In this document: positions 1-64,000 of the stretch, piece by piece
How positions within the stretch are numbered: the stretch's first letter is position 1
Layout: each line of letters begins with the position of its first letter
IMG/VR virus record: IMGVR_UViG_3300033997_000136
Coordinates: 1 to 64,000 of that record
Strand: one strand, 5' to 3'
Length of the DNA: 64,000 bases
The notes under the pieces: model-generated
The model's database searches: none
Told to the model about the DNA's origin: nothing
What the model saw: the letters and a program-made list of their open reading frames with translations, nothing else
Made by a program: the position numbers and the translations under genes

Positions 1-1
1 C

Positions 2-32
2 GAGAAGGGGTAACCCCCTTCTCTTATTTTTT
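2..32 (+). terminator. Intrinsic terminator-like hairpin
   Basis: gagaagggg-taac-ccccttctc (9-bp stem) followed by ttatttttt. Confidence 0.75.
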
Positions 33-40
33 GACGGGAC

Positions 41-442
41 ATGAACATGGCGAAGTTATTAGCAACATTGGATACAGGTGGGTGGGTGCGAGACCCATTA
101 ACAATTGCAACGAAGTTAATGGATTATTATAAAGCAACAGAACACTCACAGTCCAATGAGTTTCAAGCAACAACGTATTCGTTGGCGTATTTAGTCCAAC
201 AGTACGGAAATAAACCTGAAGACTTTGCCAGTAATATGGAACGAGAGTTGCAAAGCATATTCGGTTCACATTTTGAAATGGCGACCGTAAGTGTTAGACC
301 CAATAAAGAAGGTGACGAAAATGGATATTTTGGTGTAGATATTGATGTAAAAATCCAACAGGGTGGAGAAAACTATTCCCTCGGTGCTTTACTCATTACA
401 TCGTCCAGTAACGTCATTAGTTATCAAATCAAAACTGCTTAG
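41..442 (+). CDS. Conserved chimallivirus-type hypothetical protein, possibly virion/baseplate associated
   Basis: 133-aa ORF at the start of the core block upstream of SbcD. Function is inference only. Confidence 0.6.
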   Translation: MNMAKLLATLDTGGWVRDPLTIATKLMDYYKATEHSQSNEFQATTYSLAYLVQQYGNKPEDFASNMERELQSIFGSHFEMATVSVRPNKEGDENGYFGVDIDVKIQQGGENYSLGALLITSSSNVISYQIKTA

Positions 443-460
443 TAAAAGGTATTAAAAGTC

Positions 461-1042
461 ATGCAAATTAATTTAGATTTACGGAACCATTTGATTACTC
501 GTTTAAATCAGTTACAAGCAAATGCGAATGATCTTGCTCATCAGCTTGAACATATGGTTACTGAAATTCGAGAAATCAGTAAAGTGATTATGACTATCCC
601 AGCGGTGATGTCTGAAACTCAGATGCAACAAATCATAGACAACATTCAACAGAATGGTGATATTGTTTTCTCAACTGACTTTAACCGAGCCACAGCTTTG
701 GGTTTTATTACTCACCATATTGAAGATGGTTCGCCGGTTTATACATTTGAATCAGTTCACGCTGAAATCACCGTAGAGACTGCTCCAATCTATCAACGTC
801 TGACCGAGATCTATTCTGCTGACGTTAAAGCAATTATGGACGCAACAGGCAGCACAACGGTCTGGTTCTATGTAAAACCAAAACCAGTCCCTGTTGTGGA
901 TGATACCCACGTAGTACAACAAACAACTGAACAGGTTGCTGTTGAAGCAGTGAAGACCGAAACAACCAATGTGGTTGTTGAATCTCAAAACGTAACGGAC
1001 CCAGTCCAAATTAACACAGCCGATGGCGGCACATCAGAATAA
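461..1042 (+). CDS. Hypothetical protein, N-terminal coiled coil and V/T/Q/E-rich tail
   Basis: 193-aa ORF with aagg SD-like sequence upstream; heptad-like N-terminus. Confidence 0.65.
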   Translation: MQINLDLRNHLITRLNQLQANANDLAHQLEHMVTEIREISKVIMTIPAVMSETQMQQIIDNIQQNGDIVFSTDFNRATALGFITHHIEDGSPVYTFESVHAEITVETAPIYQRLTEIYSADVKAIMDATGSTTVWFYVKPKPVPVVDDTHVVQQTTEQVAVEAVKTETTNVVVESQNVTDPVQINTADGGTSE

Positions 1043-1049
1043 ATAATAC

Positions 1050-1086
1050 GGACTCAGAGCATCCTCTGAGTCCTTAACCTTGTATG
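1050..1086 (+). promoter_or_regulatory. Hairpin followed by putative late (nvRNAP) TATG promoter core
   Basis: ggactcagag-catc-ctctgagtcc (1050-1073), TATG at 1083-1086, next ATG at 1100. TATG is the known phiKZ late-promoter core. Confidence 0.45.
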
Positions 1087-1099
1087 CGAGATTTTAACT

Positions 1100-1624
1100 A
1101 TGGCACATGTAAATCCACAACTTTTAGCAGAAGCCCGCGACACCCAGTTGTTAGATGACATCATTAACATTGGTGAGCGCAATCCACAAGTTCAGTTAGT
1201 CGACTTTAAGAAGTATGTGTTGCCTATGTTGGCAAATCCTGAAACTACCGACTTAAACTGGTATTTGGAAATGGTCGGTTCATGGTATCGTGGTTTAGAT
1301 ATCTATGACGGTGAAACACATGTATTCACAGTACCTCCTTTATTAACCCGCATTGAAACATTAGACAGTGCCGTGGATAAAGGTGAGACCGCCAACATCC
1401 TGGACCGTGCTAACCAGCAAACTCGTACACAACCTCGTGTTGGTATCGAAGCAATGCGAACTGTGCTTATGGAAAAAGTAAAGTTCTCCAGTGACGATGT
1501 TAAGTACAAAGAGATGTGGCGTGAGGTATTAACTACATGTGGCGTTGCATTGCCTGATGCAGCAAGTGAATCTAAAAGCTCGCCCGTAGTTAATCGTGAC
1601 AACTATGACAGCGAAGACCTGTAA
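1100..1624 (+). CDS. Conserved hypothetical protein (core block, upstream of SbcD)
   Basis: 174-aa ORF overlapping the SbcD start; FTVPPL-type motif; synteny. Confidence 0.7.
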   Translation: MAHVNPQLLAEARDTQLLDDIINIGERNPQVQLVDFKKYVLPMLANPETTDLNWYLEMVGSWYRGLDIYDGETHVFTVPPLLTRIETLDSAVDKGETANILDRANQQTRTQPRVGIEAMRTVLMEKVKFSSDDVKYKEMWREVLTTCGVALPDAASESKSSPVVNRDNYDSEDL

Positions 1625-2735
1625 CATCAAAGGGGTTACGTTATCGGATATTCACTTAGGCCACCGAAGAACACCGACTGAGTTCATTGCACGCAACTTA
1701 GAGAAGATGGTATTTACTCGCAATTATGCGGATTTAGATGTCATCTTTATTTCAGGTGATTTGTTTGACAGAACTTTACCATTATCAAGCGATGATTCCT
1801 TTGAGTCTATTCAATGGTTGGGTCGTCTCATTAATTTTGGTAAAGCAAACAAAATAGTGGTGAGGTTGTTAGAAGGGACACCAAGTCACGAGTGGAAACA
1901 AACTCGTATATTAGCCGCCATCAATGAAATTGCAGGCGGTGATTGTGATGTGAAGTGGGTCAGTACACTATCCATTGAACATCATGCTAAACTTGGTGTG
2001 TCTATTTTGTACATCCCTGATGAATGGTCACCAGACCCGGATGATACGTGGAAACAAGTTCAAGCGTTGTTAGCTTCTGAACAAATGACAAGTGTTGATT
2101 TTACCATCATGCATGGTCAATTCCCGTATCAACTTCCAGCTCATGTAAAAGCACCTACTCACGTTCCAGAACGTTATCAATCGATTACGAACTACCTATG
2201 TTTCTGTGGACATGTCCACACACATAGCGTACTCGGAAACATTGTTGTTCCAGGGTCGTTTGATAGACTTGTACATGGCGAAGAAGGTCCAAAAGGATTT
2301 GTAGAATGGACTGTTCGTTCTAAAGACAACTGGGATGTTTCCTTTGTTGAGAACAAAGGTGCAAAACGCTACGTGAATATTGATGTGAAAGGACAATCGC
2401 ATGAAGAGATGTTACTGACTATCGATGCACGTATCGCAGAACTTCCTGACGAGAGTCATATCCGATTAGAGACGTTTAAATCAGACCCAATAGCGGCTGT
2501 TCTTCAAACAGTACGCGTAAATTACCCACAGTTTGTTTGGTCAACACCTAAACTTGTTGATTCAGGAACCGACGTTGCCGAACCTATTATGGATAGGCGA
2601 ATGAAGTTAGAAACTGTGCCTATAAACCCACGCACACTTCCTGATTTGGTGAAAAACGAATTAGTTGCTCGTTCAGTTGATTCGACTACTGCTGAGTTTT
2701 GTTTACACCTGATTAGAGAAGCTTTACCTAAGTGA
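1605..2735 (+). CDS. sbcD: SbcD/Mre11-like metallophosphoesterase nuclease (phiKZ gp65-like)
   Basis: Motifs LSDIHLG, ISGDLFD, LEGTPSHE, MHGQF, GHVH. ATG 1605 preferred over GTG 1596. Confidence 0.9.
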   Translation: MTAKTCNIKGVTLSDIHLGHRRTPTEFIARNLEKMVFTRNYADLDVIFISGDLFDRTLPLSSDDSFESIQWLGRLINFGKANKIVVRLLEGTPSHEWKQTRILAAINEIAGGDCDVKWVSTLSIEHHAKLGVSILYIPDEWSPDPDDTWKQVQALLASEQMTSVDFTIMHGQFPYQLPAHVKAPTHVPERYQSITNYLCFCGHVHTHSVLGNIVVPGSFDRLVHGEEGPKGFVEWTVRSKDNWDVSFVENKGAKRYVNIDVKGQSHEEMLLTIDARIAELPDESHIRLETFKSDPIAAVLQTVRVNYPQFVWSTPKLVDSGTDVAEPIMDRRMKLETVPINPRTLPDLVKNELVARSVDSTTAEFCLHLIREALPK

Positions 2736-2742
2736 TACACGT

Positions 2743-3600
2743 ATGAGTGATTATCAAACGCGTGAAATAACCACAGTCTCGGGTGTGGTTAGAACAGGAG
2801 GTACTTATGACTTATCGATTGGCACATCACTTGCCATAGAAGGGTTAATGGGTACTCATCCTGATAAACCTGCAAACGAAGCGGATGTACATACGGCGCA
2901 AGTCGTCGCTATTAATATCCGAACGTTAATTCGTAATGCATACGAAGCGTTGGGTGAGCAGAAAACCTACACGGGTTATCGGGATTTAGCTGATATTGTG
3001 TATGGTGAGATGGTGTATATTCAAGCCATCCTAAAAGAAGCCAACCCAAAGCTTACCATGAGCTTTTACTACAATAAACAAGAGACGCTTCTGAAGAAGT
3101 TTAAACCCTTATCGTTCAGGGTCGTTGCTACGCCAAAAGCAAAAGCAACGGAATCAACTTTAGATTCAGCGTTTAAGCACTTGCTTTATTTGTGTGATAA
3201 AAACATCTATGTTGCAGATATTGCTACCAATGAAATAAAAGAACAACCCGGAATAGTGATGCTATCACATTACATTCTGGATTTGTTGTTTATCATTGCA
3301 ATGCCATCTGCCTTTTTGTTGGAATCACATACTGGCGTAATGAAAAAGAAGACAGCGTGGGCAACAAAGCTTGGTGAAAAGGAAGCTGCAACGCTTCCGT
3401 TTTGCTTATTTACCATTCGTGTGTTTGGTGATAAGAGTAATGTACTTATGCCGCTTCCCGTTAAGTATCGTCGTGCTATCCTTGAGTTAGCGAAGAAGAA
3501 TCGGTGGTCAATGATTACCACTGTTGATAAAATGCGAATGAACATCAAAACTATTAATGATCAAGATATCCGTGATTTGTTATTATCTAACCTTGTGTAA
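2743..3600 (+). CDS. Conserved hypothetical protein (phiKZ gp66-like), possibly nuclease-fold
   Basis: 285 aa between SbcD and the ChmC-like gene. No catalytic motif I can confirm. Confidence 0.6.
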   Translation: MSDYQTREITTVSGVVRTGGTYDLSIGTSLAIEGLMGTHPDKPANEADVHTAQVVAINIRTLIRNAYEALGEQKTYTGYRDLADIVYGEMVYIQAILKEANPKLTMSFYYNKQETLLKKFKPLSFRVVATPKAKATESTLDSAFKHLLYLCDKNIYVADIATNEIKEQPGIVMLSHYILDLLFIIAMPSAFLLESHTGVMKKKTAWATKLGEKEAATLPFCLFTIRVFGDKSNVLMPLPVKYRRAILELAKKNRWSMITTVDKMRMNIKTINDQDIRDLLLSNLV

Positions 3601-3648
3601 AATAATACTATTACGCGCTATCTAATGTATCAAAACGGAGAATACGCC

Positions 3649-4425
3649 ATGAGCGAACAACAATCAGAAAGTCAGGGGTTTTTAGCGATACTGCGAAACC
3701 CGAAGTTTAAGTTACGTGCACCAAAAGTAGATGGGGGTCGCAGTAATCCCACGTTTGGTTTTGATGTCTACAAAGGTATTCCAAGTATCTCTGTATTTAC
3801 CAATCATCCTAACGATGAAGGTAAAAAACCTATTCGCATCGGTTTTTCATTAAACTGGTTTAAGATGTTAGTGAAGACCGTTCAAATGGTTGCCACGAAG
3901 TATGAACCAGGTACATCACGTGCTATCGCTTGTTACAGCGGCCAACCAGGTAACAAACAGAAAGTAGGTGACGTTGACATCGGTAAAGATTCCAACGGCA
4001 TTATGTACGTTGGCATTATTGTTGATGGTTATCACAAACAGCGCTGGCCAATCCAAGGCGACGGTTACCACACTATCCGCGATAGTCGTACAGGTGACAT
4101 CATTAAAGATTCTGAAGAGTCTTGTTTGCTGGCTGTGACCTATTTTGAGATGATTTATGAAATTGTCTTTGAACTGGTAGGTCGCACGTATGAAGAGCCA
4201 CCAAAGCAACAAGGTGGTGGTAAAGGCAACTACGGCGGTAATAAAGGTAATTACGGCGGCGGAAATAAAGGCGGGTACAACAACCGCGATAATCGCAGCG
4301 GTGGTTACAACAACAATGGAAATAACAACAATCGTCCACAAGGTGGCGGTGGTGGTTATGACCAATCAAACGACCGTGGTGGTCATTCGTTTGATGTTGA
4401 AATGGATGATGACATCCCGATGTAA
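3649..4425 (+). CDS. chmC: ChmC-like phage-nucleus-associated nucleic-acid-binding protein
   Basis: Folded N-domain plus G/N/Y/R-rich disordered tail ending MDDDIPM; directly upstream of the gp68-like gene; GGAG SD before ATG 3649. Confidence 0.7.
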   Translation: MSEQQSESQGFLAILRNPKFKLRAPKVDGGRSNPTFGFDVYKGIPSISVFTNHPNDEGKKPIRIGFSLNWFKMLVKTVQMVATKYEPGTSRAIACYSGQPGNKQKVGDVDIGKDSNGIMYVGIIVDGYHKQRWPIQGDGYHTIRDSRTGDIIKDSEESCLLAVTYFEMIYEIVFELVGRTYEEPPKQQGGGKGNYGGNKGNYGGGNKGGYNNRDNRSGGYNNNGNNNNRPQGGGGGYDQSNDRGGHSFDVEMDDDIPM

Positions 4426-4442
4426 GATGGTAAGTCCATATA

Positions 4443-4473
4443 AGGAGGAGAGAGAAATCTCTCCTCCTGTATG
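4443..4473 (+). terminator. GAAA-tetraloop hairpin (no U-tract) followed by TATG
   Basis: aggaggagaga-gaaa-tctctcctcct (11-bp stem), TATG at 4470-4473. Confidence 0.5.
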
Positions 4474-4490
4474 ATGTTGAACAAGATTAC

Positions 4491-4511
4491 AAACATACAT
4501 TATAAGAATGA
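4491..4511 (+). promoter_or_regulatory. Putative early (virion RNAP) promoter motif, copy 1
   Basis: aaacatacattataagaatga; same motif at 9501, 22122, 23325, 55953, 58900. Confidence 0.6.
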
Positions 4512-4544
4512 TATTCCCCACAGAATTATAAACAAGGACACCTC

Positions 4545-6116
4545 ATGCGATTCATCGATTTGACTTTACCGAATGATCCATTGACTAAAATAGCCATTGA
4601 GCATAATGGTCAGCAAATTCCATGGGATGTAACGTTTTACAATAAATCAAAGAACGTAAACTTTGACGGTATGTTCAGACATATCAACGACTATTTTAAA
4701 ACGCTATCTCCACAACAACAAGACACCATGTTTGAAACCTATCAGTCGATTAAAACAGCGATTAAAACGATGGTAGACGTGTTGGGTTTACAAACAGTGT
4801 TGATTCGTCTTGTTCGTAAGTTGTACGAACACATTGAGTTTAACAAACTACACGAATACGTTCGTGTATGCACAACACGCAGCATTCGTGTTCCATCGAC
4901 CATTAAGCACACGTACGCTGAATTGGAGATTTCTGAACGCAATCAAACGGAAAACAACTACCGCAGTAAAACGTATCTTTACGATGAATACGTAGAGCTA
5001 TTAACGCTGGCGTTAGCTTCTCGTTTGATGGCACCTGTGTGGGCTGAGTACATGACGACGTTGGATTCTACAATAAACAGTAACCACAAAGAGTTACATG
5101 CATTGAGTTTACTAAGTCGCACTGGATTACCGAATACAGCAGCGTATGTTCGTTTGCAGGAATATGTGGGAACCATCACGATTCAACAAAAGTCGCTTAC
5201 ATCAGCCATCATTGAAGGTTTAGGTACGTCACAAATGCCTGAATGGTTGTTAAGTAGTGTACTGGTTCGTAAGTTGACCATTGTTGAACTATCTAGTCAG
5301 CTCACTGAAAAGGCTGATGACAACAACGTAGTGAGTGTGGTTTGGAAGTATGTGAATAACATTATCAAATCCATTGACCGCAAACACACAGGGTACATTC
5401 GTGAAAAAGAAGTACCTCGTGATGATGGTGATGAACCAGATAGTAAATCGATTGTAGAGACGTACAAGATACGTGAAGCATTATCCGTAGGCGATATTAC
5501 AGCACCCTCTGTGTATGCTGAAGACCCATTCCGTATTGCTATTGACATTGACCCTACAATTCCTGATGAGTACATTCATTTGTCTTCAGGTATTTTAGAT
5601 GACAACACTGCACACATTCACTTTAGACCGTGGCAGTTTTACATGATGTCAATGATTATGGATAGTGTCTTATCGTGTCGTGCACCGATTGACATCAATC
5701 GTTTACCTATCTTAAGTTGTTTTGCAGCAGCTCAAGCGTTATTGTTTCATTGGGGGCATAAAGAATTGGCATTGCTCATTACAGCAAAGCAGGATGTTGA
5801 TTCTGAAGGGCGTTTATGTGGTGGGATAGAATCTCGCAATCGGATTCCAAATGAATACGTAGAAAAGTTTAAGCGATTGTACAAGTACAATCGTGTACAA
5901 GGGAGTTCTCGTTCAACGGATAGGCAAACTAACGTTGGATGTCGTTCTGTGGATGCATTTGCGTTAGAGCTGGTTCTTTGTGACTGGCGATTAACATGCG
6001 ATCCATGGTTCATCGAACAAGCTGACTTAGGTCATCACTTGCAACCTGACAATGTGATGATTGTTCCTGCAGACGTGCGGGTTCTGTTAGCTAAGTTTTT
6101 AGAACAAATAGCATAA
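4545..6116 (+). CDS. Non-virion RNA polymerase specificity (sigma-like) subunit, phiKZ gp68-like
   Basis: 523 aa; position between ChmC-like and PicA-like genes in the nvRNAP operon; early promoter motif upstream. Confidence 0.75.
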   Translation: MRFIDLTLPNDPLTKIAIEHNGQQIPWDVTFYNKSKNVNFDGMFRHINDYFKTLSPQQQDTMFETYQSIKTAIKTMVDVLGLQTVLIRLVRKLYEHIEFNKLHEYVRVCTTRSIRVPSTIKHTYAELEISERNQTENNYRSKTYLYDEYVELLTLALASRLMAPVWAEYMTTLDSTINSNHKELHALSLLSRTGLPNTAAYVRLQEYVGTITIQQKSLTSAIIEGLGTSQMPEWLLSSVLVRKLTIVELSSQLTEKADDNNVVSVVWKYVNNIIKSIDRKHTGYIREKEVPRDDGDEPDSKSIVETYKIREALSVGDITAPSVYAEDPFRIAIDIDPTIPDEYIHLSSGILDDNTAHIHFRPWQFYMMSMIMDSVLSCRAPIDINRLPILSCFAAAQALLFHWGHKELALLITAKQDVDSEGRLCGGIESRNRIPNEYVEKFKRLYKYNRVQGSSRSTDRQTNVGCRSVDAFALELVLCDWRLTCDPWFIEQADLGHHLQPDNVMIVPADVRVLLAKFLEQIA

Positions 6117-6138
6117 TAAACCTAAAAAGGTAAACCTC

Positions 6139-7791
6139 ATGAGTCATAGTAACTTTTTAAACCAAAACGATACCGCAACGTTTGTGTGTAATAAGTCAGA
6201 GTGGCAACTCTCTGGTACATACGACGATATTCACTTGCGTCCGTTTGTTCCGCATTTTGATGGTCATATTCAAAACGAACTGGATGAAGCAACCGAAGGT
6301 GGTGCTAACTTCAGCCGTGAAGCATTAGTGGGTGTTGCTCCAAAGATTATTCAAATCTCCAGCGATGTTCACTGTGCAGCTCCTATTGTAAACGGGTTTA
6401 ACGAAGAACGTTACCATTTCTGTATTGACATCAGCCCACGGTCTCGTGGTGGTATTCAGTCAGACATGCGTTACATCTTAACTGGGTATTCGGATTATGC
6501 AGGTGCAAATGACCACGGTACACGCGGTGTCACTATTGACCCAGATTTGCGTCTGTACCTAAATGCAGCATATGTTGTTCGTGATACAGTTGCAGCGTAT
6601 GGTCACGGTGTTCATTCAGTAATTACTGAGTCTCACCAGTTCCTTCACAATCCAAAAGCAGCCAATGACTTCATGGAAAGCATTTCGCTCTTTGCACAGC
6701 GTCCTGAAGATGTGTTCGGTTTGATTGACCAAAACACAAACCCGCTGATGGACCGTGTTAACCAAAACGCAGGGTATCGTGTTGACGACTACAGAAACTC
6801 TGTAAACGTAAGCATGAAACGAAATCGTCGTGATATGAACACCAGCGCAGGTTGGTTATCTAACACGTTAGGTTCGTTTGCAAGTGCTGTGAAATCAAAC
6901 ACAGACACTGAAGACTCAGCGACGTTTGTTGGTGAAGATGATAACGTCTATTCAAAAGCTCGCGATAAAAGTCGTGAACGCAGTTTAGGTTCATCCCCTT
7001 TACTCAGAACGTTAGTTGTTAACTACGACTTAACCAAAAACGGTTATATCACGTACAGTGATTTGTGTGCAGTGATAGCTGACCTAGACCGCGTGACGGT
7101 GATTAACACACCATCGTACGGTTTATACAGTCGTGGTTCTCAGGAACACTGGCATGGCTCGGATGATGGTGCTGTGGCATGTCAAATGATTTTGACGCAG
7201 TTACCTTCTATCCTTCAGCGACACTGTATCGGTGCGTTTAGCTTTCATGCGACAAACACACTAACAAGTGCGCAGATTGCAATGTTACCTCGTGGAACCT
7301 ATGTCGATAGTTACGATGTAAGTTCATCCCACGTGATTACTCCGTTGTCGTTTGATAGCTTTGCAAGCAACGTAGATTTGAGTCAGGATATTTACATTGC
7401 GATGGAATCCATTGCGCGTGAAATCTTGGCACCATTGTCTATGAACCATCAACTGGACTACGATGTAACTGTAAACTGTGATATGTTAGGTGACACCAGT
7501 GTATCAATTAGCATTGGTGATGACAGAGCCATCACAGACAGAACAGCACCTAGCTTCTGCGACCACTTGTATTCGCCTAACTTAACTGACCAGCAATACG
7601 GTACAGAGGACATGTTAAGCGATGTATGCGACATGTTAGGTCATGTTCGTAAACGTGTGACCAGTTGGGAAAGTGAACCGCAAGAAATTATAACGAGCAC
7701 TCGTGATATCCCAGCACGCCATATTGCAGCGCGACAAGACCGTGCTCCAGTTCAAACACCAACACGCCCAGCGCGTCGTTCTTCATGGTAA
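6139..7791 (+). CDS. picA: PicA/Imp1-like phage-nucleus protein import factor (phiKZ gp69-like)
   Basis: 550 aa immediately after the gp68-like gene. The assignment is mainly synteny. Confidence 0.62.
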   Translation: MSHSNFLNQNDTATFVCNKSEWQLSGTYDDIHLRPFVPHFDGHIQNELDEATEGGANFSREALVGVAPKIIQISSDVHCAAPIVNGFNEERYHFCIDISPRSRGGIQSDMRYILTGYSDYAGANDHGTRGVTIDPDLRLYLNAAYVVRDTVAAYGHGVHSVITESHQFLHNPKAANDFMESISLFAQRPEDVFGLIDQNTNPLMDRVNQNAGYRVDDYRNSVNVSMKRNRRDMNTSAGWLSNTLGSFASAVKSNTDTEDSATFVGEDDNVYSKARDKSRERSLGSSPLLRTLVVNYDLTKNGYITYSDLCAVIADLDRVTVINTPSYGLYSRGSQEHWHGSDDGAVACQMILTQLPSILQRHCIGAFSFHATNTLTSAQIAMLPRGTYVDSYDVSSSHVITPLSFDSFASNVDLSQDIYIAMESIAREILAPLSMNHQLDYDVTVNCDMLGDTSVSISIGDDRAITDRTAPSFCDHLYSPNLTDQQYGTEDMLSDVCDMLGHVRKRVTSWESEPQEIITSTRDIPARHIAARQDRAPVQTPTRPARRSSW

Positions 7792-7804
7792 CAAGGAAAA
7801 CCTG

Positions 7805-9076
7805 ATGTCAAAAAGTCAACCGTTACTGGATTTTTACGAATCCTTTGCTGCAGCCATGTTCATTCAGTTTGATGAAGAAGGTTTAGCAAACATTGTTATT
7901 CCTGATGCAAAACCGACACCGATGACCATTGGTGACAATCGGGTTGCATTACCCACGCCGCAAATCTTAAAAGATGGTTTAGGTGCTGCAACAAATCGCG
8001 TTGCATTCCACCCACTGTCTGAAAACATCATGCGTGGTGAATCTGATATATTCAAATTCATTAAGCGCATGGCTGTATTCCGCTTTAACTACACAGCGAC
8101 AATAGTTGCTGAAGAGTTAGCAAAGATTGCAGCAGACCCAGAACTTCAGGCTCCGTTAAATCCAGCACAACAAGCGTTTCTGTTGCACATGGATGAAACC
8201 AAACCTGTGGACTTGACTAAGCTTGATTCAATCAATCAAGCCGTTGTAGGCGGTCGTTCACTGATTAACATGTACATGCAACGTACGTACCCGTTAGACG
8301 GTATTGAGTATCGTCGTGTGTGTATGGTGAACTTCCCTATTCTGGATGAACTGGAACGTGATGATAAGATTATCTTTGATGTAGACACCGGTAGCAAACG
8401 TGCAAAAGGTCAGATTTCTGCATTGTTTAAATACATCATTGGTGATTTAGATTCAAACGCATACAGTGTCGGCGTAGATTCATCAACTGCACCGTATTTG
8501 ACTGCACTGCTTGAATCGTTCTACTTATTAGCGAAACAACTGAACAGTCTTATCAAGTTATTTGGTAAATCTGTACCCCAGTTAAAATCGCTGATTATTC
8601 CTGTAGACTGGTATAAGCAGATGAAGCATCTGGATGCGTATCGTGACCTTATCCGCCCATTGGCAGGTAATGAAGGTACGACCGTTGCTGGCGAAGAAGT
8701 AGAAGAGCAAGTTTCTGAAAAACCAAAACGTCAAGTGAAGTTACCTACAGTAAGTCCATCTAAACCTGCACAAACACAAGCAGATGACGATGACTTACCA
8801 TGGGATGACCCAAAACCACAATCTCGTCGTGTGGTTCGTGATGTTGAACCTGAGCCATCAATCGATGACAATGGTGAACGATTGGCGAAATGGAAATCTC
8901 CTTCTGCTGCACCACGTGTATCACCTTTAAGTCAAGGTGGTCGTCCGGGTTATCAACGACCAGGTGCAAATCGCCCAAGCTACTTACCAGACCCAGACCG
9001 GAATCCATTTCAGGCTAATCAGGTAAGACAACCGCAACGTGGTGGTTATAATCCAAACCGCCGCAATGGTTGGTAG
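7805..9076 (+). CDS. Conserved core protein (phiKZ gp70-like) with disordered R/P/G/N-rich C-terminus
   Basis: AAGGA SD then ATG 7805; FHPLSEN motif; follows the PicA-like gene. Confidence 0.7.
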   Translation: MSKSQPLLDFYESFAAAMFIQFDEEGLANIVIPDAKPTPMTIGDNRVALPTPQILKDGLGAATNRVAFHPLSENIMRGESDIFKFIKRMAVFRFNYTATIVAEELAKIAADPELQAPLNPAQQAFLLHMDETKPVDLTKLDSINQAVVGGRSLINMYMQRTYPLDGIEYRRVCMVNFPILDELERDDKIIFDVDTGSKRAKGQISALFKYIIGDLDSNAYSVGVDSSTAPYLTALLESFYLLAKQLNSLIKLFGKSVPQLKSLIIPVDWYKQMKHLDAYRDLIRPLAGNEGTTVAGEEVEEQVSEKPKRQVKLPTVSPSKPAQTQADDDDLPWDDPKPQSRRVVRDVEPEPSIDDNGERLAKWKSPSAAPRVSPLSQGGRPGYQRPGANRPSYLPDPDRNPFQANQVRQPQRGGYNPNRRNGW

Positions 9077-9083
9077 TAAAACG

Positions 9084-9124
9084 GAATAAGAGGAAGGGCA
9101 ATCGCCCTTCCCTTTATTTTTTGT
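9084..9124. terminator. Bidirectional terminator, copy A of a dispersed repeat
   Basis: gaataagaggaagggcaatcgcccttccctttattttttgt between converging genes; 40/41 identical to the copies at 16288 and 27607. Confidence 0.8.
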
Positions 9125-9477
9125 TAGGTATAGATGTTTGTGTTTGGATAGTTAACTCGATGCTGTCGAAACAACTCTTCCATGACAGTGTCATTTGGTA
9201 CAATGATTCGATTGACGTCACCATTAAAATCCAACGGAGAAGTCATTCCATTGGCTCGCAGAATAACGTAGTGGTAACGTTTAGCGATGTTTAAGTTAAA
9301 CAGAACACTATAGAAATCACCTTGTCTATTTTCAGCAAGTTGTGGTTCTAAGTCAATGTGAAGATAGTTCGATGGTTGTGTTAATAACCATAAATGCGAT
9401 TCAACCAAATGTCTCCAATGGTCCGTATAAAACATATCAGGACCTTGGTCTGGTAGTTGGTTCATCAACGCCACCAT
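9124..9477 (-). CDS. Small conserved protein, LysM/baseplate-wedge-like (inference)
   Basis: 117 aa; GDFYSVL...YHYVILRANGMTSP...IIVP pattern resembles LysM-type wedge proteins; lies antisense between gp70-like and RNAP beta. Confidence 0.6.
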   Translation of the reverse strand: MVALMNQLPDQGPDMFYTDHWRHLVESHLWLLTQPSNYLHIDLEPQLAENRQGDFYSVLFNLNIAKRYHYVILRANGMTSPLDFNGDVNRIIVPNDTVMEELFRQHRVNYPNTNIYT

Positions 9478-9500
9478 TGGATATTCCTCTATAAAAAAAC

Positions 9501-9521
9501 AAACCTATATCATAACTGTGA
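9501..9521 (+). promoter_or_regulatory. Putative early promoter motif, copy 2
   Basis: aaacctatatcataactgtga upstream of nvRNAP beta. Confidence 0.65.
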
Positions 9522-9585
9522 GTTATCTTTACGATAACCTAAAGAAAACATCCCCACATATCAGAAATAGAAAATAAGGTTTCAC

Positions 9586-11790
9586 ATGGATACTGAAGAT
9601 TATTATCAACAACTCATGGGTTTACCGGAACGCGATCCAATCAATGATTTTGAATTCATTGAATTGTACCCAACTCGCCCCAATGAGTTACATCCAGAGC
9701 TGATGAATATTGCATCGATTGCTACAAGTCCTGAGCAGTCTTCTATTGCACGTATTCAGATGTTTGGTGGTAGCCATATCAAACAACAATTAAACTGTTA
9801 CAACCTCACTGAGAGCCATATTTTTGCAGGTCCTGAGTATCGGTTAAGTGAGTATTGTTTTAATGTAACGATGCCGAACAAAGGTCGTGTGATTAACGCC
9901 CTACCACGGTATCGTGCAGGATTGGGTGGTTCTGGTGTAAAGGATAATCCTGAAACGATTCTGATTTACGAGTACGACCGAGAAGAGCTGTCTCCAGATG
10001 GTTTTCCAACAGGTCGTCTTATTAATGAATTGGATTATGTTTCGATTCCGTCGTATTTTGAAGCACACCAGCGTTTTGGGTTTATGTTTAACCACAAGTT
10101 CAAACACTACCCTGAACGGATTAATGAAGGTACTATTCTTGCACAAAGCCCAAGTATCAGTGAGACTGGATTTTGGAAATACGGTATAGAAACAAACGTA
10201 TTACCATTGTCATTATCAGGTATCATTGAGGACGGTGCTATTGCATCGAATGAGTGGTGTGAAGAAGCGACAGCGCCGTGTATTGAAACGTATGTGTTTT
10301 CCTTTGGTAGTAAACAGTTCCCACTGGGTACGTACTCAAAAGAAGGTGAGCCGTACAAAATCATGCCAGACATTGGCGAGTATGTCAATGAGGATGGTAT
10401 CCTTGTAGCACTTCGTGATTACCATGAAGAGCTTGCACCGGTACTTATGAGCACTCGTTCGGTTCATGTCATTGACCACAAGTATGACCGCTTAACGCGT
10501 GTTACTGCTGGTGCTAAAGTCATTGACATCAAAGTTCAACACGATACTCGCTTTGATGGTGGTGTGCGTGGTAAGTTTCCTAACACACCAGAGGGGATGA
10601 CTGACCAAGTTCGTTATTACTACGACCAAGGGTTAGAATACTACCGTCGTATCATGGAAACGTACGAACAAGAGCAGAAGAACGGTTACTATCGCGGCAA
10701 AGCCAATTTAACACCAAAGCTATCCCGCTTAATCTTTGAAGCACAAGGGATGTTAGGGTTAGATGGTGAACCTAACAATTATATCCGTACGTTCCGTAAC
10801 GCTGTGATTGATGAATGGCGTGTAGAAGTGACTATTCAGTACGACTATACACCAGGTATCAGTAGTAAGATTACAGGGAAACATGGGAACAAGTGCGTTA
10901 TCGTTGAGAAACGTCCACGTGCTGAAATGCCTATTGACCGTTGGGGTAATCGGGTTGACCTTATTGTAGATGGTTTAGCATTCTTTAAGCGGATGATTAT
11001 GTCTGCTCCACAAGAGCTGTTCCTTAATGCAGCAGGTCGTGATATGTTGTATCGCCTACGTCAGATGGTTGTCGATGGCAGACCGTATTCTGATTTAAGT
11101 AAATATGTGTATCACTATTACTTGATATTAAACCCAACATGGGCACCAAGTTTACTCGATGCAAATGGACTGGTTCGTCAATCGTTTATGGACGCACTTC
11201 TTGAACCAAATCGCGTGTATCCAAAACAACCCATGCCAACAAACAACGTGCAAGAACCGTTGAACATTTTGTACAACATGTGTATCTATTACCGACCGTT
11301 CAGAGCACCGGTAACGTACAAAGGAATGTCAGGTAAGTTTGTTGAAACAAAAGACCCAATGTTCGTAGGTTCAGCCTATATCCTAGTCCTTGAGAAATCA
11401 GGCGACACATGGACGGGTGTAAGTAGTGCAAAACTGAATAACTTTGGCGTACCTGCCAAGATTACCAGTAGCGACCGTTACACTTCACCAGCGCGTAACA
11501 TGCCTATTCGTTTTGGTGAGTCTGAAGGTCGATTGTTTGTAGCGACTGTAGGTCCTCGTAAGACGGCAGATTTGTTTGACCGCACGAACAGTGGTCTTGT
11601 TCGTAAGAACATACAAGAACAAATTTATCGCTCACCAACACCCACTGCGATTGAATCGTTTGTCAACCGCGATGAGTTGTCACGTGGCAATGGACGTATC
11701 CACGCGTTGGTAAAACATTTAGGTCAGTGTGATGGATGGGTGTTATCCCGTGCTGTGTTTAACATCGATGAGGAAGAAAACGATGAATAG
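9586..11790 (+). CDS. rpoB: Non-virion RNA polymerase beta subunit, C-terminal part (phiKZ gp71-73-like), uninterrupted
   Basis: KITGKHGNKCVI (GDK..GRHGNKGV equivalent), LVLEKSG, RFGESE. Confidence 0.92.
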   Translation: MDTEDYYQQLMGLPERDPINDFEFIELYPTRPNELHPELMNIASIATSPEQSSIARIQMFGGSHIKQQLNCYNLTESHIFAGPEYRLSEYCFNVTMPNKGRVINALPRYRAGLGGSGVKDNPETILIYEYDREELSPDGFPTGRLINELDYVSIPSYFEAHQRFGFMFNHKFKHYPERINEGTILAQSPSISETGFWKYGIETNVLPLSLSGIIEDGAIASNEWCEEATAPCIETYVFSFGSKQFPLGTYSKEGEPYKIMPDIGEYVNEDGILVALRDYHEELAPVLMSTRSVHVIDHKYDRLTRVTAGAKVIDIKVQHDTRFDGGVRGKFPNTPEGMTDQVRYYYDQGLEYYRRIMETYEQEQKNGYYRGKANLTPKLSRLIFEAQGMLGLDGEPNNYIRTFRNAVIDEWRVEVTIQYDYTPGISSKITGKHGNKCVIVEKRPRAEMPIDRWGNRVDLIVDGLAFFKRMIMSAPQELFLNAAGRDMLYRLRQMVVDGRPYSDLSKYVYHYYLILNPTWAPSLLDANGLVRQSFMDALLEPNRVYPKQPMPTNNVQEPLNILYNMCIYYRPFRAPVTYKGMSGKFVETKDPMFVGSAYILVLEKSGDTWTGVSSAKLNNFGVPAKITSSDRYTSPARNMPIRFGESEGRLFVATVGPRKTADLFDRTNSGLVRKNIQEQIYRSPTPTAIESFVNRDELSRGNGRIHALVKHLGQCDGWVLSRAVFNIDEEENDE

Positions 11791-13741
11791 ATACCAAGCC
11801 AGAGACATATGTCAATGGTCATTAGATCAATTGCGCGACCTTGAACCTGGAAAGATACTTCTTGAGTTTGATGATGGTGTGATTGAGACCACAGGACGTC
11901 GTACGATGTTTACGTGGTATATTTGGGAACTTCATCGCCAGTACCCTAAAACCCCTATGAAAAAGAACCATCACTACGGGATGGCTTTAACAAACGGGGA
12001 TACACACAGCAATGTGATGAACGCCGTGTATTGGGATTTGTACGATGCGTACGAAGCAAAGGGTCCATTAGAAGAAGTTTTACGATTGGCGTTTTGTATT
12101 ACAAACACTATCTACAACGACTTCAATGAATTCTGTGACCGTTATCCAGTATCTATTGATTCATTCGACATCATTGGTTTGATGGCTTATCCACCGATGA
12201 TGAAGATTATCGTAGGTATCCAAAGAACACAGCGCAGTATCGATGCAGCGTACGATGCATTTGCTCGGATGGTTCGTGAAGATAAGAACCTTCGCAGTAA
12301 TAAAATCGTTGCAGCAACGCGTGCTGGTTTGCTTTCTATGAAGCAGGTTCAGCAATGTTTCGTGTGTCGTGGTTATGCAACAGAAATCCATGGTGAGTTA
12401 TATCCAACCCCAATTATTCATGGGTTAGCACGCGGTATCCGCAGCTTATCTGAATCCATGAAAGAAGCACGTACTGCAACAAAATCGTTGTTGTACAATA
12501 AGTATTACTTAAGCGACTGTGAATACTTCAGTCGTAAGCTTCAATTAGGTGCGGGTGTTGTTGCTCATTTGTACCATGGTGACTGTGGTAGTACCTACAC
12601 ATGGGATTGGCCACTGGATGCTCGTGAGTTCGGTACAATGCAAGGGATGCATTATCTGGACGATGCTGGTGTAGTTAAAACCATTACGCGTGAATCAAAA
12701 GACTTGATTGGGAAAACGCTGCGTTTACGTGTTCCGTTTGGTTGTACACACAAAGACAGACAAACTGTCTGTTCTGTCTGTATGGGGTCTATTGCAGACA
12801 GTATACCAGCAGGTACATCACCAGGCCACATTGCTGCAATCAGTTTGGGTGAGAAGATTACTCAGATTACCTTGTCAACAAAACACGTGGATGGTAACGC
12901 AAACGTAGATGAAATCCAACTGGATGAATTCCAACAAGCGTATTTAGCACCGGGTGCTGAAACAAACACATTGCGACTAGCTTCAACGCTCAATGGTAAG
13001 TCAGTGAAGATTATCATTAACGCAGAAGAAGCCCGAGGTATTCCTTCTATCCAGCAACATCGTGATTTTGAAGGGATAAACATTCAAGACTTAAGCGAAT
13101 TGTCATCCGTTACATTTGTAGTTGAAGACATGGCTGATTCTGAATCTCCTGCGGATATCGCACAAGTGTCATGTTCCATGGGTTCGTGTTTAGCATCAAT
13201 GACAACTGACTTATTGTACTACATTAAGGAAAATAGTAGTCATGTACTGTCAGTATCGTCAAATGGGGATTATATAGTTGATTTGTGTGATTGGGACCAA
13301 GGGTTAACTATGTTTGCCCTGCCGCTTAAACACACAAGTATGATTGATTACATGAAGAGTGTGAGCAGTCATATCCTCTCTGGTGATAATAGCGCGAAGA
13401 GTACAACGGTCACGTTGTCGTCTCGTAAGTTTAAAGGTGAACCAGTTCAAGCTGTTAAATCACTTCTGTTGTTGATTAACAGTAAGATTCAAATCAATGC
13501 ATCTCACATATTCTTATTGGCGTATGCCATGAGTGCTGTTGATGCACGTAACCGCAACTACACACTACCTAGAGGTGGCGAAGCGTTTACGTTCGTTAAG
13601 TATGAAGATGCAATGACCTTCCGTTCTATTGGAACTAAACTTGTGTACCAAGACCAAGCGAAAGTATTAAGTCGCCCAGAGTCGTACACAGTGACCGACA
13701 GCAGACCGGCTGGTTTACTGGATGAAATGATACTAGGATAA
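11783..13741 (+). CDS. rpoC: Non-virion RNA polymerase beta-prime subunit, C-terminal part (phiKZ gp74-like)
   Basis: DCGS, C..K..VCSVC zinc site, GHIAAISLGEKITQITLSTKH (AAQSIGEPGTQ trigger-loop equivalent). ATG 11783 with GAGGA SD. Confidence 0.9.
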   Translation: MNRYQARDICQWSLDQLRDLEPGKILLEFDDGVIETTGRRTMFTWYIWELHRQYPKTPMKKNHHYGMALTNGDTHSNVMNAVYWDLYDAYEAKGPLEEVLRLAFCITNTIYNDFNEFCDRYPVSIDSFDIIGLMAYPPMMKIIVGIQRTQRSIDAAYDAFARMVREDKNLRSNKIVAATRAGLLSMKQVQQCFVCRGYATEIHGELYPTPIIHGLARGIRSLSESMKEARTATKSLLYNKYYLSDCEYFSRKLQLGAGVVAHLYHGDCGSTYTWDWPLDAREFGTMQGMHYLDDAGVVKTITRESKDLIGKTLRLRVPFGCTHKDRQTVCSVCMGSIADSIPAGTSPGHIAAISLGEKITQITLSTKHVDGNANVDEIQLDEFQQAYLAPGAETNTLRLASTLNGKSVKIIINAEEARGIPSIQQHRDFEGINIQDLSELSSVTFVVEDMADSESPADIAQVSCSMGSCLASMTTDLLYYIKENSSHVLSVSSNGDYIVDLCDWDQGLTMFALPLKHTSMIDYMKSVSSHILSGDNSAKSTTVTLSSRKFKGEPVQAVKSLLLLINSKIQINASHIFLLAYAMSAVDARNRNYTLPRGGEAFTFVKYEDAMTFRSIGTKLVYQDQAKVLSRPESYTVTDSRPAGLLDEMILG

Positions 13742-13745
13742 CGTA

Positions 13746-15284
13746 ATGAAACAACAAATCATCATCCGTGTGTTTTCACATGGACTCTCTATCAAAACCT
13801 CTGACTACCGTGTTCGCACGGTGTTAGAAAGCTTCCGTGAGACTGTAGCACAGTGGGACTTTAGAAAAGTCGCACCTTCATACAAAATGAAGCGGGTGAT
13901 GGTTCGTTCTTATTCAGGTCGAACAAATAACCGAATGGATTATCGGTTCCATCGTAATCAATTAAACGAATTGTTAAAACACTTTGACCATAATGGAATA
14001 CCCCGTTCATCTGTCGAAATCGTAAAGATAAAGATGTATGAACCTATCAAGGTGGAAATGAACTTAGAGTTATTTGACCCCTACGACTATCAAGTTCCAT
14101 TAATTGATTTTTGTAGCACCACAGAACAATGTACGCAAGCAATTCACTTGCAAGCAGGTCGCGGTAAAACCCAAGCGGCACTTCACATCGCAAAGCGCGG
14201 TGCAGAACGTACCATGATTCTTTTACGTGGTGGGTATGTAAGTCGTTGGGCACCTGAGATTATCAAAGCATTAAATACAAAACCTAAATCAGGTGAGTTA
14301 TTGATTATTCAAGGAGGGAAAGATTTAAGACGGGTGATTGAAGCGGCAAAGGCTGGACTGATTAGTGAAAACTTAAAGTTTGTTATCATTACAAACAAAA
14401 CAGTCTTTCAGTTGATTGAAGCGTATGAGAATAGTTACGATAAAAACGAGTATGGAATAGAACCTCAGCAACTGTATCGTTTACTGGGGATAGGTCGTGT
14501 TATTGTAGATGAGGTGCATGAAGATTTCCATTTGGTTATGCGCGCTACTATTTACAGTCACGTACCACACCACACCGTGTTATCGGCAACACTGGATACA
14601 GAAGACAGACTGAGAAAACTTCTGTATTCAATTATGTTTCCACCAGAAACGTTTGCTCCAATGGTAGCGTATAAAGCCTATATTGAAGTACGCGCCGTAC
14701 ACTATCGTTTAAAGCAACCCAAACTGTTCCACACGACTCGAAAAGGTCAAAACAAGTATTCACACAGTGCATTTGAAGAATCGCTCCTACGCAATCGTGA
14801 GGCGTTTGACGGCTATATGAAAATTATCTTTGAACGATTAGGTGTCAACTATCTGGAACCTTATCAAGGGGGTCAGAAGGCACTGGTGTTTTGTTCATTG
14901 ACTAACTTTGTAGAAGCAGTCACTACGAGACTTCGTGAAGTATACACTGACTTAGTGATTAACTCTTTTTATTCAGGAATCCCTGATAGTGTTTTAGAAA
15001 AGAGTGATATCATTGTGACTACCATTGAATCGTGTGGTACTGCACGTGATATTCCTGATTTATCGTACACACTACTTACACGTGCTGTTCGTAAATTAGA
15101 AGCCAATGAACAAATCAAAGGTCGCTTACGTGAACTGAAACGTTACCCTGGTCGACATCCTCGTTTTGATTACTTAGTGTGTGACGATATTCCAAAACAC
15201 GTTGAGTATCATAATGAGAAGAAAAATCAGTTCAAAGGGAAAGCGTTGTTTCATATTGACGAGTTTATTAGACAACCCATTTAG
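13746..15284 (+). CDS. Superfamily 2 (DExH) helicase, phiKZ gp75-like
   Basis: Walker A QAGRGKT, DEVH, SAT, helicase-C motifs TTIESCGTARDIP and QIKGRLR. Confidence 0.9.
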   Translation: MKQQIIIRVFSHGLSIKTSDYRVRTVLESFRETVAQWDFRKVAPSYKMKRVMVRSYSGRTNNRMDYRFHRNQLNELLKHFDHNGIPRSSVEIVKIKMYEPIKVEMNLELFDPYDYQVPLIDFCSTTEQCTQAIHLQAGRGKTQAALHIAKRGAERTMILLRGGYVSRWAPEIIKALNTKPKSGELLIIQGGKDLRRVIEAAKAGLISENLKFVIITNKTVFQLIEAYENSYDKNEYGIEPQQLYRLLGIGRVIVDEVHEDFHLVMRATIYSHVPHHTVLSATLDTEDRLRKLLYSIMFPPETFAPMVAYKAYIEVRAVHYRLKQPKLFHTTRKGQNKYSHSAFEESLLRNREAFDGYMKIIFERLGVNYLEPYQGGQKALVFCSLTNFVEAVTTRLREVYTDLVINSFYSGIPDSVLEKSDIIVTTIESCGTARDIPDLSYTLLTRAVRKLEANEQIKGRLRELKRYPGRHPRFDYLVCDDIPKHVEYHNEKKNQFKGKALFHIDEFIRQPI

Positions 15285-15307
15285 TAGTATAAAAAGGAAA
15301 ACGAAAT

Positions 15308-15856
15308 ATGAGTATTGGTTTAGTTGCTGCTTGTGTACTTATTGCGCTTGCCTACATTGGTATGTGCATCGAACTTACATTTGAAATTATGGAAGCCAAT
15401 AAAGAAAAAGACCCACCTACATCAATGTGGGAATACCGTCTAGGTTGTGTGTTTGTCTTCATTATGGTTTTGTTGTTTGGGTTATTTATGCGCGCTATCT
15501 TTGGCTATGCAATAATCTATACACTCATACGACCACGAGAAAATCAAACACTATCAAATGAACGCAACGTTCGTCGCTTCTTTCCAGATTCTGCAGGCAA
15601 CTACAGAGGAAAGTATACATTGCAAGACGGTGACTTAATTGATGGCGATGCGTTGTTTAAACAAATGCCAGTTCACAGTTTAGTGATGGTTGAAGTACCT
15701 AAAGGTGTAATGGCATATTTACAGTGGCATGGCGATGTTAGACTAATTGAGTCAAACACCTACTACTTAGCACGCTCACCGATTGAAATTGTTTTAACTG
15801 AAGTACCTGATGTATCGTCAGTGACTGAAGAAACCTTGTTCACATTTGCTAACTAA
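15308..15856 (+). CDS. Hypothetical membrane protein
   Basis: 182 aa; two to three hydrophobic N-terminal segments; AAGGA SD. Confidence 0.7.
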   Translation: MSIGLVAACVLIALAYIGMCIELTFEIMEANKEKDPPTSMWEYRLGCVFVFIMVLLFGLFMRAIFGYAIIYTLIRPRENQTLSNERNVRRFFPDSAGNYRGKYTLQDGDLIDGDALFKQMPVHSLVMVEVPKGVMAYLQWHGDVRLIESNTYYLARSPIEIVLTEVPDVSSVTEETLFTFAN

Positions 15857-15883
15857 GAGAGAAGGGCAATTGCCCTTCTCTCT
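15856..15883. other. Perfect 28-bp palindrome without U-tract
   Basis: agagagaagggcaattgcccttctctct; shares the gaagggcaattgcccttc core with the repeated terminator. Confidence 0.6.
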
Positions 15884-15905
15884 ATTCCCCTTTAAGGATA
15901 TAATC

Positions 15906-16301
15906 ATGGTAACAATAGCAACAGATAAGAAAGTAGTGGTGCGACACATTTGTGGACACAGTGTTACTGCTGGGTTAAACGAAAGTGTTCTTCTTGAAGG
16001 GTATTTGATTCGAGAAAGTGAAGACCCATCTTCCGATTTAATAGGTGCCGTAACACCAGTTGGGGTATTGTCTGTAACAAAGACAACCTACCCCACACAC
16101 TCACGTTACTACGTAGGAGTTGATTTAGTTCCACATTCTAAAGAAATGGAACAGTTAGTTGAACCTAGTACATACGCTAAGATTCAATCAATTATTCCTA
16201 CGTTAAAACAAATACCGTGTCCAGTACGACTTGGACACAAAGTATCTGAGTATGCAGAACAAATAGGTCTTCAATTTGAGAAAGAAGAAAAAGACGAATA
16301 A
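15906..16301 (+). CDS. Hypothetical protein
   Basis: AAGGA SD then ATG 15906 (the track start at 15846 runs through the hairpin). Confidence 0.65.
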   Translation: MVTIATDKKVVVRHICGHSVTAGLNESVLLEGYLIRESEDPSSDLIGAVTPVGVLSVTKTTYPTHSRYYVGVDLVPHSKEMEQLVEPSTYAKIQSIIPTLKQIPCPVRLGHKVSEYAEQIGLQFEKEEKDE

Positions 16302-16336
16302 GAGGAAGGGCAATTGCCCTTCCCTTTATTTTTTGT
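16288..16336. repeat. 49-bp direct repeat / bidirectional terminator, copy B
   Basis: aaaaagacgaataagaggaagggcaattgcccttccctttattttttgt, identical to 27607-27655. Confidence 0.85.
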
Positions 16337-16338
16337 CT

Positions 16339-17232
16339 TTAAAGACGATACAGAGCCAGCAAGTTACGTGATGCAGTTTCGCTCAGACCTAAACGATTGA
16401 CTAAACCACGCACATCAAATACAGCCTGTGTTTCAAGAACACCAATGTCTGCCGTGCTGGTTAGTAATGCAATCAGATGCTGATACTTGCGAGCCTTTTC
16501 AGGCGTGTTGTGCATGAAATTACGTTCACGCCAGCCACGATAAACGGCTGTTTCAGAGAACACAGTCTTACGACCTAACTTAAACTCTTCAACCAATGCG
16601 ACCCATGCATTAGAGAAACGTTCCAGGTTTTGTTCACGTAACAATGCATCAATAGCTACACACAGTTGAGTAGCACATGAAACCGCGTCACTTGCATTGT
16701 AGCTTTTGTTCAAAGCCATTTTCTGACGGAATGATACACCAACAGCTTTCACCTGTGCAACTAATGCATCAACGGGTTGTTCTGTAGAAGCACCTGTGTC
16801 AGTTGCGTTTTGGTTTTCAACACCTTCGGTCGTTTTCACTTCCAAAGATTCACCACCTGCCATCTGTTGAGCAGCTTGCGTGATAGCTGCTACAGTACCT
16901 TCAGGGTCTTTGTCATTAGCATCCAATTGGATATCCAGCGTTTTTGCTGCTTCACCAGATTGCTCTTGCGTAGCCTGTTGTTCAGACTGTTCACCAGAAG
17001 ATTCTGGCTCTTTACCATGGTCTGCTGAGTCAACGAGAGTTTGGTCTTCAGCTAAGGTTTCACCGACTAAATCGTTAGATGTAGCACCAGTTTCACCAGT
17101 TGAATCTTGCTGAGTTTGTTGCTCAGTAGATTGTTGCGATTCTTGTTGTTCGGTTTGCTGTTGTTCAGTAACCGTTTCAGTTTGTTGCTGCTCAGTTTGT
17201 GCAGCCGCTTGGTTTTGTTTCTTACTAGCCAT
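16339..17232 (-). CDS. Probable virion protein (phiKZ gp79-like) with Q/E/T-rich N-terminal half
   Basis: 297 aa downstream of the vRNAP beta-prime gene on the same strand; low-complexity TEQQ repeats. Confidence 0.6.
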   Translation of the reverse strand: MASKKQNQAAAQTEQQQTETVTEQQQTEQQESQQSTEQQTQQDSTGETGATSNDLVGETLAEDQTLVDSADHGKEPESSGEQSEQQATQEQSGEAAKTLDIQLDANDKDPEGTVAAITQAAQQMAGGESLEVKTTEGVENQNATDTGASTEQPVDALVAQVKAVGVSFRQKMALNKSYNASDAVSCATQLCVAIDALLREQNLERFSNAWVALVEEFKLGRKTVFSETAVYRGWRERNFMHNTPEKARKYQHLIALLTSTADIGVLETQAVFDVRGLVNRLGLSETASRNLLALYRL

Positions 17233-17249
17233 GGTTTTCTCCTTTGGCG

Positions 17250-18557
17250 TTAGCGCATATTGACACGGAAGTTATATGGAACTGTCTTCAGGGTTGTACC
17301 ATGCATAGATGCCATGAATATACCCATGAATATACTTGCAGGTCGAGAACCTGCTGAGGCTAATCCAGTTGGATTATTCTCATATTTCTCACCAATACAT
17401 GTTTTACAATAATTGGCGTTTGGTGCTTTGCAAAACGCGGTTGTTCGATACACAATCGATTTACCCATATAGCGAGTAATATTGTCGTTCGTTAAACGAA
17501 CAATATGCTTACCCCCTTCGATAATATTTAAACCAATCAGTTCGTTTTTATTCAAGTCACTGACAATATCATCCATACCTAACGTACTACCGCAATCATC
17601 CATTACTAGCTTAGAGTTTTGAAGTAATTGCAAGATACGTTTCACCGCTTCACCACCGAGCGCTGTTTCAGCACCTCGGTCATAACTACCCTCACGTGAA
17701 GCGTTAATAATGGTGGGGTATTGGTTTACATCAATCCCTTCAATAAGTGGTTTTGCAATCAACGTTTTACGCGTACCATCTGTAAATGCGCTTTCACCAC
17801 CAAATGTACCGAAGAGTTTCTTACGAGAGACATTCCGTAATTTCCCTTTGATAAAGAATCCTTCAGATACATCACCTTTAAGGTGCTCTCCGTCAAACTC
17901 CACGATTTCCTTATCCATCTGAGCCAGTATCGCTGGGTCATGAAGTTGTCCTTCATACTTCTTCATTAACCCTGCTACAAACTCTTTCATCTTTGGATGA
18001 GGCGTCATCGTTTTACGTGAAGCTGATGGCACACATGTCTGTGTCAGTAATGTAGCTAAATAAGACGCTTTTTGAAACTTTAAATATTCCGTTGTGGTGA
18101 TTTCACCATCAGGTGGATTAACTCCAGGTGGATACACTTTGTATAACTTAAGAATAGCGCTCTCAAGCATACCACCAGTGATTCCTTTTTCCGGGTTCAT
18201 AAACTCAATTTTGTCGTGGAATGGGAACACCAGCAAGATAGCGTTCATCAGCGCTTGACCGTACGATGTTTTTACGGTGTCTGTTTTGATATTAGGTAAA
18301 TCCCCTTTCTTTAATGTCGTCAAGTCTTTATTCATTTTAAAGACAGGTTGACATGCATCTTCAGTGGTTTCAAAATCAGAGATATCAATACGAACACCGT
18401 TTTCATCAAATACGTACGCATGAATGCCGTCGTAGTTAACGTAGTAAGGTTCAAGAATTTCTTCCCCACGTGTGTATTGAAAGGCACGTTGTATCCAACG
18501 ATACTTTTTATACAACTGAAGTTGCAATGCTTTTAGAAATAGCGCATGACGTTTCAT
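17250..18557 (-). CDS. rpoC: Virion RNA polymerase beta-prime subunit fragment (phiKZ gp80-like)
   Basis: SREGSYDRGAETALGGE bridge-helix region, DDCGS, FCKAPNANYCKTC zinc site. Confidence 0.88.
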   Translation of the reverse strand: MKRHALFLKALQLQLYKKYRWIQRAFQYTRGEEILEPYYVNYDGIHAYVFDENGVRIDISDFETTEDACQPVFKMNKDLTTLKKGDLPNIKTDTVKTSYGQALMNAILLVFPFHDKIEFMNPEKGITGGMLESAILKLYKVYPPGVNPPDGEITTTEYLKFQKASYLATLLTQTCVPSASRKTMTPHPKMKEFVAGLMKKYEGQLHDPAILAQMDKEIVEFDGEHLKGDVSEGFFIKGKLRNVSRKKLFGTFGGESAFTDGTRKTLIAKPLIEGIDVNQYPTIINASREGSYDRGAETALGGEAVKRILQLLQNSKLVMDDCGSTLGMDDIVSDLNKNELIGLNIIEGGKHIVRLTNDNITRYMGKSIVYRTTAFCKAPNANYCKTCIGEKYENNPTGLASAGSRPASIFMGIFMASMHGTTLKTVPYNFRVNMR

Positions 18558-19411
18558 ACAACACCCTTAGATGCTTTCATAAATTCAAACGAAGAAAGTT
18601 TCTGAATCAAACCAGACAGTACAGACGCATCATGAACAAACGGTTCAATCGTTCTTGAAACAACGTCTATAATGGATTCAGGAGGAATACCCATACCCAA
18701 GTGTGCAGCAATCACATCACCTACAACATCATCCGTAACTTGTGTAATACCATCATCAAAAAACTCACGCAGATAAACACCCACGTCATATCCAAGTTTA
18801 CCACCCTCTTCTCGAATAAAACGAATAAACCGAGAAGGCGTGTATTTTGTAAACCCATCTGTCTTTGTAAGTGCGATAAACGCTTTAATGTGTTTGTTGT
18901 CAAACACTTCTACTGGACGGTATTTGCGTTTGTCTAATTCAACGTTACAGTAGTCACGAATCATGGTCATACAGACTTCAGAAACTGAGGCAATAGAACC
19001 TAAGAGTGCATCAGACTGAACATCAGTTACAAATGTTGTAATTTCAAGTAAACGCTCTTCAGGAGTAAGTTCTGTTTCATCAACATACTCCACTACAGAT
19101 GCTAAATCTTCAAACGCAGTAATCGATAAGAAGACACGAAGATAGGTGATGGCTTGAAATAACGTTGCATCATCCGCTAAACACACACCATGTTCAGATA
19201 GCTTATCTAACGTAATCGATAAATAAACTTCTTCAACAGCATCTACAATACCAGACGTTTCACAACCACCAACCATTAAACTAAAAATGTAATCTAATTG
19301 GTCCAAGTGGTCTTCTATTTTAGCTTCTGCAAATAATTTATCTGCATCTAAAATAGTGTAGCCACGTGAATTAGGGGATGCGTTTTCTACTAGCTCGATA
19401 ATAGTGAGCAT
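18554..19411 (-). CDS. Conserved hypothetical protein upstream of vRNAP beta-prime (phiKZ gp81-like)
   Basis: 285 aa; ATGA overlap with the downstream gene. Confidence 0.65.
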   Translation of the reverse strand: MLTIIELVENASPNSRGYTILDADKLFAEAKIEDHLDQLDYIFSLMVGGCETSGIVDAVEEVYLSITLDKLSEHGVCLADDATLFQAITYLRVFLSITAFEDLASVVEYVDETELTPEERLLEITTFVTDVQSDALLGSIASVSEVCMTMIRDYCNVELDKRKYRPVEVFDNKHIKAFIALTKTDGFTKYTPSRFIRFIREEGGKLGYDVGVYLREFFDDGITQVTDDVVGDVIAAHLGMGIPPESIIDVVSRTIEPFVHDASVLSGLIQKLSSFEFMKASKGVV

Positions 19412-19550
19412 ATATTCTTTTCCTTATATATGTAAGGGAGTCTATAAGATTGAAAAGTGGTTTGTAAAAAAACACAGAGACTCACCCTAATATAGTCAGC
19501 TATCACACAACAAACCATTACATACATTGATTGAATAAGGATTTTTTACC

Positions 19551-20015
19551 ATGACTAAAGAACGCCAACGTCAACGCAAAGGTAAGTACCAAGCACGACA
19601 GAAGATGAAAGAAACTCAAAACATTCTGCACGACTTGTTTACACTGGATGCCAAAGTAACCAATGCGTTAAATACGCCATCTCGTTTAAACCCACTCATG
19701 TCTGATGAGACGTTAATGGCACATGCAGACAAAGCACGCGTCGTTGAATTAGCAGGTTTCATCGATGCCGATGTGCGTCGCCTAGCAGTTCGGGTTGAAG
19801 TAGTTCGTACCAAATTTAATCCAAAGTCTGTGTTTAACACAGATGCTGAAAAACATCGTGCAAACCAAATCGGTTTAGAGTTTTCTACTATTTTAGAAGA
19901 CTTTGTTGAAACTGTGGATGCTAACATTTCTACGCTGATGGATTTGTTAAATGAAGCAGCGCGTAAACGCGATGAAGCCGCTAAAGCATCACCTGAAGTG
20001 GAGACCGTAGAATGA
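19551..20015 (+). CDS. Hypothetical helical protein with basic N-terminus
   Basis: 154 aa; AAGGA SD; ATGA overlap with the next gene. Confidence 0.7.
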   Translation: MTKERQRQRKGKYQARQKMKETQNILHDLFTLDAKVTNALNTPSRLNPLMSDETLMAHADKARVVELAGFIDADVRRLAVRVEVVRTKFNPKSVFNTDAEKHRANQIGLEFSTILEDFVETVDANISTLMDLLNEAARKRDEAAKASPEVETVE

Positions 20016-21634
20016 CCGTAAACGAAACCAACGGGATTGGTGAGTACAATCCTAATGAACCTTTTTTGGCAGACACAGACACAACTGTGCAAGCTGTAGA
20101 AGTTCCAAAAGACGAACCGTCACCAGCTCCCGCAGATGACCAGTCTGTTAACACCGAAGTTTCATCAGACTCTGACGATGAAACTACATCAGACGACGAC
20201 AGTGAATCCTCAGTCACTGAAAGACCATCTGTTCTTCGTGCGTATGAAATACCAGCAGGTCGTCATCCATTTGTCTTATCTATTCCATCGGATGGTAAAC
20301 ACGACGAACCATTGGTTGTACTGACCATCAGTAAAACTGACTTTAAAGAAATCCGTGATTTAACGGAAAAGAAAATTGTCAGCGGCGATAAAATCAATCA
20401 ATGGGTTGAAGCCACCACCATTGCATTAGGTCAGTATCATTCGGACGATGTTACTCACCACTTCGAACGTGAAGGTAGTGATTGGACAAACCAAGTAAAA
20501 CACGGTGATGTCACCATTGGTCCAAAACGTTCAAAGTTTAACGTCAGTAAACGCGCAAACTCAGTAGTCAGCGGTGAAGATGCATTGTTATTAGCGCGTC
20601 AATCTGCAAACCTGGGTACAACGTTAGACTTCCCATTATTCCACACTGGGATTCGTTTGGGTATTCGTGCACCACTGGATGCTGAGTTGTTACAGGTTGA
20701 ACAGGCTATCAGTTTAGATAAAATAAACTTAGGCCGTCGTACAGCCGGTGCTTCGTTTGCGAACACCAGTATCTACATGTTTAAACATGCGGTGGATTTA
20801 GCATTACGTAAAGTGTTTCACACCAACTATGAGTCTGTAGTTGCTGAAGACTTGCGTAAAGTTATTCGTGTGACTGACGTACCTCGTCTGTTAGCATCCA
20901 TGATGATTACTGTGTACCCACACGGGTATTACATGGTTCGCCCGTGTGTGTCTAACCCTGAAAAGTGTACACACATTGATGAAGGTACGGTGAACTTAAA
21001 CCACATGCTTCAAACGGATGATGCATCGTTAACAGCTATCCAAAAAGCAATGTTGTTATCTGATGCAGCAATGACAGCAGACCGTCTTGAGACGTATCAG
21101 AACGCACACGTAGCGAAACAAATCGATCGCGTTGAGTTGATGGAAGGTATCTGGTTGCATCTGGAAGTCCCCACCATCCAGACGTTTATGGATTCAGGTC
21201 GCCGTTGGGTAGACGGTATTGTTGAAATGATTAAAGAAACGTTCAAACAAGAACCTTCTGAAAAAGAGCGCGATGCGTTCATCCTTCAACAAGCCATGGT
21301 TACACGGATGCGTCGTTACGCACACTGGATTAAGAAAATCGAGTATGTAGATGAAATCTTTGTTACCGATGTACTTGACATTGAACGTACGCTAAATGAG
21401 TGGTCTGGTGAAGATGATTTGTACAAAACGTATAAAGAGAAAATCGAAACGTTCATTAGCAACGCGACGATTGATGCGTTTGGTATTCCGTACCACACCT
21501 GTACAAAGTGTAAATCTGAACCTCACCCAGCGTTCAAGTTAAAGAACTTAGAACACTTGATTGCAGTGGATGCGTTAGAGTGTTTTTTTACCCTACTGTC
21601 CCGCCGTTCATCCAAGACACTAACCAGAATCTAG
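20012..21634 (+). CDS. Conserved tail-assembly-chaperone / baseplate-hub-assembly-like protein (frameshift G-type product)
   Basis: 540 aa; acidic N-terminus; IRAP..E motif; two Cys clusters (PCVSNPEKC, CTKC); ends shortly after a TTTTTTT slippery run. Confidence 0.6.
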   Translation: MTVNETNGIGEYNPNEPFLADTDTTVQAVEVPKDEPSPAPADDQSVNTEVSSDSDDETTSDDDSESSVTERPSVLRAYEIPAGRHPFVLSIPSDGKHDEPLVVLTISKTDFKEIRDLTEKKIVSGDKINQWVEATTIALGQYHSDDVTHHFEREGSDWTNQVKHGDVTIGPKRSKFNVSKRANSVVSGEDALLLARQSANLGTTLDFPLFHTGIRLGIRAPLDAELLQVEQAISLDKINLGRRTAGASFANTSIYMFKHAVDLALRKVFHTNYESVVAEDLRKVIRVTDVPRLLASMMITVYPHGYYMVRPCVSNPEKCTHIDEGTVNLNHMLQTDDASLTAIQKAMLLSDAAMTADRLETYQNAHVAKQIDRVELMEGIWLHLEVPTIQTFMDSGRRWVDGIVEMIKETFKQEPSEKERDAFILQQAMVTRMRRYAHWIKKIEYVDEIFVTDVLDIERTLNEWSGEDDLYKTYKEKIETFISNATIDAFGIPYHTCTKCKSEPHPAFKLKNLEHLIAVDALECFFTLLSRRSSKTLTRI

Positions 21635-22074
21635 AGGCTCCTGACAGTCATGTGCTGTCTCCTCAGTTTGGTCAGAAGGAATTCTTTAACACACCTCAGG
21701 TTTCAAATACGTTACGACACTATCACACGCACGATTCTGTGCTTGCTGGACAAGTGCTCGGGATGGCGTATGACATGGACTACGGAATACATGACCACAC
21801 CAAAGACCCACATCCATGGTCTGGTATCATCCTTCACCCAAAAGAGGATATTCGAAAGATAGATCCATTTCGTTTATCCCTTGATAAGTTTTTAAAGAAC
21901 AACGTCAAGGAACTCACAGGGTATACACATCGTGAATTCACGATGTTAGAACGAAGCCATCAACAATTAATTATTGATGCGTTAGTTCACTACAAGGATT
22001 ATGTTGCACGTCTTCAAGAAGAAGCCAAACGTAAAGCTGAGGCTGAGAAAGAGAAGAAAGGTAAGGACAGGTAA
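21580..22074 (+). CDS. Overlapping -1 frame ORF; probable frameshift extension (GT-like) or GTG-initiated protein
   Basis: 164 codons with no ATG before codon 63; ELTGYTHREFTML pattern resembles chaperone extensions. Confidence 0.65.
   Translation: MFFYPTVPPFIQDTNQNLEAPDSHVLSPQFGQKEFFNTPQVSNTLRHYHTHDSVLAGQVLGMAYDMDYGIHDHTKDPHPWSGIILHPKEDIRKIDPFRLSLDKFLKNNVKELTGYTHREFTMLERSHQQLIIDALVHYKDYVARLQEEAKRKAEAEKEKKGKDR
21583..21589 (+). other. Candidate programmed -1 ribosomal frameshift heptamer U-UUU-UUU
   Basis: GAG TGT TTT TTT ACC in the frame of 20012..21634; the -1 frame GTG TTT TTT TAC CCT opens ORF 21580..22074. Confidence 0.6.
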
Positions 22075-22081
22075 TATTGAT

Positions 22082-22114
22082 GTCGTAGGGTCATCCCTAC
22101 GACTCTTTTATATG
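22082..22114 (+). terminator. Intrinsic terminator followed by TATG
   Basis: gtcgtaggg-tcat-ccctacgac then tctttta; TATG at 22111-22114. Confidence 0.7.
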
Positions 22115-22121
22115 TTTTTTC

Positions 22122-22142
22122 AAATATATATCATTGTTGTGT
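22122..22142 (+). promoter_or_regulatory. Putative early promoter motif, copy 3
   Basis: aaatatatatcattgttgtgt. Confidence 0.55.
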
Positions 22143-22180
22143 AGACCCGTAGTAACAATGATACTTTCATAAGGACCATC

Positions 22181-23263
22181 ATGGAACACTTTAATCAGTT
22201 ATATCGCAATAAAGAAACAGGTAAATTAATCGCTGTACTTCGCAGCCAACCAGTTATGAATCAAGACGCTAGTGCGTTATTGGTTTACGCAGATAACTAC
22301 CCAGCAGTGATTAGTCGCGAACAGTTCGCTGCCGATTATGAGTTCTTTGAAACTCTGATTCCAATCACTATTCAAAACGCCGTGGGTATTCCGGTAAATC
22401 CACCACCAGGCAAATCGGTTGAAGAGCACCGTGAAGTCATCAATGGTTTGTACGATAGCATTTTACAAAGTGCTATTAACATCACAGCTATTTCATGTAT
22501 CCCATTTGAAATAGATACAAATGCCACCAACAACAAACTGGGACACACTCAGTTAAACGATACTAACTTTATCGGTTACTGGGTGACTGCGCATGTATCC
22601 AGCGCCAGCTTAAGTAAAGAAACTAACATGTGGCATATCCCTGTTGAGCTGGGTGGCTTCCTGTGTGAGTCGAAGTATCGTGAATTAAACAATATCGCTG
22701 ATTCTGTGACTACAGATGAGCTGTTTAACCACATCCTTCCACCTAACTTGAAAATTATGGTGCCAGATACCAATGGTGAAGCATGGCAACCTCCTGTGGC
22801 AATTACATGGGATATTCCTGTGTTTATCCCACAGATGTTTGATGAAGCGTTGCACAATGAAGCAGCGTCTGCAACAGACATGAATCAAGCGGTACTGGCT
22901 GCGTTATCAGGTGGTGAAGAGCAAGACATTGGCGAATTGGATGGTCATCAAGACCCACAGTTAGACCAACGTCACTTAGACCGTTCGGGTGATGCTGAAC
23001 ACAGTTTAGACCCAGCTCTGGTTGACGCAGTTCACGGTTTATCCGATGAGACAAAAGCTGCCTTAAAGGAAGGGTTACCTGAAGTGCTGGGAACTCTGGA
23101 AGGTGTCATAGCCAAACACACCACGGATGATTTTGATTTGGATAATTTTAATCCAGATGAATCTCAGTTGCAGTCTATCGCTGAACAACAGGCTGTTGCA
23201 GTTGATTCTGAAGAAGCCATTGAAGCATCTAACGATTGTGAAGATGGTGCGTGTAAAATCTAA
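22181..23263 (+). CDS. Hypothetical protein with acidic linker and NrdA-like C-terminal Cys pair
   Basis: 360 aa; N-terminus LYRNKETG resembles DUF1653-type starts; ends NDCEDGACKI. Confidence 0.75.
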   Translation: MEHFNQLYRNKETGKLIAVLRSQPVMNQDASALLVYADNYPAVISREQFAADYEFFETLIPITIQNAVGIPVNPPPGKSVEEHREVINGLYDSILQSAINITAISCIPFEIDTNATNNKLGHTQLNDTNFIGYWVTAHVSSASLSKETNMWHIPVELGGFLCESKYRELNNIADSVTTDELFNHILPPNLKIMVPDTNGEAWQPPVAITWDIPVFIPQMFDEALHNEAASATDMNQAVLAALSGGEEQDIGELDGHQDPQLDQRHLDRSGDAEHSLDPALVDAVHGLSDETKAALKEGLPEVLGTLEGVIAKHTTDDFDLDNFNPDESQLQSIAEQQAVAVDSEEAIEASNDCEDGACKI

Positions 23264-23269
23264 GTAGTC

Positions 23270-23313
23270 AGATAGAGAAGGAGCACACGCTCCTTCTCTA
23301 TCTTCTTTGTTTT
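23270..23313 (+). terminator. Intrinsic terminator
   Basis: agatagagaaggagc-acac-gctccttctctatct (15-bp perfect stem) then tctttgtttt. Confidence 0.8.
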
Positions 23314-23324
23314 AAAACTTTTTT

Positions 23325-23345
23325 AAACCTATATCACTAACGTGA
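23325..23345 (+). promoter_or_regulatory. Putative early promoter motif, copy 4
   Basis: aaacctatatcactaacgtga. Confidence 0.6.
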
Positions 23346-23410
23346 GTCTATATAGGCATTGAGATAAATCTCTATGTCTTTCATTCATAAAAAGTAAAGA
23401 GGAATATCCC

Positions 23411-24700
23411 ATGTCAACAGAAATTGTAAGACAGTTCTTAGTCGAACGTATGTCATTACGTTGGGCAATTATGGCGTGCTTTAAAAAGCATGTTAAAGAT
23501 AGTCAAGAACCACTACGTCCAGAACAGGCATTGATTCTTGCCGATATCGTGGACCAGCGAGAATTCACACGTGAACAGTTCGTTCACTTAGTCAAAACGC
23601 TGAATATGGATTGGTGGACTGAGTACGGTGTTCGTGTTCAATTAGTTGCAGAGAACTTACTACGTCAATGCACGTGGCGTTCATTGCAACCAAGTAAAGT
23701 TCACTACTTCTTAAGTAACTATGGGTTTCCAGATATGTTCATGTGCATCAGCGCACACTGGATGGAAACAGCGTCCATAGAACAGAAAGTGCACTTAGCT
23801 CGCGATTTGTTTTTATGCTTAAAGACAGCGCGTAAGTTTAAAGGGTATGTGGATGCACGTACCGTGTTTCGTTTAGAAGAAGACAATCAGCGCATGTTGC
23901 AGTATTGTCAGTGGATTGACGTTGAACGTCTAAAAACCGTTGACCGCCTGCACACTGTATTAAAAGAAAACCCGGAGACAACAATGGAAACTATGGAACA
24001 AACTAAAACAACAGAAAACACCACTGAACCAGCAGCTCAGGTTGACCAATCAACACAACCTACTGATTTTGGTGGTTTGTTTAACTGTGTAGCTGAGCAG
24101 GTCGATGAAATGATTGGTTCGTCATTAGGACAAACCTATTTGAATATCATGGGTATGGGTCGTCATAAATTTGATACACCAACCCCTGAAGGTGAAATCA
24201 CTGTAGAACAAACGGTTGAACAGCAGATTCAATCTCTGTTAATCAACTGGCCATCACTACGTCTTTATTCAGCTACATTGTGGCCATCGCTGTCTGTCTT
24301 TACAGGCGAGTCAGAAAATCCACTGGTTCAATTCCTACTGGAAGTTTCTGATGTGTTGGTAAAGAAAGAACAGTTGGTTGCAGATGACGTGTTTGTTGTG
24401 GTAGCACAACTGCAAGCATTGTTTATACAGTACGTCTACCCTGACTACACACGTGTGGTTGATGGACAGGTCGTTGTCTCATCAGATTTTATTGAAGCGT
24501 TAAAAGCGATTCAACCAAATGAAATGGAAGACCTGACTACAGTGACTACCTTTGTCGTGAATTTATGTCAACACTATACGGTGTCGCTGGATTCACTTTC
24601 AGATGCAGTCATGAGCACTGGCATCGCTATCCTTCAAAGCAAACAACCCGCTACTGAAAACCCGCTTCAATCTGGCTTAGATACGCTGGCGAATCAGTAA
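23411..24700 (+). CDS. Hypothetical protein, apparently two modules with an internal in-frame start
   Basis: 429 aa; GAGGA SD; internal GGAG-N6-ATG at 23974-23986. Confidence 0.7.
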   Translation: MSTEIVRQFLVERMSLRWAIMACFKKHVKDSQEPLRPEQALILADIVDQREFTREQFVHLVKTLNMDWWTEYGVRVQLVAENLLRQCTWRSLQPSKVHYFLSNYGFPDMFMCISAHWMETASIEQKVHLARDLFLCLKTARKFKGYVDARTVFRLEEDNQRMLQYCQWIDVERLKTVDRLHTVLKENPETTMETMEQTKTTENTTEPAAQVDQSTQPTDFGGLFNCVAEQVDEMIGSSLGQTYLNIMGMGRHKFDTPTPEGEITVEQTVEQQIQSLLINWPSLRLYSATLWPSLSVFTGESENPLVQFLLEVSDVLVKKEQLVADDVFVVVAQLQALFIQYVYPDYTRVVDGQVVVSSDFIEALKAIQPNEMEDLTTVTTFVVNLCQHYTVSLDSLSDAVMSTGIAILQSKQPATENPLQSGLDTLANQ

Positions 24701-24706
24701 GTGTAA

Positions 24707-24749
24707 AAAGTAACCTACATGCACTATTGTGTAGGTTACTTTATTTTTT
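24707..24749 (+). terminator. Intrinsic terminator
   Basis: aaagtaacctaca / tgtaggttacttt (13-bp stem) then atttttt. Confidence 0.7.
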
Positions 24750-24772
24750 AATAAAAAAGTTAGGGGACAATA

Positions 24773-25444
24773 ATGTCAGATGAAAATAACGATGTAGGAA
24801 TTAGTCTAGAGCTTCTGGGTGAAGAAAACGCACTTAGTCCACTTAAAATGCGCGAATACAACTATCCGGGTATTCTGCCAGATTCAGAAATACGTCGTAT
24901 GTGTTTTCCATTCAACGACAATGAGAAACCATTGTTAACACCATTTGCTGAACGTACATCAGTGAATGATAAAGGTGCGCGTATCCCAAGCTACGGTATT
25001 TCATCAATGGGGTATGACATTCGTTTAGCACCTGAGTGGAAGTTGTTTGATAGACCTGAAGAAGGGACGATTGACATTCTCAATCCACAACCAGGTCGTT
25101 ATGTGACAGAATCCTCTGGGGAATGGATAATCATCCCACCAGGTACAACGGTGTTGTCGCGTAGTGTTGAATACTTTAACCTTCCTAACGATGTGTTTGG
25201 TATTTGTACAGGTAAATCCACATTGGCTCGTTTAGGGTTAGATGTGTTGGTTTCTCCTTTGGAACCGGGTTGGTCAGGTCATCTCGTGGTAGAGATTGCT
25301 AACAACACCCCGAATCCAATTCGTATGTATGCAGACATCGGTGTGAGTCAGCTTGTCTTCTTCCGTTCACGGTATGCTCCTGATAAAGCGTACACAGGCG
25401 GAAAGTACGATAAGCAAGAAGGGATTACTGAATCCCTTTTATAA
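24773..25444 (+). CDS. dcd: dCTP deaminase
   Basis: SSMGYDIRL, GKSTLARLGL, LEPGWSGHLVVEIAN, SQLVFF, GKYDKQEGIT. Confidence 0.93.
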   Translation: MSDENNDVGISLELLGEENALSPLKMREYNYPGILPDSEIRRMCFPFNDNEKPLLTPFAERTSVNDKGARIPSYGISSMGYDIRLAPEWKLFDRPEEGTIDILNPQPGRYVTESSGEWIIIPPGTTVLSRSVEYFNLPNDVFGICTGKSTLARLGLDVLVSPLEPGWSGHLVVEIANNTPNPIRMYADIGVSQLVFFRSRYAPDKAYTGGKYDKQEGITESLL

Positions 25445-25457
25445 AGTGAGGATAGGT

Positions 25458-26129
25458 ATGGATTCACAATTACTCATATGGACATTGATTTCAATGGGAA
25501 GTCTTCTTGCTGTTATTTTATTAATTGCATTTGAGACATCTAACCATTCGAAGTTTATTTATCACGTTCGTTTAATGACGATACAAGTCATCTGGTTCGT
25601 TTGTATTAAGCATCCGTACCTTTGGGGCTTTGCATCGAGAAACACGCTTAGAATCGCTCTGAAGCTATTTGAGAGCCGTCCACTACATGAAGGTTCAGTT
25701 ATTGAATCACTTCATCGTGTTTTACCTGGACCTTTTGCATTTGGTCGTTATAGTGCTGAGCTATTTCAGATGCAAACCAGTACATGTCCTCAAGTTAGTG
25801 AGATGATGGGTTTTTTAGATGTGACTAAACTACCTAACTTTGTTCTTGTTAGTGTAAAGACGGTGGATGGACATTCGGGATTTGTTGTAAAGACAACCCG
25901 AAGTCTTCAAAGTAGTTGGGTGGACCGCGATGGGTTTGATGTGCATCTTGTGTACGCACGTAGAGAGTACAGCAATATAAAACCATTGCCTTCGTTTAAT
26001 ATCATCTCAGAGATGGACACAAAGCGTTTAAACATACCCGGAGCTACACGTTCTCGGTATAGTTACATCGAACCTATGCTTAAAGATATTTTACTATCCT
26101 TTAAGTCGAGTGATTTGTTTAAATCATAA
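25458..26129 (+). CDS. Hypothetical protein with N-terminal membrane anchor
   Basis: GAGGA SD then ATG 25458; hydrophobic LLIWTLISMGSLLAVILLIAF. Confidence 0.7.
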   Translation: MDSQLLIWTLISMGSLLAVILLIAFETSNHSKFIYHVRLMTIQVIWFVCIKHPYLWGFASRNTLRIALKLFESRPLHEGSVIESLHRVLPGPFAFGRYSAELFQMQTSTCPQVSEMMGFLDVTKLPNFVLVSVKTVDGHSGFVVKTTRSLQSSWVDRDGFDVHLVYARREYSNIKPLPSFNIISEMDTKRLNIPGATRSRYSYIEPMLKDILLSFKSSDLFKS

Positions 26130-26135
26130 AACCAC

Positions 26136-26176
26136 AGAAGAGGGAAGTTCCCTCTTCTTTTCTATCTCTTTTTTAT
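26136..26176 (+). terminator. Intrinsic terminator
   Basis: agaagaggga-agt-tccctcttct then a T-rich tract. Confidence 0.65.
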
Positions 26177-26197
26177 TTACAAGGAACAAAAAATAAA

Positions 26198-27607
26198 ATG
26201 TCAAAGTCAAAATCATTTCAACGTGTTACTATCTCCGCATATTTAGCCCGTGCTTTATTTGGTGAACAAATCCTGTCATGGATGTTTCCAAAACCGTTTA
26301 CATATTCAGAACACACTGCAAATCGTTATTTAACACACAACGACGACGCTGCATTGACAGATGTCTTCTTTGATTGGATGAATCGCTTCTTTAAAGAACA
26401 AACGATTACTGCTCCTAAAGAGAAGTTGTATCCATATACGCTGTTCCCAGCAGACGTTATTGTGACAGGACTACACAAAGATTTACCGATGCACATTGCA
26501 GTTGATGTTGCGTATTACAACACCAATCCGTTAGATACGCTAAAAGAGACGGTAGATTTTATATCGTTACATAAAGGTGAAACTCTGCAAAGTGTATTGG
26601 ATTTATCCTTTTTCCATGAACCGGGTATTGCTGCTGCTAAATCACGTGAAACTACATCAAACGGTGGTCGCGATGAACGTCAATTTAGACAACGTGTTTT
26701 TAGCAGTTTAGTTTCTGGACTTAATGAAGCTAAACGTATGCCTACAATTAAAGTTGGAACAAACCTTCAGGACTCGCTAAATGCAAAAGTGGATAAGACT
26801 ATCTACCTTGCAGCCGTCTCACCTGAATGGTTTGAATTGAACATGCGTAATTTGTACCTTGCAGCGTGTCGAGAAGTGACGTTCGGTGGTTTGAAACCAC
26901 GCAAAAGCTCTGATGTTATTAATTGGTTACAGAAGTACATTTCAGCGACTGATGTTCTTCACTCAATAGTTGACCATGTAACAACTCAGACGTTTAAAAT
27001 TGTTTGGATAGATACTAAACGTAGCGATATGGAAGTTATCTACGTAGGTACAATATTGGAATCACAACTTCAACCCAAGCAAGAAGAACCAATCGGAACT
27101 TCAACGCTTAATCGCTGCTGTGAAACCGCTGTAGGTCTTGATAAAATGTTAACTGAGTTTAAGAGCGAATTTTCAGATATTACACTTGAACAAAAGTTAA
27201 CAGAAATGTCAGATGCGGTTAAACAATGGTTATCAGCTAGTCGTCGTTTTCAGGTAAAACAATTTGCACACATTAAAGGGTGTGAGTTTAAATTGTCTAT
27301 GGATGATTTTAAACGAACGTTTGGTGCTGACTTTCCACAGATAGTCTCGTTGCGTACACCTAGTAGTTTGTTTAGCTTTTTGCAAGAACTAGATGGGCAC
27401 TCAATGACACTATTGCGTGGTGGTATTTTACTTGAAGGTAAATTAGTGGGTTCTGGATTTCCTCGTGAAACCACAGTTATATTTACCAATGAGTCTAAAC
27501 TAACATTCAAACCCAAAGGTTTTAGTAATGAACTTACGGTAGATGTTACGGATAAACGAAAGCGCCTGTTAAGCGATTACTTTAACCTATTTAACAGTAG
27601 TAAATAA
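26198..27607 (+). CDS. Hypothetical protein (accessory)
   Basis: 469 aa; AAGGA SD; no motif recognised. Confidence 0.7.
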   Translation: MSKSKSFQRVTISAYLARALFGEQILSWMFPKPFTYSEHTANRYLTHNDDAALTDVFFDWMNRFFKEQTITAPKEKLYPYTLFPADVIVTGLHKDLPMHIAVDVAYYNTNPLDTLKETVDFISLHKGETLQSVLDLSFFHEPGIAAAKSRETTSNGGRDERQFRQRVFSSLVSGLNEAKRMPTIKVGTNLQDSLNAKVDKTIYLAAVSPEWFELNMRNLYLAACREVTFGGLKPRKSSDVINWLQKYISATDVLHSIVDHVTTQTFKIVWIDTKRSDMEVIYVGTILESQLQPKQEEPIGTSTLNRCCETAVGLDKMLTEFKSEFSDITLEQKLTEMSDAVKQWLSASRRFQVKQFAHIKGCEFKLSMDDFKRTFGADFPQIVSLRTPSSLFSFLQELDGHSMTLLRGGILLEGKLVGSGFPRETTVIFTNESKLTFKPKGFSNELTVDVTDKRKRLLSDYFNLFNSSK

Positions 27608-27655
27608 AAAAGACGAATAAGAGGAAGGGCAATTGCCCTTCCCTTTATTTTTTGT
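27607..27655. repeat. 49-bp direct repeat / bidirectional terminator, copy C
   Basis: Identical to 16288-16336; lies between converging genes. Confidence 0.85.
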
Positions 27656-27657
27656 TT

Positions 27658-29376
27658 TTAATGAAGCGTGTGTTGACGTTCAAACTCTTTACACAACATA
27701 TCAAACGTAGGCGCACCTAACACTGAACAACAAATCTGTACTGCATTCATTGTCCCTGCTGTTAAGTTAACACCTGCTGCACGTCTGGTTTCTTCAGATA
27801 CACCTTGTATCTTTGAAATCTCCCCACGTGTAGTTGACTTGGATGCATTCATCGTGTCTTCTCCGGTAGGATAAGCACCGGTTACATCCAAATCATAGTT
27901 TGCTACCGAAATCCCCGTTCTGTAATTAGGAAGCTCTTCAATACAACGCAAACCATTGATGACTTTGTTGTGCGTAGCTAATGTTACAATCCATCCATCG
28001 ATGTGTGAAACCATTTTATCAAATTTAGATTCAATAGTCTTTGGTGTCGATGCAATGACATACCCATGTTGCAAACAGAAGAAGTGTAACTTGTCACATG
28101 TTCTTCTAGGTTGCTTAGAGAAGTTTGCATAATCACTAAATCCGCACTGAGAATAGATGGTACTCGCTAAGTCCATAATCTTAGGTTGTTCATCCAGTAT
28201 CTCAGCACGCACACAGTCGGCGATGTTATATACACCATACTCTACTTTAAACTTAGCCTGCATGACCATGTGACGACGTAAACCTTCTACATCTTCACCC
28301 ACATCGACATGAAGCTTTTCAGTCTTCGTGTATTTTTTAAGTAATGCATCTAACGACATAGAGGGTTCTTTACCATCCCCTAAACGCACACGTCTGAAAC
28401 AACACGCTTGGTCTAACGTATACCACGTGGCTGGTGCAATCAACGTATGCCATTGGTCATACCAATCCAAAGACGTCTCATCCCCTGCAGCAGTTTTCTT
28501 AATTCGCTGACCTTCTTGGTAGTATGCGTATTTAAACTCTTGAGGAACATCTGGGTCTGACATAATCTCATGTTCATTACCCCCATACTTACGTATCGTT
28601 TTCATAATCTCAACGATATCGAAGTCGATGTTAAAGATAGCGATAACATCAGGCATCCATTGATGTGCTTCTTTATAAATGAGTTCAATTGCATGGAGTG
28701 GACTATTTGCCACATCACACACAATCTTAATCCCGCGAGAGTCTAACTGGTCACCCATAAGTTCACGTGCTTTTTGCTGAAGTCGTTCAGGGTAATCTTT
28801 CATCCCATCTAAGAACTGTTTAGTCACCACATGGTACACACGCTCTTTCATGGTAATAGATATCATGATAGGGTCTTTTGTACCCTTATTTACATCCGTT
28901 TCGATATCCAATAAACATACACTGTTTCTTGATACACAGTTTGGCCACGTCTTCATGTACCACTGCTTAATAATTGCAGTTGGTGTGATATCCGTTCCGT
29001 ATAAATACGGATTCATGGCTATCTCTTTCATGTTTAACGTAGGACTATGTATGTTCAGTGCTTTCTTTGCAGCATATGGAAGTTCAGCCTGTGTGCAAGT
29101 AAAACGCATTAGACGTTCTACTTTTTCCCAATCTTTCTTTTCCTGATGTTTTCTAAAGCCTTCTTTAGTCACCCAGAAAGGACGTTTAAAATTAATCACC
29201 CATCGTTTATGCGGTATCTTGCGACCATCTTTTAAATGCACAACTTCTTTAATGAAAATAAGGTCGTCACGAATACCATCTGCACGTTTATAATTACTGG
29301 TTACGTAAACTGCATGTTTACATTCATACCCTAAAATATCTTCTTCCGATATTCCAGATGGAGGTGTTAATTTCAT
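27658..29376 (-). CDS. polB: Split family-B DNA polymerase, exonuclease/N-terminal subunit (phiKZ gp82-like)
   Basis: ExoI LLDIETD, ExoII FNIDFD, ExoIII YNIADC, pol motif A YDLDVTGAYP. The YGDTD-type motif C is absent, consistent with a split enzyme. Confidence 0.88.
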   Translation of the reverse strand: MKLTPPSGISEEDILGYECKHAVYVTSNYKRADGIRDDLIFIKEVVHLKDGRKIPHKRWVINFKRPFWVTKEGFRKHQEKKDWEKVERLMRFTCTQAELPYAAKKALNIHSPTLNMKEIAMNPYLYGTDITPTAIIKQWYMKTWPNCVSRNSVCLLDIETDVNKGTKDPIMISITMKERVYHVVTKQFLDGMKDYPERLQQKARELMGDQLDSRGIKIVCDVANSPLHAIELIYKEAHQWMPDVIAIFNIDFDIVEIMKTIRKYGGNEHEIMSDPDVPQEFKYAYYQEGQRIKKTAAGDETSLDWYDQWHTLIAPATWYTLDQACCFRRVRLGDGKEPSMSLDALLKKYTKTEKLHVDVGEDVEGLRRHMVMQAKFKVEYGVYNIADCVRAEILDEQPKIMDLASTIYSQCGFSDYANFSKQPRRTCDKLHFFCLQHGYVIASTPKTIESKFDKMVSHIDGWIVTLATHNKVINGLRCIEELPNYRTGISVANYDLDVTGAYPTGEDTMNASKSTTRGEISKIQGVSEETRRAAGVNLTAGTMNAVQICCSVLGAPTFDMLCKEFERQHTLH

Positions 29377-29420
29377 TGCCTAACTCCAAGATATCAAACT
29401 CTATCGTAAGATAAGTATCC

Positions 29421-29424
29421 TATG
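29421..29424 (+). promoter_or_regulatory. Putative late promoter core TATG
   Basis: cctatgtaaa about 25 nt upstream of the first structural gene of the operon. Confidence 0.4.
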
Positions 29425-29449
29425 TAAATAAACCCTCAAATATCGCAGG

Positions 29450-30757
29450 ATGTCGATTATGACCAGCCTTTTTCAGCAAGCGTTTTCATCAGATTTAACG
29501 CTTCAAAACCTTCGTTATCAACCTAACCGTGATTTCTTCATTGCACTTACTGCTTGTTTTAAAACAATGAAAGAGATGGTGAGTAAAAAGTCATCTGTCA
29601 ATGAAGATGCGTTAAGCGTCGGTAGTAATATCGAAAAGGTTGTGTTTGATTATACAGGGATGCAGATTGATTTTAAATCTTCAGAAATGTATGGTTATAA
29701 CGCCTATGTTATCCCTGCTGACTTAGACAAAAATAATGTGTTATTAGCAGGACGTAACCCAGAATGGTGGGCGACTTCTAAAGAAGCAAAGAAGCATCTG
29801 AAAAAAGCAGATGAACAACCAGTCATTGGTGTTGTCAACACATCTACAGGAAAAGTATCAGGTGTGTACAGTCAAGTAACCGCTGAAGTATTTATTGCTA
29901 AACAAATTTTAGCGGATGAACGATTCACTCCTGAACTTTGTGCTGCTATCTTTGCGCATGAGTTAGGACACAACTTCACGTACTTCCTTTACATGGGTCG
30001 AGTGTTAACTGCATCTCACGTCATGGCTCAATTAAGTTCTGCGTTTAAAGAAATAGATTCAGAACAAGAACGTGCTGAGTTTATTCTTGCAGCAGCTAAA
30101 AAGTTAGATGTTGAAGTAGATGTGTCGGGGCTTGCTAAGTACGATGATGTGTCTATTACACAAACAGTGCTTATTACTCAATACCAGCGACAAGTGTGTA
30201 GTGCAACAAATACAGAGTTCCATGATGAACGGACATGGGAAGCGTTAGCTGACCAGTATGTATCTCGTTTAGGTGCTCCTGTTGAGCTTGCAAAAGGCTT
30301 AGACCTTATTATGCGTATGTACGGTGACCCATCCTACCGCACAACGTTTAAACACATTATGTTAGAAACTGTAGCTGTGACGGCAGTCACGTTGCTAACT
30401 GCTGGAATTTTACCGCTATTACTTATCATAGTGGGAGTTACAGGTGGTCGTTCAACTGAACTGTACGACAGCACACCAAAACGATTTGAACGTATTCGTT
30501 TAGATATTGTTCAACAGTTAAAGCAAAAGAAACTACCAGCCGAATTACGCGAACGTCTGCTCAATGAATTAAAAGACATGGATAAACTTATGTCTGCTGT
30601 CACTGAAAGACAACATGCGTTTGATGCGATGTTTGAGTTCTTCTCAAGCAATACCCGCAGAGGTAGAGCGCGTGCTGGAGTCATTCAAGACCTTGAGAAG
30701 CTTGCAAACAATGAACTGTTTGCGTTTCATCACAGGTTCAATCAATTAAATAAATAA
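29450..30757 (+). CDS. Virion protein with zinc metallopeptidase motif (phiKZ gp83-like)
   Basis: FAHELGH (HExxH), downstream EALADQY, hydrophobic hairpin at about aa 305-331, N-terminal TLQ|N. Confidence 0.75.
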   Translation: MSIMTSLFQQAFSSDLTLQNLRYQPNRDFFIALTACFKTMKEMVSKKSSVNEDALSVGSNIEKVVFDYTGMQIDFKSSEMYGYNAYVIPADLDKNNVLLAGRNPEWWATSKEAKKHLKKADEQPVIGVVNTSTGKVSGVYSQVTAEVFIAKQILADERFTPELCAAIFAHELGHNFTYFLYMGRVLTASHVMAQLSSAFKEIDSEQERAEFILAAAKKLDVEVDVSGLAKYDDVSITQTVLITQYQRQVCSATNTEFHDERTWEALADQYVSRLGAPVELAKGLDLIMRMYGDPSYRTTFKHIMLETVAVTAVTLLTAGILPLLLIIVGVTGGRSTELYDSTPKRFERIRLDIVQQLKQKKLPAELRERLLNELKDMDKLMSAVTERQHAFDAMFEFFSSNTRRGRARAGVIQDLEKLANNELFAFHHRFNQLNK

Positions 30758-30768
30758 AAGGGTTTGTT

Positions 30769-31227
30769 ATGAAACAACGTGAAATTGTAGGTGCTATTAA
30801 CTCATTAGTGAGTGCAGCAAAACAAAACATGGGTCAAGACTTTGACGCTAAAAGTGCAGTAACTGGTTTCGTAGCACACTACGTCTCTATTCAGTTGGCG
30901 TTACCCACTGAAGCTGTAGGTAATCCGAAAGATTACTATATCCAAAACGTATTTATGCGTGCTGTGGATATGCTTGGTAAAATCAACGAGTGCTATGCAA
31001 TCAACATCAATGCTGCTCGCGACTGCGTGTACAACATGTGGTTATTACGTTACAGCATCGTCCATCAACCGTTTTCAAATGAAGGTCTTGCTGCAATGAC
31101 CTCTGCATTACAGGAATCGCCATTGACTGTTGCAGACGCATATACTGCGGTAGCCAAGTCATGTGGTAATCAGTACGTGTCTTATTTGAAGTTTGCGTTA
31201 GACCAAGCTGCTGAACTGCATCAGTAA
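30769..31227 (+). CDS. Small virion protein (phiKZ gp84-like)
   Basis: 152 aa directly after the gp83-like gene. Confidence 0.6.
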   Translation: MKQREIVGAINSLVSAAKQNMGQDFDAKSAVTGFVAHYVSIQLALPTEAVGNPKDYYIQNVFMRAVDMLGKINECYAININAARDCVYNMWLLRYSIVHQPFSNEGLAAMTSALQESPLTVADAYTAVAKSCGNQYVSYLKFALDQAAELHQ

Positions 31228-31239
31228 TTTTATCTATAC

Positions 31240-31272
31240 AGAGAAGTGGGGTTCCACTTCTCTTATTTTTTG
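31240..31272 (+). terminator. Intrinsic terminator
   Basis: agagaagtgg-ggtt-ccacttctct then tattttttg. Confidence 0.75.
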
Positions 31273-31294
31273 TTTTTGAAAATAGGTAACCACT

Positions 31295-33883
31295 ATGATT
31301 TATCTTCGTCAAGCTTTTACTCAACAAAACCATTTACCCGATGAAGCGGAGTATCTGGATGAAATGTTTCCATCTGACGATTTACTGCATCATGCGGATG
31401 AAATTAAAGACTTGGTTGCTGAGACTATCACCCCTGATGAATTCACAACAAAGGTTCCCGGTGTTTATCGTGTCAGTGTTGAAGACGGTGACATCACACT
31501 TCAAGCAGATTGGGGTCGTATCTTAGCGATTGGTGTATTGATTGCTGGTGCGATTGCAATTGCAATTGGTATCATGCGTTCTCGCGAAGAAAGAAGCCGT
31601 GCAGAAGCATTAGAAAATGCAATTAATAAAACTGCTGATGAATTGAATAACATGTTCAAGGACTTAGGTACACAATACCACATGCAGGAGAGTGAACTTA
31701 AGGCGGCAATGGAAACCACAAACGATGCTTTAAATGCTGCGTTTAAACGTGCTACAGCAACACAAGGTGATGCGTACATTACGTATGTCAGAACATTAGA
31801 AAAAGGGAACTCGTTTAATGGTGTGATTAGTGATGTTAACACCAAAATTAGACAAGGTCTTGAAACCGTAAAGAAAACGCTTGACAAACAAGCACAAGCA
31901 AGTAGTGTATCTCAATTAGATGCATTAAAATCAGCCGAGAAGACGTTAGAAGATTATCGTCAAAAGCTGTTTGCGCATCAAGCGTGGCCTGAAGGCAATA
32001 CTCAAACTACAGATGATTTTAAATCGTTCTTAAAGAAAGCAATGACTGACCCATTGGTTCGTCGTTATTTGTTAGGAATGGATTTAAACTCATTAGTAAA
32101 ACCGCTGAGTTTATTTGACCAGGGTGATTCTAAGCAAATCAAAAAGTTACTTGACGATTGCGATATTACCTTAAAACGAATGAAGGATAAGAAAGTCGCA
32201 GATGGTGTGATGGACGACTTCAGAGAAACTAAAGACGCAATGACTCGTGTAACAGCACTGTGTTCTGAGCTTCAAAAGTTCCGTGATTTACACGTTAATG
32301 CGCTTATTGCGCTTGTAACTCAAATGGGTCGTGAAAAGAAAGACGCTTTACGTACCCAAGCGCAAATCATTCAATACGGTACACAGTTAGCCAAAGCGCA
32401 GACTCCAGAACAGCGTCAGGAAATGTTAGACGCTTTAAAGGGTCGTGAGTTATCTGAACTGTCTGATGATGAATTTGCAGAGATGGTGAAAAAGTATGCT
32501 GCGTTTCGTATCCGTAAAGACGGTACGATGCAGTCTGAACATCCAGAAGCCTCATTGCAAAGTACACGCACTGGGTTCTTTTATGACCCAGATACAAGTG
32601 TTGGTTCGATGTTAAATGACGCTCAAGCGTTTGATGAACTAGGTTCTGAAGAGCAGTTAAATATTGCTGATGCGCAAAGTAAATCAGAAATTGCGTGTAA
32701 CCATTTAACTCATTTAGAAGCGATTGTTCAAAGTGCGTTTGAAAAAGGTACAGTGTGTCGTCAAACGGTTGAATTGTTAACTGAAACTCACGGTGCATTC
32801 TTACCACCTTCTTACCCAGCAAAATCGTTTACGCTTCAGGAAACTGAACAAAACATTGATGTATTTAAAGAAGCAACCCTTCTGAAAAAGAACTCAGTGT
32901 TGACGGCTCTCATGGGTACAACGGCGTCGATGTTAGGTGCTATTCAATCGTACATGACAAAGAATCAATACGAGCCTTTGTTAAATGCCATTGAAGATTT
33001 AAACAATCAATGTACCGATGCCTTGGGTAGTGTTGTGGATTATGAAGTTGTTGCGGCGACACTGTTTACTCAATTCAATGGAATGTTTGAGAAATCAGCA
33101 GTGGCTAAATCCGTGTTCTCAACGTACCACCCTATGGCAAGTACCGCATACACAGGTAAACTGTTATCTGCTCGTGAAAAAGTGGTGGATGCACTCAAAG
33201 ACTTAATTGAAGTTGGTGAAGATTTGATTAAGTTAGCAGAAGGAATTGATTCAGGTAAATACCTGAAGAATGTTCCACTGTTAGATATTCCTAACAGTAC
33301 GCGTGAAGTGGGTAACTTATCACTGGTTCGTGAAAAGGATGCGGGATTTGTTGAAGAGCTAATCGACGTTCGTGACGACTTTGGTGATATCGACACCAGT
33401 TCATTAGAATCTGATGTGACTGCGTTAGATGTACATCTTCCGTTTAACAACACAGAATTGTCTATAGTTCGTGAACAGCTAATGACTGATGTTCTGCCGT
33501 ACGAAGAGTGGGCTGAATATGTGATGGCAAGTTTAACGTTAGATGTGATGATGCCTCGTCGTTTAGTCGACAGCGGTACGTTACAACAATCTGACTACTT
33601 AAATGAAGTAATCACAAAGTTAAACGATTTAGCGTTCAAAGGGAAAAAACCTCACTACGCACTTGCAAACGACATCCATGATTTTAGCTTAAAAGCAAAA
33701 GAGTTATCTATCTTCTGTGTTAAGTTAGAGAACCATGTGAAAGTTGCTTTAACGGTGTACACGAAGCTTATTAATACAAAAGCTTCTGTAGTAGATGTGC
33801 TTTACAAAGAAAAGGACAATTCAATTAAAGCACTTGACGTAAGAACCTTAGCAACACTTGTAAAAGCTGTGATTAACAAATAG
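31295..33883 (+). CDS. Large internal head/ejection protein, apparent two-unit polyprotein
   Basis: 862 aa; propeptide-like N-terminus (TQQ|N, TLQ|A) then a TM segment; second propeptide-like unit from M412 (TMQ|S, SLQ|S, PAKSFT motif). Confidence 0.7.
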   Translation: MIYLRQAFTQQNHLPDEAEYLDEMFPSDDLLHHADEIKDLVAETITPDEFTTKVPGVYRVSVEDGDITLQADWGRILAIGVLIAGAIAIAIGIMRSREERSRAEALENAINKTADELNNMFKDLGTQYHMQESELKAAMETTNDALNAAFKRATATQGDAYITYVRTLEKGNSFNGVISDVNTKIRQGLETVKKTLDKQAQASSVSQLDALKSAEKTLEDYRQKLFAHQAWPEGNTQTTDDFKSFLKKAMTDPLVRRYLLGMDLNSLVKPLSLFDQGDSKQIKKLLDDCDITLKRMKDKKVADGVMDDFRETKDAMTRVTALCSELQKFRDLHVNALIALVTQMGREKKDALRTQAQIIQYGTQLAKAQTPEQRQEMLDALKGRELSELSDDEFAEMVKKYAAFRIRKDGTMQSEHPEASLQSTRTGFFYDPDTSVGSMLNDAQAFDELGSEEQLNIADAQSKSEIACNHLTHLEAIVQSAFEKGTVCRQTVELLTETHGAFLPPSYPAKSFTLQETEQNIDVFKEATLLKKNSVLTALMGTTASMLGAIQSYMTKNQYEPLLNAIEDLNNQCTDALGSVVDYEVVAATLFTQFNGMFEKSAVAKSVFSTYHPMASTAYTGKLLSAREKVVDALKDLIEVGEDLIKLAEGIDSGKYLKNVPLLDIPNSTREVGNLSLVREKDAGFVEELIDVRDDFGDIDTSSLESDVTALDVHLPFNNTELSIVREQLMTDVLPYEEWAEYVMASLTLDVMMPRRLVDSGTLQQSDYLNEVITKLNDLAFKGKKPHYALANDIHDFSLKAKELSIFCVKLENHVKVALTVYTKLINTKASVVDVLYKEKDNSIKALDVRTLATLVKAVINK

Positions 33884-33888
33884 AAATA

Positions 33889-33919
33889 AAGAGAAGGGTG
33901 GCAATGCCACCCTTCTCTT
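33889..33919. terminator. Bidirectional terminator hairpin
   Basis: aagagaagggtggc-aat-gccacccttctctt between converging genes. Confidence 0.75.
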
Positions 33920-33921
33920 CT

Positions 33922-36867
33922 CTATACGTTGATTTGTTCTTGATGTGGTAAGAACTCAACAATCACACCATCGATAATACTAATCGTACCATCACCTAAT
34001 AAGGTTAGTGATTTTGCTAAGTTAATCTTACTATCAACATCGACAACAGTGACAATCTCAAAGTTGTTATCTGCACCACCTAAACCTGTAACCAAAACAT
34101 CGATAATCTCTGTTGTGGTTCCATTTCTTATTTCAGACACAATGTCGTTGATACGAATTGTTGTCTGTTGTAAGACCTTGGCGATTGCAGTACGAGCTAA
34201 TCGAGCTAATGGTTCACGCAAATCAAGATTCTTTAAATTCTCTTCTGTTAAGTAAAACGCAACAGAGAAGTTTTGTCGAGAATCAATCGTTGTAATGACA
34301 CCTTCTTTTACTCGAACACGCACATCACCGGCTGTGGTTTTTGGTGTATACCAAAGCTTCGTGTTTTCTAACAAATCTCGATTGTAACGAGGTATCTCAG
34401 ATGTGACCCACGCAACAAGTGTGTTGATAGAATCATCACGGTACAAGTTTGCAGCAGCATCCGTTGTAATCGTAAACAATCCTTCAAACAACACGACGTC
34501 CACTTGAACCATCATGCTACGAGAATGTTCATAAACAATATCACCGTTATCATCGTACTTGATATCACCAATCTCGTGTTCAAAGATAACGTGACCATTC
34601 TCATCCAACATCACATCGCCTTGATTGTGTTTTATTTGTCGACTGAGCTTTTGCGTAGCCGCATCGTAATACACAATATCAAAACCACGTTCATCGGTGA
34701 CATAAACCGTCCTATCCCATACCTTCGGAATATTCTCAGTATAACGTCGAGGTTCGCCACTACCCACAACAACACGACTACGATTCCACAGGTAATCCAG
34801 ATAACGACCAAATTGTATTGTCAGACGTTCCTGCACAACACCATACGCAGTTTCAGGGAGTAAGAAATACTTAGAGATTGTATCAATCTCTGAACGCGTC
34901 ATTCCTGTCACATTGTAATCACTGACACTGAATATCAGTTCAAACGAGGTGATAAGTTCAGCTAAGAAATTTCTATCCGCAGTATCTGCCATAAAGAAGT
35001 TCTTTACAGCAAGTTGATGTGTGGTGTTGATATCAAAATCAGTAACGACTCTAAATTCATACACACGTTCACCTTCCGCTGTTTTAGCAAGAAGCGTACC
35101 ATTTACGCCAGCGTACGATACATCGTTGCGCGGTTTAAATAATAACTGTGCATGGACTTGAGTATCCGCCATTGCTTTGACTATATCGCCAGAGATGGTA
35201 GCAACCACTAAGCGATAACCGTATGCCGTTTTCTCAATAGCCAGCGCACCAGATGCTAGTTGAAGTTGTAATGTTTCATTTTGTTGAATGAACTCACGAC
35301 GAACAACAGATGGTTTGTCCATGTAGTACGCACGACTGGTAAATTCGTTATCTGTTAAATCAAGAACCATGTGAAATGGATTGTAGTAATAATCTTTCGT
35401 TGAGTATTCATTGATAAGACTATCACCTTGCAACTGAGAAAGTCGGTCTATTTCAAACTGACTGACTAAACGAAGCACACCATCTTCTATGGTAAACAAA
35501 CTTCCTGATTTCATAACTAGCTTCTCACCCACGTCAATCACCGTAGGAGCACTTGCAATCGTCTCATACGTCGCTTGAAGCGTTTTAGCAACCACACCCA
35601 TAGGTGAGTTCACAATCGTCGAAGCAGGAGCAGGGAGCGCCTTTGTAGCTAAGAATATACGGTTTGTTAAATTATCTACATGACGAATCAGTTGATAATC
35701 ACGTTCCGCTAAATCCAATTCCAACTGTTTAAAGGATTTCTTCTCAGAGTTACCCACAGCACCGTATATCACTTGCTCGCGAAGCTCTTCAAAGGTTAAA
35801 CCGTTTGTACCACCTGTTAATATCGAATCAGAGAAATACGTCTTTGTTGGAATAGCTCGCCATGCATTGACGTAATTGTTGCCAAGTGCACTTAAATCAT
35901 TCCATGTGACATCAAACATACCAGGGCTGTAACGTTGTAAGTTAACGGTCACATCACCTAGCGTCGTATAAATGTCAACACGAATGTTACTCTTCACCAA
36001 CCCTTTCGTTAGATACACCTGAGGGATACGAACGTTAAGTTGACCTTCAAGTACACGAAGCACTGCAGTCACTCGGTTTTCATCATACACTTGGTCTGAA
36101 TGCGTCGTGTACATCTCAACCCACTCATCTGTATTGGTCCGATGGTAGACTCGTGCGTAGAAGAATTTATCAACCAACGTATAGGTTTTATTAAACCCTG
36201 TTGAAAGATTCATTTGGTCTGAAAAAGACGCATTGTTAAATTGCAGCAGTGGAATTTGAATGGCAATAATTTCTTGACCAACAAACGCAGTCATTGCTTC
36301 GGGTGCAATAAACGTGTAACTGTCTACAATGTTACTTTCGAGCGTTTGAATAGGCGATGGCTTCTCATTGTCATACATGACTTGAATAGCACCATGTGGC
36401 ATTACACGGATATCAATCGGGTATTGCAACGACAACACAATGTTGTCTACTCGAAAGAATGTATCTCGTGGTATGGTCACTTTACGAATACCACCATCAG
36501 CAATCGCCGCTTGTCGCACTTCTTGTGCTGGAACCATAATGGTAATAACCGTTTGACCTGGTGTGTCAAAACGGTCTTTGTAGTTTACATCACTCATGTG
36601 ACCATACAAGTCAGTCATGGTTTGAGATAAACTTGGATAGATGCGACGAGCAACGACTTCACCTCGCACAAGCGCAGCACAACTTGTCGCTGTAATCGCT
36701 TCAATACAAAATGGGAAAGGAGCTGCTGCTGATAAAACATCATATTCCGCATCAGACGGAGTTTGTGTGTTGTAGTGGTCAATAGCTCCATAAATCACAC
36801 GCTTTACAGCAGCAGGATTTGCACGCAAGTCAATACTTGCTTTAATAAGGTCAGCAACAGTTGTCAT
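33922..36867 (-). CDS. Large virion structural protein, baseplate-wedge-like (phiKZ gp87-like)
   Basis: About 980 aa; GGTNGLTFEELREQVI resembles wedge GG..E motifs; TAATG coupling with the upstream gene. Confidence 0.7.
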   Translation of the reverse strand: MTTVADLIKASIDLRANPAAVKRVIYGAIDHYNTQTPSDAEYDVLSAAAPFPFCIEAITATSCAALVRGEVVARRIYPSLSQTMTDLYGHMSDVNYKDRFDTPGQTVITIMVPAQEVRQAAIADGGIRKVTIPRDTFFRVDNIVLSLQYPIDIRVMPHGAIQVMYDNEKPSPIQTLESNIVDSYTFIAPEAMTAFVGQEIIAIQIPLLQFNNASFSDQMNLSTGFNKTYTLVDKFFYARVYHRTNTDEWVEMYTTHSDQVYDENRVTAVLRVLEGQLNVRIPQVYLTKGLVKSNIRVDIYTTLGDVTVNLQRYSPGMFDVTWNDLSALGNNYVNAWRAIPTKTYFSDSILTGGTNGLTFEELREQVIYGAVGNSEKKSFKQLELDLAERDYQLIRHVDNLTNRIFLATKALPAPASTIVNSPMGVVAKTLQATYETIASAPTVIDVGEKLVMKSGSLFTIEDGVLRLVSQFEIDRLSQLQGDSLINEYSTKDYYYNPFHMVLDLTDNEFTSRAYYMDKPSVVRREFIQQNETLQLQLASGALAIEKTAYGYRLVVATISGDIVKAMADTQVHAQLLFKPRNDVSYAGVNGTLLAKTAEGERVYEFRVVTDFDINTTHQLAVKNFFMADTADRNFLAELITSFELIFSVSDYNVTGMTRSEIDTISKYFLLPETAYGVVQERLTIQFGRYLDYLWNRSRVVVGSGEPRRYTENIPKVWDRTVYVTDERGFDIVYYDAATQKLSRQIKHNQGDVMLDENGHVIFEHEIGDIKYDDNGDIVYEHSRSMMVQVDVVLFEGLFTITTDAAANLYRDDSINTLVAWVTSEIPRYNRDLLENTKLWYTPKTTAGDVRVRVKEGVITTIDSRQNFSVAFYLTEENLKNLDLREPLARLARTAIAKVLQQTTIRINDIVSEIRNGTTTEIIDVLVTGLGGADNNFEIVTVVDVDSKINLAKSLTLLGDGTISIIDGVIVEFLPHQEQINV

Positions 36868-37844
36868 TATATCCACCACGTTATTTCACGAGTCACTAAG
36901 TCAATATGCGGATAACCACGCATACTCCCAGTTGTTGCTAATTCAAACGGAGTCATTTTACGATACGTTGCTTGACGAGAACCATCTCGCATTGCACCGT
37001 TAAACATACACACCGTTAAATTAAATTCTTCAAGCAATACAGGAACGTCATACTCCGCCCATAAACAATGGAATGGGATGGAGATTTGGTCCATGTTACG
37101 AATACCACCATCTTCACGGTTGTAATCCATAAACGCACCGGTGCTATCTGCCATTGGCACAGCACCAATCATGCAACCTATTTTAGATACATACCGTTTA
37201 TCTTCAGACAACACAATTCGCCAAATACGACCCCAGTAATCCATCTCACGAAGCATAGAGTGTTCTGGGTAAGGTGTCATGTCTCCTGTATACACTGCAC
37301 CTTGGTACGTCACCCAAGGAAGCATTAACTTACTTACTGGGTCACCACGTGTATTGGCAAAGTTCATGGTTAGCTGATACGTGCCATTTAGTTCAGCAAC
37401 GTCATCTGCCATAGACCACACTTCTTTACGAATCCCTTCTGGTGAAGTGTAATAGTTCATTGTCGCTTCAGGCCATCCGGTGCAGGAGATACATGTGTTG
37501 GTGATAATAGGAATAAAGGCTTGTTTGATGTCAAACAAATCACTCCCTATTTGTGCACCAATAATAGGGTCTAGCATACATCTTATAGCCCTGTATATCG
37601 ACTGTCGGTCGTCAGATAAAAGTGGCGTTAATTTTTGAACACCAGTGACATTGTCATGCGATAAATTCATACGAGGACGCGTTACCAACAACATCCCTTG
37701 CTCATCAGAGTTTTTTGGGAATAAAGTACCTACTCCTTGGTGGTCTAATCCCCAGAAAATATCTGTCAGTGCGGAATTGGGTCGACCAATGCCACTGGCG
37801 GAGACGATATCGTCTAGAATTGTTCTGTTGTCTACGTTACTCAT
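36867..37844 (-). CDS. Virion structural protein (phiKZ gp88-like, tube/baseplate-like)
   Basis: 325 aa; TRPRMNLS and GWP motifs; paired with gp87-like and divergent from gp89-like. Confidence 0.7.
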   Translation of the reverse strand: MSNVDNRTILDDIVSASGIGRPNSALTDIFWGLDHQGVGTLFPKNSDEQGMLLVTRPRMNLSHDNVTGVQKLTPLLSDDRQSIYRAIRCMLDPIIGAQIGSDLFDIKQAFIPIITNTCISCTGWPEATMNYYTSPEGIRKEVWSMADDVAELNGTYQLTMNFANTRGDPVSKLMLPWVTYQGAVYTGDMTPYPEHSMLREMDYWGRIWRIVLSEDKRYVSKIGCMIGAVPMADSTGAFMDYNREDGGIRNMDQISIPFHCLWAEYDVPVLLEEFNLTVCMFNGAMRDGSRQATYRKMTPFELATTGSMRGYPHIDLVTREITWWI

Positions 37845-37873
37845 TTATTTTTTAACCTCATATGGAGTCTGTG

Positions 37874-39007
37874 ATGAGCACCAATAAAAGTACCTACGAG
37901 ATAGTGACTGACTTGGCTTATTTCTTAAGTCAACACTCAGGAAACTCGTTAATCGAATATACAGCCCCGGCGCGCGCTATGCCCATCACACAAGTGGATA
38001 CTCGCGCAGGCCAACTTCCTTACATTGAATCTGTTCTTCATTCGATGGTTAGCATTTATGCAGGATATTACTTACAAGCATGGCAGTTGTCATTGAATGT
38101 AGGTAATGTGGATGTAATTCGTACACTGGATAAACTGAATCCAAACCGTGACCCACTGTCTGGTGTAAAAGGTGGTCGTTTAGGTGGCTTTACGTTACAA
38201 CACGACATGTCAGCGTTACCGTTTGGCGTCGAGTCTGTTTATCCACCTAAAGCAGATAACTACACTCAGAAAAATCAATCACTGGCCGCAACACTGGGTG
38301 AAGCCGGTGCACAAGAACCACAGTCTGCTCAAATTGACCGTGACTTCTTAAAACAGCATAACGAAAACGCAAATCTATCGGTAGGTAAGATTTTATCTTT
38401 AACGGTAGAAAGTGAAAACGGTGCTAAAGCGGCTATTCCTGTGTTGGTTCAGTTGCAAGTTAGCAACGTTCAACCTGCTCTGATGGTTCATACATTAACG
38501 CTGAGCTATAAAGAAGATAAGACGCTGACAAGTCGTTTCCGCGAATGGCGTGCAGGTATGATTTCAGGCATCAACGATTTATTGTTCTGTGATGACTTGA
38601 TTCTTGAATACCGTAAAAATCTTCATGCAGATAAAGATGGTCATTTCCGTCAACGTCAACGTGCTTCGTCAAAGAACACAGCTGCTGCTATTTTAAGTGG
38701 CACACCATCTGTGGGCACTGCATCGTCTATTTATGTGATGGTTCAACAAACTGCATCTGAGTTAGAATTAAAACTCAAAGGCCGTTTGTCTGATTTCAGA
38801 ACACGTGAAAAGTTATTCGATGAAACCAAAGGTATGTTGTTGGTTGTTATCGATGACGAGTGGCAACGTGTTACGGTATACCATCGTTCTATTGAACGTC
38901 CGACTGAAGTCAGCGTCAAAGAAATTCAACGCAAGAACAAACAAAACGGTCCTGACATTCTGGAAGTATTGAATCAATACAACCAGCGTCAAAGTCCTGT
39001 GATTTAA
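37874..39007 (+). CDS. Abundant inner head protein (phiKZ gp89-like)
   Basis: GGAG SD then ATG 37874; LNPNR motif followed by TLQ|H; ENANLSVGK motif. Confidence 0.75.
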   Translation: MSTNKSTYEIVTDLAYFLSQHSGNSLIEYTAPARAMPITQVDTRAGQLPYIESVLHSMVSIYAGYYLQAWQLSLNVGNVDVIRTLDKLNPNRDPLSGVKGGRLGGFTLQHDMSALPFGVESVYPPKADNYTQKNQSLAATLGEAGAQEPQSAQIDRDFLKQHNENANLSVGKILSLTVESENGAKAAIPVLVQLQVSNVQPALMVHTLTLSYKEDKTLTSRFREWRAGMISGINDLLFCDDLILEYRKNLHADKDGHFRQRQRASSKNTAAAILSGTPSVGTASSIYVMVQQTASELELKLKGRLSDFRTREKLFDETKGMLLVVIDDEWQRVTVYHRSIERPTEVSVKEIQRKNKQNGPDILEVLNQYNQRQSPVI

Positions 39008-39018
39008 CGGAGTATCTC

Positions 39019-39906
39019 ATGATTCAAGCATTTATCAGCACCATCCTCCCTGTCATCGATAAACGGAAGTTTTTAAGTGACATTGAAGATGCTCGCAAAA
39101 TTGTAGAAGACACCGTTGCTGTTCTTGCGATGGCTTCGTCTACCTATGCAAACTACCGCTTTGCAAGTAAACCAGTGGCTCAGTTTGAACGTGTATTCCA
39201 AGCACAGGTGAAAACCAAACTGCGTGGTAACCACATTCAGTTGGTGCATCAACTGTTAACAAAAACAAAAGCATGTTTAGCAGTTGTTGAACGTTTAGCT
39301 AAAGAGAGCAATAGTGATATTGTTCGTGCTGAATTGTCCTTCGCTAAATTGCAATTAGTTCAGTATGTATCGGCTACGACATTTGCCTGTCGTTATATCC
39401 GTAAGCATGTGCTTTGGGTAACACATGCTGAAACAAACCTAATTCGTCAATCGACGTTAGTCGGTAAAGAGTTGACGAAAGGTGAAGCGGAGTGGCTACG
39501 TACCAACGAAGGTAAATTCATTCAGGTGATGAACGCGTTTGATCACTCTCCATCTGAATTGGAATCTATCTTAAAAGCTATTCCAGATGTGACAGCAAAC
39601 GAAGACAATGCGGATGCGGTTGCAGCATCAACGGGTCGTAGTTTGTTAGACCCACTGAATCTGGTGCGCGTAGGGTTTACATTTAACCCAATCTATCACT
39701 TGCGTTTAGCCTGGGAAGATTACAAGTTCACTCAGTACGAAGAAATGAAGGAAGACCGTCGTCTTCTGGAGTATCGTTTAGAGGACTTGCGTAACGCCAA
39801 AAACGGTGAAGAGAATCCTACGCTGGATAAAGCTATTGAGCATTATCAAGAACTGGTGTCCGACCTCACCTTTAAGATTAACAAAATGGAGAGGGATGCA
39901 GCATGA
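39019..39906 (+). CDS. Inner head protein (phiKZ gp90-like)
   Basis: 295 aa; NPIYHLRLAW motif; C-terminal coiled coil; synteny. Confidence 0.72.
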   Translation: MIQAFISTILPVIDKRKFLSDIEDARKIVEDTVAVLAMASSTYANYRFASKPVAQFERVFQAQVKTKLRGNHIQLVHQLLTKTKACLAVVERLAKESNSDIVRAELSFAKLQLVQYVSATTFACRYIRKHVLWVTHAETNLIRQSTLVGKELTKGEAEWLRTNEGKFIQVMNAFDHSPSELESILKAIPDVTANEDNADAVAASTGRSLLDPLNLVRVGFTFNPIYHLRLAWEDYKFTQYEEMKEDRRLLEYRLEDLRNAKNGEENPTLDKAIEHYQELVSDLTFKINKMERDAA

Positions 39907-40454
39907 GCCAAGTGATGTATCCTACTGGTTACGTCGCGACCCCTGAAGTTAATCTTCGTCCATTTCGTAAGATGGACATTCCATTAAACCAAGATGGTGA
40001 TGAAGGCGTTAAGAAGTTATTTAACGCTTGGCAATCTAAAGAGTCGCTTCACAGTGACCGTTTAGAATTTGCTCGTCAAGCTGTTTTGTGTTTTAATCGT
40101 TTAGTGGGTCACTTCCCGTTTTTCTATGGTGTACAGGTCAATACCTATGGGACCAATGATTACCGTGCGAAGTTCTTAAACGACGTGTTAGAGTTTGTAG
40201 AAACAGGTGCGTGTAAAATGCAACCTATTAACTACATTCTATTGATAGGTGAACCGGTTCGAGATGGGCGCATTGTAACACCAAATGCATCTATTCGGTT
40301 ACCCGGTGCATTGACAACGGTCAAATACCGTCAGAATAAGTTTATTGCAAAATGGCTTAGTCATGATATGGGTTTAGACCACTTTATCCAAACACTGTAT
40401 GTCTGGTTTGGTAATACGGTTAGTAAATCAGATGTAGGTCCAAAGAATCTTTGA
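39903..40454 (+). CDS. Minor capsid/virion protein (phiKZ gp91-like)
   Basis: 183 aa; ATGA overlap; KWLSH...LDHFIQTLYVWFG; synteny. Confidence 0.6.
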   Translation: MSQVMYPTGYVATPEVNLRPFRKMDIPLNQDGDEGVKKLFNAWQSKESLHSDRLEFARQAVLCFNRLVGHFPFFYGVQVNTYGTNDYRAKFLNDVLEFVETGACKMQPINYILLIGEPVRDGRIVTPNASIRLPGALTTVKYRQNKFIAKWLSHDMGLDHFIQTLYVWFGNTVSKSDVGPKNL

Positions 40455-40455
40455 A

Positions 40456-40499
40456 ATCTCATGATGAGATGACATTGATAGTATGTTGAACATTCGAAT
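40456..40499 (+). promoter_or_regulatory. Hairpin, TATG late promoter core and 5-prime hairpin
   Basis: atctca-tga-tgagat (40456-40470), TATG 40482-40485, then palindrome aacattcgaatgtt. Confidence 0.5.
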
Positions 40500-40540
40500 G
40501 TTGTTTCAACTTTAAATTGCAATTTACTGGAGTAAAATTT

Positions 40541-41833
40541 ATGACATTATTCGCACAAGCGTTTAGCCAGCAATCTGCTGAACCGGAACTGGTTGAAGGT
40601 CAAGAAGATTTAGCAACTGTTGCCCAGCTGGAAGAAGACAATGGCGAGCTGGTTGAAGCCGCTGCCGAAGTCGAAAAAGAAGCCAACATGCAATCTGACC
40701 TGGAAGAGCGCGTTGAAGTTGCTGAAGAAATCCAAACTACACTGCAGGGCATGGTTTCTGCTGGTGAAGGTATGGACCGTCGTACTGCTTTGGCCTACCA
40801 ACAAGCCTTTAAAGGTCTGATTGGTACTGTGTTACCTAACCCGGTCGGTACTGTTGAAAACTTTGGCGGTGACGCCCAGCGTTTAGAAGCTACTAAGCGC
40901 ACTCTGCAAGGTATCGCTGATACCCTGAAGAAAATCTGGGAAGCCATCAAAGCTGCCGTAGTTCGTGGTATCGCTGCCATTAAAGATTTCTTCGCCAAAC
41001 TGTTCGGTGGCACTGACTCGCTGAAAAAGCGTGCAGAAGCTCTGCGTAAGAAAATCGCTGATGCTAAATCTGAAGGTAAAGAAGCTCCTTCTGAGAAAAT
41101 CAAAGTGTCTGGCGGTGTACGTCTGCACGTTAGCGGTTCTATGGAACCAAGCGCAGTTAAAACTGGTTTAGCATTGGCTGCCAACGAAATCTCTGAAACA
41201 GCCAACAAGTTGTTAGAAGGTGCTGGTGATTATTACCAAACCCTGGCCAAAGATTTGAAGTCAACCAACGAATCAGTGGTTGAAAAGTTCATCAGCAAAG
41301 GCACTAAGAACAACATTGATAAATCAGTTGCTTCTCTGGGTTCAGCTGTATCATTGGCTCTTCGCATGAAAGGCAAACCATTGCCAGGCGGTAAGGCTAT
41401 CATTGTTGAAGTAGGTTCAAACAGCGAAGAAGAGAAATCTTTAGCTGGCAAAATCTACATCGGCGATGCACCGAAGGCTGAGTGGAAAGAATCTACCGAA
41501 GTAGCTGCACCATCTCTGGCTGATTTAGAAGCGATGTTAACCAGCATCGAATCGATGATCGCTAAAATGGAAGGCGAGAAGAAAGATGCTGAGAAATTAG
41601 CTTCTGACCGTGACGCCGCCATCAAAGCTGGTGACGAACTGATCAAAGCTGGTGAAGCTGGTAAGTTATCTCAGTCATGGGACCAGGCTAAACTGTCTGC
41701 TGCTCTGCGTCTGACTAACATGTCTTTCAACCGCACTCTGTCTTCTCTGAACAGCTACCTGTTCGGTGTGAGCCGTGCTGGTCTGCAGTACGTTGATAGC
41801 TGTGTATCTTCTTACAAGAAGAAAGCAGCTTAA
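40541..41833 (+). CDS. Highly expressed internal head protein of the phiKZ gp93-97 paralog family
   Basis: Acidic propeptide, then NFGG...EAT..TLQ|GIADTLKKIWEAIK family motif; strong codon bias; GGAG SD then ATG 40541. Confidence 0.8.
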   Translation: MTLFAQAFSQQSAEPELVEGQEDLATVAQLEEDNGELVEAAAEVEKEANMQSDLEERVEVAEEIQTTLQGMVSAGEGMDRRTALAYQQAFKGLIGTVLPNPVGTVENFGGDAQRLEATKRTLQGIADTLKKIWEAIKAAVVRGIAAIKDFFAKLFGGTDSLKKRAEALRKKIADAKSEGKEAPSEKIKVSGGVRLHVSGSMEPSAVKTGLALAANEISETANKLLEGAGDYYQTLAKDLKSTNESVVEKFISKGTKNNIDKSVASLGSAVSLALRMKGKPLPGGKAIIVEVGSNSEEEKSLAGKIYIGDAPKAEWKESTEVAAPSLADLEAMLTSIESMIAKMEGEKKDAEKLASDRDAAIKAGDELIKAGEAGKLSQSWDQAKLSAALRLTNMSFNRTLSSLNSYLFGVSRAGLQYVDSCVSSYKKKAA

Positions 41834-41873
41834 GTAACGACTTACTGATTCGGTAATACGAAGAAGTGTAAGA

Positions 41874-41902
41874 GCACTCAGGGGCAACCCTGAGTGTTTT
41901 TA
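41874..41902 (+). terminator. Intrinsic terminator with GCAA tetraloop
   Basis: gcactcaggg-gcaa-ccctgagtgt then tttt. Confidence 0.8.
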
Positions 41903-41935
41903 TTCGTCATTTTAGTTGACTTGGAGTTTAGTGCG

Positions 41936-43177
41936 ATGACATTTTCTACTGACGAATTAACACATGCTGAACTAATAGCTCCTCAAGTGCAGGGTGCTGT
42001 TCATGAGGCAGACATGTTATCAGAAACATTTGAGCAAAGCTGCACTGTGTTGTCTGAATTAAATACCCCTGATGAATTGTCTCTGCAATCACGTCGTCTT
42101 TGTCACACTACTCTGCAAGGTATGGTTCATCATCACGGTTTAGATATAACACTGCAGTTTGAGAACACAGACGGTAGTTTAAAAGAAACAGCTACTCGTA
42201 TCAGCATTAGTGCAGCAAAAGCAATCGTCGCTGCAGGTGAGATGGCGTGGGGTAATCTTGCAGACATGTATGTTCGTAGTCTAGCAGATACAACAACAAT
42301 TCGTGGTTACTTGAGTAAATTAAATAATCGCATGGATTATACTCAAGGAAAAGAACAAGGCGATGAGGTGTTAACCTTTAAAGGGTTATGGTACACGTTA
42401 AGCGTAGATGGTAAGAATCCACGTGATGCTCGTGATATTCTACTTAACATCAATCGCATGACAGAAACATGTGATGCAGTTCTTAACAAATGGACTAAGG
42501 AAATTGAAACGGCTGGTAATTTATTTTTAAAGGTAGTAAAGAAATACGACCCTGCTGAAATGAATAGCGAGTTAGTTTTACGTGACTTAGTACAAGCTGC
42601 TGAGAAGTTAGACTTTGGTTATCTGCAACGTATTTTAAAAGTAAACAAAATCACAGACCCTCGTTATGAAGGTCATGTGTACAAGAGTGAACCTTTAAGT
42701 GGTGATTACTCATTGTTTATTTATCGTCCTGATTTATTTGTGTCTACTAAAGCAGATACTGTAAAACGCGCTGTATCGCTTCGTCGTCGCACATTTAAAA
42801 TACAGCGAACTCATCCCACCTATCGTGTAAAACTCGATGAGGTGAAGATACAGGCGCTTTCGGTGGATGATGTCGCAGAGATACGTGAATCGATTAAAAA
42901 GCTAATGGATGTGTTAGAAAGTTATGACCGCAGTGGACGTGGTAAGGCGATAGTGAAGATTGGTGAACAGATTCAAGGTCATCTTAAGAACGAGATGAAT
43001 TTCCTTGAACGAAATGTAGAGTTTCTTTCTGGGAACTACACAGCCAGTGTGTATCGTTTTTCAAATGCATACATGCGCTGGGCATCCGACCCAATGAGTG
43101 GATTGATTTCACAAGCCATGGCATTAAGTCGTGCCGCAATTAAAGTGTGTAACGCAAGTTTATCAGCTTATCAATAA
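41936..43177 (+). CDS. Internal head protein paralog (gp93-97-like)
   Basis: GGAG SD then ATG 41936; SLQ|S, TLQ|G, TLQ|F in the first 75 aa; LSGDYSL and RAAIKVC family-like motifs. Confidence 0.7.
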   Translation: MTFSTDELTHAELIAPQVQGAVHEADMLSETFEQSCTVLSELNTPDELSLQSRRLCHTTLQGMVHHHGLDITLQFENTDGSLKETATRISISAAKAIVAAGEMAWGNLADMYVRSLADTTTIRGYLSKLNNRMDYTQGKEQGDEVLTFKGLWYTLSVDGKNPRDARDILLNINRMTETCDAVLNKWTKEIETAGNLFLKVVKKYDPAEMNSELVLRDLVQAAEKLDFGYLQRILKVNKITDPRYEGHVYKSEPLSGDYSLFIYRPDLFVSTKADTVKRAVSLRRRTFKIQRTHPTYRVKLDEVKIQALSVDDVAEIRESIKKLMDVLESYDRSGRGKAIVKIGEQIQGHLKNEMNFLERNVEFLSGNYTASVYRFSNAYMRWASDPMSGLISQAMALSRAAIKVCNASLSAYQ

Positions 43178-43181
43178 AACT

Positions 43182-43234
43182 AAGGAGGGCGTTTGCCCTC
43201 CTTTTTATTTCCGATAGGTGGGCGGGATGGTATG
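43182..43234 (+). terminator. Intrinsic terminator followed by putative late TATG
   Basis: aaggagggc-gttt-gccctcctt then ttta; TATG at 43231-43234. Confidence 0.75.
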
Positions 43235-43261
43235 TAATCGACTTAAACTGAGGGATTGTTC

Positions 43262-44782
43262 ATGGCGAATTTAGTCATTGATTTGGCAGATATTGATGAG
43301 TTAGTGACACGTCGCATCGCTATGGATGTCGTGCGTGGATTCATCAACAAATTTAATCTACCTCATAACACCACTATTTTGTTACCCAATAGCGAACAAG
43401 AAGATGTGTTGTTAAATGTAGAGAACACAGATAAAAACGTTCAAGGGTATTTCTCTCGAATGAAGTTTAAACTGTCTATTGAAGATGTGCATAAAGAAGA
43501 CAAGATTGGGTCAAGTTACGTTCAACGTCATGACTACAAACCTTTGTTTGTTGATAACGAGTTAGGTATCGTTGCGTCTCCGTTGTATGAATACAGAACC
43601 ATGACGATTAACTTTGAAGTGATTACGTCTGACAAAGTAGTGTCTGAAAAGCTTCGTACTCAAATTCAAGAGAAGTTTAAAAATGGTGCTCGTGGGTTTA
43701 TGCATGAAGCAGCGTACAGCTATCCACTACCACTAACATTGTTAGGTATTTTAACACGTATTTACCGTACCACTCGTTTTGATCAAAGTGCTGCTGCAAT
43801 GTCTGCGTGGTTGTATACACACTTAGATGAACAGGTGGCACAAGTCAGTACATCAGCCACAGCAACACCACAGCTGTTTAAGAATGAGGCACAACAGTTA
43901 ATTCAAGGGAAGTGGGATTTCGTTGGTGCTCCTCAAAAGGGTCAGAGTCAGCGAGATGGTACACAACAAACCATCAGCTTCTCGTATGAATTAAACTACG
44001 AGCGACCTTACCAAATTGCGTTAGACTATCCTGAGATAGTTCACAATAAATGGATACCCGCAGAGCTGCGTCCAAAAGAACGTAAGTACAGTTGGTTAGA
44101 AAAGTTATCTATCCCAAGTCGCTTCATTCATTGGATTCACAGCTTCTCGTTTTTAAGTGGTGTTGATTTAAGAGACCAAGGCGTTGCGGTCCCTTACTTT
44201 GTTCAGTGGTTTCCACGGTATTACTTTCCGTACACAGAATCACTATTTCGCATCAACATGATTGTCAATGAAAACAATCTTCGTGAAGTAGGTAATTTAG
44301 GTGACTTAGGTGAAGTTAACTTTAAACCAATCGTTCTTGATTATATTCGGTCGTGTGGGCAAGATATTTTTACCCATCGAAGTTCATTTATTCATGTAAC
44401 GTTATTTGAAGATAACTCATTAAAAGGTCCTGAATCATTAGTCATTGATTCTGACTTGAATGTAAGTACAACGTTCGATATGGATATTAACAAACGGTAT
44501 AATCTCCACATCACTGCGTATTTCTTCTTAAGACACATTCAACCTGCAGCACAAACTGCGATTCGTCGTAACCCAGATTTAGGTCATTTAATTTTAGGTG
44601 GTTTAGATGAACGGTTAAAGACAAACGGTATTCTACCGCTACCTGTGTTTTCAGGTGAGATTGACAAATACGCATTTGACCAGTGCTGTCAGTGGATTGA
44701 ACGTAACGGTACAATCTCCATTGACACCCGTCACACATTGAGTCGTTTTATTGTGGGTGACTATGTATTGATTTCACCGTAA
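43262..44782 (+). CDS. Virion structural protein (phiKZ gp98-like)
   Basis: About 506 aa; YPLP and YPEIVHNKWIP motifs; synteny after the head-protein cluster. Confidence 0.7.
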   Translation: MANLVIDLADIDELVTRRIAMDVVRGFINKFNLPHNTTILLPNSEQEDVLLNVENTDKNVQGYFSRMKFKLSIEDVHKEDKIGSSYVQRHDYKPLFVDNELGIVASPLYEYRTMTINFEVITSDKVVSEKLRTQIQEKFKNGARGFMHEAAYSYPLPLTLLGILTRIYRTTRFDQSAAAMSAWLYTHLDEQVAQVSTSATATPQLFKNEAQQLIQGKWDFVGAPQKGQSQRDGTQQTISFSYELNYERPYQIALDYPEIVHNKWIPAELRPKERKYSWLEKLSIPSRFIHWIHSFSFLSGVDLRDQGVAVPYFVQWFPRYYFPYTESLFRINMIVNENNLREVGNLGDLGEVNFKPIVLDYIRSCGQDIFTHRSSFIHVTLFEDNSLKGPESLVIDSDLNVSTTFDMDINKRYNLHITAYFFLRHIQPAAQTAIRRNPDLGHLILGGLDERLKTNGILPLPVFSGEIDKYAFDQCCQWIERNGTISIDTRHTLSRFIVGDYVLISP

Positions 44783-44810
44783 GATTTTCTTATTTTTAAC
44801 GAGGTAATTT

Positions 44811-46199
44811 ATGGCTTTTGCAACAGATGACGAACAACCTGTGCAACCAGCACCCGTTCCTGCTGTTCAAGATGTACCGACGTATCAGTCAAGTATTATC
44901 CAAACTGCAGATACACCATTAAGTAGCATTTTGCAATACGCAGAAGGCTCACCTACTACGGTGGATTATTATTCACAGATATTAGGTCCTGACCAAGCAC
45001 CTCGTGTGTTTAGTCCTGAATCAAGTAGCGCTGCACAGCACTATCATGAAATAAAAGGATTGCGGGTTTTATTTAACGATGGATTTGACCCACAAAACGT
45101 ACCTGACCAAAACAGCTTTGAAATTGAAGGAACGATTACATTTACACCGGGTACTGTGATACCAAATACGGGTGATGTGGTTGCAGGTGATTTTGGTGAT
45201 GGTCGTGAGTATCTTGCCAGTGTGGGTTTAGTGCGACCACTTAGTGTCACACTCCAAACTGGTTACACGGCTCCTATTCGTATCATTCACTTACAAGAAC
45301 CATTGGTAAAGAAAGAACTTCTTTCACGTGTTAAACGGCGTAGTGTATTTCGTCAAGAACTTTTGACGATGAATCGCAATCCAGTGATAAGCGAAGTCAT
45401 TAATGATTTTATTAGTGAATCCCAACTTATCATGACACGTTTAAAAGCACAGTGGTGTCGTCAGTTTATTTCACGCGATACGCAGTTTATTCTTGTTCCA
45501 GAGCAATCTCAATTAACACATGACCGGTTCATCACCATGGCTGTGTTGCGTGTATTTGGCGTATGGGATAATAGTGAACTACGACACATGTACAATCCGT
45601 CTATGGATAGTCATGGTGTGTTCTCATCGCGTTCACTGTGGAACGTGATTATTGATGGCGATGATTTAGGGAATCAAATTTTTAAACGTGCAGGGTTAGG
45701 TACAACACAATTACTCCGCACACATCCTACAATGCGTTCGCTGTTCTACAGTTCAATCCAGCGTATTGTCGTACCAAAAGACGACCCGTACGATGTTGAC
45801 GATGAATTATCATCACGGAAGTTTCAAGGGTTGGTTGCATTTACAGATAAAACCAATAACCCAATTACATCTGCATTGTTAGGTGAAACGCCAGAAACAT
45901 CAGCAGACGGTGATACTCCTGTATTTGTAGATACAGCACTTCAAACACTCGTTCCAATTAAACCTGTAGTGGTGGACGATTACTACGTTTTATCGTCTGC
46001 ATTTTACGAAGGACGTTTAACTGAGATGTCTCAGTTGGAATACTTTGTGACCATGATGATACGTGGAAAAGACATTCACTACGAAGACGTCTTACCGCTG
46101 TTACGTGCAGCAGGTACATGGGACCCATTAGAACGATTCTACTATCATCCACTTCTAGTGATGTTGGTTGTGTATCTTCAACGGAGAGTGTACTCATGA
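44811..46199 (+). CDS. Virion structural protein (phiKZ gp99-like, possibly neck/head completion)
   Basis: 462 aa; EGSPTTVDYYSQ, IPNTGD, LERFYYHPLL. Confidence 0.7.
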   Translation: MAFATDDEQPVQPAPVPAVQDVPTYQSSIIQTADTPLSSILQYAEGSPTTVDYYSQILGPDQAPRVFSPESSSAAQHYHEIKGLRVLFNDGFDPQNVPDQNSFEIEGTITFTPGTVIPNTGDVVAGDFGDGREYLASVGLVRPLSVTLQTGYTAPIRIIHLQEPLVKKELLSRVKRRSVFRQELLTMNRNPVISEVINDFISESQLIMTRLKAQWCRQFISRDTQFILVPEQSQLTHDRFITMAVLRVFGVWDNSELRHMYNPSMDSHGVFSSRSLWNVIIDGDDLGNQIFKRAGLGTTQLLRTHPTMRSLFYSSIQRIVVPKDDPYDVDDELSSRKFQGLVAFTDKTNNPITSALLGETPETSADGDTPVFVDTALQTLVPIKPVVVDDYYVLSSAFYEGRLTEMSQLEYFVTMMIRGKDIHYEDVLPLLRAAGTWDPLERFYYHPLLVMLVVYLQRRVYS

Positions 46200-46786
46200 A
46201 CGTTCCAACGCACCGCAAAGATATGTCACTTGCACAGCGCCTCTGTTTCATCTATTACATCGTAAAGATACCAGAAGCCTTTGTAGATGACCCTATTACA
46301 CAATTGGTAGGTCGTCGAAAAACAGGGAACTCAAAACGTGATGCTGAACTGTCTAAACACATGCGCCCTCGTCAACTGACTATAGCTGAGATGACAAAGC
46401 TCTACTCGGAAGGTTGTCGTCCAATGGATTTTCATCGTCCTAACGATGTAGTTCAAGCGTATGAAGATGTGGTAGATTACTTAGCTGATTTACGCACCCA
46501 GTTTGAAAGCCCTTTTCATAAACCATCGGTTCCTACGGAATACATTGAAAATTTAGATTTGTTTGCAGCCTTTCTTTTTGAAGGCGTTCGTCGCATCGAT
46601 CCAAAATATCAATACCGTGGGAACGCTGCACCTGTGCTTGGTAAGTTTATGGCACGTCGAGCCAATAAACATAAACGGTATATGGATGCATTACAGAAGT
46701 CTATTCGTGATGCAGAAGGGAATCGTGTAGTTCCACAACACCAACCTATCACAGGGTCTATTCTGGAAGCATTAGAAAACAAATAG
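46196..46786 (+). CDS. Conserved hypothetical protein (phiKZ gp100-like)
   Basis: ATGA overlap, start 46196; RQLTIAEM motif. Confidence 0.65.
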   Translation: MNVPTHRKDMSLAQRLCFIYYIVKIPEAFVDDPITQLVGRRKTGNSKRDAELSKHMRPRQLTIAEMTKLYSEGCRPMDFHRPNDVVQAYEDVVDYLADLRTQFESPFHKPSVPTEYIENLDLFAAFLFEGVRRIDPKYQYRGNAAPVLGKFMARRANKHKRYMDALQKSIRDAEGNRVVPQHQPITGSILEALENK

Positions 46787-46813
46787 TGCTACTTTATTAG
46801 AAAGGTATACTTT

Positions 46814-48196
46814 ATGCGTATCGTTGATACTCCTATTTATTCAGAGTTTTTACAAATATCAAAACAGGGTGAAAAACCTGTTCATTTTGAGAATACGTTT
46901 GAACTCTTAATTGATGGCGAACTTATTAAACCGTTTAAATTACTTTCTGTAGAGATATCTCGCAGATACTGCCCACTTCCATCATCACCGCGTGCTCGCT
47001 ACACGGATAAAATCCAAGTAACTGCACAATTTGGTGAAGGAACCATGCAGCATAAAGTATACCCTAACAAAGAGCGCTTAATCGCAGTATTAACCAAGAA
47101 ATCAGTTGGGGAGGGTGGTACTACCAATAACGCCTCAGAAACGACTACAGAGCGTTACAGAGCGTTTTTATTGGATGGTAAATCTTCTATCTTAGAAAGT
47201 AATGTAACCTTCTCAGATGACGAAGAGACGATGGATAGAGGCGGGTATAAAGTAGTTTATTTTGAACTACTGAATTTATCTGTAGAGCAGTTACGATTGA
47301 TGTCTGCACCTGGACCTTCATTTCGTGACATGAAACTTCAAGACATCTTGTTAGGTGTCTTAACTCTTTCAGCAGGACAGATTGAGTTGCCAGATGAAGA
47401 TAGATTGGAAGGTGTGACTGTAGAGAAAACAAACCATGTTGATGTACGCGACTATGTGTTTGTAGAACAGGGATTACCTTTGATGGATTTTCCAGGTCAT
47501 CTGCAACAATCCATTGGTGTATATTCATCTGGTCTTGGTCACTATATCCAAGGGAAGCGCTGGTATGTGTATCCTGAATACAATTTAAAGCGATATGAAA
47601 TCGCTAAGAAGCGTATGACTGTTTTAAACGTACCTCGTACAGAACTTCCCATGGTTGAGCGCACGTATTTAGACCAAGGTGGAAACTTACTTATTCTGGC
47701 TACAGGGCAAGTAGACCACATTGATGATACGGATTTGCAACAAGTCAACTTTGGTAATAGCGTTCGCTTATTAAAAGGGGATGCTGCATTTAATGGGTTC
47801 TGGGAAATTAAAGACGACAAGGTTGTTGTCGATAAGAGTAAAAACATACATGAAGTCGCTATAGGACAGAGAGAGACTGGAATTAACACAACGTTTATGA
47901 GTGGTGCTAAAACCACCAGTAATATCTTAAACGAAGAATCTAAAGTCGCTCGTCGAATGGGTAGCTTCATTCGCTTCACATGGGAAAACGCAGATGCTGA
48001 TTTAATCACACCTGCGATGCCCGTACGTTACATTTTCATGGTAGGACAAGAACTCGTTACTCTGTATGGAACGTGTGTCTCTGTTGAATGTAAAAAGATT
48101 AATATCAATCAAGGGTCTCAAGCCAATCGATTTATTCAAATGGCAAGTGTGACCTTATTTGTTGAAAAATACACCCTTAAACCAAACAAGGGTTAA
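46814..48196 (+). CDS. Tail/baseplate-hub-like virion protein (phiKZ gp101-like)
   Basis: 460 aa; LQQSIGVYSSGLGHY, WYVYPEY, FTWENADADLITPAMP. Confidence 0.72.
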   Translation: MRIVDTPIYSEFLQISKQGEKPVHFENTFELLIDGELIKPFKLLSVEISRRYCPLPSSPRARYTDKIQVTAQFGEGTMQHKVYPNKERLIAVLTKKSVGEGGTTNNASETTTERYRAFLLDGKSSILESNVTFSDDEETMDRGGYKVVYFELLNLSVEQLRLMSAPGPSFRDMKLQDILLGVLTLSAGQIELPDEDRLEGVTVEKTNHVDVRDYVFVEQGLPLMDFPGHLQQSIGVYSSGLGHYIQGKRWYVYPEYNLKRYEIAKKRMTVLNVPRTELPMVERTYLDQGGNLLILATGQVDHIDDTDLQQVNFGNSVRLLKGDAAFNGFWEIKDDKVVVDKSKNIHEVAIGQRETGINTTFMSGAKTTSNILNEESKVARRMGSFIRFTWENADADLITPAMPVRYIFMVGQELVTLYGTCVSVECKKININQGSQANRFIQMASVTLFVEKYTLKPNKG

Positions 48197-48208
48197 CCGG
48201 AGTTTCTT

Positions 48209-48985
48209 ATGTCAAAAACATCACACGGTAAAATCATTGCATTTGAAGGCCCTGATTTTGTTGGTAAAACAACACTGATATCTGTGGTAAGTGAACATTT
48301 AACAAGTTTAGGTTTTATTGTTCGCGTATTCAGACAACCCGGTGGTACACCGTTTGCTGAAAAATTGAGAACTCTGATGTTAGAAAAGTCAGACACACCA
48401 GCGAACGCTATCGAAATGGCAGCGTGCATGGGTGCATCTCGAATCATTGCAGGACCAACCATTCATGAGTTCGTAAGTGAAAGTGAATTTCATATCGCAT
48501 TAGTTGACCGTTGGTCACTATCAAATCGCATTTATCAATTGTCGCAACAAATAGCTCGGGTTAAACTTAACCCTACGTTTGAAGAATGCAGCATTTTGCA
48601 ACACTTGGCTAAAATCATTACTGATTTAAACCACTGTACGCAACTTCACAGTGATGCGTTAGTGACTATCGTCTTAGATGAAGACGATGCGATTTTAGAT
48701 GAACGTAAAGCGCAAAGCACTCGCACTGATGTTCGGATGAAAGCCTTGGGAGATGTGTTTACAAAAACAATGCGTGAAATGTATCGTGCTTCGTTTAAAG
48801 AACCAGATTCCCACACATTTGACGACGTATTCTTAGGTTCTCCACATCACTTGTTTTTAGGTAATGCGATTCATGTCCACAGCGGTACACGCGGACTGAT
48901 GGAAGTACAATACACTGAGCAGTGGAATGAAAATACTCAGTGGGTGATTCAATTACTTAATCAGGTCAAGTTACTCAACAAATGA
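48209..48985 (+). CDS. tmk: Thymidylate (dTMP) kinase-like protein
   Basis: P-loop FEGPDFVGKTT, RQPGGT (REPGGT equivalent), LVDRW. Confidence 0.85.
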   Translation: MSKTSHGKIIAFEGPDFVGKTTLISVVSEHLTSLGFIVRVFRQPGGTPFAEKLRTLMLEKSDTPANAIEMAACMGASRIIAGPTIHEFVSESEFHIALVDRWSLSNRIYQLSQQIARVKLNPTFEECSILQHLAKIITDLNHCTQLHSDALVTIVLDEDDAILDERKAQSTRTDVRMKALGDVFTKTMREMYRASFKEPDSHTFDDVFLGSPHHLFLGNAIHVHSGTRGLMEVQYTEQWNENTQWVIQLLNQVKLLNK

Positions 48986-48995
48986 GGTCTTACGA

Positions 48996-50369
48996 ATGTT
49001 TTCAAGTATTGAAGCATTTCTACGTAATCAACCGCATAAAGGGCTTCACACAGAAGCCCTTGTTACGATTACTTACAATCAACCTAAAGTAAACAGGTTG
49101 TATGAATCTATCGCGCAACTTCACAGTGAGATTGATTGGTTGTGTACAAAACCATCGTACAGCAACGGATTAAGTTTACAGAAATTTGGATGCACTGTAA
49201 ACGAGTTCGAATGTGCAAGGCAGTATGAATTTGGTTCAAGCTTTGAGAGACGTCCTTTAGTACAGTTTCAAAAACCTGAACTAACTTCAATGGATATCTA
49301 TCCACAGATTCCATATCACGAAACACATCATGTGCTTCAGTATTCAAAAGAGACACTTCACGATATGTATTTGGCGTATCGTTCCCAAGTGTACACAACA
49401 CGACACCCTCACGATTGGAAAGAAGCGTTGTGGGTGCGATTACTTGATGCAAATTTCCATGCGTACAATAATGCTGAATACGCGTTAGCTGATATCTTAG
49501 TTAAAGGGTCAGTACGAGGAATGGTGTGTGAATGGTTTGACTATGATGTCTATCGTGAGTACATGGATTCACCCAATACAGTTTCAAACCTGAAACTCGT
49601 AGAGAAATTCCTATCTGGTGAAAACCCATCTCTTTCATGGGTAGGGTCGTTGTTTCCTACTGCTATTTATAGTGGACATTCCATTGTAGGTCCAAACCGT
49701 CTGGATTTCTTAACCGATAAAGAGATTGAACTGTATCGATTATTAAATCGCACTGGGTATCGTCAACTTACACTGCAAAACACATTGATGTTAACTACGT
49801 TTCCCTATGAAGCGATGCTAAACGTTATTTGTATTGGTGAACGGGATGATAAGTTCTTTGCATCTCATTTAAAATGCGTAGATGAATCTATTGCAGATAA
49901 CAGCAGTGATATTCTTGTTCGTTATGACAAATCACTGGGTGTTATTGATGGGGATTGGTATCTAGACGTAACTCGCTTACAAAGCGCTGTGCTAGTCCAT
50001 GGTGTTTATAAAACGACACTAGGTAAGAAACCATTCAATTGCTTTGACTACACATTTACTCTAAAAGGTGACGTTCTTTATTTGGAAGTTCAGTTACCTA
50101 ATGGATTTGATGATATCTCATTATTTCATCACGTCTATCGAGCAAATGTGTTACTTCATCGAATCACACAATACTTAGGGTTAGTGTTTGGTGAATCTAC
50201 GGTAGTCGCACGTGGTGTCACTGTAGATTACTCAGTCGAATGGAATCTTTTACATGAGTCTGCTGAGCTTTTGTTAAAGCCTTTAGAATCCTCTGTAACA
50301 AGTTTCTATGAAACAAGTACAGTGTGTTACCCTCCTTCTGATAACTTAACAAATGTAGAATGTGAATAG
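48996..50369 (+). CDS. Hypothetical protein (accessory)
   Basis: 457 aa; GAGG SD; no motif recognised. Confidence 0.7.
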   Translation: MFSSIEAFLRNQPHKGLHTEALVTITYNQPKVNRLYESIAQLHSEIDWLCTKPSYSNGLSLQKFGCTVNEFECARQYEFGSSFERRPLVQFQKPELTSMDIYPQIPYHETHHVLQYSKETLHDMYLAYRSQVYTTRHPHDWKEALWVRLLDANFHAYNNAEYALADILVKGSVRGMVCEWFDYDVYREYMDSPNTVSNLKLVEKFLSGENPSLSWVGSLFPTAIYSGHSIVGPNRLDFLTDKEIELYRLLNRTGYRQLTLQNTLMLTTFPYEAMLNVICIGERDDKFFASHLKCVDESIADNSSDILVRYDKSLGVIDGDWYLDVTRLQSAVLVHGVYKTTLGKKPFNCFDYTFTLKGDVLYLEVQLPNGFDDISLFHHVYRANVLLHRITQYLGLVFGESTVVARGVTVDYSVEWNLLHESAELLLKPLESSVTSFYETSTVCYPPSDNLTNVECE

Positions 50370-50434
50370 GGAGCTTCGTGCTCCCTCCTCATATGACGGA
50401 AACGTCATTCACTTTTATTTTTTGTTTATTTTTT
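50369..50434 (+). terminator. Tandem hairpins plus double U-tract
   Basis: gggagc-ttcgt-gctccc, ctcctc linker, atgacg-gaaa-cgtcat, then ttttattttttgtttattttttg. Confidence 0.6.
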
Positions 50435-50450
50435 GCATAAGGAGATTCTT

Positions 50451-50792
50451 ATGCTTTTTTGGCGGGATAACACTTTGTTCGTAATACGCACATTTGATGG
50501 GATATGCACGTGGTTGTTCCTTGTGTTTACACTTGGATTAACAATCACCTATGTGAACATTATTAGTGCAGAGATAGCTCACGTTGTAACTGCAATGTGT
50601 GCCATTGTTTATTTCTCTGTTCGAATGATTATTCACACCTATCGATTGATATTTGTCCTTTATGGCACAAGTTACCCACGTGAACGTTTATACGTCATGT
50701 TGTCGTTACTTGTGTATCCATTTTTATTGTATTCAACAATCATTAAGCGAGTAACGAATACTCGAAGGATGAAACATGAGCACTCTCCCTAA
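50451..50792 (+). CDS. Small multi-pass membrane protein
   Basis: TAAGGAG SD then ATG 50451; three hydrophobic segments; basic C-terminus. Confidence 0.7.
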   Translation: MLFWRDNTLFVIRTFDGICTWLFLVFTLGLTITYVNIISAEIAHVVTAMCAIVYFSVRMIIHTYRLIFVLYGTSYPRERLYVMLSLLVYPFLLYSTIIKRVTNTRRMKHEHSP

Positions 50793-50985
50793 TTCAACGA
50801 CTCCAGCAAAAACAACTGCACCACCGACCACAACGTCTGCGGAGACTCAGTTCCCCAAAGCAATCAGTGATGCACAGTTTAAAACGGCGTTACCTGTTGT
50901 CGATGTAGGTAAGTTACGCAAACTCACACAGAGTGCGTTTAATTCATCACCTTACGTTAATTCAGTGATGGGAAACACCAAGTGA
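50776..50985 (+). CDS. Small hypothetical protein (T/P-rich N-terminus)
   Basis: 69 aa; AAGGA SD; overlaps the previous stop. Confidence 0.55.
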   Translation: MSTLPNSTTPAKTTAPPTTTSAETQFPKAISDAQFKTALPVVDVGKLRKLTQSAFNSSPYVNSVMGNTK

Positions 50986-51125
50986 AACAAAGTGAAAAGA
51001 AACGACGCGAATTACAATCCACACTGGCTAAGCTTCAAGCGATTAAGCCACGTACTGACTCTGTCGTTGAAAGTATACGTATGGTTCAGATGGAAATCCA
51101 ATTGTTAAGACAACGACGCATATAA
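50982..51125 (+). CDS. 47-aa basic coiled-coil peptide (not in the ORF track)
   Basis: GTGA coupling with the previous stop; MKQSEKKRRELQSTLAKLQAIKPRTDSVVESIRMVQMEIQLLRQRRI; ends 1 nt before a terminator. Confidence 0.55.
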   Translation: MKQSEKKRRELQSTLAKLQAIKPRTDSVVESIRMVQMEIQLLRQRRI

Positions 51126-51126
51126 C

Positions 51127-51183
51127 CATGACTGTAGTGGCAAATGCCACTACAGTCATGTATGCTCATTATGAGCATTTTAT
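51127..51183. terminator. Bidirectional terminator region with two hairpins
   Basis: catgactgtagtggc-aaat-gccactacagtcatg (15 bp), then atgctca-tta-tgagcat and ttttt. Confidence 0.75.
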
Positions 51184-52709
51184 TAATCCCAACTAATCGC
51201 TCCAGCAGAGGCGTTTTCTAATCGATAGATACCACGGTCTTCACCATTGATGTCATCAGGAATATACCCGACTTCAGCAAATGGTAAGAAGAAATGACGA
51301 TGTTCAACAGCGGTGTCTTTTGGTGTACGGTGTTTACCACGATGCACTGCAAGATACGCTTTATTGTTGTGCCTTACAATATCTAAGAAAATCTCTAAGT
51401 CAGCTTCGTTAGCAATCCGTCGTGAAGCATCCCAGTAGTTCTTAGACGCAATCTCCGCTACAAAGTTAGCAACCCCACTACGTTTTACTGTCATCGCTTC
51501 TTGTGATAACTGGTGTGGTGTTACAAACAGAATATCACGAGCCAACATAAAGAGACGTACAGTTTGGAATAACATACGAACTTCTTCACCAGCTACACCA
51601 CCTTGCATTCCTTTCTTATTAATAAGTGCTAAGTAGTCAAAGTAGATGGCTTGTACATCATACCCTTCAGATTCTTTCTCAATGATGAAGTTAAACAAAT
51701 CCATCGCTGTGAAGTTATTCGAATCCAGTAAGAACATCTCCACATGAAAACCAGTAGCCTGTAAACGACTACTAATGTAATCCGCAGCTTCTTGTGGGTC
51801 AATGTCACGTAGATTAACCGCAACACCTGTTTCATTCTCTTTCAGAGCAATGTACATCCGAACTAAATCTTCTTCTGCACGGTTTTCTGATGAGAAATAA
51901 AAGATAGCAGGTTTCTTTTCTGGGTCTTCTACTTCTGGTGTATTGTAGATACATGCATGACGGAATAAGTCATGAACAAAACCTGATTTGTAGTTGTGCG
52001 TTAACGCACCCACAAGTACAGTCATCCCGCGACGGAAGTTGCCAGCATCACCCAACATCTTGTTGACTTTCTGCCACCCTGATTTAAAACCACCCTTACC
52101 TGTATTCTCTTCTTTTGCTTTAGCGATGATATCTGCAAGTGAAGAGGGGTCAGACATGCTGGCTTGGTTTAGAATAAAACTTTTAGCCTGTGGAGACATC
52201 TTGTTTGAATAACTTTCAATTTCCACTAAAACTTCTTCACGAAGTGCTTGCCAATTCTGTTCAGCACCTTGGTAGAACAATTTGCGATAGGCTTTATTGA
52301 TAGCGTCTTTAAATCCCATCAAATCTAAGTACGCGTGCAGCTCTTCACGAAGCTTCTTTGCTATCCGCTGTAAGTGAGCAGGTTCTAATTCTAAATACTT
52401 CTGGATAGGTTCTAATGCTTCGTACAACGTCAAATCCTGACCAACGTCTACACGAAGTTGTTGCATCACTAACTCAACCTCAAACCCTTCTCGGCTTTTA
52501 TTGGTGGCTAGTTCATAAATGGTTTGACGGATATTCATAATGGCGAAACGACCGACATCCGTTTCACTCACTTGCTCAGGTAGTTTTAATTTTTCTAAAC
52601 AGCGAAGAATAAGGTCTGTGGATTTGAATTCACCACCTGTTAATTTGTTCTCACAGATAAGAAGAGTAGCTGCTTTGACAAGAATCGATTTGGTATCCAT
52701 GAATAACAT
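51183..52709 (-). CDS. dnaB: DnaB-like replicative helicase (phiKZ gp118-like)
   Basis: Variant Walker A VGALTHNYKSGF, FSSEN, YFDYLAL, TPHQLS, EADL, HRGKHR. Confidence 0.9.
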   Translation of the reverse strand: MLFMDTKSILVKAATLLICENKLTGGEFKSTDLILRCLEKLKLPEQVSETDVGRFAIMNIRQTIYELATNKSREGFEVELVMQQLRVDVGQDLTLYEALEPIQKYLELEPAHLQRIAKKLREELHAYLDLMGFKDAINKAYRKLFYQGAEQNWQALREEVLVEIESYSNKMSPQAKSFILNQASMSDPSSLADIIAKAKEENTGKGGFKSGWQKVNKMLGDAGNFRRGMTVLVGALTHNYKSGFVHDLFRHACIYNTPEVEDPEKKPAIFYFSSENRAEEDLVRMYIALKENETGVAVNLRDIDPQEAADYISSRLQATGFHVEMFLLDSNNFTAMDLFNFIIEKESEGYDVQAIYFDYLALINKKGMQGGVAGEEVRMLFQTVRLFMLARDILFVTPHQLSQEAMTVKRSGVANFVAEIASKNYWDASRRIANEADLEIFLDIVRHNNKAYLAVHRGKHRTPKDTAVEHRHFFLPFAEVGYIPDDINGEDRGIYRLENASAGAISWD

Positions 52710-52733
52710 CCATTGCGTTCAGATAGTAATTAG

Positions 52734-52745
52734 TATGAGTCTATG
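52734..52745 (+). promoter_or_regulatory. Putative late promoter (position equivalent to phiKZ P119L)
   Basis: Two TATG cores (52734 and 52742) in the divergent DnaB / gp119-like gap. Confidence 0.5.
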
Positions 52746-52800
52746 ACATTTACGTCTATAAAATCATCTGGGTGTGTATTTTTTTAAATGGAGCAACTTT

Positions 52801-53598
52801 ATGCGTCTTCTTTATATACCGTCCTGGCTTGCTGATACGCTTCGAAATGCAGAACAACCCTTAAGTGTGTTGTTAAACCCAGCTGAGATAACAAAGTACG
52901 TTTCTCGCTCTGATTTGATTCAAGTGTATTCTGCCACCAGTTTTTTTGACCACTACATCTATCACAAAGGATTTAGTGATGCAGTTCGTCATGAGTATTC
53001 CTATTCACCTGGGAATGTGAATCACGCAGCAGAACAAAACTACTTATCAGATTCAAGTGCAAATAGTTGCACACTGGTTCATCCTTCTGGTGTTCGTAGT
53101 GAAATCAATCGTGTTTACGCACATGCAATTAACAGAGCATTTAACGTACCTCTTTATTTTGGTGGTATGTTGGTTGATACACCGTACTACAATGATTTTA
53201 TAGTAGCAGATAAACGCCTTCACCATGAATATGAAGATGTGTTTAATTACGAACCCCATTTTCGTGGTGGTGCTCGTTTTGTTGCTAATCTGTTCAAATT
53301 ACTTACCGCTGACGTAGTTGGTTTTAATTTAGATACAGATACCTTTTATTATGACATTGTCCAACTTTCAGCAGACACGTTTGGTATTGTACCTAAACGT
53401 AAACTGCGAGAAGCAGACGGTGGCGTGGTGAAGCATGTGTCACTTTTCGACATGGAAAAAGTAAGCTTTGCTTTACTTGTCGATGAATTGACACGTTTAT
53501 CATATGTTCATAAACCCTCACTCTCAGCTTTACATGAAGTTGAGATGTTAAGTTTATGGATTGAACAGTTACCACTCGTTAGCCAACTATCAGCTTAA
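52801..53598 (+). CDS. Minor capsid/virion protein (phiKZ gp119-like)
   Basis: GGAG SD then ATG 52801; directly upstream of MCP. Confidence 0.65.
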   Translation: MRLLYIPSWLADTLRNAEQPLSVLLNPAEITKYVSRSDLIQVYSATSFFDHYIYHKGFSDAVRHEYSYSPGNVNHAAEQNYLSDSSANSCTLVHPSGVRSEINRVYAHAINRAFNVPLYFGGMLVDTPYYNDFIVADKRLHHEYEDVFNYEPHFRGGARFVANLFKLLTADVVGFNLDTDTFYYDIVQLSADTFGIVPKRKLREADGGVVKHVSLFDMEKVSFALLVDELTRLSYVHKPSLSALHEVEMLSLWIEQLPLVSQLSA

Positions 53599-53675
53599 GT
53601 GGGTAACTACTGTAACCAATGGTATAGTGGGTTATCCACTACGATATTTTTACTTTTCTGCGCAAGGAAAATAAC

Positions 53676-55859
53676 ATGAGTACAAAACAACGTTTCTCCA
53701 AAGCTTTATCAGCAATGCTGGGTCGAGTGGAAGAATCCCTGAAACAAAATGCACCGCAATTCCAGGACAAGTTTTACAGTGCAATGACACTGCAAAGCGA
53801 CGCCGCCAACTTCGACGATGAAGAGCTGAAAAACACTCAGACTTCTATTGCTGAAGAGCTGGTGACTATGGCCAACGAAGTCGATGCCGAGTTAATCGAA
53901 AAAGACGAACTTGAGCCACTGACTGTTCAATCTGCCGCTATCAAAGCTGGTCTGATGATTTCTGCATTATACGGCAACACCAACGCTGCTGGTAAATATG
54001 CTAAAGCCGCATTAACCAACAGAAAGACTGGTGATGACGTTATCACGTTACAAAGCATCCAGTTTGGTCCTGGTGGTGAAGTTGAAGTAGCACGTCATGG
54101 TGACTACACGCAACAATCATTCGACAACAACGAACTGGGTAAATACATTCCACGTTCAGTATTGTTTAACGTGTTAGCCAGCCGCCAAGACCGTTTCGGT
54201 GAAGCATGGTTCCCAACTCACGTTATGGCTCCATCAGAATCAGGTTTAGCGATCACTGTTGAGCGTCAGGAAGTCATCAGCTTCGCTACTCGCGATGCCA
54301 ATGGTAAGCCAATCTCTATCCCGCGTAAATCGCTGGTGAAAGCATTTAAAGACCACAAAATTTTAAGCCGCCCTTCTACTGAGCTGGTGCCGTTTGTTTC
54401 TGCTGAAAACGACGTGTACATGATTGACGAAGCGCTGGTCGGTAACCGCAACTTCCCAGTTGGCGATGCGAACATCGTAACTCGTCCGCTGAAAATCGGC
54501 ACTGAAGTAAACATGTTGGGTGTGTCTAACTCTCCAACTCTGTTACAAGGTGGTGTGTTAAACACGACTGACGAAATGGCCGTGGGTGGTGGCGTAAAAG
54601 CACTGTACGTATCTTTCACAGATGGTACTGCTACTGAAGTATTCAGCTTCAACACTGAAATGGCTTCACGTAACCAATTCAACCCAGCGCCGCAAGGCAA
54701 AGACCGTGACATTCAGTTAATGATGCCTGCGGTAACGTTGATTCTGGATAAGAACAGCAAACTGCACAGCGACGTTGACTCTACTTTGTTAGCCCGTATC
54801 AAAACGGATGACCTGGTTGTTAAGTTAACTGTAGCAGTCACTGGTTACGGTTCTCTGCAAACTTCAAACGTTGTGGTCAACGCTGCCAAAATCAACGTGG
54901 TTGAAGTGGTCAACGCTGCCAAAGAAAGCCTGCCTCTGGGTGATGGTGTAGGTAAAGAAATCGCTGATTTAATCAACGGTTTAGCACCACAAGCAATCGC
55001 ATGGGACCCAATGTTCCGTCGTTCAAACACCAACTGGCGTACTCTGGGTGACTTAGTTGATGTATCATCTTACAGCATGATCATCGACGTACAACCAGGC
55101 TACCCACTGGCAGTTATCAGTTCTACTGAAGAAGAACAACACGGTATGAAGTTAGCTGGTATCATTAACGCTAACCGTGCTCGTACTTCAAACTCAGCAG
55201 TAACTACACTGATTAACTACGTAGACCACTTAGGTGCACAAACCGAAGCTCTGCGTCGTGGTGTGGATGTTGATATCGCAGGTCAAGGTAAGTGGTTAAT
55301 CACTCCGTACCATGCTGAAGTGAACTGTGACGTTGTAGACCGCGTTCGTAACCGTCGTAGCGGTGAGTTAGTGCAAGATATTTGCTGGGTACTGGTAGAT
55401 GCTATCCGTGACGCAGCGTATCAGATGTACACTGAATCACAATACGGTACTGTGTTGGAAATGGTGACTGGTTCTCCAGACATGAAACCAACTATCGTTA
55501 TCGGTTGTGACCCAATCACTGAACGTTACTTAAACATCGCTGGCGATACTCGTCTGCTGGGTGATAAGTTTGATGTTCAGGTTGTGTCTACTTACGACGA
55601 CCGTATGTATGACAACGCTGTCGACGAACGTACTCTGTACATGTCATTCACTCGTAAACAGCCAGGTCACTTAGACTGCGCTGGTTTTGGTACTTTCGCT
55701 ATCATTCCTGAAATGATGCAGAAGATCACCATGGACCGTGATGGCACCACTTATACGCAAGACCGCGTGATTCCTCGTCAAATGCACGTACCGGTATTAC
55801 CGTGTGCAACCAAAATGACGATTAAGAACCTGTCTGCTGCTGTAAACGGTCAGATTTAA
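53676..55859 (+). CDS. Major capsid protein precursor (phiKZ gp120-like)
   Basis: 727 aa; SVLFNVLASRQDRFGEAWFPT, RPLKIG, WDPMFRRSNTNWR; very strong codon bias; propeptide of about 147 aa. Confidence 0.92.
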   Translation: MSTKQRFSKALSAMLGRVEESLKQNAPQFQDKFYSAMTLQSDAANFDDEELKNTQTSIAEELVTMANEVDAELIEKDELEPLTVQSAAIKAGLMISALYGNTNAAGKYAKAALTNRKTGDDVITLQSIQFGPGGEVEVARHGDYTQQSFDNNELGKYIPRSVLFNVLASRQDRFGEAWFPTHVMAPSESGLAITVERQEVISFATRDANGKPISIPRKSLVKAFKDHKILSRPSTELVPFVSAENDVYMIDEALVGNRNFPVGDANIVTRPLKIGTEVNMLGVSNSPTLLQGGVLNTTDEMAVGGGVKALYVSFTDGTATEVFSFNTEMASRNQFNPAPQGKDRDIQLMMPAVTLILDKNSKLHSDVDSTLLARIKTDDLVVKLTVAVTGYGSLQTSNVVVNAAKINVVEVVNAAKESLPLGDGVGKEIADLINGLAPQAIAWDPMFRRSNTNWRTLGDLVDVSSYSMIIDVQPGYPLAVISSTEEEQHGMKLAGIINANRARTSNSAVTTLINYVDHLGAQTEALRRGVDVDIAGQGKWLITPYHAEVNCDVVDRVRNRRSGELVQDICWVLVDAIRDAAYQMYTESQYGTVLEMVTGSPDMKPTIVIGCDPITERYLNIAGDTRLLGDKFDVQVVSTYDDRMYDNAVDERTLYMSFTRKQPGHLDCAGFGTFAIIPEMMQKITMDRDGTTYTQDRVIPRQMHVPVLPCATKMTIKNLSAAVNGQI

Positions 55860-55897
55860 TTATCTAACCGCAACACATGAATCCATGTGTGTATAAG

Positions 55898-55940
55898 GAG
55901 GAGGGCTAACGCCCTCCTCTTTATGCGTCTTTTTTTTTTT
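55898..55940 (+). terminator. Terminator after MCP
   Basis: gaggagggc-taac-gccctcctc then a T11 run; smaller hairpin cacatg-aatc-catgtg just upstream. Confidence 0.75.
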
Positions 55941-55952
55941 CGAAAGTTTTTG

Positions 55953-55973
55953 AAACATACATTATAAAGGTGA
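55953..55973 (+). promoter_or_regulatory. Putative early promoter motif, copy 5
   Basis: aaacatacattataaaggtga upstream of the operon containing nvRNAP beta N-half. Confidence 0.65.
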
Positions 55974-56023
55974 CATTAACAATAATAAACCCTTCGTTTA
56001 TTTTAGTATTCAGGATTCAGGCG

Positions 56024-57136
56024 ATGGAAGATGATGCGCTATTAACCGAATTTAATCTAACGTACAGATTAGCCACAACAATTACAGGTTATTCAACGGT
56101 AGATGCAAAACAAACACAAGTCAGTAAAACCGTCAATTATCACAACCACAGCACGGAGATAGTAAACGTTGTAGAACGTTCAGGGCTTCATTTTAGATTA
56201 TTACCAAGCGACGTCTGTACAGGTCGCTTCATTGTGACTATCACCTACATGGTCACGGCACGTGCACATATTGACCCAACGCACGATATTTCTGAAGAAT
56301 TACTTTCCAAAAAGAAAAACATCTCTGCTGAGGAGGAAGCTTTATTATCACCTGTTGAACATGCACGTAAATCACACAACCATGGTCGTGGTGGTCGTTC
56401 ACATACGTTTACTGTAGAGTACACGTATTCATTGACAGACTTATTACGAAATACAGTCAAAGGGTTGTACCTTGATGAGACTGACCTTGTTGTAACGGTA
56501 GGTGACTTTACAGAAGACTCACCACGTCATCCATTCTCAACAGAAGGACGTCGACGTGAATTAATCTGTACAATGTCTTACCAACACACACAACGTTCTA
56601 TGTACCATGTTGTGCGACTTGTATGTAATTCAGGTGAATTCACTGGGCAGTACATGAACATCGCAGGAGACATTTGCTTTGTTCCTTCGATTAAATCACC
56701 GACTGAACAAAATGGTGTGTACATCTACACAGGTCAAGAAGTTCATTCTGTTGTACGTCCAAAAATAGAATACTACACGTATGAGGAAGCGCGTAAGAAA
56801 TTTGGAATGTATGAAACACGTGAGCTTTGTGAGAACGTTCAGAAAATGCTTACTGCTGAACATGAGCTTCGCATGTCGGAACTTAAAGTTCAGTTAGAAG
56901 AAACTAAAATGAACGCGGAACAGCAAAAGCAGAAATACGAAGCTGAGTCGCTAAAGCGTAAACAGGAACATGAGGAGTATAAAGAACAACTTGAGAAAGA
57001 AGCTGCTCGTCGTAAAGATGAATACGAGCGTCGGTCTGTTGTTCGTAAAGATGATTCTGAAACTTGGAAAATGACCACGGTTGTTGTAGGTAGTGCGTTA
57101 GCAATTGGTGGGCTTATTTTCAAAGCAATGAAATAA
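56024..57136 (+). CDS. Conserved core protein with C-terminal coiled coil and hydrophobic tip (phiKZ gp122-like)
   Basis: CAGGA SD then ATG 56024; E/K/R-rich coil then VVVGSALAIGGLIF. Confidence 0.68.
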   Translation: MEDDALLTEFNLTYRLATTITGYSTVDAKQTQVSKTVNYHNHSTEIVNVVERSGLHFRLLPSDVCTGRFIVTITYMVTARAHIDPTHDISEELLSKKKNISAEEEALLSPVEHARKSHNHGRGGRSHTFTVEYTYSLTDLLRNTVKGLYLDETDLVVTVGDFTEDSPRHPFSTEGRRRELICTMSYQHTQRSMYHVVRLVCNSGEFTGQYMNIAGDICFVPSIKSPTEQNGVYIYTGQEVHSVVRPKIEYYTYEEARKKFGMYETRELCENVQKMLTAEHELRMSELKVQLEETKMNAEQQKQKYEAESLKRKQEHEEYKEQLEKEAARRKDEYERRSVVRKDDSETWKMTTVVVGSALAIGGLIFKAMK

Positions 57137-57191
57137 ACATTTACATGGGATGATAATATTCTGCAACCAGTATAATGAAAGAGAGCAACAC

Positions 57192-58841
57192 ATGGATCAA
57201 ATAGGACTACAGACTTATCTTGAAGGGGTTCCCCATCTAAACCCCCGAATTGTGAAAGGTATTGCTACTGAACAAATGCGTCAAGCGGTTCACACCATTG
57301 ACAGTGCGATTAGTAGTATTGCCCCATCATTCCCTGATGGTCTTAAGTATGTCGGCTACAAAGTGTGCGACCCAAAGACAACGTTTTTGGAATTAACAAA
57401 GCAACGTGACGGTAATCGTCGTCGTGTGGAGTTGTCACGCAGCGATTTCTTTTTGGTGCGTTATGATTTTACGTATGACGATGGACACGGTCCTGTAAAA
57501 CTACGTCCGTGTTATTTCTGTTTACCGTTTACTGATGACCAATCGCCTATCATGTTTATTCGTGGTAAACGTTACTCCATCAGTCCAGTGTTAGCTGACC
57601 CAGCGTTTAGCATTGGTACGGATTATGTATTTGTGCCTCTGAATAAAAAGCGGGCTAACTTTGAACGAACGTATCAACATTTCTATTTAAATGGTACGAT
57701 GCATACCACGTACGTTGTATGGGCATGGCTTCACGCAAATGCCAAGCGTCGTACTGGAACAAAGAATGTGATATACAGCACCATAGCACATTACTTGTTT
57801 GCACGATACGGACTCACTGAAACCTTTAAACAATTTGCTGCGTGTGATGTCGTTGTCGGTTATGAGGAGATTAACCACACCAACTATCCAGCGGAAGAAT
57901 GGTTCATTTGCCAAAGTGCTGGCATTCCACCAAAATCAGCGAAGACGGTTGATTACAAGCCTTTCAAAAAGGGTACGTATGAATCCAGTAAACTTCGCAT
58001 TGCTATTCCTGTATCACAATACAGTCAGATGGCAATTAGTCTTGTTGGCGGTTTCTTTTACATTGTGGATAGATTCCCACAAAAAGTAGAAGCAGCATTC
58101 GTAGACAATACAGATTTGTGGATGTTGTTGCTTGGCGTAGTGATTAATGGACCAGGTGCGAGTATCGGTCTTCTTATCAATGAAGTGAAAAACCACTTAC
58201 AGTCGTTAGACGAATACGTGGACCCTATTGATAAAAAGAACTTTGAAATGGCAGGGTTAATGAACTGCGAAGATGTGTATCAACTATTTGCACACATTGT
58301 TGAGTTACTCTCACACCAACAGATGAATCGTGACCGTCGGTTGAGTAATTTGATAGGAAAGCATTTGGTGACACAACGTTATGCATTGTTTGATGTCATT
58401 AAACAAATTAACTATTTAAACTTTGCATTACGTAATGCGCAGCACAAAAAGCAGCGTTTAGACGAGATGGAATTGAACAACATTTTGCAGAAGTGGTTCA
58501 AACCAACGACCGCGTTTAAAATGACAAACGGTCATGGTGAGATTACACCAATTTCTACAGCAAGTGATAACTTGTATGTAGGGGTTACATCCTCCATGGT
58601 CAGTCAAGAGAACGCAGACCCACACAGTGGTGAGAAGTCTCGTATCACGTTAAACAACCCAGCTCGCCATTTAGATTCATCTCTACCGGTTGTGGCGACG
58701 TATAACGCCATGCGTAAATCAGACCCAACAGGACTTGACGTGATTAGTCCTTATGTCGAAATCTCCGACGATGGTCGTATTCTTCCATGTACAAAGCACG
58801 AAGCTTTATTGGAACGAGTACAGCGTGAGATATGGACCTAA
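57192..58841 (+). CDS. rpoB: Non-virion RNA polymerase beta subunit, N-terminal part (phiKZ gp123-like)
   Basis: IRGKRYSISPVLADP (FIING-type region), HYLFARYG, HSSLPV; position after MCP and gp122-like. Confidence 0.8.
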   Translation: MDQIGLQTYLEGVPHLNPRIVKGIATEQMRQAVHTIDSAISSIAPSFPDGLKYVGYKVCDPKTTFLELTKQRDGNRRRVELSRSDFFLVRYDFTYDDGHGPVKLRPCYFCLPFTDDQSPIMFIRGKRYSISPVLADPAFSIGTDYVFVPLNKKRANFERTYQHFYLNGTMHTTYVVWAWLHANAKRRTGTKNVIYSTIAHYLFARYGLTETFKQFAACDVVVGYEEINHTNYPAEEWFICQSAGIPPKSAKTVDYKPFKKGTYESSKLRIAIPVSQYSQMAISLVGGFFYIVDRFPQKVEAAFVDNTDLWMLLLGVVINGPGASIGLLINEVKNHLQSLDEYVDPIDKKNFEMAGLMNCEDVYQLFAHIVELLSHQQMNRDRRLSNLIGKHLVTQRYALFDVIKQINYLNFALRNAQHKKQRLDEMELNNILQKWFKPTTAFKMTNGHGEITPISTASDNLYVGVTSSMVSQENADPHSGEKSRITLNNPARHLDSSLPVVATYNAMRKSDPTGLDVISPYVEISDDGRILPCTKHEALLERVQREIWT

Positions 58842-58899
58842 CTGCACGATAAGCTAAACGTGTGTATAAGTACATCACAGTTATATTGAATAAATAAAG

Positions 58900-58920
58900 A
58901 GATATACATTATAACTGTGA
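58900..58920 (+). promoter_or_regulatory. Putative early promoter motif, copy 6, inside a 12-bp inverted repeat
   Basis: agatatacattataactgtga; atcacagttata (58874-58885) is the reverse complement of 58910-58921. Confidence 0.6.
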
Positions 58921-58949
58921 TACAATCCCCCACAGGAGTCGTTCTAACT

Positions 58950-60902
58950 ATGTCACAAAATTTACCAGCATTACCGGATTATCCGATAGACGAGCAATAC
59001 GTCTCTCAGCTCCCTCGGATTAATTACCAGAACTACGGTGTAGACCGTAAATTAGGTGAAGCTGTCACTGCATTGGTTGTTGATGAAATTCAACGTCGTA
59101 CTGAGCAGGAAGACAATCTTGCCTTCATGTGTTTTAACTATTACAGCTACAGCGGCTTTGAGAACAATGAGTTTGATGAACTGTTAGAAGCTGTGTTTGA
59201 TTATTTACTGGCGTATTCAGATGTAAACAACGTCGACCCGTATGAATTACTTCCTGATTTGGTGGTTGATGCGGTGACTGCAAAGTGTGCGCAATTAGCA
59301 CAAACATGTGGTTTCGACCGTTACTTCCCAGCATACCGTCAAATGGTCAGTGAAGGGATGCGTCTTGCTAATGAAATCATTAACTTCATGCGTTCAGTTT
59401 CCGCACCAGCTCCAGCACACCAGCGTGGTCCACAACAACGTACAGCACAACGTTCAGCCTATAACGGTCCTGTTCAACAAGGTCGTCAAGCGCAACAACA
59501 GCGTCCAGTAGTGCGTAGTGGTGTAGGTAATCAGATTCGTAGCGATGTTCAACAACATACGTCGATTAACCGTGCGTATACTGCACCTACAACACACGTT
59601 ACTCGTCCAGGTATCGGTGCAGTAGGTCAAGGTAATGTTACACGACCAGAGCGCGAAGTTGCTCAGCGTCCTGCAACTAATAGTCGCACATTTGTACCAA
59701 CAGGTACTGGTGCGCTTAAGACTAGCAGCTATGCTCGACCAGGTAACGCAGTACAAGCTCAATCTGCACAAAGACCAGCAGCCATTCGTTCAATGGCATC
59801 TGCTGATGCGTTTAGTAATGCGGTGCGTAAGCATTTGAATTACGACACACCAGAAGTGTACAATGTACCACTTGCTGTGTTACCAGACCACACCATTTTG
59901 TATCGTGAACAAGATGGTACAAGTCAATTAGAATACTACGGTGTCCCCACTAACCAATTAGAAGGAGTTCCAGGCGTGGACTATTTAAAACTCGAAACCG
60001 ACCCACGTGCTTTAGCGCGCGCAACGCAATCTCAAACCAAAACCAAACTGGCTGATTTACCAGCAGAAGCTCCAGCAGTACCTACTGCTGATACCAAAGA
60101 AACGTTTGTGAAAACGCTGGCACCGATTGTGTTACCTGAAACTATCCAGGCCAACACATTGTCGCAAGCTATTGCTGACGCTCAGTCTATTCTGTTCTCT
60201 ACGTTTGATATTGAACCAAACGAAAACAGAATCCTGGAATTTAAAGTGGACATGATTAACGAGCATCTGTATTGCAGTGTAGAAGATGCCGACCACATCC
60301 GTTCACTTAGCCGTAAGCAGGAATTCCACACACTTCGTGATTTGTTAAAGACTGTTCGCAGTGAAGTGGATGAAAGCGTGTACTGGGCGATTGAAGACCG
60401 TATCACGATGATGTTTAACAACACCATCGAAAGCAGCTTAGGTTTGAAAGTTAAGATTGATTCGTTCAGTCAAGACTTCGACGAGCTGATTCCTTATCTG
60501 GGTAAAAAGTATCCAAACATCAGCGAAACTGCGGTGCAGAAGTTCTTAGCTACTGCACTCTTTGCGATGACTCGTTCATTAACTGACAAAACACCAAAAG
60601 ACCCAACGAAGTACGATGGTATCTTGCGGTTATCAGTTCCTATGTACGTTGCTTTATTACCCGTTCCTGCTGGCAATTTAAACATTGCATTGATTGAACG
60701 CTTCTCGTTGTTAAGTTCAGAAACACATCCTGAGCTGCACAACATCCTGACTAACCTGATTGAACGTACTACAGATGCAAAAGGTGCAACCGTTGTATCT
60801 CGTATTGTTCGTACCATCGACGGTATCTATCTGGAAGTCAGTCAGAACGCGTTTGCCAATGACCAGGTGATGATTCGCCAGTATAAACCAAGACCGTTTT
60901 AA
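58950..60902 (+). CDS. Conserved hypothetical protein with long central disordered R/Q/A/P region
   Basis: CAGGAG SD then ATG 58950; helical N-domain, low-complexity aa 150-300, folded C-domain. Confidence 0.72.
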   Translation: MSQNLPALPDYPIDEQYVSQLPRINYQNYGVDRKLGEAVTALVVDEIQRRTEQEDNLAFMCFNYYSYSGFENNEFDELLEAVFDYLLAYSDVNNVDPYELLPDLVVDAVTAKCAQLAQTCGFDRYFPAYRQMVSEGMRLANEIINFMRSVSAPAPAHQRGPQQRTAQRSAYNGPVQQGRQAQQQRPVVRSGVGNQIRSDVQQHTSINRAYTAPTTHVTRPGIGAVGQGNVTRPEREVAQRPATNSRTFVPTGTGALKTSSYARPGNAVQAQSAQRPAAIRSMASADAFSNAVRKHLNYDTPEVYNVPLAVLPDHTILYREQDGTSQLEYYGVPTNQLEGVPGVDYLKLETDPRALARATQSQTKTKLADLPAEAPAVPTADTKETFVKTLAPIVLPETIQANTLSQAIADAQSILFSTFDIEPNENRILEFKVDMINEHLYCSVEDADHIRSLSRKQEFHTLRDLLKTVRSEVDESVYWAIEDRITMMFNNTIESSLGLKVKIDSFSQDFDELIPYLGKKYPNISETAVQKFLATALFAMTRSLTDKTPKDPTKYDGILRLSVPMYVALLPVPAGNLNIALIERFSLLSSETHPELHNILTNLIERTTDAKGATVVSRIVRTIDGIYLEVSQNAFANDQVMIRQYKPRPF

Positions 60903-60919
60903 ACGACAGTGGGGTCGTT

Positions 60920-60961
60920 AGTGGGATAGGGGTACATTTGTACCCCTTCCACTTTTTTATG
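60920..60961 (+). terminator. Intrinsic terminator
   Basis: agtgggataggggtac-attt-gtaccccttccact then ttttt; TATG at 60958. Confidence 0.65.
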
Positions 60962-60977
60962 CCCACTAAGGACATTT

Positions 60978-61205
60978 GTGAACACTCTATTGTTTTTAGT
61001 TGAAGCATGGTTATCGTTTGCAATCACAAAGCAAGCCGTACCTAAGCTAAATCGAACTGCTTACTTTCGCGACTATTTAAGACTGTACGATGTTTCAACA
61101 CTTGATGAAGAAACAAAAGTATTTGTACATGAGTGTTTATCGCATTCATCTGACGATGCATTTTATCAGCATCTCTTAACACGGACAAAACAAGTGACAC
61201 GTTGA
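60978..61205 (+). CDS. Small hypothetical protein
   Basis: 75 aa; TAAGGA SD with GTG start. Confidence 0.55.
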   Translation: MNTLLFLVEAWLSFAITKQAVPKLNRTAYFRDYLRLYDVSTLDEETKVFVHECLSHSSDDAFYQHLLTRTKQVTR

Positions 61206-61226
61206 GCGATGTGCTCAACGTGTCAC

Positions 61227-61330
61227 TATGTATCGATTTTACTCTGACATCACTTGATGTCTAAAAAAATGGCAGGAAGTACCACTTCGGTGGACGTAAA
61301 AGTAAGGGGTGTTATCACCCCTTCTTTTTT
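61227..61330 (+). ncRNA. Candidate structured late small RNA
   Basis: TATG core at 61227; hairpins 61246-61261 and 61279-61295 (C-UUCG-G loop); terminator 61304-61330. Confidence 0.35.
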
Positions 61331-61349
61331 TGTTTATTTTTTGTACACA

Positions 61350-63437
61350 CTATTCATTTGGGAATGAAGCAAGTACCTTAGGACGCATTGATGGAATAGG
61401 CACAAAGTAGCGAGCACTCGATTCTGTAAAGAACCGCACTCCAATGGTCATCTTCACATCGTGACGCGACACCCCTTGACGAAGTGTTTTGTCTTCCCAT
61501 CGGTTTAAGTTCACGACATCAAACTTAGCAGATACACCCAATCCTTTTACACTGATAGGTGCAATAGTTGGTATCTCTACTCGATGGAATGCTTCCCCTT
61601 TTGTATCAATATTACCCGGCTTAATAAACGGGATATCAAGTACACGGTACGCAGACGAGTTGATGGTTTGAATGTATTGCACAGAGTAGCTACTTAAATC
61701 ACGCATGATGTTAAGCATCGCGCGTTGTAACGCTTCAAGTGACGTTACTTTCTGTGCACTGGACTGAGTTAATTCACTTAAGATACTTGCGTAAAATAAA
61801 TCCGCGTTGTAATCATTAAAGTCTAAGAAATCAAATCCACGCTCTTGCATCCACTCTTCTAAGTTCTGTCCAGCATTAATATCACAGAACACCCCCATGT
61901 GAAAACGACGACTTGCATTCTTAAGAACACCACGACGCATGTAGTGACCTTGTTTTGCATAGTACAATCGTTTATTATTTTGATACGTGTAAATAGTGCG
62001 AACCTGTTCATAAAACGCAGCAATGGATAAATACAATCCTGTTTGAGGTGTATTGTCACGAAGCATATTGAGTTCCGCATCCGTCACATACCCAGGTATA
62101 CAGACTGCTTTTAATTGAGCTAACGTGGGTATTTGTGGATTCAACACAAAGTTGACTTTAAAACGAGGAATACGTTCTATGTTCAACCCGTTACGTCGCG
62201 CCACAATAAACCAAGCCGTTACCCATGCTTCTCGTGCAGACAAGTTAATCCGTTGACCAGTGATAGGGTGTGTGACGTTAACAAACGCGTTTAAGCGATT
62301 TGTAGCTGCGTAATACTGCCAGTGTTCTAACAACAAATCCTCAAACGAATGAGGTACACTATCTGTTGCATCAAGAAGCGCTGATTCATACACCTTTGTA
62401 TCTAACCGGTTAATCTGCGAATACGCAAATGCTGTTTCAGCTTCAACGATAGCTGTATCCACAACCCGTGGATTGTGGCGTGCCATGGAGTTCTCTAAAC
62501 GCATCACGTAATCTACTGACTTCTCTGGATTACTACCATCACCAGGGTGGTCGTTGACCGGTTCTCTAAACACCTCTATCATTGGGATAAGTTCATCCGG
62601 CATGTTGTCTAAACGATGCTTAATGACATACCGAGCCAATGGTAAGTTTCTGTCATTGATAATGTTTTGCAAGAGCAATTCAAAGGTGCTTTGTTTACCG
62701 ATGTGTTGCATGATGTATCGTAAATTACGATACAAGAACAGTTGTTGTTTTAAAGTTAAAAACGACATGTATTTATCAAGTCGACCATTGGAGGCTAAGT
62801 ATTCACGAATGTGAAACGAGTGCACCATTGGTGTACCACAGTTCTCCACACGTAAGTTTAGAATCTCAGCTAAAATGGCACCATACAAGATACCTTGCGC
62901 AACTGCAGGGTAATAGTCGTCTGTGATTTCATATCCTGTTACATTCCAACGCGTTGATACGTTGTAAATGTGTTGTTGCAACCGAGGAATTAAATTCTCT
63001 TCTTGTGGTTCAACTAATGTTCTATCGTAATAAAGAATAGTACCATCAGGTGCATCAATGGCATATTGTCTATCAATAGGGTTTAATATCCCTTGAATCA
63101 AATCTTCTTGCAATGGAAATTTTTTGACTAAATCTCTGTAATAAAAACTACCATACGCGTAGGCGCGTGCTGTCGCTTTATGTATCTGTAAATTCTCTTT
63201 AGTGAACTGAATAGTTTCTAAAGTATCTAATGAGACTACTTCCATCATGCTGTCAGTGATATGGTAGTCACCTGCTAAATTCGCATAATACTTATATTGA
63301 CGAACGTCTTCTTCAGAATAGCCGTGTGAGATTAACATGTACTGATTAACACGTTCAGCAGTGATTGTTGATTTTACTATCATGGTAAATGCAAGTTGTA
63401 GACATTTAGCACGGTATACGTTAAAAAAGCTTGACAT
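61350..63437 (-). CDS. Virion structural protein (phiKZ gp128-like)
   Basis: 695 aa; YKYYANLAGDYH, SLDTLETIQFTKE, HSFHIREYLAS; divergent from the portal. Confidence 0.78.
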   Translation of the reverse strand: MSSFFNVYRAKCLQLAFTMIVKSTITAERVNQYMLISHGYSEEDVRQYKYYANLAGDYHITDSMMEVVSLDTLETIQFTKENLQIHKATARAYAYGSFYYRDLVKKFPLQEDLIQGILNPIDRQYAIDAPDGTILYYDRTLVEPQEENLIPRLQQHIYNVSTRWNVTGYEITDDYYPAVAQGILYGAILAEILNLRVENCGTPMVHSFHIREYLASNGRLDKYMSFLTLKQQLFLYRNLRYIMQHIGKQSTFELLLQNIINDRNLPLARYVIKHRLDNMPDELIPMIEVFREPVNDHPGDGSNPEKSVDYVMRLENSMARHNPRVVDTAIVEAETAFAYSQINRLDTKVYESALLDATDSVPHSFEDLLLEHWQYYAATNRLNAFVNVTHPITGQRINLSAREAWVTAWFIVARRNGLNIERIPRFKVNFVLNPQIPTLAQLKAVCIPGYVTDAELNMLRDNTPQTGLYLSIAAFYEQVRTIYTYQNNKRLYYAKQGHYMRRGVLKNASRRFHMGVFCDINAGQNLEEWMQERGFDFLDFNDYNADLFYASILSELTQSSAQKVTSLEALQRAMLNIMRDLSSYSVQYIQTINSSAYRVLDIPFIKPGNIDTKGEAFHRVEIPTIAPISVKGLGVSAKFDVVNLNRWEDKTLRQGVSRHDVKMTIGVRFFTESSARYFVPIPSMRPKVLASFPNE

Positions 63438-63559
63438 GAGGGAACTCCGTTCAAGTCGTCATTCAATGGCTATATTATCCCCGATTAATGTTTATAGTAA
63501 TCACCAATAATCTGAGCCTATCTTATTTTTTAACCACATCGATGTGAGTAGGGATTTTT

Positions 63560-64000
63560 ATGACTAAAAGAGCCGATATTCGGACAGCTGATCACCGTCG
63601 ACGTGTTCAAGCATCGATTATTCGTAAGCTAGTGGCAGACCCACAGCTAAACCCGTCGTATGACAGCGAAGGGAACCGTAGACTTGGCCAACCACCGACA
63701 ACGTTAGCTAACACTATTTCAACGACAACAGCGCAGATATTGGATGATGTAGAATCGTTACGTCAGCTATTGCCTGACGTTGAAGTTGTAGACCAAATTT
63801 TGATTAGCAGTATCTTATCACCCAAAGATTTGTCTACACCTCATTTGACGTACTCTGCTGAGATTGAATCAGAATCCACAGAGTTATTGGGGTTAATGTT
63901 AAATTACGTGGAAGACTTTTTCACTAAAACATATCAGATTAACAAGAAGCTTCCTACGATGCTTCGTGATATGTTGTTTAAAACAGGTAGTCACATTAGT
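63560..64000 (+). CDS. Portal protein, 5-prime part, truncated by the window end (phiKZ gp129-like)
   Basis: Hand translation from ATG 63560 is open to 64000 and contains LLPDVEVVDQILISSILSPKD. Confidence 0.8.
   Translation, partial: MTKRADIRTADHRRRVQASIIRKLVADPQLNPSYDSEGNRRLGQPPTTLANTISTTTAQILDDVESLRQLLPDVEVVDQILISSILSPKDLSTPHLTYSAEIESESTELLGLMLNYVEDFFTKTYQINKKLPTMLRDMLFKTGSHIS

Follow-up and report, generated by a model that had tools for sequence, protein, structure and literature searches.

The phiKZ gp77 orthologue of this phage carries, near the end of its 540-codon reading frame, a run of seven T's that is best explained as a site of programmed -1 ribosomal frameshifting, yielding a short (540 aa) and a long (687 aa) isoform. 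The same arrangement is kept in every nucleus-forming jumbo phage examined, including phiKZ, although none of the public annotations inspected records it. The window, a stretch of 64,000 nucleotides of IMG/VR virus record IMGVR_UViG_3300033997_000136, contains the following features in this region:

19551..20015 (+), small upstream ORF (154 aa), the positional counterpart of phiKZ gp78; its stop overlaps the start of the main gene by 4 nt (20012-20015).
20012..21634 (+), 0-frame ORF (540 aa), the short isoform, a phiKZ gp77-family protein with four conserved Cys (C312, C319, C497, C500); the invariant F525 and near-invariant F526 are the slip codons.
21583..21589 (+), slippery heptamer T_TTT_TTT, with the P-site Phe TTT at 21584-21586 and the A-site Phe TTT at 21587-21589.
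21590..21594 (+), ACCCT directly 3' of the run, encoding Thr-Leu in frame 0 and (Ty)r-Pro in frame -1.
21589..22074 (+), -1 frame extension of 161 codons plus stop (22072-22074), giving the 687-aa long isoform with residues 1-526.
21632..21634 (+), 0-frame stop codon TAG, ending the short isoform.
22082..22103 (+), intrinsic-terminator-like hairpin (9-bp stem, 6 G-C pairs) with a T-rich tail, starting 8 nt after the -1 frame stop and marking the likely end of the transcription unit.

The observation on which the original prediction was built holds. The ORF reads GAG TGT TTT TTT ACC, the heptamer is in phase as X_XXY_YYZ, and 14 codons separate it from the stop. After a -1 slip the reading becomes ECFF|YPTVPPF and continues for 161 codons, so that the predicted fusion of 526 + 161 = 687 aa is correct, and the motif ELTGYTHREFTML is present. 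The first ATG of the extension is its codon 58. One detail needs correction, since the -1 frame had been said to open exactly at the heptamer: it is open from 21520, 21 codons upstream, and GTG 21580 is only the first start-type codon found in the mechanical ORF list. The same 2.1 kb is letter-for-letter identical in two IMG/VR contigs from two samples, and is also fully contained in four subsurface-metagenome runs, indicating that the T7 is not a one-off assembly error.

The 0-frame protein matches phrog_4585 over residues 36-538 (E 3.8e-96), and translated searches hit 216 jumbo-phage records, including phiKZ gp77, PhiPA3 gp074 and 201phi2-1 gp136. An exhaustive search of representative proteins gave 1,297 relatives, while word-indexed searches returned only 2, 1 and 5 because of their index, and a search for related loci with the single protein recovered only the window's own contigs. 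The gene order is also that of the family. A phrog_2962 RNA polymerase beta subunit (17250-18557, minus strand) and a phrog_5038 gene (18554-19411, minus strand) lie upstream, followed by the small ORF at 19551-20015. The same order (a virion RNA polymerase subunit and a gp79-like gene, usually divergent, then a small gp78-like ORF) is seen in DT01, Goslar, Simmy50, PhiPA3, phiKZ and others, and the small ORF precedes the gp77 homologue in every annotated relative. The extension matches phrog_12109 (E 5.5e-21).

Whether the slippery codons and the overlap are conserved among orthologues had been set as a test beforehand; the T-run with its P-site TTT and the overlap are, and the feature is far beyond chance. 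In 26 loci found by protein similarity alone (mostly 20–47% identity, with hosts from Pseudomonas to Bacillus), a T5–T8 run sits at the homologous codons, the 0-frame stops 8–37 codons later, and a homologous extension of 148–172 codons follows in the -1 frame, never +1. That frame is open from the T-run across the 0-frame stop for 123–159 further codons. Of 22 loci scored, 19 have T_TTT_TTN in phase and three have the imperfect G_TTT_TTY. Four homologues lacking the FF pair have only T5–T6 shifted by one codon, but still carry a TTT codon preceded by T. The Z position varies freely (T, C, G, A) while the other positions are fixed. The P-site codon is TTT in all 22 loci, although TTT makes up only 1/17, 1/21, 2/21 and 3/22 of the Phe codons elsewhere in the DT01, Totoro, PhiPA3 and FLC1-1B genes. 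The product of each gene's own TTT fraction is 4.6e-12, a figure that assumes independence of the loci and so overstates significance. The preceding codon encodes C, T, V, L, I, Y or G, but ends in T in 19 of 22 (expected 0.38, binomial P = 4e-6). In an ungapped comparison, the ACCCT block is the only other nucleotide block kept in at least 14 of 22 loci, and the pattern CCN-NTN-GAY-N11-T7-ACCCT finds 52 sites in IMG/VR, of which 50 are in this gene family. A T-run followed by ACCCT after a P-x-D motif is thus a simple signature for the gene.

In 60 of 68 loci there is no ATG, GTG or TTG in the -1 frame between its last upstream stop and the slip site, and in 67 of 68 there is none preceded by a Shine-Dalgarno-like tetramer. 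In several that stop is only 1–5 codons upstream (the 46%-identity relative, the metagenomic relative L025, a Halocynthia phage, phiKZ, AgentSmith), and phiKZ, AgentSmith and L025 have no start-type codon for 85, 87 and 93 codons after the slip. The extension proteins are homologous from the slip site on (22 extensions aligned, and a further alignment of 36 sequences), with motifs YP, HV..FG, AYD..YGI.DH, HPKED and F..LPR, and HV..FG precedes the first ATG in 53 of 59 loci. The structured part is under strong purifying selection (dN/dS 0.07–0.27), while the linker just after the 0-frame stop evolves fast, with mixed dN/dS of 0–1.1 on stretches of only 9–31 codons, too short and variable to be informative; counts of conserved motifs upstream of start codons were used in its place. 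Annotators have chosen inconsistent starts for the downstream ORF, giving products of 75–182 aa, and phiKZ ORF 076.4 is only its last 80 codons. No in-frame fused homologue appears among the top 150 of the 1,297 representatives, all of which end shortly after the slip position (8–34 residues after the FF motif in the 124 where it could be located). RNA contigs of a phiKZ-like genome from four studies run unbroken across the slip site, carry T7 without an indel and, in three of them, end just after the -1 stop (6–10 nt), and LucasX has an annotated terminator at the same place as the hairpin of the window.

No stimulatory RNA structure was found. Folding energy downstream of the heptamer is no lower than elsewhere in the genes in 51 non-redundant loci (mean z between -0.22 and +0.16), and neither a conserved structure nor a conserved upstream Shine-Dalgarno-like element was seen in the nucleotide comparison. 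The original prediction had likewise noted no strong downstream stimulator. Efficiency may therefore be low, or may depend on something not detected, but many phage chaperone frameshift sites also lack such an element, so that its absence lowers the expected efficiency rather than the claim itself.

The most likely explanation, held with fairly high confidence for the recoding itself, is that most ribosomes read frame 0 to the stop at 21632-21634, giving a 540-aa protein ending in a short basic helix. A fraction would slip back one base when the two Phe-tRNAs sit on UUU UUU within U_UUU_UUU and continue to 22072-22074, the downstream ORF having, in this view, no translation start of its own. 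In the long form the terminal helix (residues 521–539) would be replaced by Tyr-Pro, a flexible linker and a helical domain. What the comparison demonstrates is the conservation of the arrangement across the family in nucleus-forming jumbo phages. The existence of the long protein, the ribosomal rather than transcriptional nature of the slip, and the long form being the minor product are inferred from sequence, as is the role of the protein as a non-virion assembly factor for the tail hub, by analogy with T4 gp26/gp51, with the extension adding a second binding surface as the T part does in lambda gpGT.

The interpretation offered originally, of a chimallivirus tail or baseplate assembly chaperone with G/GT-type logic and a frameshifted minor product, is only partly supported: the frameshift has strong comparative support, but the identity does not as stated. 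Pfam, NCBIfam and PDB sequence searches gave no match for either part, and Foldseek against the PDB gave nothing for either AlphaFold model (540-aa form, pLDDT 84.3, pTM 0.82; extension, pLDDT 87.0, with a low-confidence linker of about 20 residues and a helical domain ending in a long helix at extension residues 122–160). The ESM Atlas gave nothing useful for the extension (scores <= 0.80). A looser form, a baseplate or hub assembly chaperone, receives some support, but remains tentative. Against BFVD, Foldseek matches the predicted structure to about nine predicted structures of T4-like 'baseplate hub (assembly)' proteins, mostly labelled as such (E 1e-5 to 1e-3, prob 1.0, TM by target 0.48–0.58, but rmsd 7–10 Å). 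The ESM Atlas gives PF12322, the T4 gp26/gp51 family, by features (0.90) and by structure (TM 0.64 by the target over query residues 185–532). Both sides of these comparisons are predicted models, as no solved gp26 or gp51 structure appeared in the PDB searches. PF12322 is also the commonest Pfam family among members (5 of 91, below threshold, best E 0.0011), although the window protein itself has no hit at E <= 0.1. Profile-profile comparison is not significant, with hhalign probabilities of 18.6% for gp26, 10.5% for gp51 and 19.5% for an 11-sequence gp26+gp51 alignment, the T4 side being shallow and the match essentially a shared CPxC knuckle, and PHROG cross-hits between the two families were absent. 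The similarity is thus a lead and not a membership. T4 gp26 and gp51 both belong to PF12322 and are listed as hub assembly chaperones (PMC3004832). The phiKZ record carries no structural note for gp77, and the Churi homologue is listed among non-structural proteins detected at 15 min after infection (PMC11849849), which is early for a tail assembly factor.

Of the alternatives, transcriptional slippage is not excluded but is considered unlikely. A phage RNA polymerase stuttering on the A-run of the template and adding one U in a fraction of transcripts would give the same 687-aa protein, and the conserved element is a homopolymer, mostly T7–T8. Where the A-site codon ends in C, G or A the run is usually extended on the 5' side and so stays at T7 in 5 of 7 cases, hinting that run length itself matters. 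The lack of a detectable stimulator and the unusual multisubunit polymerases of these phages point the same way. However, 9 of the 26 loci have only T5–T6, which is short for efficient polymerase slippage, usually needing about 9 or more, and the site fits X_XXY_YYZ with only Z free. The RNA contigs from four independent phiKZ-type data sets carry the unedited T7 with no alternative contig, but since assembled contigs drop minor variants this shows only that editing is not the majority; the sequencing runs that contained the window itself were DNA metagenomes or covered only small shares of it. Independent translation of the downstream ORF, from an internal start or by reinitiation, with the T-run simply encoding a conserved Phe-Phe, is very unlikely. 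In its favor, the window has GTG 21580 just before the run (a possible start already raised as a caveat in the original prediction), a GAGG at 21635-21638 followed by GTG 21652, all public annotations examined treat the two as separate CDS, and Phe-Phe-Thr-Leu is conserved at the protein level. However, GTG 21580 is not conserved even in the 46%-identity relative, which has a stop codon immediately upstream of the heptamer in the -1 frame, and candidate starts within the extension fall at codons 2–93 with no conserved position. The scarcity of upstream starts, the conserved residues lying before the first ATG in most loci, the retention of TTT against codon bias and of T at the preceding wobble base, and the -1 register in 26 of 26 loci all weigh against it.

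A homopolymer miscall splitting one 687-codon gene, conceivable in a metagenomic assembly because such runs are error-prone, is effectively refuted, as the split occurs in the 26 loci found by similarity and 50 found by pattern, including many independently sequenced cultured phages (phiKZ, PhiPA3, 201phi2-1, Goslar, SPN3US and others), besides the identical contigs and runs and the lack of fused homologues noted above. True membership of the lambda G/GT – P2 E/E+E' family, which escorts the tape-measure protein, is also very unlikely. The layout is the same, several sub-threshold Foldseek hits are to proteins named tail assembly or tape-measure chaperone (E 0.4–3, prob 0.07–0.25), and one GenBank record names a T4 gp51 homologue 'tape measure protein assembly chaperone'. 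Against this, the upstream product is 4–5 times larger than known chaperones of that family (about 100–150 aa), there is no sequence-family match, and the significant fold matches are to gp26/gp51-like proteins. The gene is not located between tube and tape-measure genes, a caveat already made originally; its neighbors are the RNA polymerase subunit, a gp79-like gene, unknowns and a dCTP deaminase, and the same holds in the annotated relatives.

No published report of this frameshift was found in literature searches. The 'gp77' of the Goslar structure preprint is an unrelated capsid decoration protein, and that preprint does not mention a tail chaperone. If the long isoform is real, a core gene of the nucleus-forming jumbo phages (phiKZ gp77, PhiPA3 gp074, 201phi2-1 gp136, Goslar gp081 and their relatives) has been mis-annotated in every public genome examined, and its roughly 78 kDa product is missing from proteome search databases, so that it could not have been identified. 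Correction would give a testable hypothesis for a conserved protein of unknown function, namely two isoforms of a gp26/gp51-like assembly factor, and would extend the long-known frameshift logic of tail assembly chaperones to a different protein family and to a group of phages in which no tail chaperone was found described in the papers that could be searched. A more speculative and unlikely possibility, though of considerable interest if true, is that all nucleus-forming jumbo phages use this event to make two isoforms of their so far unidentified tail-hub or tape-measure assembly chaperone. As no RNA stimulator is detectable, the slip rate would be set by something phage-specific, such as a trans-acting protein bound near the conserved U-run/ACCCU or the phage-modified ribosomes known from phiKZ infection, and the isoform ratio would be a regulated step of virion assembly.

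Among known systems, retroviral gag-pol type U_UUU_UUA sites use the same U-run heptamer, and Bacillus phage AgentSmith has exactly T_TTT_TTA, but those sites act on eukaryotic ribosomes and depend on a downstream stem-loop or pseudoknot. In E. coli dnaX (tau/gamma), tandem -1 slippage on a homopolymeric heptamer inside a long gene yields two isoforms with a common N-terminal part, as is inferred here. However, dnaX uses A_AAA_AAG with an upstream Shine-Dalgarno-like element and a downstream hairpin, neither of which was found here, and its shifted product is the shorter one. Between predicted models only, the fold of residues ~185–532 resembles that of PF12322 proteins. T4 gp26 and gp51, which belong to that family, share the CPxC knuckle and are, as is inferred for gp77, non-virion morphogenesis-type proteins. 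T4 gene 26 also gives two products, but gp26 and gp26' share the C terminus through an internal in-frame start, whereas the two products here would share the N terminus through recoding, and the gp77 protein is twice as long, without a significant profile match. The closest layout is that of the lambda G/GT and P2 E/E+E' tail assembly chaperones (Xu, Hendrix and Duda 2004). Here, however, the upstream protein is of about 520 aa with a different predicted fold and a four-Cys site, the gene does not lie between those for tube and tape measure, there is no sequence or significant fold relation to G-like chaperones, and a role in tail assembly is only inferred. The shared features are a -1 slip a few codons before the stop of the upstream ORF, an extension ORF without a start of its own, two products (inferred in the case of gp77) with a common N-terminal part that are not expected in the virion, often no strong RNA stimulator, and a T-run as slip site, the T_TTT_TTG of P2 being exactly the heptamer of Erwinia phage pEa_SNUABM_54.

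Reading of the window confirmed the layout that had been described. The ORF reads GAG TGT TTT TTT ACC, with a run of seven T's in phase as T_TTT_TTT and 14 codons before the stop. A -1 slip gives ECFF|YPTVPPF at the junction, and that frame runs for 161 codons, so that the fusion is 526 + 161 = 687 aa, while the +1 frame closes after 3 codons. The original prediction therefore held as an observation, except that the -1 frame does not open at the GTG at 21580 but is already open from 21520, this GTG being simply the first start-type codon in it. The features concerned are as follows.

20012..21634, plus strand: 0-frame ORF encoding 540 aa
20012-20250, plus strand: codons for the N-terminal ~80 residues of that protein
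21583-21589, plus strand: the seven T's
21590-21631, plus strand: 0-frame tail, between the slip codons and the stop
21632-21634, plus strand: TAG stop of the 0-frame
21650-21862, plus strand: 70-codon ATG ORF in the third frame, lying wholly inside the extension
22072-22074, plus strand: stop of the -1 frame
22082-22103, plus strand: terminator-like hairpin

The 70-codon ORF is probably spurious, given that the -1 frame is the conserved one. The same 2.1 kb is identical in two IMG/VR contigs from different samples and is fully contained in four subsurface metagenome runs.

A tblastn search found relatives in 216 phage records, all of them large phiKZ-like genomes, at under 60% identity (32% or less among those listed). 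The family profile is phrog_4585 (E 3.8e-96), and the extension matches phrog_12109 (E 5.5e-21). The orthologues are phiKZ gp77, PhiPA3 gp074, 201phi2-1 gp136 and Goslar_00081. Synteny is kept, with a virion RNA polymerase subunit and a gp79-like gene upstream (usually divergent), a small gp78-like ORF, and then this gene. An exhaustive search of 1.84 billion representatives gave 1,297 family members. Some family members carry an extra 110–220 residues at the N terminus, as in SPN3US (locus positions 1083-3053), Phobos (1224-3341) and a third locus, L030, with 656, 705 and about 750 codons respectively, and match the longer profile phrog_8054, but their C-terminal slip site and extension are unchanged.

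To examine conservation of the layout, 26 loci were collected by protein similarity only, so the sample is unbiased with respect to the T-run. Nineteen are cultured phages of Pseudomonas, Erwinia, Escherichia, Klebsiella, Salmonella, Serratia, Ralstonia, Xanthomonas, Vibrio and Bacillus, plus the Halocynthia-associated phage, six are metagenomic relatives, and one is the window itself. In all 26, a T5–T8 run lies at the homologous codons, the 0-frame stops 8–37 codons later, and the -1 frame is open from the run and continues 123–159 codons past that stop. The heptamer is T_TTT_TTN in phase in 19 of the first 22 loci and G_TTT_TTY in the other three, and the last position takes all four bases, as expected for the Z position. 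The remaining four representatives, chosen because they lack the Phe-Phe pair, still have T5–T6 with a TTT codon preceded by T, and a stretch of 131–143 codons past the stop. A pattern search of IMG/VR for P-x-D, 11 nt, T7 and ACCCT returned 52 sites, of which 50 lie at the end of a frame of 470–750 codons, or of one cut off by the locus edge, and wherever the locus extended far enough a -1 extension of 149–184 codons followed. A second, different jumbo-phage contig (IMGVR_UViG_3300033997_000478, 324 kb) from the same metagenome sample as the window's contig carries the same T7-ACCCT site, with a 178-codon -1 extension.

Constraint is also evident at the nucleotide level. The P-site codon is TTT in 22 of 22 loci, even though TTC is strongly preferred elsewhere in several of these genes (TTT is 1 of 17 Phe codons in DT01, 1 of 21 in Totoro, 2 of 21 in PhiPA3 and 3 of 22 in FLC1-1B). 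The product of the per-gene TTT fractions is 4.6e-12, a figure that assumes independence and so overstates significance. The codon before it encodes C, T, V, L, I, Y or G, yet ends in T in 19 of 22 loci (expected 0.38; P = 4e-6).

The extension has no start of its own but is clearly coding. In 60 of 68 loci there is no ATG, GTG or TTG in the -1 frame between its last upstream stop and the slip site, and in 67 of 68 there is none preceded by a Shine-Dalgarno-like tetramer. In several loci the -1 frame has a stop only 1–5 codons before the run, which confines the frame change to the short window between the run and the 0-frame stop. After the run, there is no start-type codon for 85 codons in phiKZ, 87 in AgentSmith and 93 in the metagenomic relative L025. 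The extensions align from their first residues, with the motifs YP, HV..FG, AYD..YGI.DH, HPKED and F..LPR, and the HV..FG motif precedes the first ATG in 53 of 59 loci. The structured part is under strong purifying selection (dN/dS of 0.07–0.27). Annotators have picked starts that give products of 75–182 aa, and none of the annotated records examined joins the two CDS. In phiKZ (NC_004629, record positions 71442-71903, minus strand), ORF 076.4 (80 aa) is only the C-terminal half of a 165-codon -1 frame extension of gp77, and the 218-nt ‘intergenic’ gap between gp77 and 076.4 is open, conserved coding sequence without any ATG, GTG or TTG. No homologue among the top 150 of the representatives is fused in frame; all end shortly after the slip position, 8–34 residues after the FF pair where this could be located (124 of them).

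For a phiKZ-like IMG/VR contig, RNA contigs from four studies cover the gene end and the extension without a break and carry T7 with no indel. In three of the four they end 6–10 nt after the -1 stop, and a poly(A) loose end in the Nanopore set marks a 3' end. Two RNA-library contigs carry an extra A at the stop codon of the -1 ORF relative to the IMG/VR contig (position 3517 of locus L029, the phiKZ-like contig), probably a strain difference between phiKZ isolates. In the window, a strong terminator-like hairpin (9-bp stem, 6 G-C pairs, T-rich tail) starts 8 nt after the -1 stop, and no plus-strand terminator-like site was listed between the 0-frame stop and that point. The extension therefore belongs to the same transcription unit, and the unit ends right after it.

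The best-supported reading is tandem -1 slippage of the two Phe-tRNAs on U_UUU_UUU. While the conservation of the arrangement comes directly from the comparison of loci, the production of two isoforms, the ribosomal nature of the slip and any function of the products are inferred from sequence and predicted structure. No stimulator was found: downstream folding energy is not lower than elsewhere in 51 non-redundant loci, and the only other conserved nucleotides are ACCCT directly after the run. Both frames are weakly conserved as protein right after the site, against a negative +1 control, so ACCCT may simply reflect dual coding, as Thr-Leu in frame 0 and Tyr-Pro in frame -1. Insertion of one U by the RNA polymerase would give the same protein and cannot be excluded, because contigs hide minor RNA species, but the T5–T6 runs in 9 of 26 loci and the unedited main RNA argue against it as the general mechanism.

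The N part models with high confidence (pLDDT 84.3, pTM 0.82, from 149 sequences). Its N-terminal ~80 residues are acidic, rich in Ser, Asp and Glu, modelled as disordered (pLDDT about 41–52) and not alignable between relatives, while four Cys are invariant or nearly so. The slip codons F525/F526 lie inside the last predicted helix (521–539). The 8–37 residues that follow the slip codons in frame 0 form, in this model, the end of an amphipathic, basic helix and are themselves weakly conserved (consensus ..FFTLxxxRxxxx), so that the overlap is read as dual-coding and the short form would have a C-terminal element that the long one lacks. In the long form, that helix would be replaced by Tyr-Pro, a low-confidence linker of about 20 residues, and a helical domain ending in a 39-residue helix (pLDDT 87.0).

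Neither part matches a solved structure. Against predicted viral structures, the N part first matches its own family and then about nine T4-like ‘baseplate hub (assembly)’ proteins at E 1e-5 to 1e-3 and prob 1.0. The ESM Atlas gives the same lead to PF12322, which is also the commonest weak Pfam hit among family members (5 of 91). T4 gp26 and gp51 both belong to PF12322 and are listed as hub assembly chaperones (PMC3004832). In T4 (NC_000866), their genes are adjacent and divergently transcribed (3803-4429, minus strand, and 4480-5229, plus strand), and both match PF12322 strongly (E 8.8e-64 and 3.9e-52), so the two hub assembly factors are paralogues; one GenBank record (Acinetobacter phage Berthold) names the gp51 homologue ‘tape measure protein assembly chaperone’. 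Profile-profile comparison is, however, not significant, and the resemblance is treated as a structural lead and not a membership. Hits to proteins named tail assembly chaperone are below threshold. The non-virion status, inferred from indirect evidence only, fits an assembly factor: there is no structural note on gp77 in the phiKZ record and the Churi homologue is listed as non-structural, although detection of the latter at 15 min does not fit such a role so well.

On present evidence, inferred from sequence comparison, this is a family-wide, unannotated recoding site in a core gene of nucleus-forming jumbo phages, and full-text literature searches found no description of the frameshift. The proposal that the pair is a tail or baseplate assembly chaperone with a frameshifted minor product is only partly supported. 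The decoding logic is that of lambda G/GT and P2 E/E+E', and one relative even uses the P2 heptamer T_TTT_TTG, but the protein family, size and genomic position are different, so that membership of that family fails on two of the three defining features that could be tested.

What the first reader, a model, noticed from the sequence alone, without database searches (positions are those of the whole stretch)
23237..23263. Hypothetical early protein ends in a near-copy of the ribonucleotide reductase redox tail (CEDGACKI)
Seen: ORF 22181..23263 ends, after a long acidic flexible linker, in CEDGACKI. Known: E. coli NrdA ends in CESGACKI, whose Cys754/Cys759 shuttle electrons from thioredoxin/glutaredoxin to the active site (7 of 8 identical). 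I see no RNR catalytic motif in the rest of the protein. It has its own early promoter motif and lies two genes upstream of dcd. Inference: a stand-alone redox arm that recharges an RNR or other enzyme in trans, a Trx/Grx decoy or tether, or a captured NrdA tail.
Basis: partly seen in the sequence, partly recalled or inferred. Interest (0 to 1): 0.68.

Follow-up and report, generated by a model that had tools for sequence, protein, structure and literature searches.

The report
Stand-alone copy of RNR redox tail
A jumbo-phage protein ends in a faithful copy of the flexible two-cysteine tail of the bacterial ribonucleotide reductase large subunit, and this tail turns out to be a portable, undescribed module carried by about 200 different small acidic proteins of phages that have no reductase of their own, and by a few bacteria.

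Summary
ORF 22181..23263 (360 aa) ends in CEDGACKI, 7 of 8 residues identical to the C-terminus of enterobacterial NrdA, and the match extends to the acidic residues before the first Cys.

It is neither chance nor a gene remnant:
- The last 15 codons differ only synonymously among three close homologs.
- A positional ortholog with about 25% identity keeps a Cys pair.
- A motif scan plus a profile search found about 200 distinct proteins ending the same way. Their median length is 50 aa, about 30% of residues are Asp or Glu, and all are annotated "hypothetical".
- The tail is also attached to unrelated N-terminal domains.

None of 41 viral records with such a protein encodes an RNR large subunit, and none of the 36 tested encodes a small subunit or a class III enzyme. 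None of 18 RNR-encoding records has a stand-alone copy.

Bacterial copies lie between iscS and iscU in Neisseria and Eikenella.

Many members, weakly including the target, also carry an upstream motif resembling the NrdB C-terminus. My best reading is a mimic module aimed at the host class Ia RNR and its thioredoxin/glutaredoxin relay, probably docking on NrdA. Whether it inhibits or boosts the enzyme is unresolved. No binding was shown.

The parts
22082..22103 (+). Terminator-like hairpin plus T-run that closes the upstream gene, making the tail gene its own transcription unit
   Evidence: 9 pairs, 6 GC, T-rich tail
22122..22141 (+). Intergenic motif (AAA..TATATCA..GTG), candidate phage promoter; a second copy lies at 23325-23344
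   Evidence: five + strand intergenic copies in the genome (9506, 22127, 23330, 97225, 102009); the shorter test pattern alone is not enriched in the window
22181..23263 (+). CDS of the 360-aa tail-bearing protein (P0001)
   Evidence: syntenic orthologs
22181..22354 (+). Residues 1-58: small SH3/Tudor-like beta-barrel (model only, weak matches)
   Evidence: Z up to 6.6, below the noise level stated by the tool
22358..22825 (+). Residues 60-215: alpha+beta, ferredoxin-like domain with the invariant Cys106-x-Pro-Phe-Glu
22877..23113 (+). Residues 233-311: variable acidic linker, partly deleted in P0003 and poorly conserved
23126..23164 (+). Residues 316-328: invariant acidic/aromatic motif (DDFDLDNFNPDES), start of the portable module; resembles the NrdB C-terminus (..DDLSNFQL)
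   Evidence: (shuffle p = 0.06 for the target)
23231..23263 (+). Residues 351-360 (N-D-C-E-D-G-A-C-K-I) plus stop: copy of the class Ia NrdA redox tail, Cys353 and Cys358
23270..23303 (+). Strong terminator-like hairpin directly after the stop codon
   Evidence: 15 pairs, 7 GC
24773..25444 (+). dCTP deaminase gene: conserved downstream neighbour (context, not part of the module)

Best explanation
The last ~50 residues of this protein (about 308-360) are one copy of a portable, previously undescribed acidic module. The module's C-terminal 11 residues imitate the redox tail of proteobacterial class Ia NrdA. Its start often imitates the C-terminus of NrdB, the peptide that anchors the small subunit on NrdA. 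I propose that the module is aimed at the HOST class Ia ribonucleotide reductase. In this model the aromatic/acidic motif docks on NrdA where the NrdB tail binds, and the flexible Cys-x4-Cys end reaches the NrdA active site or the thioredoxin/glutaredoxin that serves it. The module would thereby compete with the enzyme's own tail and subunit contact. The most natural outcome is inhibition or throttling of host dNTP synthesis, in the manner of yeast Sml1. In the target, the module additionally tethers a two-domain N-terminal part of unknown function to that site. Shown: the mimicry, its conservation, its portability, and its restriction to RNR-less phages. Inferred: every binding step and the sign of the effect.
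For: 1. Extent of the copy: in 205 distinct family members, the positions before the first Cys are Asp (161) and then Gly/Asp/Glu, as in NrdA's ..DDGC. A profile of 18 modules hits the C-terminus of NrdA itself in 18 of 18 RNR-encoding viral records, with E from 1e-4 to 8e-8 per genome.
2. Selection: there are only synonymous differences in the last 15 codons and in the upstream motif among P0001-3, against 12-13 non-synonymous differences across the last 50 codons, all of them outside these two conserved stretches. The ~25%-identical syntenic ortholog P0005 keeps both elements.
3. Portability: the same ending sits on free peptides of about 40-60 aa, a zinc ribbon, an N4 gp49-type domain, and 123-aa and 263-aa proteins.
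4. Link to RNR: 0 of 41 carrier records have PF02867. 0 of the 36 records tested have NrdB or NrdD, and 22 of these records are at least 90% complete. A review states that RNR beta is conserved in over half of jumbo phages (PMC13282480). Conversely, 0 of 18 RNR-encoding records have a stand-alone module.
5. NrdB-like start: 11-12 of 47 family representatives score p<0.05 against composition-preserving shuffles with a matrix built from 44 NrdB C-termini, where 2.4 are expected. One marine phage peptide carries a 7-mer identical to the NrdB end of Shewanella and Alteromonadaceae.
6. From established knowledge, not tested here: NrdB C-terminal peptides are competitive RNR inhibitors; the NrdA tail peptide is a Grx1/Trx substrate; and Sml1 acts by competing with the R1 tail.
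Against: No interaction was demonstrated; the one complex prediction gave no answer. The NrdB-like signal is heterogeneous. It is absent from the Alexandravirus group, only p = 0.06 in the target, and forward versus reversed matrices do not differ for 7- and 8-residue windows, so it may be a generic acidic-hydrophobic motif. In NrdB the motif needs a free C-terminus, whereas here it is internal. It is not obvious why a phage that depends on host dNTP synthesis would inhibit it. Bacterial copies sit in the isc (Fe-S) operon, not beside nrdAB, which could point to another client. Where checked, the tail is not an exact copy of the cognate NrdA tail (Neisseria, Paenalcaligenes-like genome). The sister clade P0004/P0078 has no cysteines. 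RNR-less phages without the module exist, for example Goslar. The RNR-absence argument rests on perhaps 8-10 independent lineages.
Confidence: 0.4

Rival explanations
1. Auxiliary reductant arm that boosts the host RNR. The module docks near the NrdA active site, reduces the active-site disulfide in trans and is recharged by host Trx/Grx. This would raise turnover for a phage that must rely on the host enzyme.
For: Carriers are exactly the phages that lack their own RNR and therefore profit from more host activity. The dithiol spacing and flanking residues needed for Trx/Grx recharge are kept. From established knowledge: re-reduction limits steady-state turnover of E. coli RNR, and small dithiols can reduce the active site directly.
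Against: NrdA already has two tails per dimer. A docking motif at the NrdB site would block radical transfer. No Trx/Grx gene accompanies it in the 213 kb. No kinetic evidence.
Confidence: 0.2
2. The real target is thioredoxin/glutaredoxin. The tail is a decoy substrate, trap or recruiting tag for the host redoxins, and RNR is affected only indirectly or not at all.
For: The only invariant part of the family is the part that redoxins recognise in NrdA. The tail is attached to many unrelated domains, as a recruiting tag would be. Bacterial copies lie in thiol/Fe-S stress contexts: the isc operon, or beside an Rrf2 regulator and an OYE-type flavoenzyme.
Against: It does not explain the recurrent NrdB-like start or the exclusion from RNR-encoding phages. 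A freely reducible dithiol peptide is a poor trap unless it binds tightly.
Confidence: 0.17
3. Cis-acting redox arm. The tail swings back to re-reduce a catalytic cysteine (Cys106) of the protein's own N-terminal domain, as in RNR, PAPS reductase or methionine sulfoxide reductases.
For: Cys106-x-Pro-Phe-Glu is invariant in all six family members. A long flexible linker separates the domain from the tail.
Against: The sister clade keeps Cys106 but has no Cys tail. Most family members are bare peptides with no domain to serve. The N-domain model resembles no known thiol enzyme.
Confidence: 0.08
4. A function unrelated to RNR and redoxins: a RiPP-like precursor (acidic FxLD-type leader plus Cys core), a metal or Fe-S ligand, or a sulfur acceptor for IscS.
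For: One UniRef entry of the Neisseria peptide is auto-named 'FxLD family lantipeptide'. The acidic leader-like start and the position between iscS and iscU fit this.
Against: NCBIfam gave no lanthipeptide hit at E up to 1. The commonest core has no Ser/Thr. No modifying enzymes were seen next to the phage or Neisseria genes. An 11-residue identity with NrdA would be unexplained.
Confidence: 0.08
5. Chance resemblance, or a decaying remnant of a lost phage nrdA fused to a neighbouring ORF.
For: Short motif; phages often lose and gain nrd genes.
Against: Purifying selection on the tail, conservation at about 25% identity, about 200 independent non-RNR carriers, no NrdA-like sequence upstream of the tail, and zero genomic sources of the Asp variant.
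Confidence: 0.02

Closest known systems
C-terminal redox tail of class Ia NrdA (E. coli Cys754/Cys759)
   Same: Same last 11 residues in pattern (Asp, Gly/Asp, Cys, Glu, x, Gly, Ala, Cys, Lys, Ile), same position at the free C-terminus, and the same acidic flexible lead-in.
   Different: Not attached to an RNR barrel, and encoded by genomes without any RNR. The lead-in carries an extra aromatic/acidic motif that NrdA lacks.
Sml1 / Spd1 / Hug1 / Dif1, small intrinsically disordered RNR regulators of yeasts
   Same: Small, disordered and acidic. Proposed to act on the large subunit by competing with its C-terminal tail (my knowledge of Sml1; not tested here).
   Different: No sequence relation. 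Sml1 does not copy the tail or carry the Cys pair. It is eukaryotic and checkpoint-regulated. The action of the phage module is unproven.
NrdB (R2) C-terminal peptide inhibitors, e.g. the E. coli R2 C-terminal peptides and the herpesvirus R2 nonapeptide
   Same: A subset of modules begins with a close match to the NrdB C-terminal heptapeptide.
   Different: Those are synthetic peptides with a free C-terminus. Here the motif is internal, usually followed by Pro, and coupled to a second mimic element.
Phage use of host thioredoxin (T7 gp5 thioredoxin-binding loop; phage-encoded NrdC/NrdH redoxins)
   Same: Phage proteins that engage the host thiol-redox proteins.
   Different: T7 gp5 binds Trx without a Cys tail. 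NrdC/NrdH are redoxins that accompany phage RNRs, whereas this module occurs only without a phage RNR.
FxLD-type lanthipeptide precursors
   Same: Acidic leader with Phe/Leu-x-Leu-Asp-like motif and a Cys-containing C-terminal end; one database auto-name.
   Different: No family hit, no neighbouring LanB/LanC-type genes, and the core usually lacks Ser/Thr.

Membership tests
Ribonucleotide reductase large subunit (NrdA, class I/II) | Ten-stranded catalytic barrel (Pfam PF02867) with the radical and redox cysteines | tested here: not met
   No Pfam hit at E up to 0.1; the N-domain model is an SH3-like barrel plus a ferredoxin-like domain
Ribonucleotide reductase large subunit (NrdA, class I/II) | C-terminal Cys-x4-Cys (or CxxC) shuttle tail at the free C-terminus | tested here: met
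   the module profile matches NrdA ends
New 'NrdA-tail module' family (defined here; alignment A5) | Acidic region ending in Asp-(Gly/Asp/Glu)-Cys-Glu-x-Gly-Ala-Cys-Lys-Ile at the C-terminus of a non-RNR protein | tested here: met
   Target residues 308-360 align over the whole module with 17 others; closest in the stretch before the tail to the Paenalcaligenes and Klebsiella-phage peptides
New 'NrdA-tail module' family (defined here; alignment A5) | Upstream aromatic/acidic motif (hydrophobic-Asp-hydrophobic-Asp.., often then Pro-Asp), 17-32 residues before the first Cys in the 31 proteins scored, up to about 40 in the wider set | tested here: met
   Target 316-328, 26 residues before Cys353; invariant in P0001-3, and present in P0005
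New 'NrdA-tail module' family (defined here; alignment A5) | Carrier genome lacks its own RNR | tested here: inconclusive
   None found in 213 kb, but the record is 77% complete
Thioredoxin / glutaredoxin fold proteins | Trx fold with CxxC active site (PF00085, PF00462) | tested here: not met
   No hit in the protein or in the whole record
Sml1-type RNR inhibitor | Binds the large subunit and blocks regeneration of its active site | not testable with these tools
   Needs biochemistry; the single complex job returned no verdict (see Tried and rejected)
FxLD lanthipeptide precursor | Family model hit and adjacent dehydratase/cyclase genes | tested here: not met
   No NCBIfam hit at E up to 1; neighbours carry no such domains

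The most novel reading that the evidence does not exclude
Phages that lack a ribonucleotide reductase, and some Neisseriaceae, Moraxellaceae and Alcaligenaceae, encode a dedicated class of ~50-residue double mimics. One end copies the NrdB anchor peptide and the other copies the NrdA redox tail. These control the cell's class Ia RNR directly at the protein level. That would be the first protein regulators of a bacterial RNR: a prokaryotic and viral counterpart of Sml1, tied in bacteria to the Fe-S (IscR) stress regulon.
Probability: 0.3. Interest if true: 0.9.

Novelty: categorically new. Interest (0 to 1): 0.8.

Why it matters
RNR is the single gateway to DNA precursors and a drug target, yet no protein that regulates a bacterial RNR post-translationally is known to me. 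Five full-text literature searches of about 8.4 million papers found none, and none described stand-alone NrdA tails.

A family of natural peptides that copy the two flexible tails through which the enzyme is assembled and recharged would matter in three ways:
- It would give a new route by which phages take over host nucleotide metabolism.
- It would offer ready-made peptide leads and probes for class Ia RNR and for Trx/Grx specificity.
- It would suggest an unexpected link between Fe-S cluster stress and DNA precursor synthesis in Neisseria and its relatives.

The family is directly testable because cultured carriers exist: Erwinia phage Alexandra, Dickeya phage AD1, Serratia phage PCH45, and Klebsiella phages KpLz-2_45, Centimanus and Pylas.

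Tried and rejected
1. Nucleotide and translated searches of 50,697 GenBank phages with the whole protein found no match.
2. Word-index and exhaustive protein searches found only five relatives in all, so the N-terminal part is a rare lineage-specific domain.
3. AlphaFold2 of the full protein with 3 sequences gave pLDDT 37 and is unusable. The N-domain with 6 sequences gave pLDDT 66. Its Foldseek PDB and BFVD, VIA wide and ESM Atlas searches gave only sub-noise matches, and the MscS-like hits at TM about 0.2 were rejected. The ESM Atlas feature search gave no usable hit.
4. phmmer of the last 71 residues against PDB chains found nothing.
5. Complex prediction with E. coli NrdA 1-737 and target 305-360 returned 'no answer' (ipSAE 0.02, controls not run). 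It counts neither for nor against binding.
6. Host inference from the Asp variant of the tail failed: zero genomes encode it.
7. Co-variation of the last two tail residues with the cognate NrdA was not seen in the one genome tested.
8. The short promoter pattern alone is not enriched in the window.
9. The search for related loci with single proteins returned only the same phage.
10. One literature search on a tail fragment hit only surnames.
It was rerun with the peptides derived from the fetched loci.
13. I did not walk the 304,688-bp contig that holds the complete phage, so the missing 23% remains unchecked for RNR.

Full report
**The observation.** The window holds an ORF at 22181..23263 on the + strand. 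It encodes 360 residues that end in CEDGACKI, followed by TAA. To avoid relying on memory, I took real NrdA ends from a scan of one genome per bacterial species. Among 120 returned loci, 109 are NrdA proteins ending in CESGACKI (68) or CEGGACKI (41), nearly always preceded by two Asp and a Gly or Asp. The carriers are Enterobacterales, Vibrio, Shewanella, Pseudoalteromonas, Alcaligenaceae, Pasteurellaceae and others. The target reads Asn-Asp before the first Cys, so the resemblance covers 10-11 residues. No other ORF of at least 80 aa in the 213-kb record ends in this tail. The rest of the protein matches no Pfam, PHROG or NCBIfam model. The gene lies between two terminator-like hairpins. It follows an intergenic motif found at five + strand intergenic sites of the genome, including the site before the next gene. 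dcd lies one gene further downstream.

**The genome.** The record is an IMG/VR contig of 213,150 bp, estimated 77% complete; the same protein also occurs on a 304,688-bp contig. Its neighbour, a 540-aa protein, is a core protein of PhiKZ-type nucleus-forming jumbo phages such as Goslar, PhiPA3 and LucasX. In those phages the conserved block ends just before the position of our gene. The gene is therefore a lineage-specific addition. The record contains no class I/II large subunit, no small subunit, no class III RNR, and no thioredoxin or glutaredoxin.

**Is the tail selected?** Relatives are few. There are two close ones (P0002, P0003), a distant one (P0005, about 25% identity) and a sister pair (P0004, P0078).
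- P0002, P0003 and P0005 occupy the same place in the same gene order.
- Among P0001-3, the last 15 codons and the 13-codon aromatic/acidic motif at residues 316-328 differ only synonymously. All 12-13 amino-acid changes per pair in the last 50 codons fall outside these two conserved stretches, between and just before them. P0003 also has a 40-residue deletion further upstream.
- P0005 keeps both the aromatic/acidic motif and a Cys pair with Lys-Ile at the end, with one residue fewer between the cysteines.
- P0004 and P0078 keep the N-terminal domains, including the invariant Cys106, but end in an acidic stretch without cysteines.

The tail is thus under selection in the target's clade, but the N-terminal part can exist without it.

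**The unexpected result.** I scanned IMG/VR for DNA encoding Cys-Glu-x-Gly-Ala-Cys-Lys-Ile followed by a stop and obtained 63 loci. About 20 are true NrdA genes. The rest are short acidic ORFs of about 40-130 aa, plus one of 263 aa and the target itself. None has any NrdA sequence before the tail. They occur in these cultured phages, always as 'hypothetical protein':
- Erwinia phages Alexandra and Y3 and many pEa_SNUABM isolates
- Dickeya phage AD1
- Klebsiella phages KpLz-2_45, Centimanus, KPN8 and Pylas
- Serratia phage PCH45, which has a Glu-Ile variant of the end

An alignment of 18 such sequences, with target residues 308-360 included, shows one architecture:
- an aromatic/acidic motif near the start, often followed by Pro-Asp;
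- an acidic spacer;
- the tail.

A profile of this alignment retrieved 144 clusters at 90% identity. Together with the scan, this gives 205 distinct sequences with a median length of 50 aa and 30% Asp+Glu. The tail is also fused to a zinc ribbon, to an N4 gp49 / Sf6 gp66 domain (Pylas_064) and to other unassigned domains. Half of the large carrier genomes tested share the PhiKZ-type core protein and half do not. The module has therefore spread across unrelated phages.

**Relation to RNR.**
- None of 41 viral records with a stand-alone module has an RNR large subunit.
- None of the 36 tested has a small subunit or a class III enzyme. Twenty-two of these records are at least 90% complete, about 16 are larger than 200 kb, and they represent roughly eight lineages.
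- A recent review states that the RNR beta subunit is among seven gene clusters conserved in more than half of jumbo phages (PMC13282480).
- In the other direction, 18 viral records that do encode an NrdA with this tail type have no stand-alone module. The module profile hits only the NrdA end in each of them, which also demonstrates the similarity formally.
- Among four named jumbo phages: LucasX has RNR and no module; Alexandra and PCH45 have a module and no RNR; Goslar has neither.

The exclusion is suggestive, but it rests on a modest number of independent lineages.

**A second mimic element?** NrdB proteins of the same bacteria end in a conserved acidic/aromatic peptide (..DDLSNFQL in E. 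coli-like species; Phe-rich variants in marine genera). I built a matrix from 44 such ends and scored the part of each module before the tail against composition-preserving shuffles.
- 11-12 of 47 non-redundant representatives reach p<0.05, where 2.4 are expected (the earlier version is).
- One marine phage peptide starts with a 7-mer identical to the NrdB end of Shewanella and Alteromonadaceae.
- The target's motif (Asp-Leu-Asp-Asn-Phe against Asp-Leu-Ser-Asn-Phe) reaches only p = 0.06.
- The Alexandravirus group shows nothing, and a reversed-matrix control is not clearly worse.

I treat the NrdB mimicry as real for a subset and as a hypothesis for the target.

**Bacterial members.** The family is not confined to phages.
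- Neisseria (several species) and Eikenella carry a 42-48-aa member between iscS and iscU, downstream of iscR. The Neisseria cluster alone is seen on more than 1000 contigs.
- The Moraxella copy lies beside an Rrf2-type regulator and an OYE-type flavoenzyme.
- The Paenalcaligenes copy lies beside a LysR regulator.
- Neisseria NrdA ends in the same Asp-Asp-Gly-Cys-x-Gly-Gly-Ala-Cys-Lys-Ile pattern as its peptide.
- In a Paenalcaligenes-like genome, the peptide and the NrdA tail differ in the last residues, while the peptide's start resembles that genome's NrdB end.

These contexts tie the bacterial peptides to Fe-S and thiol stress regulons. They are the main reason to keep a client other than RNR in play.

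**The N-terminal part.** With six sequences, AlphaFold2 gives a moderately confident model (pLDDT 66, core 70-89). It shows an SH3/Tudor-like barrel (residues 1-58) and a ferredoxin-like alpha+beta domain (residues 60-215). Structure searches give only matches below the noise level stated by the tools. I assign it no function.

**Interpretation.** The following are shown:
- an 11-residue, C-terminal, selected copy of the NrdA redox tail on a non-RNR protein;
- its membership in a large undescribed family of portable modules;
- the absence of RNR genes from carrier phages.

It follows from established knowledge of class Ia RNR that such a tail is a substrate of thioredoxin and glutaredoxin, and a ligand of the NrdA active site, and that NrdB-end peptides bind NrdA and inhibit the enzyme. 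From this I infer that the module addresses the host RNR/redoxin relay, most likely by docking on NrdA.

The sign of the effect is open. Competition (inhibition, as with Sml1) is mechanistically simplest. A trans-acting reductant that boosts the host enzyme fits phage needs better. A pure Trx/Grx decoy or tag, a cis arm for Cys106, and an unrelated RiPP- or Fe-S-type role are the remaining rivals. Chance or gene decay is excluded in practice.

**Literature and novelty.** Five full-text searches found no description of stand-alone NrdA tails, of phage or bacterial protein regulators of RNR, or of the Neisseria isc peptide. PHROGs holds several small 'unknown function' families whose ends match the tail. 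Within the limits of that library, the module is new.

Noticed in passing
L151 5063-5191 (N. meningitidis), L077, L087, L154, L168, L205 4001-4147 (Eikenella): A 42-48 aa acidic peptide ending in the NrdA-type tail is encoded between iscS and iscU, downstream of iscR, in Neisseria and Eikenella. It is annotated hypothetical, and one UniRef entry is auto-named FxLD lantipeptide.
   Followed up: partly
L204 4001-4153 (Moraxella bovis); L206 4001-4132 and L207 (Paenalcaligenes-like): Further chromosomal members: one beside an Rrf2 regulator and an OYE-type flavoenzyme, one beside a LysR regulator. The Paenalcaligenes peptide ends in Ile-Ile, and its stretch before the tail is the closest match to the target's.
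   Followed up: partly
window 9506, 22127, 23330; genome 97225, 102009 (+ strand): Recurrent intergenic motif AAA..TATATCA..GTG just upstream of genes and after terminators: a candidate promoter of this phage, temporal class unknown.
   Followed up: partly
P0004, P0078 (contigs of 1 and 28 kb): A sister clade of the target protein keeps both N-terminal domains and Cys106 but has replaced the Cys tail with an acidic end (..ELDLN).
   Followed up: partly
L019 1249-1419 (-), 70-kb viral contig: A 57-aa zinc-ribbon protein carries the same rare Asp variant of the tail as the target.
   Followed up: no
L067 1193-1582 (Klebsiella phage Pylas_064): An N4 gp49 / Sf6 gp66 family domain (PF13876) is fused to the tail, with an Asp-Phe-Ser-Leu motif immediately before it.
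   Followed up: no
L029, L042 and the window's own record: Three different jumbo phage contigs (261, 320 and 213 kb) from the same metagenome (3300033997) each carry a different tail-bearing protein (40, 263 and 360 aa).
   Followed up: no
L033 (IMGVR_UViG_2541047228_000006), L013, L026, L035, L069: Some IMG/VR 'viral' contigs returned by the scan are really bacterial chromosome (Neisseria isc operon; E. coli-type nrdAB), probably over-extended prophage calls. They inflate the count of 'viral' NrdA genes.
   Followed up: partly
window 21580-22074 versus 21652-22074: The gene upstream of the target (phrog_12109) is called with different starts in different assemblies (164 versus 140 aa). The longer frame overlaps the end of the 540-aa core gene.
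   Followed up: no

What the first reader, a model, noticed from the sequence alone, without database searches (positions are those of the whole stretch)
31295..33883. 862-aa head protein looks like a two-gene polyprotein with an internal propeptide
Seen: unit 1 has a propeptide (TQQ11|N, TLQ70|A), a hydrophobic TM-like segment (WGRILAIGVLIAGAIAIAIGI) and long coiled coils. At aa 411-423 two more sites (TMQ|S, SLQ|S) surround an in-frame Met (ATG 32528, with a TATG about 30 nt upstream). An acidic propeptide-like stretch follows, with the P-x-K-S-F-T motif typical of gp93-97-family N-termini. Inference: two ejection-protein genes fused and are separated by the head protease, or the second unit is also made from an internal start.
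Basis: partly seen in the sequence, partly recalled or inferred. Interest (0 to 1): 0.6.

Follow-up and report, generated by a model that had tools for sequence, protein, structure and literature searches.

The report
Two-module jumbo-phage head protein precursor
This 862-residue gene of a phiKZ-like jumbo phage joins an extra membrane-helix module to the phage's normal "gp86/gp47" inner-head protein, with head-protease cutting motifs between them, so it probably matures into two proteins; this is a new variant of a known, fast-evolving head gene.

Summary
It lies in the chimallivirus head-gene slot between the gp85-like and gp87-like genes, where phiKZ has gp86 and SPN3US has gp47. The C-terminal half (about aa 423-862) is the homolog of the whole stand-alone slot gene of other phages. 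Evidence: hhalign 96% to gp47-like proteins, and phiKZ gp86 (8y6v_G) as the best structural match of 48,161 chains, Z 9.4.

The N-terminal half (aa 1-413) is an extra module found only in this clade: leader, acidic propeptide, T-L-Q70, one strong TM helix, then helices. No stand-alone relative was found. One relative carries it twice in tandem.

A roughly 70-residue low-confidence linker holds T-M-Q413|S and S-L-Q422|S. All five lineages keep a motif there. The sister phage that uses Glu at its other head-protein sites has T-L-E there. Cleavage into products of about 39 and 49 kDa is therefore likely but not shown.

The internal-start idea fails. Met412 is Thr and the TATG is TACG in close relatives. 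The "PxKSFT" motif belongs to the gp86/gp47 propeptide, not to gp93-97.

Side finding: this phage's prohead protease seems to cut after Gln, not Glu.

The parts
31240..31263 (+). Terminator-like hairpin with a T run between the gp85-like gene and this gene
   Evidence: 10-bp stem followed by TATTTTTTGT. It suggests, but does not show, that the 862-aa gene is transcribed from its own start region.
31295..33883 (+). Single ORF of 862 aa (P0001, 96.3 kDa precursor): head protein at the phiKZ gp86 / SPN3US gp47 slot
   Evidence: ORF list and translation. Synteny: gp84-like 29450-30757 and gp85-like 30769-31227 upstream; gp87-like 33922-36879 (-) downstream. One Logan contig of run X1 spans 31229-33919 with no differences and no indels.
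31295..31327 (+). N-terminal leader M-I-Y-L-R-Q-A-F-T-Q-Q11|N
   Evidence: The same L-x-Q-A-F-[ST]-x-Q type of leader opens the gp84-like and gp92-like (phiKZ_IP) proteins of this phage and its relatives. phiKZ gp93 is cut at SLE-13 (PMC5694885).
31328..31504 (+). Acidic propeptide aa 12-70 (pI 4.05) ending in T-L-Q70|A
   Evidence: The site column is kept in all homologs (T-L-Q, T-L-E in P0006, Y-T-Q-E/Q in P0007/P0008), directly before the TM helix.
31505..31585 (+). The protein's only strong transmembrane-type helix, aa 71-97
   Evidence: Kyte-Doolittle 19-mer maximum 2.79. The same helix is present in all homologs. In stand-alone slot proteins (P0010, PCH45 P0012) the TM helix follows the propeptide cleavage site in the same way; PMC5694885 reports a predicted TM helix at the N-terminus of mature SPN3US gp47.
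31763..32389 (+). Helical core of the N unit, aa 157-365
   Evidence: AlphaFold2 block-mean pLDDT 62-90 here; the rest of the N unit is below 50. The best of 48,161 PDB chains is phiKZ gp86 (8y6v_G): Z 7.8, rmsd 4.0, 177 residues, model 157-365 against chain 201-398. This is weak for a helical protein.
32432..32641 (+). Low-confidence (probably disordered) linker, aa 380-449, between the two units
   Evidence: pLDDT is below 50 at N-unit model residues 380-413 and C-unit model residues 1-36.
32525..32560 (+). Junction protease motifs T-M-Q413|S and S-L-Q422|S; Met412 = ATG 32528
   Evidence: Homologs have T-T-Q/T-L-Q (P0003), T-T-Q-Q/T-L-Q (P0005), T-L-E (P0006), D-M-Q/E-L-Q (P0007) and T-M-Q (P0008). 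Met412 is Thr in P0003.
32495..32498 (+). TATG proposed as an internal promoter element: not conserved
   Evidence: It reads TACG in L005 and L006. T>C at 32497 is seen in run X5 and in a minor contig of X1. TATG occurs 6 times in the gene.
32561..33880 (+). C unit, aa 423-862 (48.7 kDa, pI 4.75): homolog of the stand-alone gp86/gp47-slot protein
   Evidence: phmmer match to P0010. hhalign A3 against A5: 96.4%, E 1e-9. AF2 mean pLDDT 81.7, pTM 0.77, all-alpha. The C units are 29-32% identical across lineages, against 18-23% for the N units.
32675..32971 (+). Region homologous to the N-terminal propeptide region of gp47/gp86-type proteins (aa 461-559), including G-T-V-C-R and L-P-P-S-Y-P-A-K-S-F-T (aa 503-513)
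   Evidence: hhalign aligned columns. In the same register as phiKZ gp86 'EGVS...FTP.RS..N'. Invariant residues: L503 P504 P505 P508 F512 Q519 N520 D522.
32831..32851 (+). Possible further sites T-L-Q515|E and T-E-Q519|N, 7-11 residues before the column of the known SQE-122 (phiKZ) and ALE-111 (SPN3US) cuts
   Evidence: The Q519-N520 pair is invariant in the clade, so it may be structural rather than a cleavage site. At the canonical column P0001 has F-K-E526.
32882..33823 (+). gp86-like all-alpha fold, aa 530-843
   Evidence: VIA-align against 48,161 chains: top hit 8y6v_G (gp86 of the phiKZ capsid), Z 9.4, rmsd 4.2, 235 of 297 residues, model 117-430 against chain 120-392. The chain identity was checked.
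33888..33920 (.). Strong hairpin (15 pairs) between the convergent 862-aa gene and the gp87-like gene

Best explanation
This is one gene, translated from ATG 31295, that encodes a modular precursor of inner-head proteins of a phiKZ-like (Chimalliviridae) jumbo phage.

Module 2 (about aa 423-862) is this phage's version of the fast-evolving slot protein. In phiKZ that protein is gp86, part of the complex bound under the capsid vertices. In SPN3US it is gp47, an essential head protein thought to be ejected.

Module 1 (aa 1-413) is an addition confined to this clade. It consists of an 11-residue leader, an acidic propeptide, a protease site (T-L-Q70), one transmembrane-type helix and a helical body. 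It may be a very diverged in-frame duplicate of the same gene.

The two modules are joined by a flexible linker with one or two motifs of the type this phage's gp175-like prohead protease appears to use (T/S-x-Q, cutting after Gln). The proposed pathway is this. The precursor is taken into the prohead. The protease then removes aa 1-70 and cuts at 413 and/or 422. This leaves a membrane-helix protein of about 39 kDa and a gp86-like protein of about 49 kDa, which may be trimmed to about 38 kDa at 515/519.

Shown here: the anatomy, the homology of module 2, conservation of the motifs, and their Gln/Glu covariation. Inferred: the cleavage itself, the location in the head, and what the fragments do.
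For: Position: the gene sits between the gp85-like and gp87-like genes, as do phiKZ gp86, PhiPA3 gp089, SPN3US gp47, Xoo-sp14 gp4, P0010 and Goslar gp65.

Module 2 belongs to the slot family:
- phmmer: P0010 residues 7-210 match P0001 438-636.
- hhalign: C units against gp47-like proteins, 96.4%, E 1e-9; gp47-like against the gp86 family, 83.6%, E 8e-6, with the known cuts ALE-111 and SQE-122 in one column.
- Structure: confident AF2 model whose best match among 48,161 chains is phiKZ gp86, Z 9.4 over 235 residues, in a register that agrees with the sequence alignment.

Modularity:
- P0008 carries module 1 twice (E 1e-43) with A-T-L-Q380|S between the copies and T-M-Q699|S before module 2.
- Module 1 evolves faster (18-23% identity against 29-32%).
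- The linker is low-confidence in both models.

Cleavage motifs:
- They are present at the junction in every lineage.
- P0006's phage has Glu at both P0006 sites and at four aligned sites in three neighbouring head proteins where this phage has Gln.
- The MCP maturation site E163 (phiKZ) / E130 (SPN3US) aligns with Q147 of T-Q-Q here.
- T-L-Q is enriched in the N-terminal parts of head proteins.
- A gp175-like protease is encoded at G000:177755-178513, and its tail carries Q-type motifs.

Precedent:
- SPN3US gp47 is cut at AVE-79/ALE-111, and a TM helix starts the mature part (PMC5694885).
- The phiKZ capsid paper reports gp162 cut between residues 17/18 and 137/138, with two separate gp162 fragments in the capsid (PMC11297242).
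Against: - No proteomic data exist, so no cleavage is shown.
- T-x-Q is a short motif that is not enriched proteome-wide, and a junction motif has a 12-32% chance per lineage.
- P0007 has only D-M-Q/E-L-Q at the junction.
- In SPN3US all identified protease cuts, apart from the protease's self-cleavage, release only N-terminal propeptides (PMC10052503).
- Goslar gp65, a 934-aa slot protein, is described as having a second folded domain in the vertex complex, with no mention of cleavage.
- At the column of the canonical family cut, module 2 has F-K-E, which is not a Q-type motif.
- Module 1 shows no sequence similarity to anything outside the clade, and its model is poor (mean pLDDT 56.6).
- The structural Z scores (9.4 and 7.8) lie in the range that helical bundles can reach by chance.
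Confidence: 0.6

Rival explanations
1. Two-domain protein that is not cut at the junction. Only the 70-residue N-terminal propeptide is removed, and an 88-kDa membrane-helix plus gp86-like protein stays in one piece, with the linker serving as a flexible tether.
For: Goslar gp65 (934 aa) is reported as a long gp86 homolog with a second folded domain in the vertex complex, with no cleavage mentioned. In SPN3US all identified cuts, apart from the protease's self-cleavage, produce N-terminal propeptides. The junction motif is short and has a 12-32% chance per lineage.
Against: The motif is kept in an otherwise poorly conserved, low-confidence linker in five lineages, and it switches to Glu together with six other sites in P0006's phage. 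P0008 has motifs at both of its unit borders.
Confidence: 0.25
2. Module 1 is an oversized propeptide or scaffold-like targeting domain that is released at 413/422 and then lost from the head. Only the gp86-like module would remain in the virion.
For: In phiKZ and 201phi2-1 the N-terminal fragments of gp86 and gp148 are cleared from the head (PMC5694885). Module 1 evolves fast and is absent from most chimalliviruses.
Against: There is no T-x-Q motif between residues 71 and 410, so the fragment would stay at about 39 kDa, large for escape from a closed shell. The TM helix that other slot proteins keep in their mature part lies in module 1 in every member of this clade, while module 2 has lost it (maximum hydropathy 1.08 against 2.0-2.8).
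Confidence: 0.1
3. The second unit is also made on its own, from an internal start at ATG 32528 driven by a TATG promoter element about 30 nt upstream.
For: ATG 32528 and TATG 32495-32498 exist.
Against: Met412 is Thr (ACA) in P0003 and is absent in P0005 and P0006. The TATG is TACG in both close relatives and in strain variants from the same samples. There is no evident Shine-Dalgarno sequence upstream (AAAGACGGTACG). The gene has 25 in-frame ATGs and 6 TATGs. The stand-alone homologs begin about 25 residues further downstream (P0010 residue 7 = aa 438).
Confidence: 0.03
4. Assembly or sequencing artefact: two adjacent genes merged by a missed stop or frameshift.
For: PCH45 and PhiEaH1 have two separate genes (344-348 and 456-460 aa) in this slot.
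Against: The same fused frame occurs in independent assemblies from different samples and studies: P0002, P0003, P0005, P0006, P0007, P0008. A contig of run X1 spans the whole gene with no indel. The PCH45 upstream gene (P0011) shows no similarity to module 1.
Confidence: 0.01

Closest known systems
SPN3US gp47 (and the PCH45 460-aa, PhiEaH1 456-aa, Xoo-sp14 gp4 and metagenomic P0010 proteins)
   Same: Same genome slot. They share the propeptide motif (G-V-x-R ... Y-P-x-x-S-F-T ... N-x-D-V) with module 2 (hhalign 96%). Their plan of propeptide, protease site, then TM helix at the start of the mature part (PMC5694885) is repeated at the start of module 1.
   Different: Those are single-unit proteins of 416-577 aa cut after Glu. 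Here the sequence motif and the TM helix lie in two different units of one 862-aa chain. Module 2 has no TM helix and no motif at the canonical cut column.
phiKZ gp86 (PDB 8y6v chain G), inner vertex-binding complex protein
   Same: Same slot. It is the best structural match of module 2 (Z 9.4, 235 residues) and also of the module 1 core (Z 7.8). It is linked by profiles through the gp47-like set. It is cut by the head protease at SQE-122.
   Different: gp86 is 422 aa with no TM helix. The direct profile match to module 2 is not significant. The cut is after Glu.
Goslar gp65 (934 aa)
   Same: A long slot protein reported as a gp86 homolog with a second folded domain (bioRxiv 10.64898/2026.04.21.720040). 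Its sequence shows the propeptide motif near the N-terminus and a T-M-E|S motif plus TM helix at about aa 575-610.
   Different: The order is reversed: the gp86-like part comes first and the TM-helix part second. There is no detectable sequence similarity to P0001. Cleavage between its parts is not reported.
phiKZ head proteins cut at internal sites (gp162, gp93)
   Same: One gene product is cut by the prohead protease at more than one site. For gp162 the capsid paper reports cuts between residues 17/18 and 137/138 and two separate fragments in the capsid (PMC11297242).
   Different: Those are not composed of two gene-sized, separately folding units, one of which is a free-standing gene elsewhere.

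Membership tests
gp86/gp47 slot family of chimallivirus head proteins | Gene lies between the gp85-like gene and the convergent gp87-like gene | tested here: met
gp86/gp47 slot family of chimallivirus head proteins | Conserved N-terminal propeptide motif (G-[VI]-[SC]-R ... [YF]-P-x-x-[SA]-F-T ... N-x-x-V) | tested here: met
   Present in module 2 at aa 485-523, inside the chain rather than at its N-terminus. hhalign 96.4%, E 1e-9. Not detectable in module 1.
gp86/gp47 slot family of chimallivirus head proteins | Head-protease site directly after the motif (phiKZ SQE-122, SPN3US ALE-111) | tested here: inconclusive
   The aligned column has F-K-E526, which is not the phage's T-x-Q type. T-L-Q515 and T-E-Q519 lie 7-11 residues upstream.
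gp86/gp47 slot family of chimallivirus head proteins | TM helix at the start of the mature part (gp47-type members) | tested here: not met
   Module 2: maximum hydropathy 1.08 at the aligned place. Module 1 does have it (aa 71-97, 2.79), right after T-L-Q70. phiKZ gp86 itself shows no TM-like segment at the aligned place, so this feature defines only the gp47-type subgroup.
gp86/gp47 slot family of chimallivirus head proteins | All-alpha fold that superimposes on phiKZ gp86 (8y6v_G) | tested here: met
   Module 2: top of 48,161 chains, Z 9.4, rmsd 4.2, 235 of 297 residues; Foldseek found nothing. Module 1: top hit as well, but Z 7.8 on a model with mean pLDDT 56.6, so inconclusive.
gp86/gp47 slot family of chimallivirus head proteins | Present in virions and processed by the prohead protease | not testable with these tools
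   This is an uncultured phage from subsurface metagenomes. No proteome is available.
phiKZ_IP / gp93-97 inner-body protein family (PF12699) | Match to the family profile, with the motif shared with the phage's own gp93-97-like paralogs | tested here: not met
   No Pfam hit for P0001 at E up to 1. PxKSFT is absent from all other ORFs. A self-search of the genome with module 2 finds only itself. Only the 11-residue leader resembles that of the gp92-like IP protein.
Protease-processed polyprotein (functional sense) | Several gene-sized units in one frame, each bordered by the cognate protease's motif, with units occurring as separate genes elsewhere | tested here: inconclusive
   Units and border motifs: met. 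Separate gene elsewhere: met for module 2, not met for module 1. Cleavage: not testable.

The most novel reading that the evidence does not exclude
A clade of uncultured chimalliviruses has re-tuned its prohead protease from cutting after Glu to cutting after Gln, and the cleavage sites of many head proteins have changed with it. In the same clade the gp86/gp47 slot gene has grown by in-frame tandem duplication into a true polyprotein of two or three units, which that protease separates. The membrane-helix function and the capsid-binding function would then end up in different mature proteins.
Probability: 0.4. Interest if true: 0.7.

Novelty: new variant of a known kind. Interest (0 to 1): 0.5.

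Why it matters
The gp86/gp47 slot holds one of the fastest-evolving head genes of nucleus-forming jumbo phages. Its role is debated: capsid vertex brace in phiKZ, essential candidate ejection protein with a membrane helix in SPN3US.

A lineage in which the membrane-helix part and the gp86-like part are separate modules, divided by protease motifs, offers a natural dissection of those two roles. It also shows how the gene changes: by adding, duplicating and shedding whole units.

The accompanying evidence that the head protease of this clade cuts after Gln would, if confirmed, be the first departure from the Glu rule reported for the characterised enzymes (T4, phiKZ, 201phi2-1, SPN3US). It would also give a set of co-varying substrate sites for studying how a viral protease and its many substrates change specificity together. 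In practice, annotators who use the S/A/G-x-E rule would miss every maturation site in such phages.

Tried and rejected
- Pfam and PHROGs scans of the whole protein and of both halves gave nothing usable; the best was phrog_23093, E 0.0016, on the TM helix.
- tblastn of P0001 against 50,697 GenBank phages: no match.
- Word-based protein searches with the protein and with profiles of each unit found only 87-88% relatives and a contig-edge fragment, P0004.
- Two IMG/VR scans returned only an identical contig.
- Direct BLAST against PhiPA3 gp089, the RTH11 627-aa protein, the PCH45 348-aa protein and Goslar gp65: nothing.
- hhalign of the N unit against the C unit, the gp47-like set, the gp86 set and Goslar gp65: no signal. 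Sequence therefore does not support the idea that module 1 is a duplicate of module 2. It rests only on the weak structural hit and on the shared plan of propeptide, site and TM helix.
- Foldseek against the PDB: nothing significant, only faint rows of alpha-pore-forming toxins at E above 0.06.
- ESM Atlas look-alikes: uninformative, because the Atlas model is poor.
- Complex prediction of module 2 with two copies of the gp85-like protein: no verdict, score 0.00. This is evidence neither way.
- Search for the Peptidase_S77 profile in the genome: no hit. The protease was found with phiKZ gp175 instead.
- The contig of P0006's phage could not be searched beyond the 22.5 kb held, so its protease and major capsid protein were not compared.
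- No RNA run holds this phage, and only contigs were available, so transcript starts could not be mapped.
No other genetic code was used.
Full report
WHAT IS THERE. The window is the first 64 kb of a 213,150-bp IMG/VR virus contig. Its genes match the conserved head-gene block of phiKZ-like, nucleus-forming jumbo phages (Chimalliviridae):
- gp84-like, 29450-30757
- gp85-like, 30769-31227
- the ORF in question, 31295-33883
- convergent gp87-like, 33922-36879 (-)
- then gp88- to gp92-like genes and the major capsid protein at 53676-55859.

The ORF is open for 862 codons. It is flanked by terminator-like hairpins at 31240-31263 and 33888-33920. A contig of an independent look at the source runs spans it with no difference and no indel.

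THE SLOT. In phiKZ, PhiPA3 and 201phi2-1 the gene at this place is gp86, gp089 and gp148 (413-422 aa). In SPN3US it is gp47 (573 aa as annotated; four codons longer after the published start revision). In Xoo-sp14 it is a 416-aa gene. In PCH45 and PhiEaH1 there are two genes (344-348 and 456-460 aa). In Goslar there are two genes of 934 and 930 aa.

The literature describes this as a positionally conserved but very fast-evolving head gene.
- SPN3US gp47 is essential and is cut at AVE-79 and probably at ALE-111. Its mature part begins with a predicted TM helix, and it was proposed to be an ejection protein (PMC5694885).
- Goslar gp65 is reported as a gp86 homolog that is "much longer" and has a second folded domain (bioRxiv 10.64898/2026.04.21.720040).

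RELATIVES. Family scans and a tblastn against GenBank phages gave nothing. The word search gave only 87-88% relatives. The exhaustive phmmer search of 1.84 billion representatives was therefore justified. It returned seven proteins:
- P0003 (87% identical).
- P0006 (856 aa), matching end to end at 28%.
- P0005 (824 aa) and P0007 (811 aa), whose best stretches cover the C-terminal half.
- P0008 (1150 aa), whose residues 709-1142 match query residues 425-861.
- P0009 (1399 aa), a weak match (E 1.4e-6) whose best stretch is 41 residues (query 285-325); it was not followed up.
- P0010 (428 aa), whose residues 7-210 match query residues 438-636.

P0002, P0003, P0005, P0006, P0007 and P0008 lie directly after a gp85-like gene and before a convergent gp87-like gene. 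P0010 also follows gp84- and gp85-like genes, but the genes after it are small and were not identified.

MODULE 2 IS THE ORDINARY SLOT GENE. Three kinds of evidence agree.
- A profile of the seven C-terminal halves (A3) matches a profile of P0010, PCH45 P0012, the PhiEaH1 456-aa protein, Xoo-sp14 gp4 and SPN3US gp47 (A5) with 96.4% probability, E 1e-9. The match runs over C-unit residues 48-146 against family residues 35-136. That is the N-terminal propeptide region with G-V-x-R and Y-P-x-x-S-F-T.
- A5 in turn matches the phiKZ gp86 family (A6) at 83.6%, E 8e-6, and the experimentally known cuts ALE-111 and SQE-122 fall in one column.
- AlphaFold2 on A3 gave a confident all-alpha model: mean pLDDT 81.7, pTM 0.77, with only residues 1-36 and 250-266 unreliable. 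Foldseek found nothing. The Foldseek-independent scan of 48,161 chains ranked 8y6v_G first, with Z 9.4, rmsd 4.2 and 235 of 297 residues, model 117-430 against chain 120-392. That chain is phiKZ gp86. The structural register (C-unit 117 against gp86 120) agrees with the sequence register (C-unit 113 against gp86 122).

Z 9.4 alone would be weak for a helical protein. It counts because it is the top hit, covers most of the chain, and agrees with position and profiles.

It does not belong to the gp93-97 paralogs. No other ORF of the contig carries it, and module 2 finds only itself in the genome.

MODULE 1 IS AN ADDITION. Residues 1-413 have no stand-alone relatives in any search. They show no profile similarity to module 2, the gp47-like set, the gp86 set, the extra PCH45 gene or Goslar gp65. 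They are less conserved than module 2: 18-23% identity against 29-32%.

The plan of module 1 nevertheless copies that of gp47-type proteins. An acidic propeptide is followed by a protease motif (T-L-Q70) and then by the only strong TM helix of the chain, aa 71-97. In module 2 the segment aligned with the TM helix of the stand-alone proteins is no longer hydrophobic (1.08 against 2.0-2.8). Every member of the clade therefore has its TM helix in module 1 and the family's sequence motif in module 2.

The AF2 model of module 1 is poor overall (mean pLDDT 56.6) but has a usable core at 157-353. Its best PDB match is again phiKZ gp86 (Z 7.8, 177 residues, collinear). I take this only as a hint that module 1 is an old in-frame duplicate of the slot gene.

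Such duplication does happen in this clade. P0008 carries module 1 twice in tandem (31% identity, E 1e-43).

THE JUNCTION. Both models lose confidence between aa 380 and 449. Within that stretch lie T-M-Q413|S and S-L-Q422|S. The homologs have:
- P0003: T-T-Q and T-L-Q
- P0005: T-T-Q-Q and T-L-Q
- P0006: T-L-E
- P0007: D-M-Q and E-L-Q
- P0008: T-M-Q, plus A-T-L-Q380|S between its two copies of module 1.

A strict [TS]-x-Q/E motif falls in 12-32% of 30-residue windows of these proteins. Four of five lineages having one gives a joint chance of about 0.002. That is suggestive rather than decisive.

IS T-x-Q THE PROTEASE MOTIF? All characterised relatives cut after Glu (PMC5694885 and PMC10052503), so this had to be checked.
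- (a) In a three-way alignment, the maturation sites of the major capsid proteins, G-L-E163|N in phiKZ and A-T-E130|Y in SPN3US, align with T-Q-Q147|S here.
- (b) T-x-Q is not enriched overall (200 against 188). T-L-Q is enriched (31 against 17.7) and concentrates in the first 20-150 residues of the gp84-, gp89- and gp92-like proteins, an IP-like protein and the major capsid protein.
- (c) The phage of P0006 (locus L022) has Glu where this phage and three other relatives have Gln. The aligned pairs are: gp84-like T-L-Q19 against T-L-E; gp89-like T-L-Q113 against K-L-E; gp92-like T-L-Q77 against T-I-E and T-L-Q131 against T-Q-E; and in the protein under study T-L-Q70 against T-L-E72 and S-L-Q422 against T-L-E426. 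The one exception is the leader A-F-S-L-Q|N of its gp92-like protein.
- (d) A gp175-like protease is encoded at G000:177755-178513 (34% identity to phiKZ gp175, E 5e-27). Its C-terminal tail carries Q-L-Q|S, T-M-Q|S and T-A-Q|Q, where the SPN3US enzyme has its AQE/ATE self-cleavage motifs.

The concerted change across four proteins is hard to explain unless these columns are P1 residues of one enzyme. Because the junction motif takes part in it, the junction is probably a real site. I put the Gln specificity at about 0.7 and cleavage at the junction at about 0.6.

THE INTERNAL START. Met412 is the P2 residue of T-M-Q. It is Thr (ACA) in P0003, and it is not kept in P0005 or P0006. The TATG 33 nt upstream is simply the Tyr codon TAT followed by G. 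It is TAC in both close relatives and in variants in runs X1 and X5. The gene has 25 in-frame ATGs and six TATGs, and no Shine-Dalgarno sequence precedes 32528. The stand-alone homologs start about 25 residues further on. No RNA data exist to test it directly.

MECHANISM. The most likely course, with inferred steps marked, is as follows.
1. The 96-kDa precursor is made late from its own start.
2. It is carried into the prohead by its leader and propeptide (inferred from the roles of the T4 capsid-targeting sequence and the SPN3US gp47 propeptide).
3. The protease removes aa 1-70 and cuts the linker (inferred).
4. This leaves aa 71-413/422 (about 39 kDa, pI about 8, TM helix at its new N-terminus) and aa 414/423-862 (about 49 kDa, acidic).
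5. The second product may be trimmed at T-L-Q515 or T-E-Q519 to a 38-kDa piece that matches the resolved part of phiKZ gp86.
6. By homology, that piece would brace the capsid from inside at the vertices. The membrane-helix piece would be the candidate for the host-membrane role proposed for SPN3US gp47.

No step after translation is shown. A fold of module 2 together with the gp85-like dimer gave no verdict.

NOVELTY. These things are already known: long and multi-domain proteins in this slot (Goslar gp65), cuts at more than one site in phiKZ head proteins, and the propeptide, site and TM-helix plan of gp47. These things are new here: the arrangement (an extra, duplicable N-terminal TM module fused upstream of a complete slot gene that keeps its own now-internal propeptide region), the motifs at each unit border, and the Gln-type motif. 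I file it as a new variant of a known kind, of moderate interest. The protease-specificity switch is the more surprising observation and deserves its own follow-up.

Noticed in passing
window 53676-55859 (MCP), 29450-30757, 37862-39007, 40517-41833, 41894-43177; loci L022, L024, L014, L006: Candidate head-protease sites in this phage have Gln at P1 (mostly T-L-Q). The major capsid protein maturation site of phiKZ (E163) and SPN3US (E130) aligns with Q147. In one sister phage (L022) six aligned sites in four proteins carry Glu instead. All characterised relatives cut after Glu.
   Followed up: partly
G000:C1:177755-178513 (+), outside the window (locus L028:1492-2250): gp175-like prohead protease (P0013, 252 aa, 34% identical to phiKZ gp175). 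Its C-terminal tail carries Q-L-Q|S, T-M-Q|S and T-A-Q|Q, at the place where the SPN3US protease has its Glu-type self-cleavage motifs.
   Followed up: partly
L014:4053-7505 (P0008, 1150 aa): A relative carries the N-terminal TM-helix module twice in tandem (31% identity, E 1e-43), with A-T-L-Q380|S between the copies. It is a three-unit version of the same gene.
   Followed up: yes
L029:16884-19688 (-) and L029:14032-16824 (-), Goslar gp65 and gp64: Goslar gp65 (a published gp86 homolog with an extra domain) shows a T-M-E|S motif followed by a TM helix at about aa 575-610, between its two parts. Its neighbour gp64 (930 aa) weakly repeats the slot family's propeptide motif (E 0.02). The slot may therefore hold paralogs in Goslar too.
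   Followed up: partly
L011:3275-4321 and L012:3280-4314 (PCH45, PhiEaH1): These phages have an extra 344-348-aa gene, without a TM helix, exactly where module 1 lies here, directly upstream of their gp47-like gene (4-nt overlap in PCH45). BLAST of P0001 against the PCH45 protein found no similarity to module 1; its origin is unknown.
   Followed up: partly
window 31295-31327, 29450-29510, 40541-40575: Three head proteins (this one, the gp84-like and the gp92-like IP protein) begin with a similar short leader, L-x-Q-A-F-[ST]-x-Q. It may be a shared targeting or first-cut signal, like SLE-13 of phiKZ gp93.
   Followed up: no
window 32471-32523 and 32404-32642: Runs from the source study and from one other study hold strain variants of this gene, including the P0003-like Thr412 form. 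Several close strains therefore co-occur in subsurface metagenomes.
   Followed up: no
window 33888-33920: A 15-pair GC-rich hairpin lies between the convergent 862-aa and gp87-like genes. It has T runs on both sides and is probably a bidirectional terminator.
   Followed up: no
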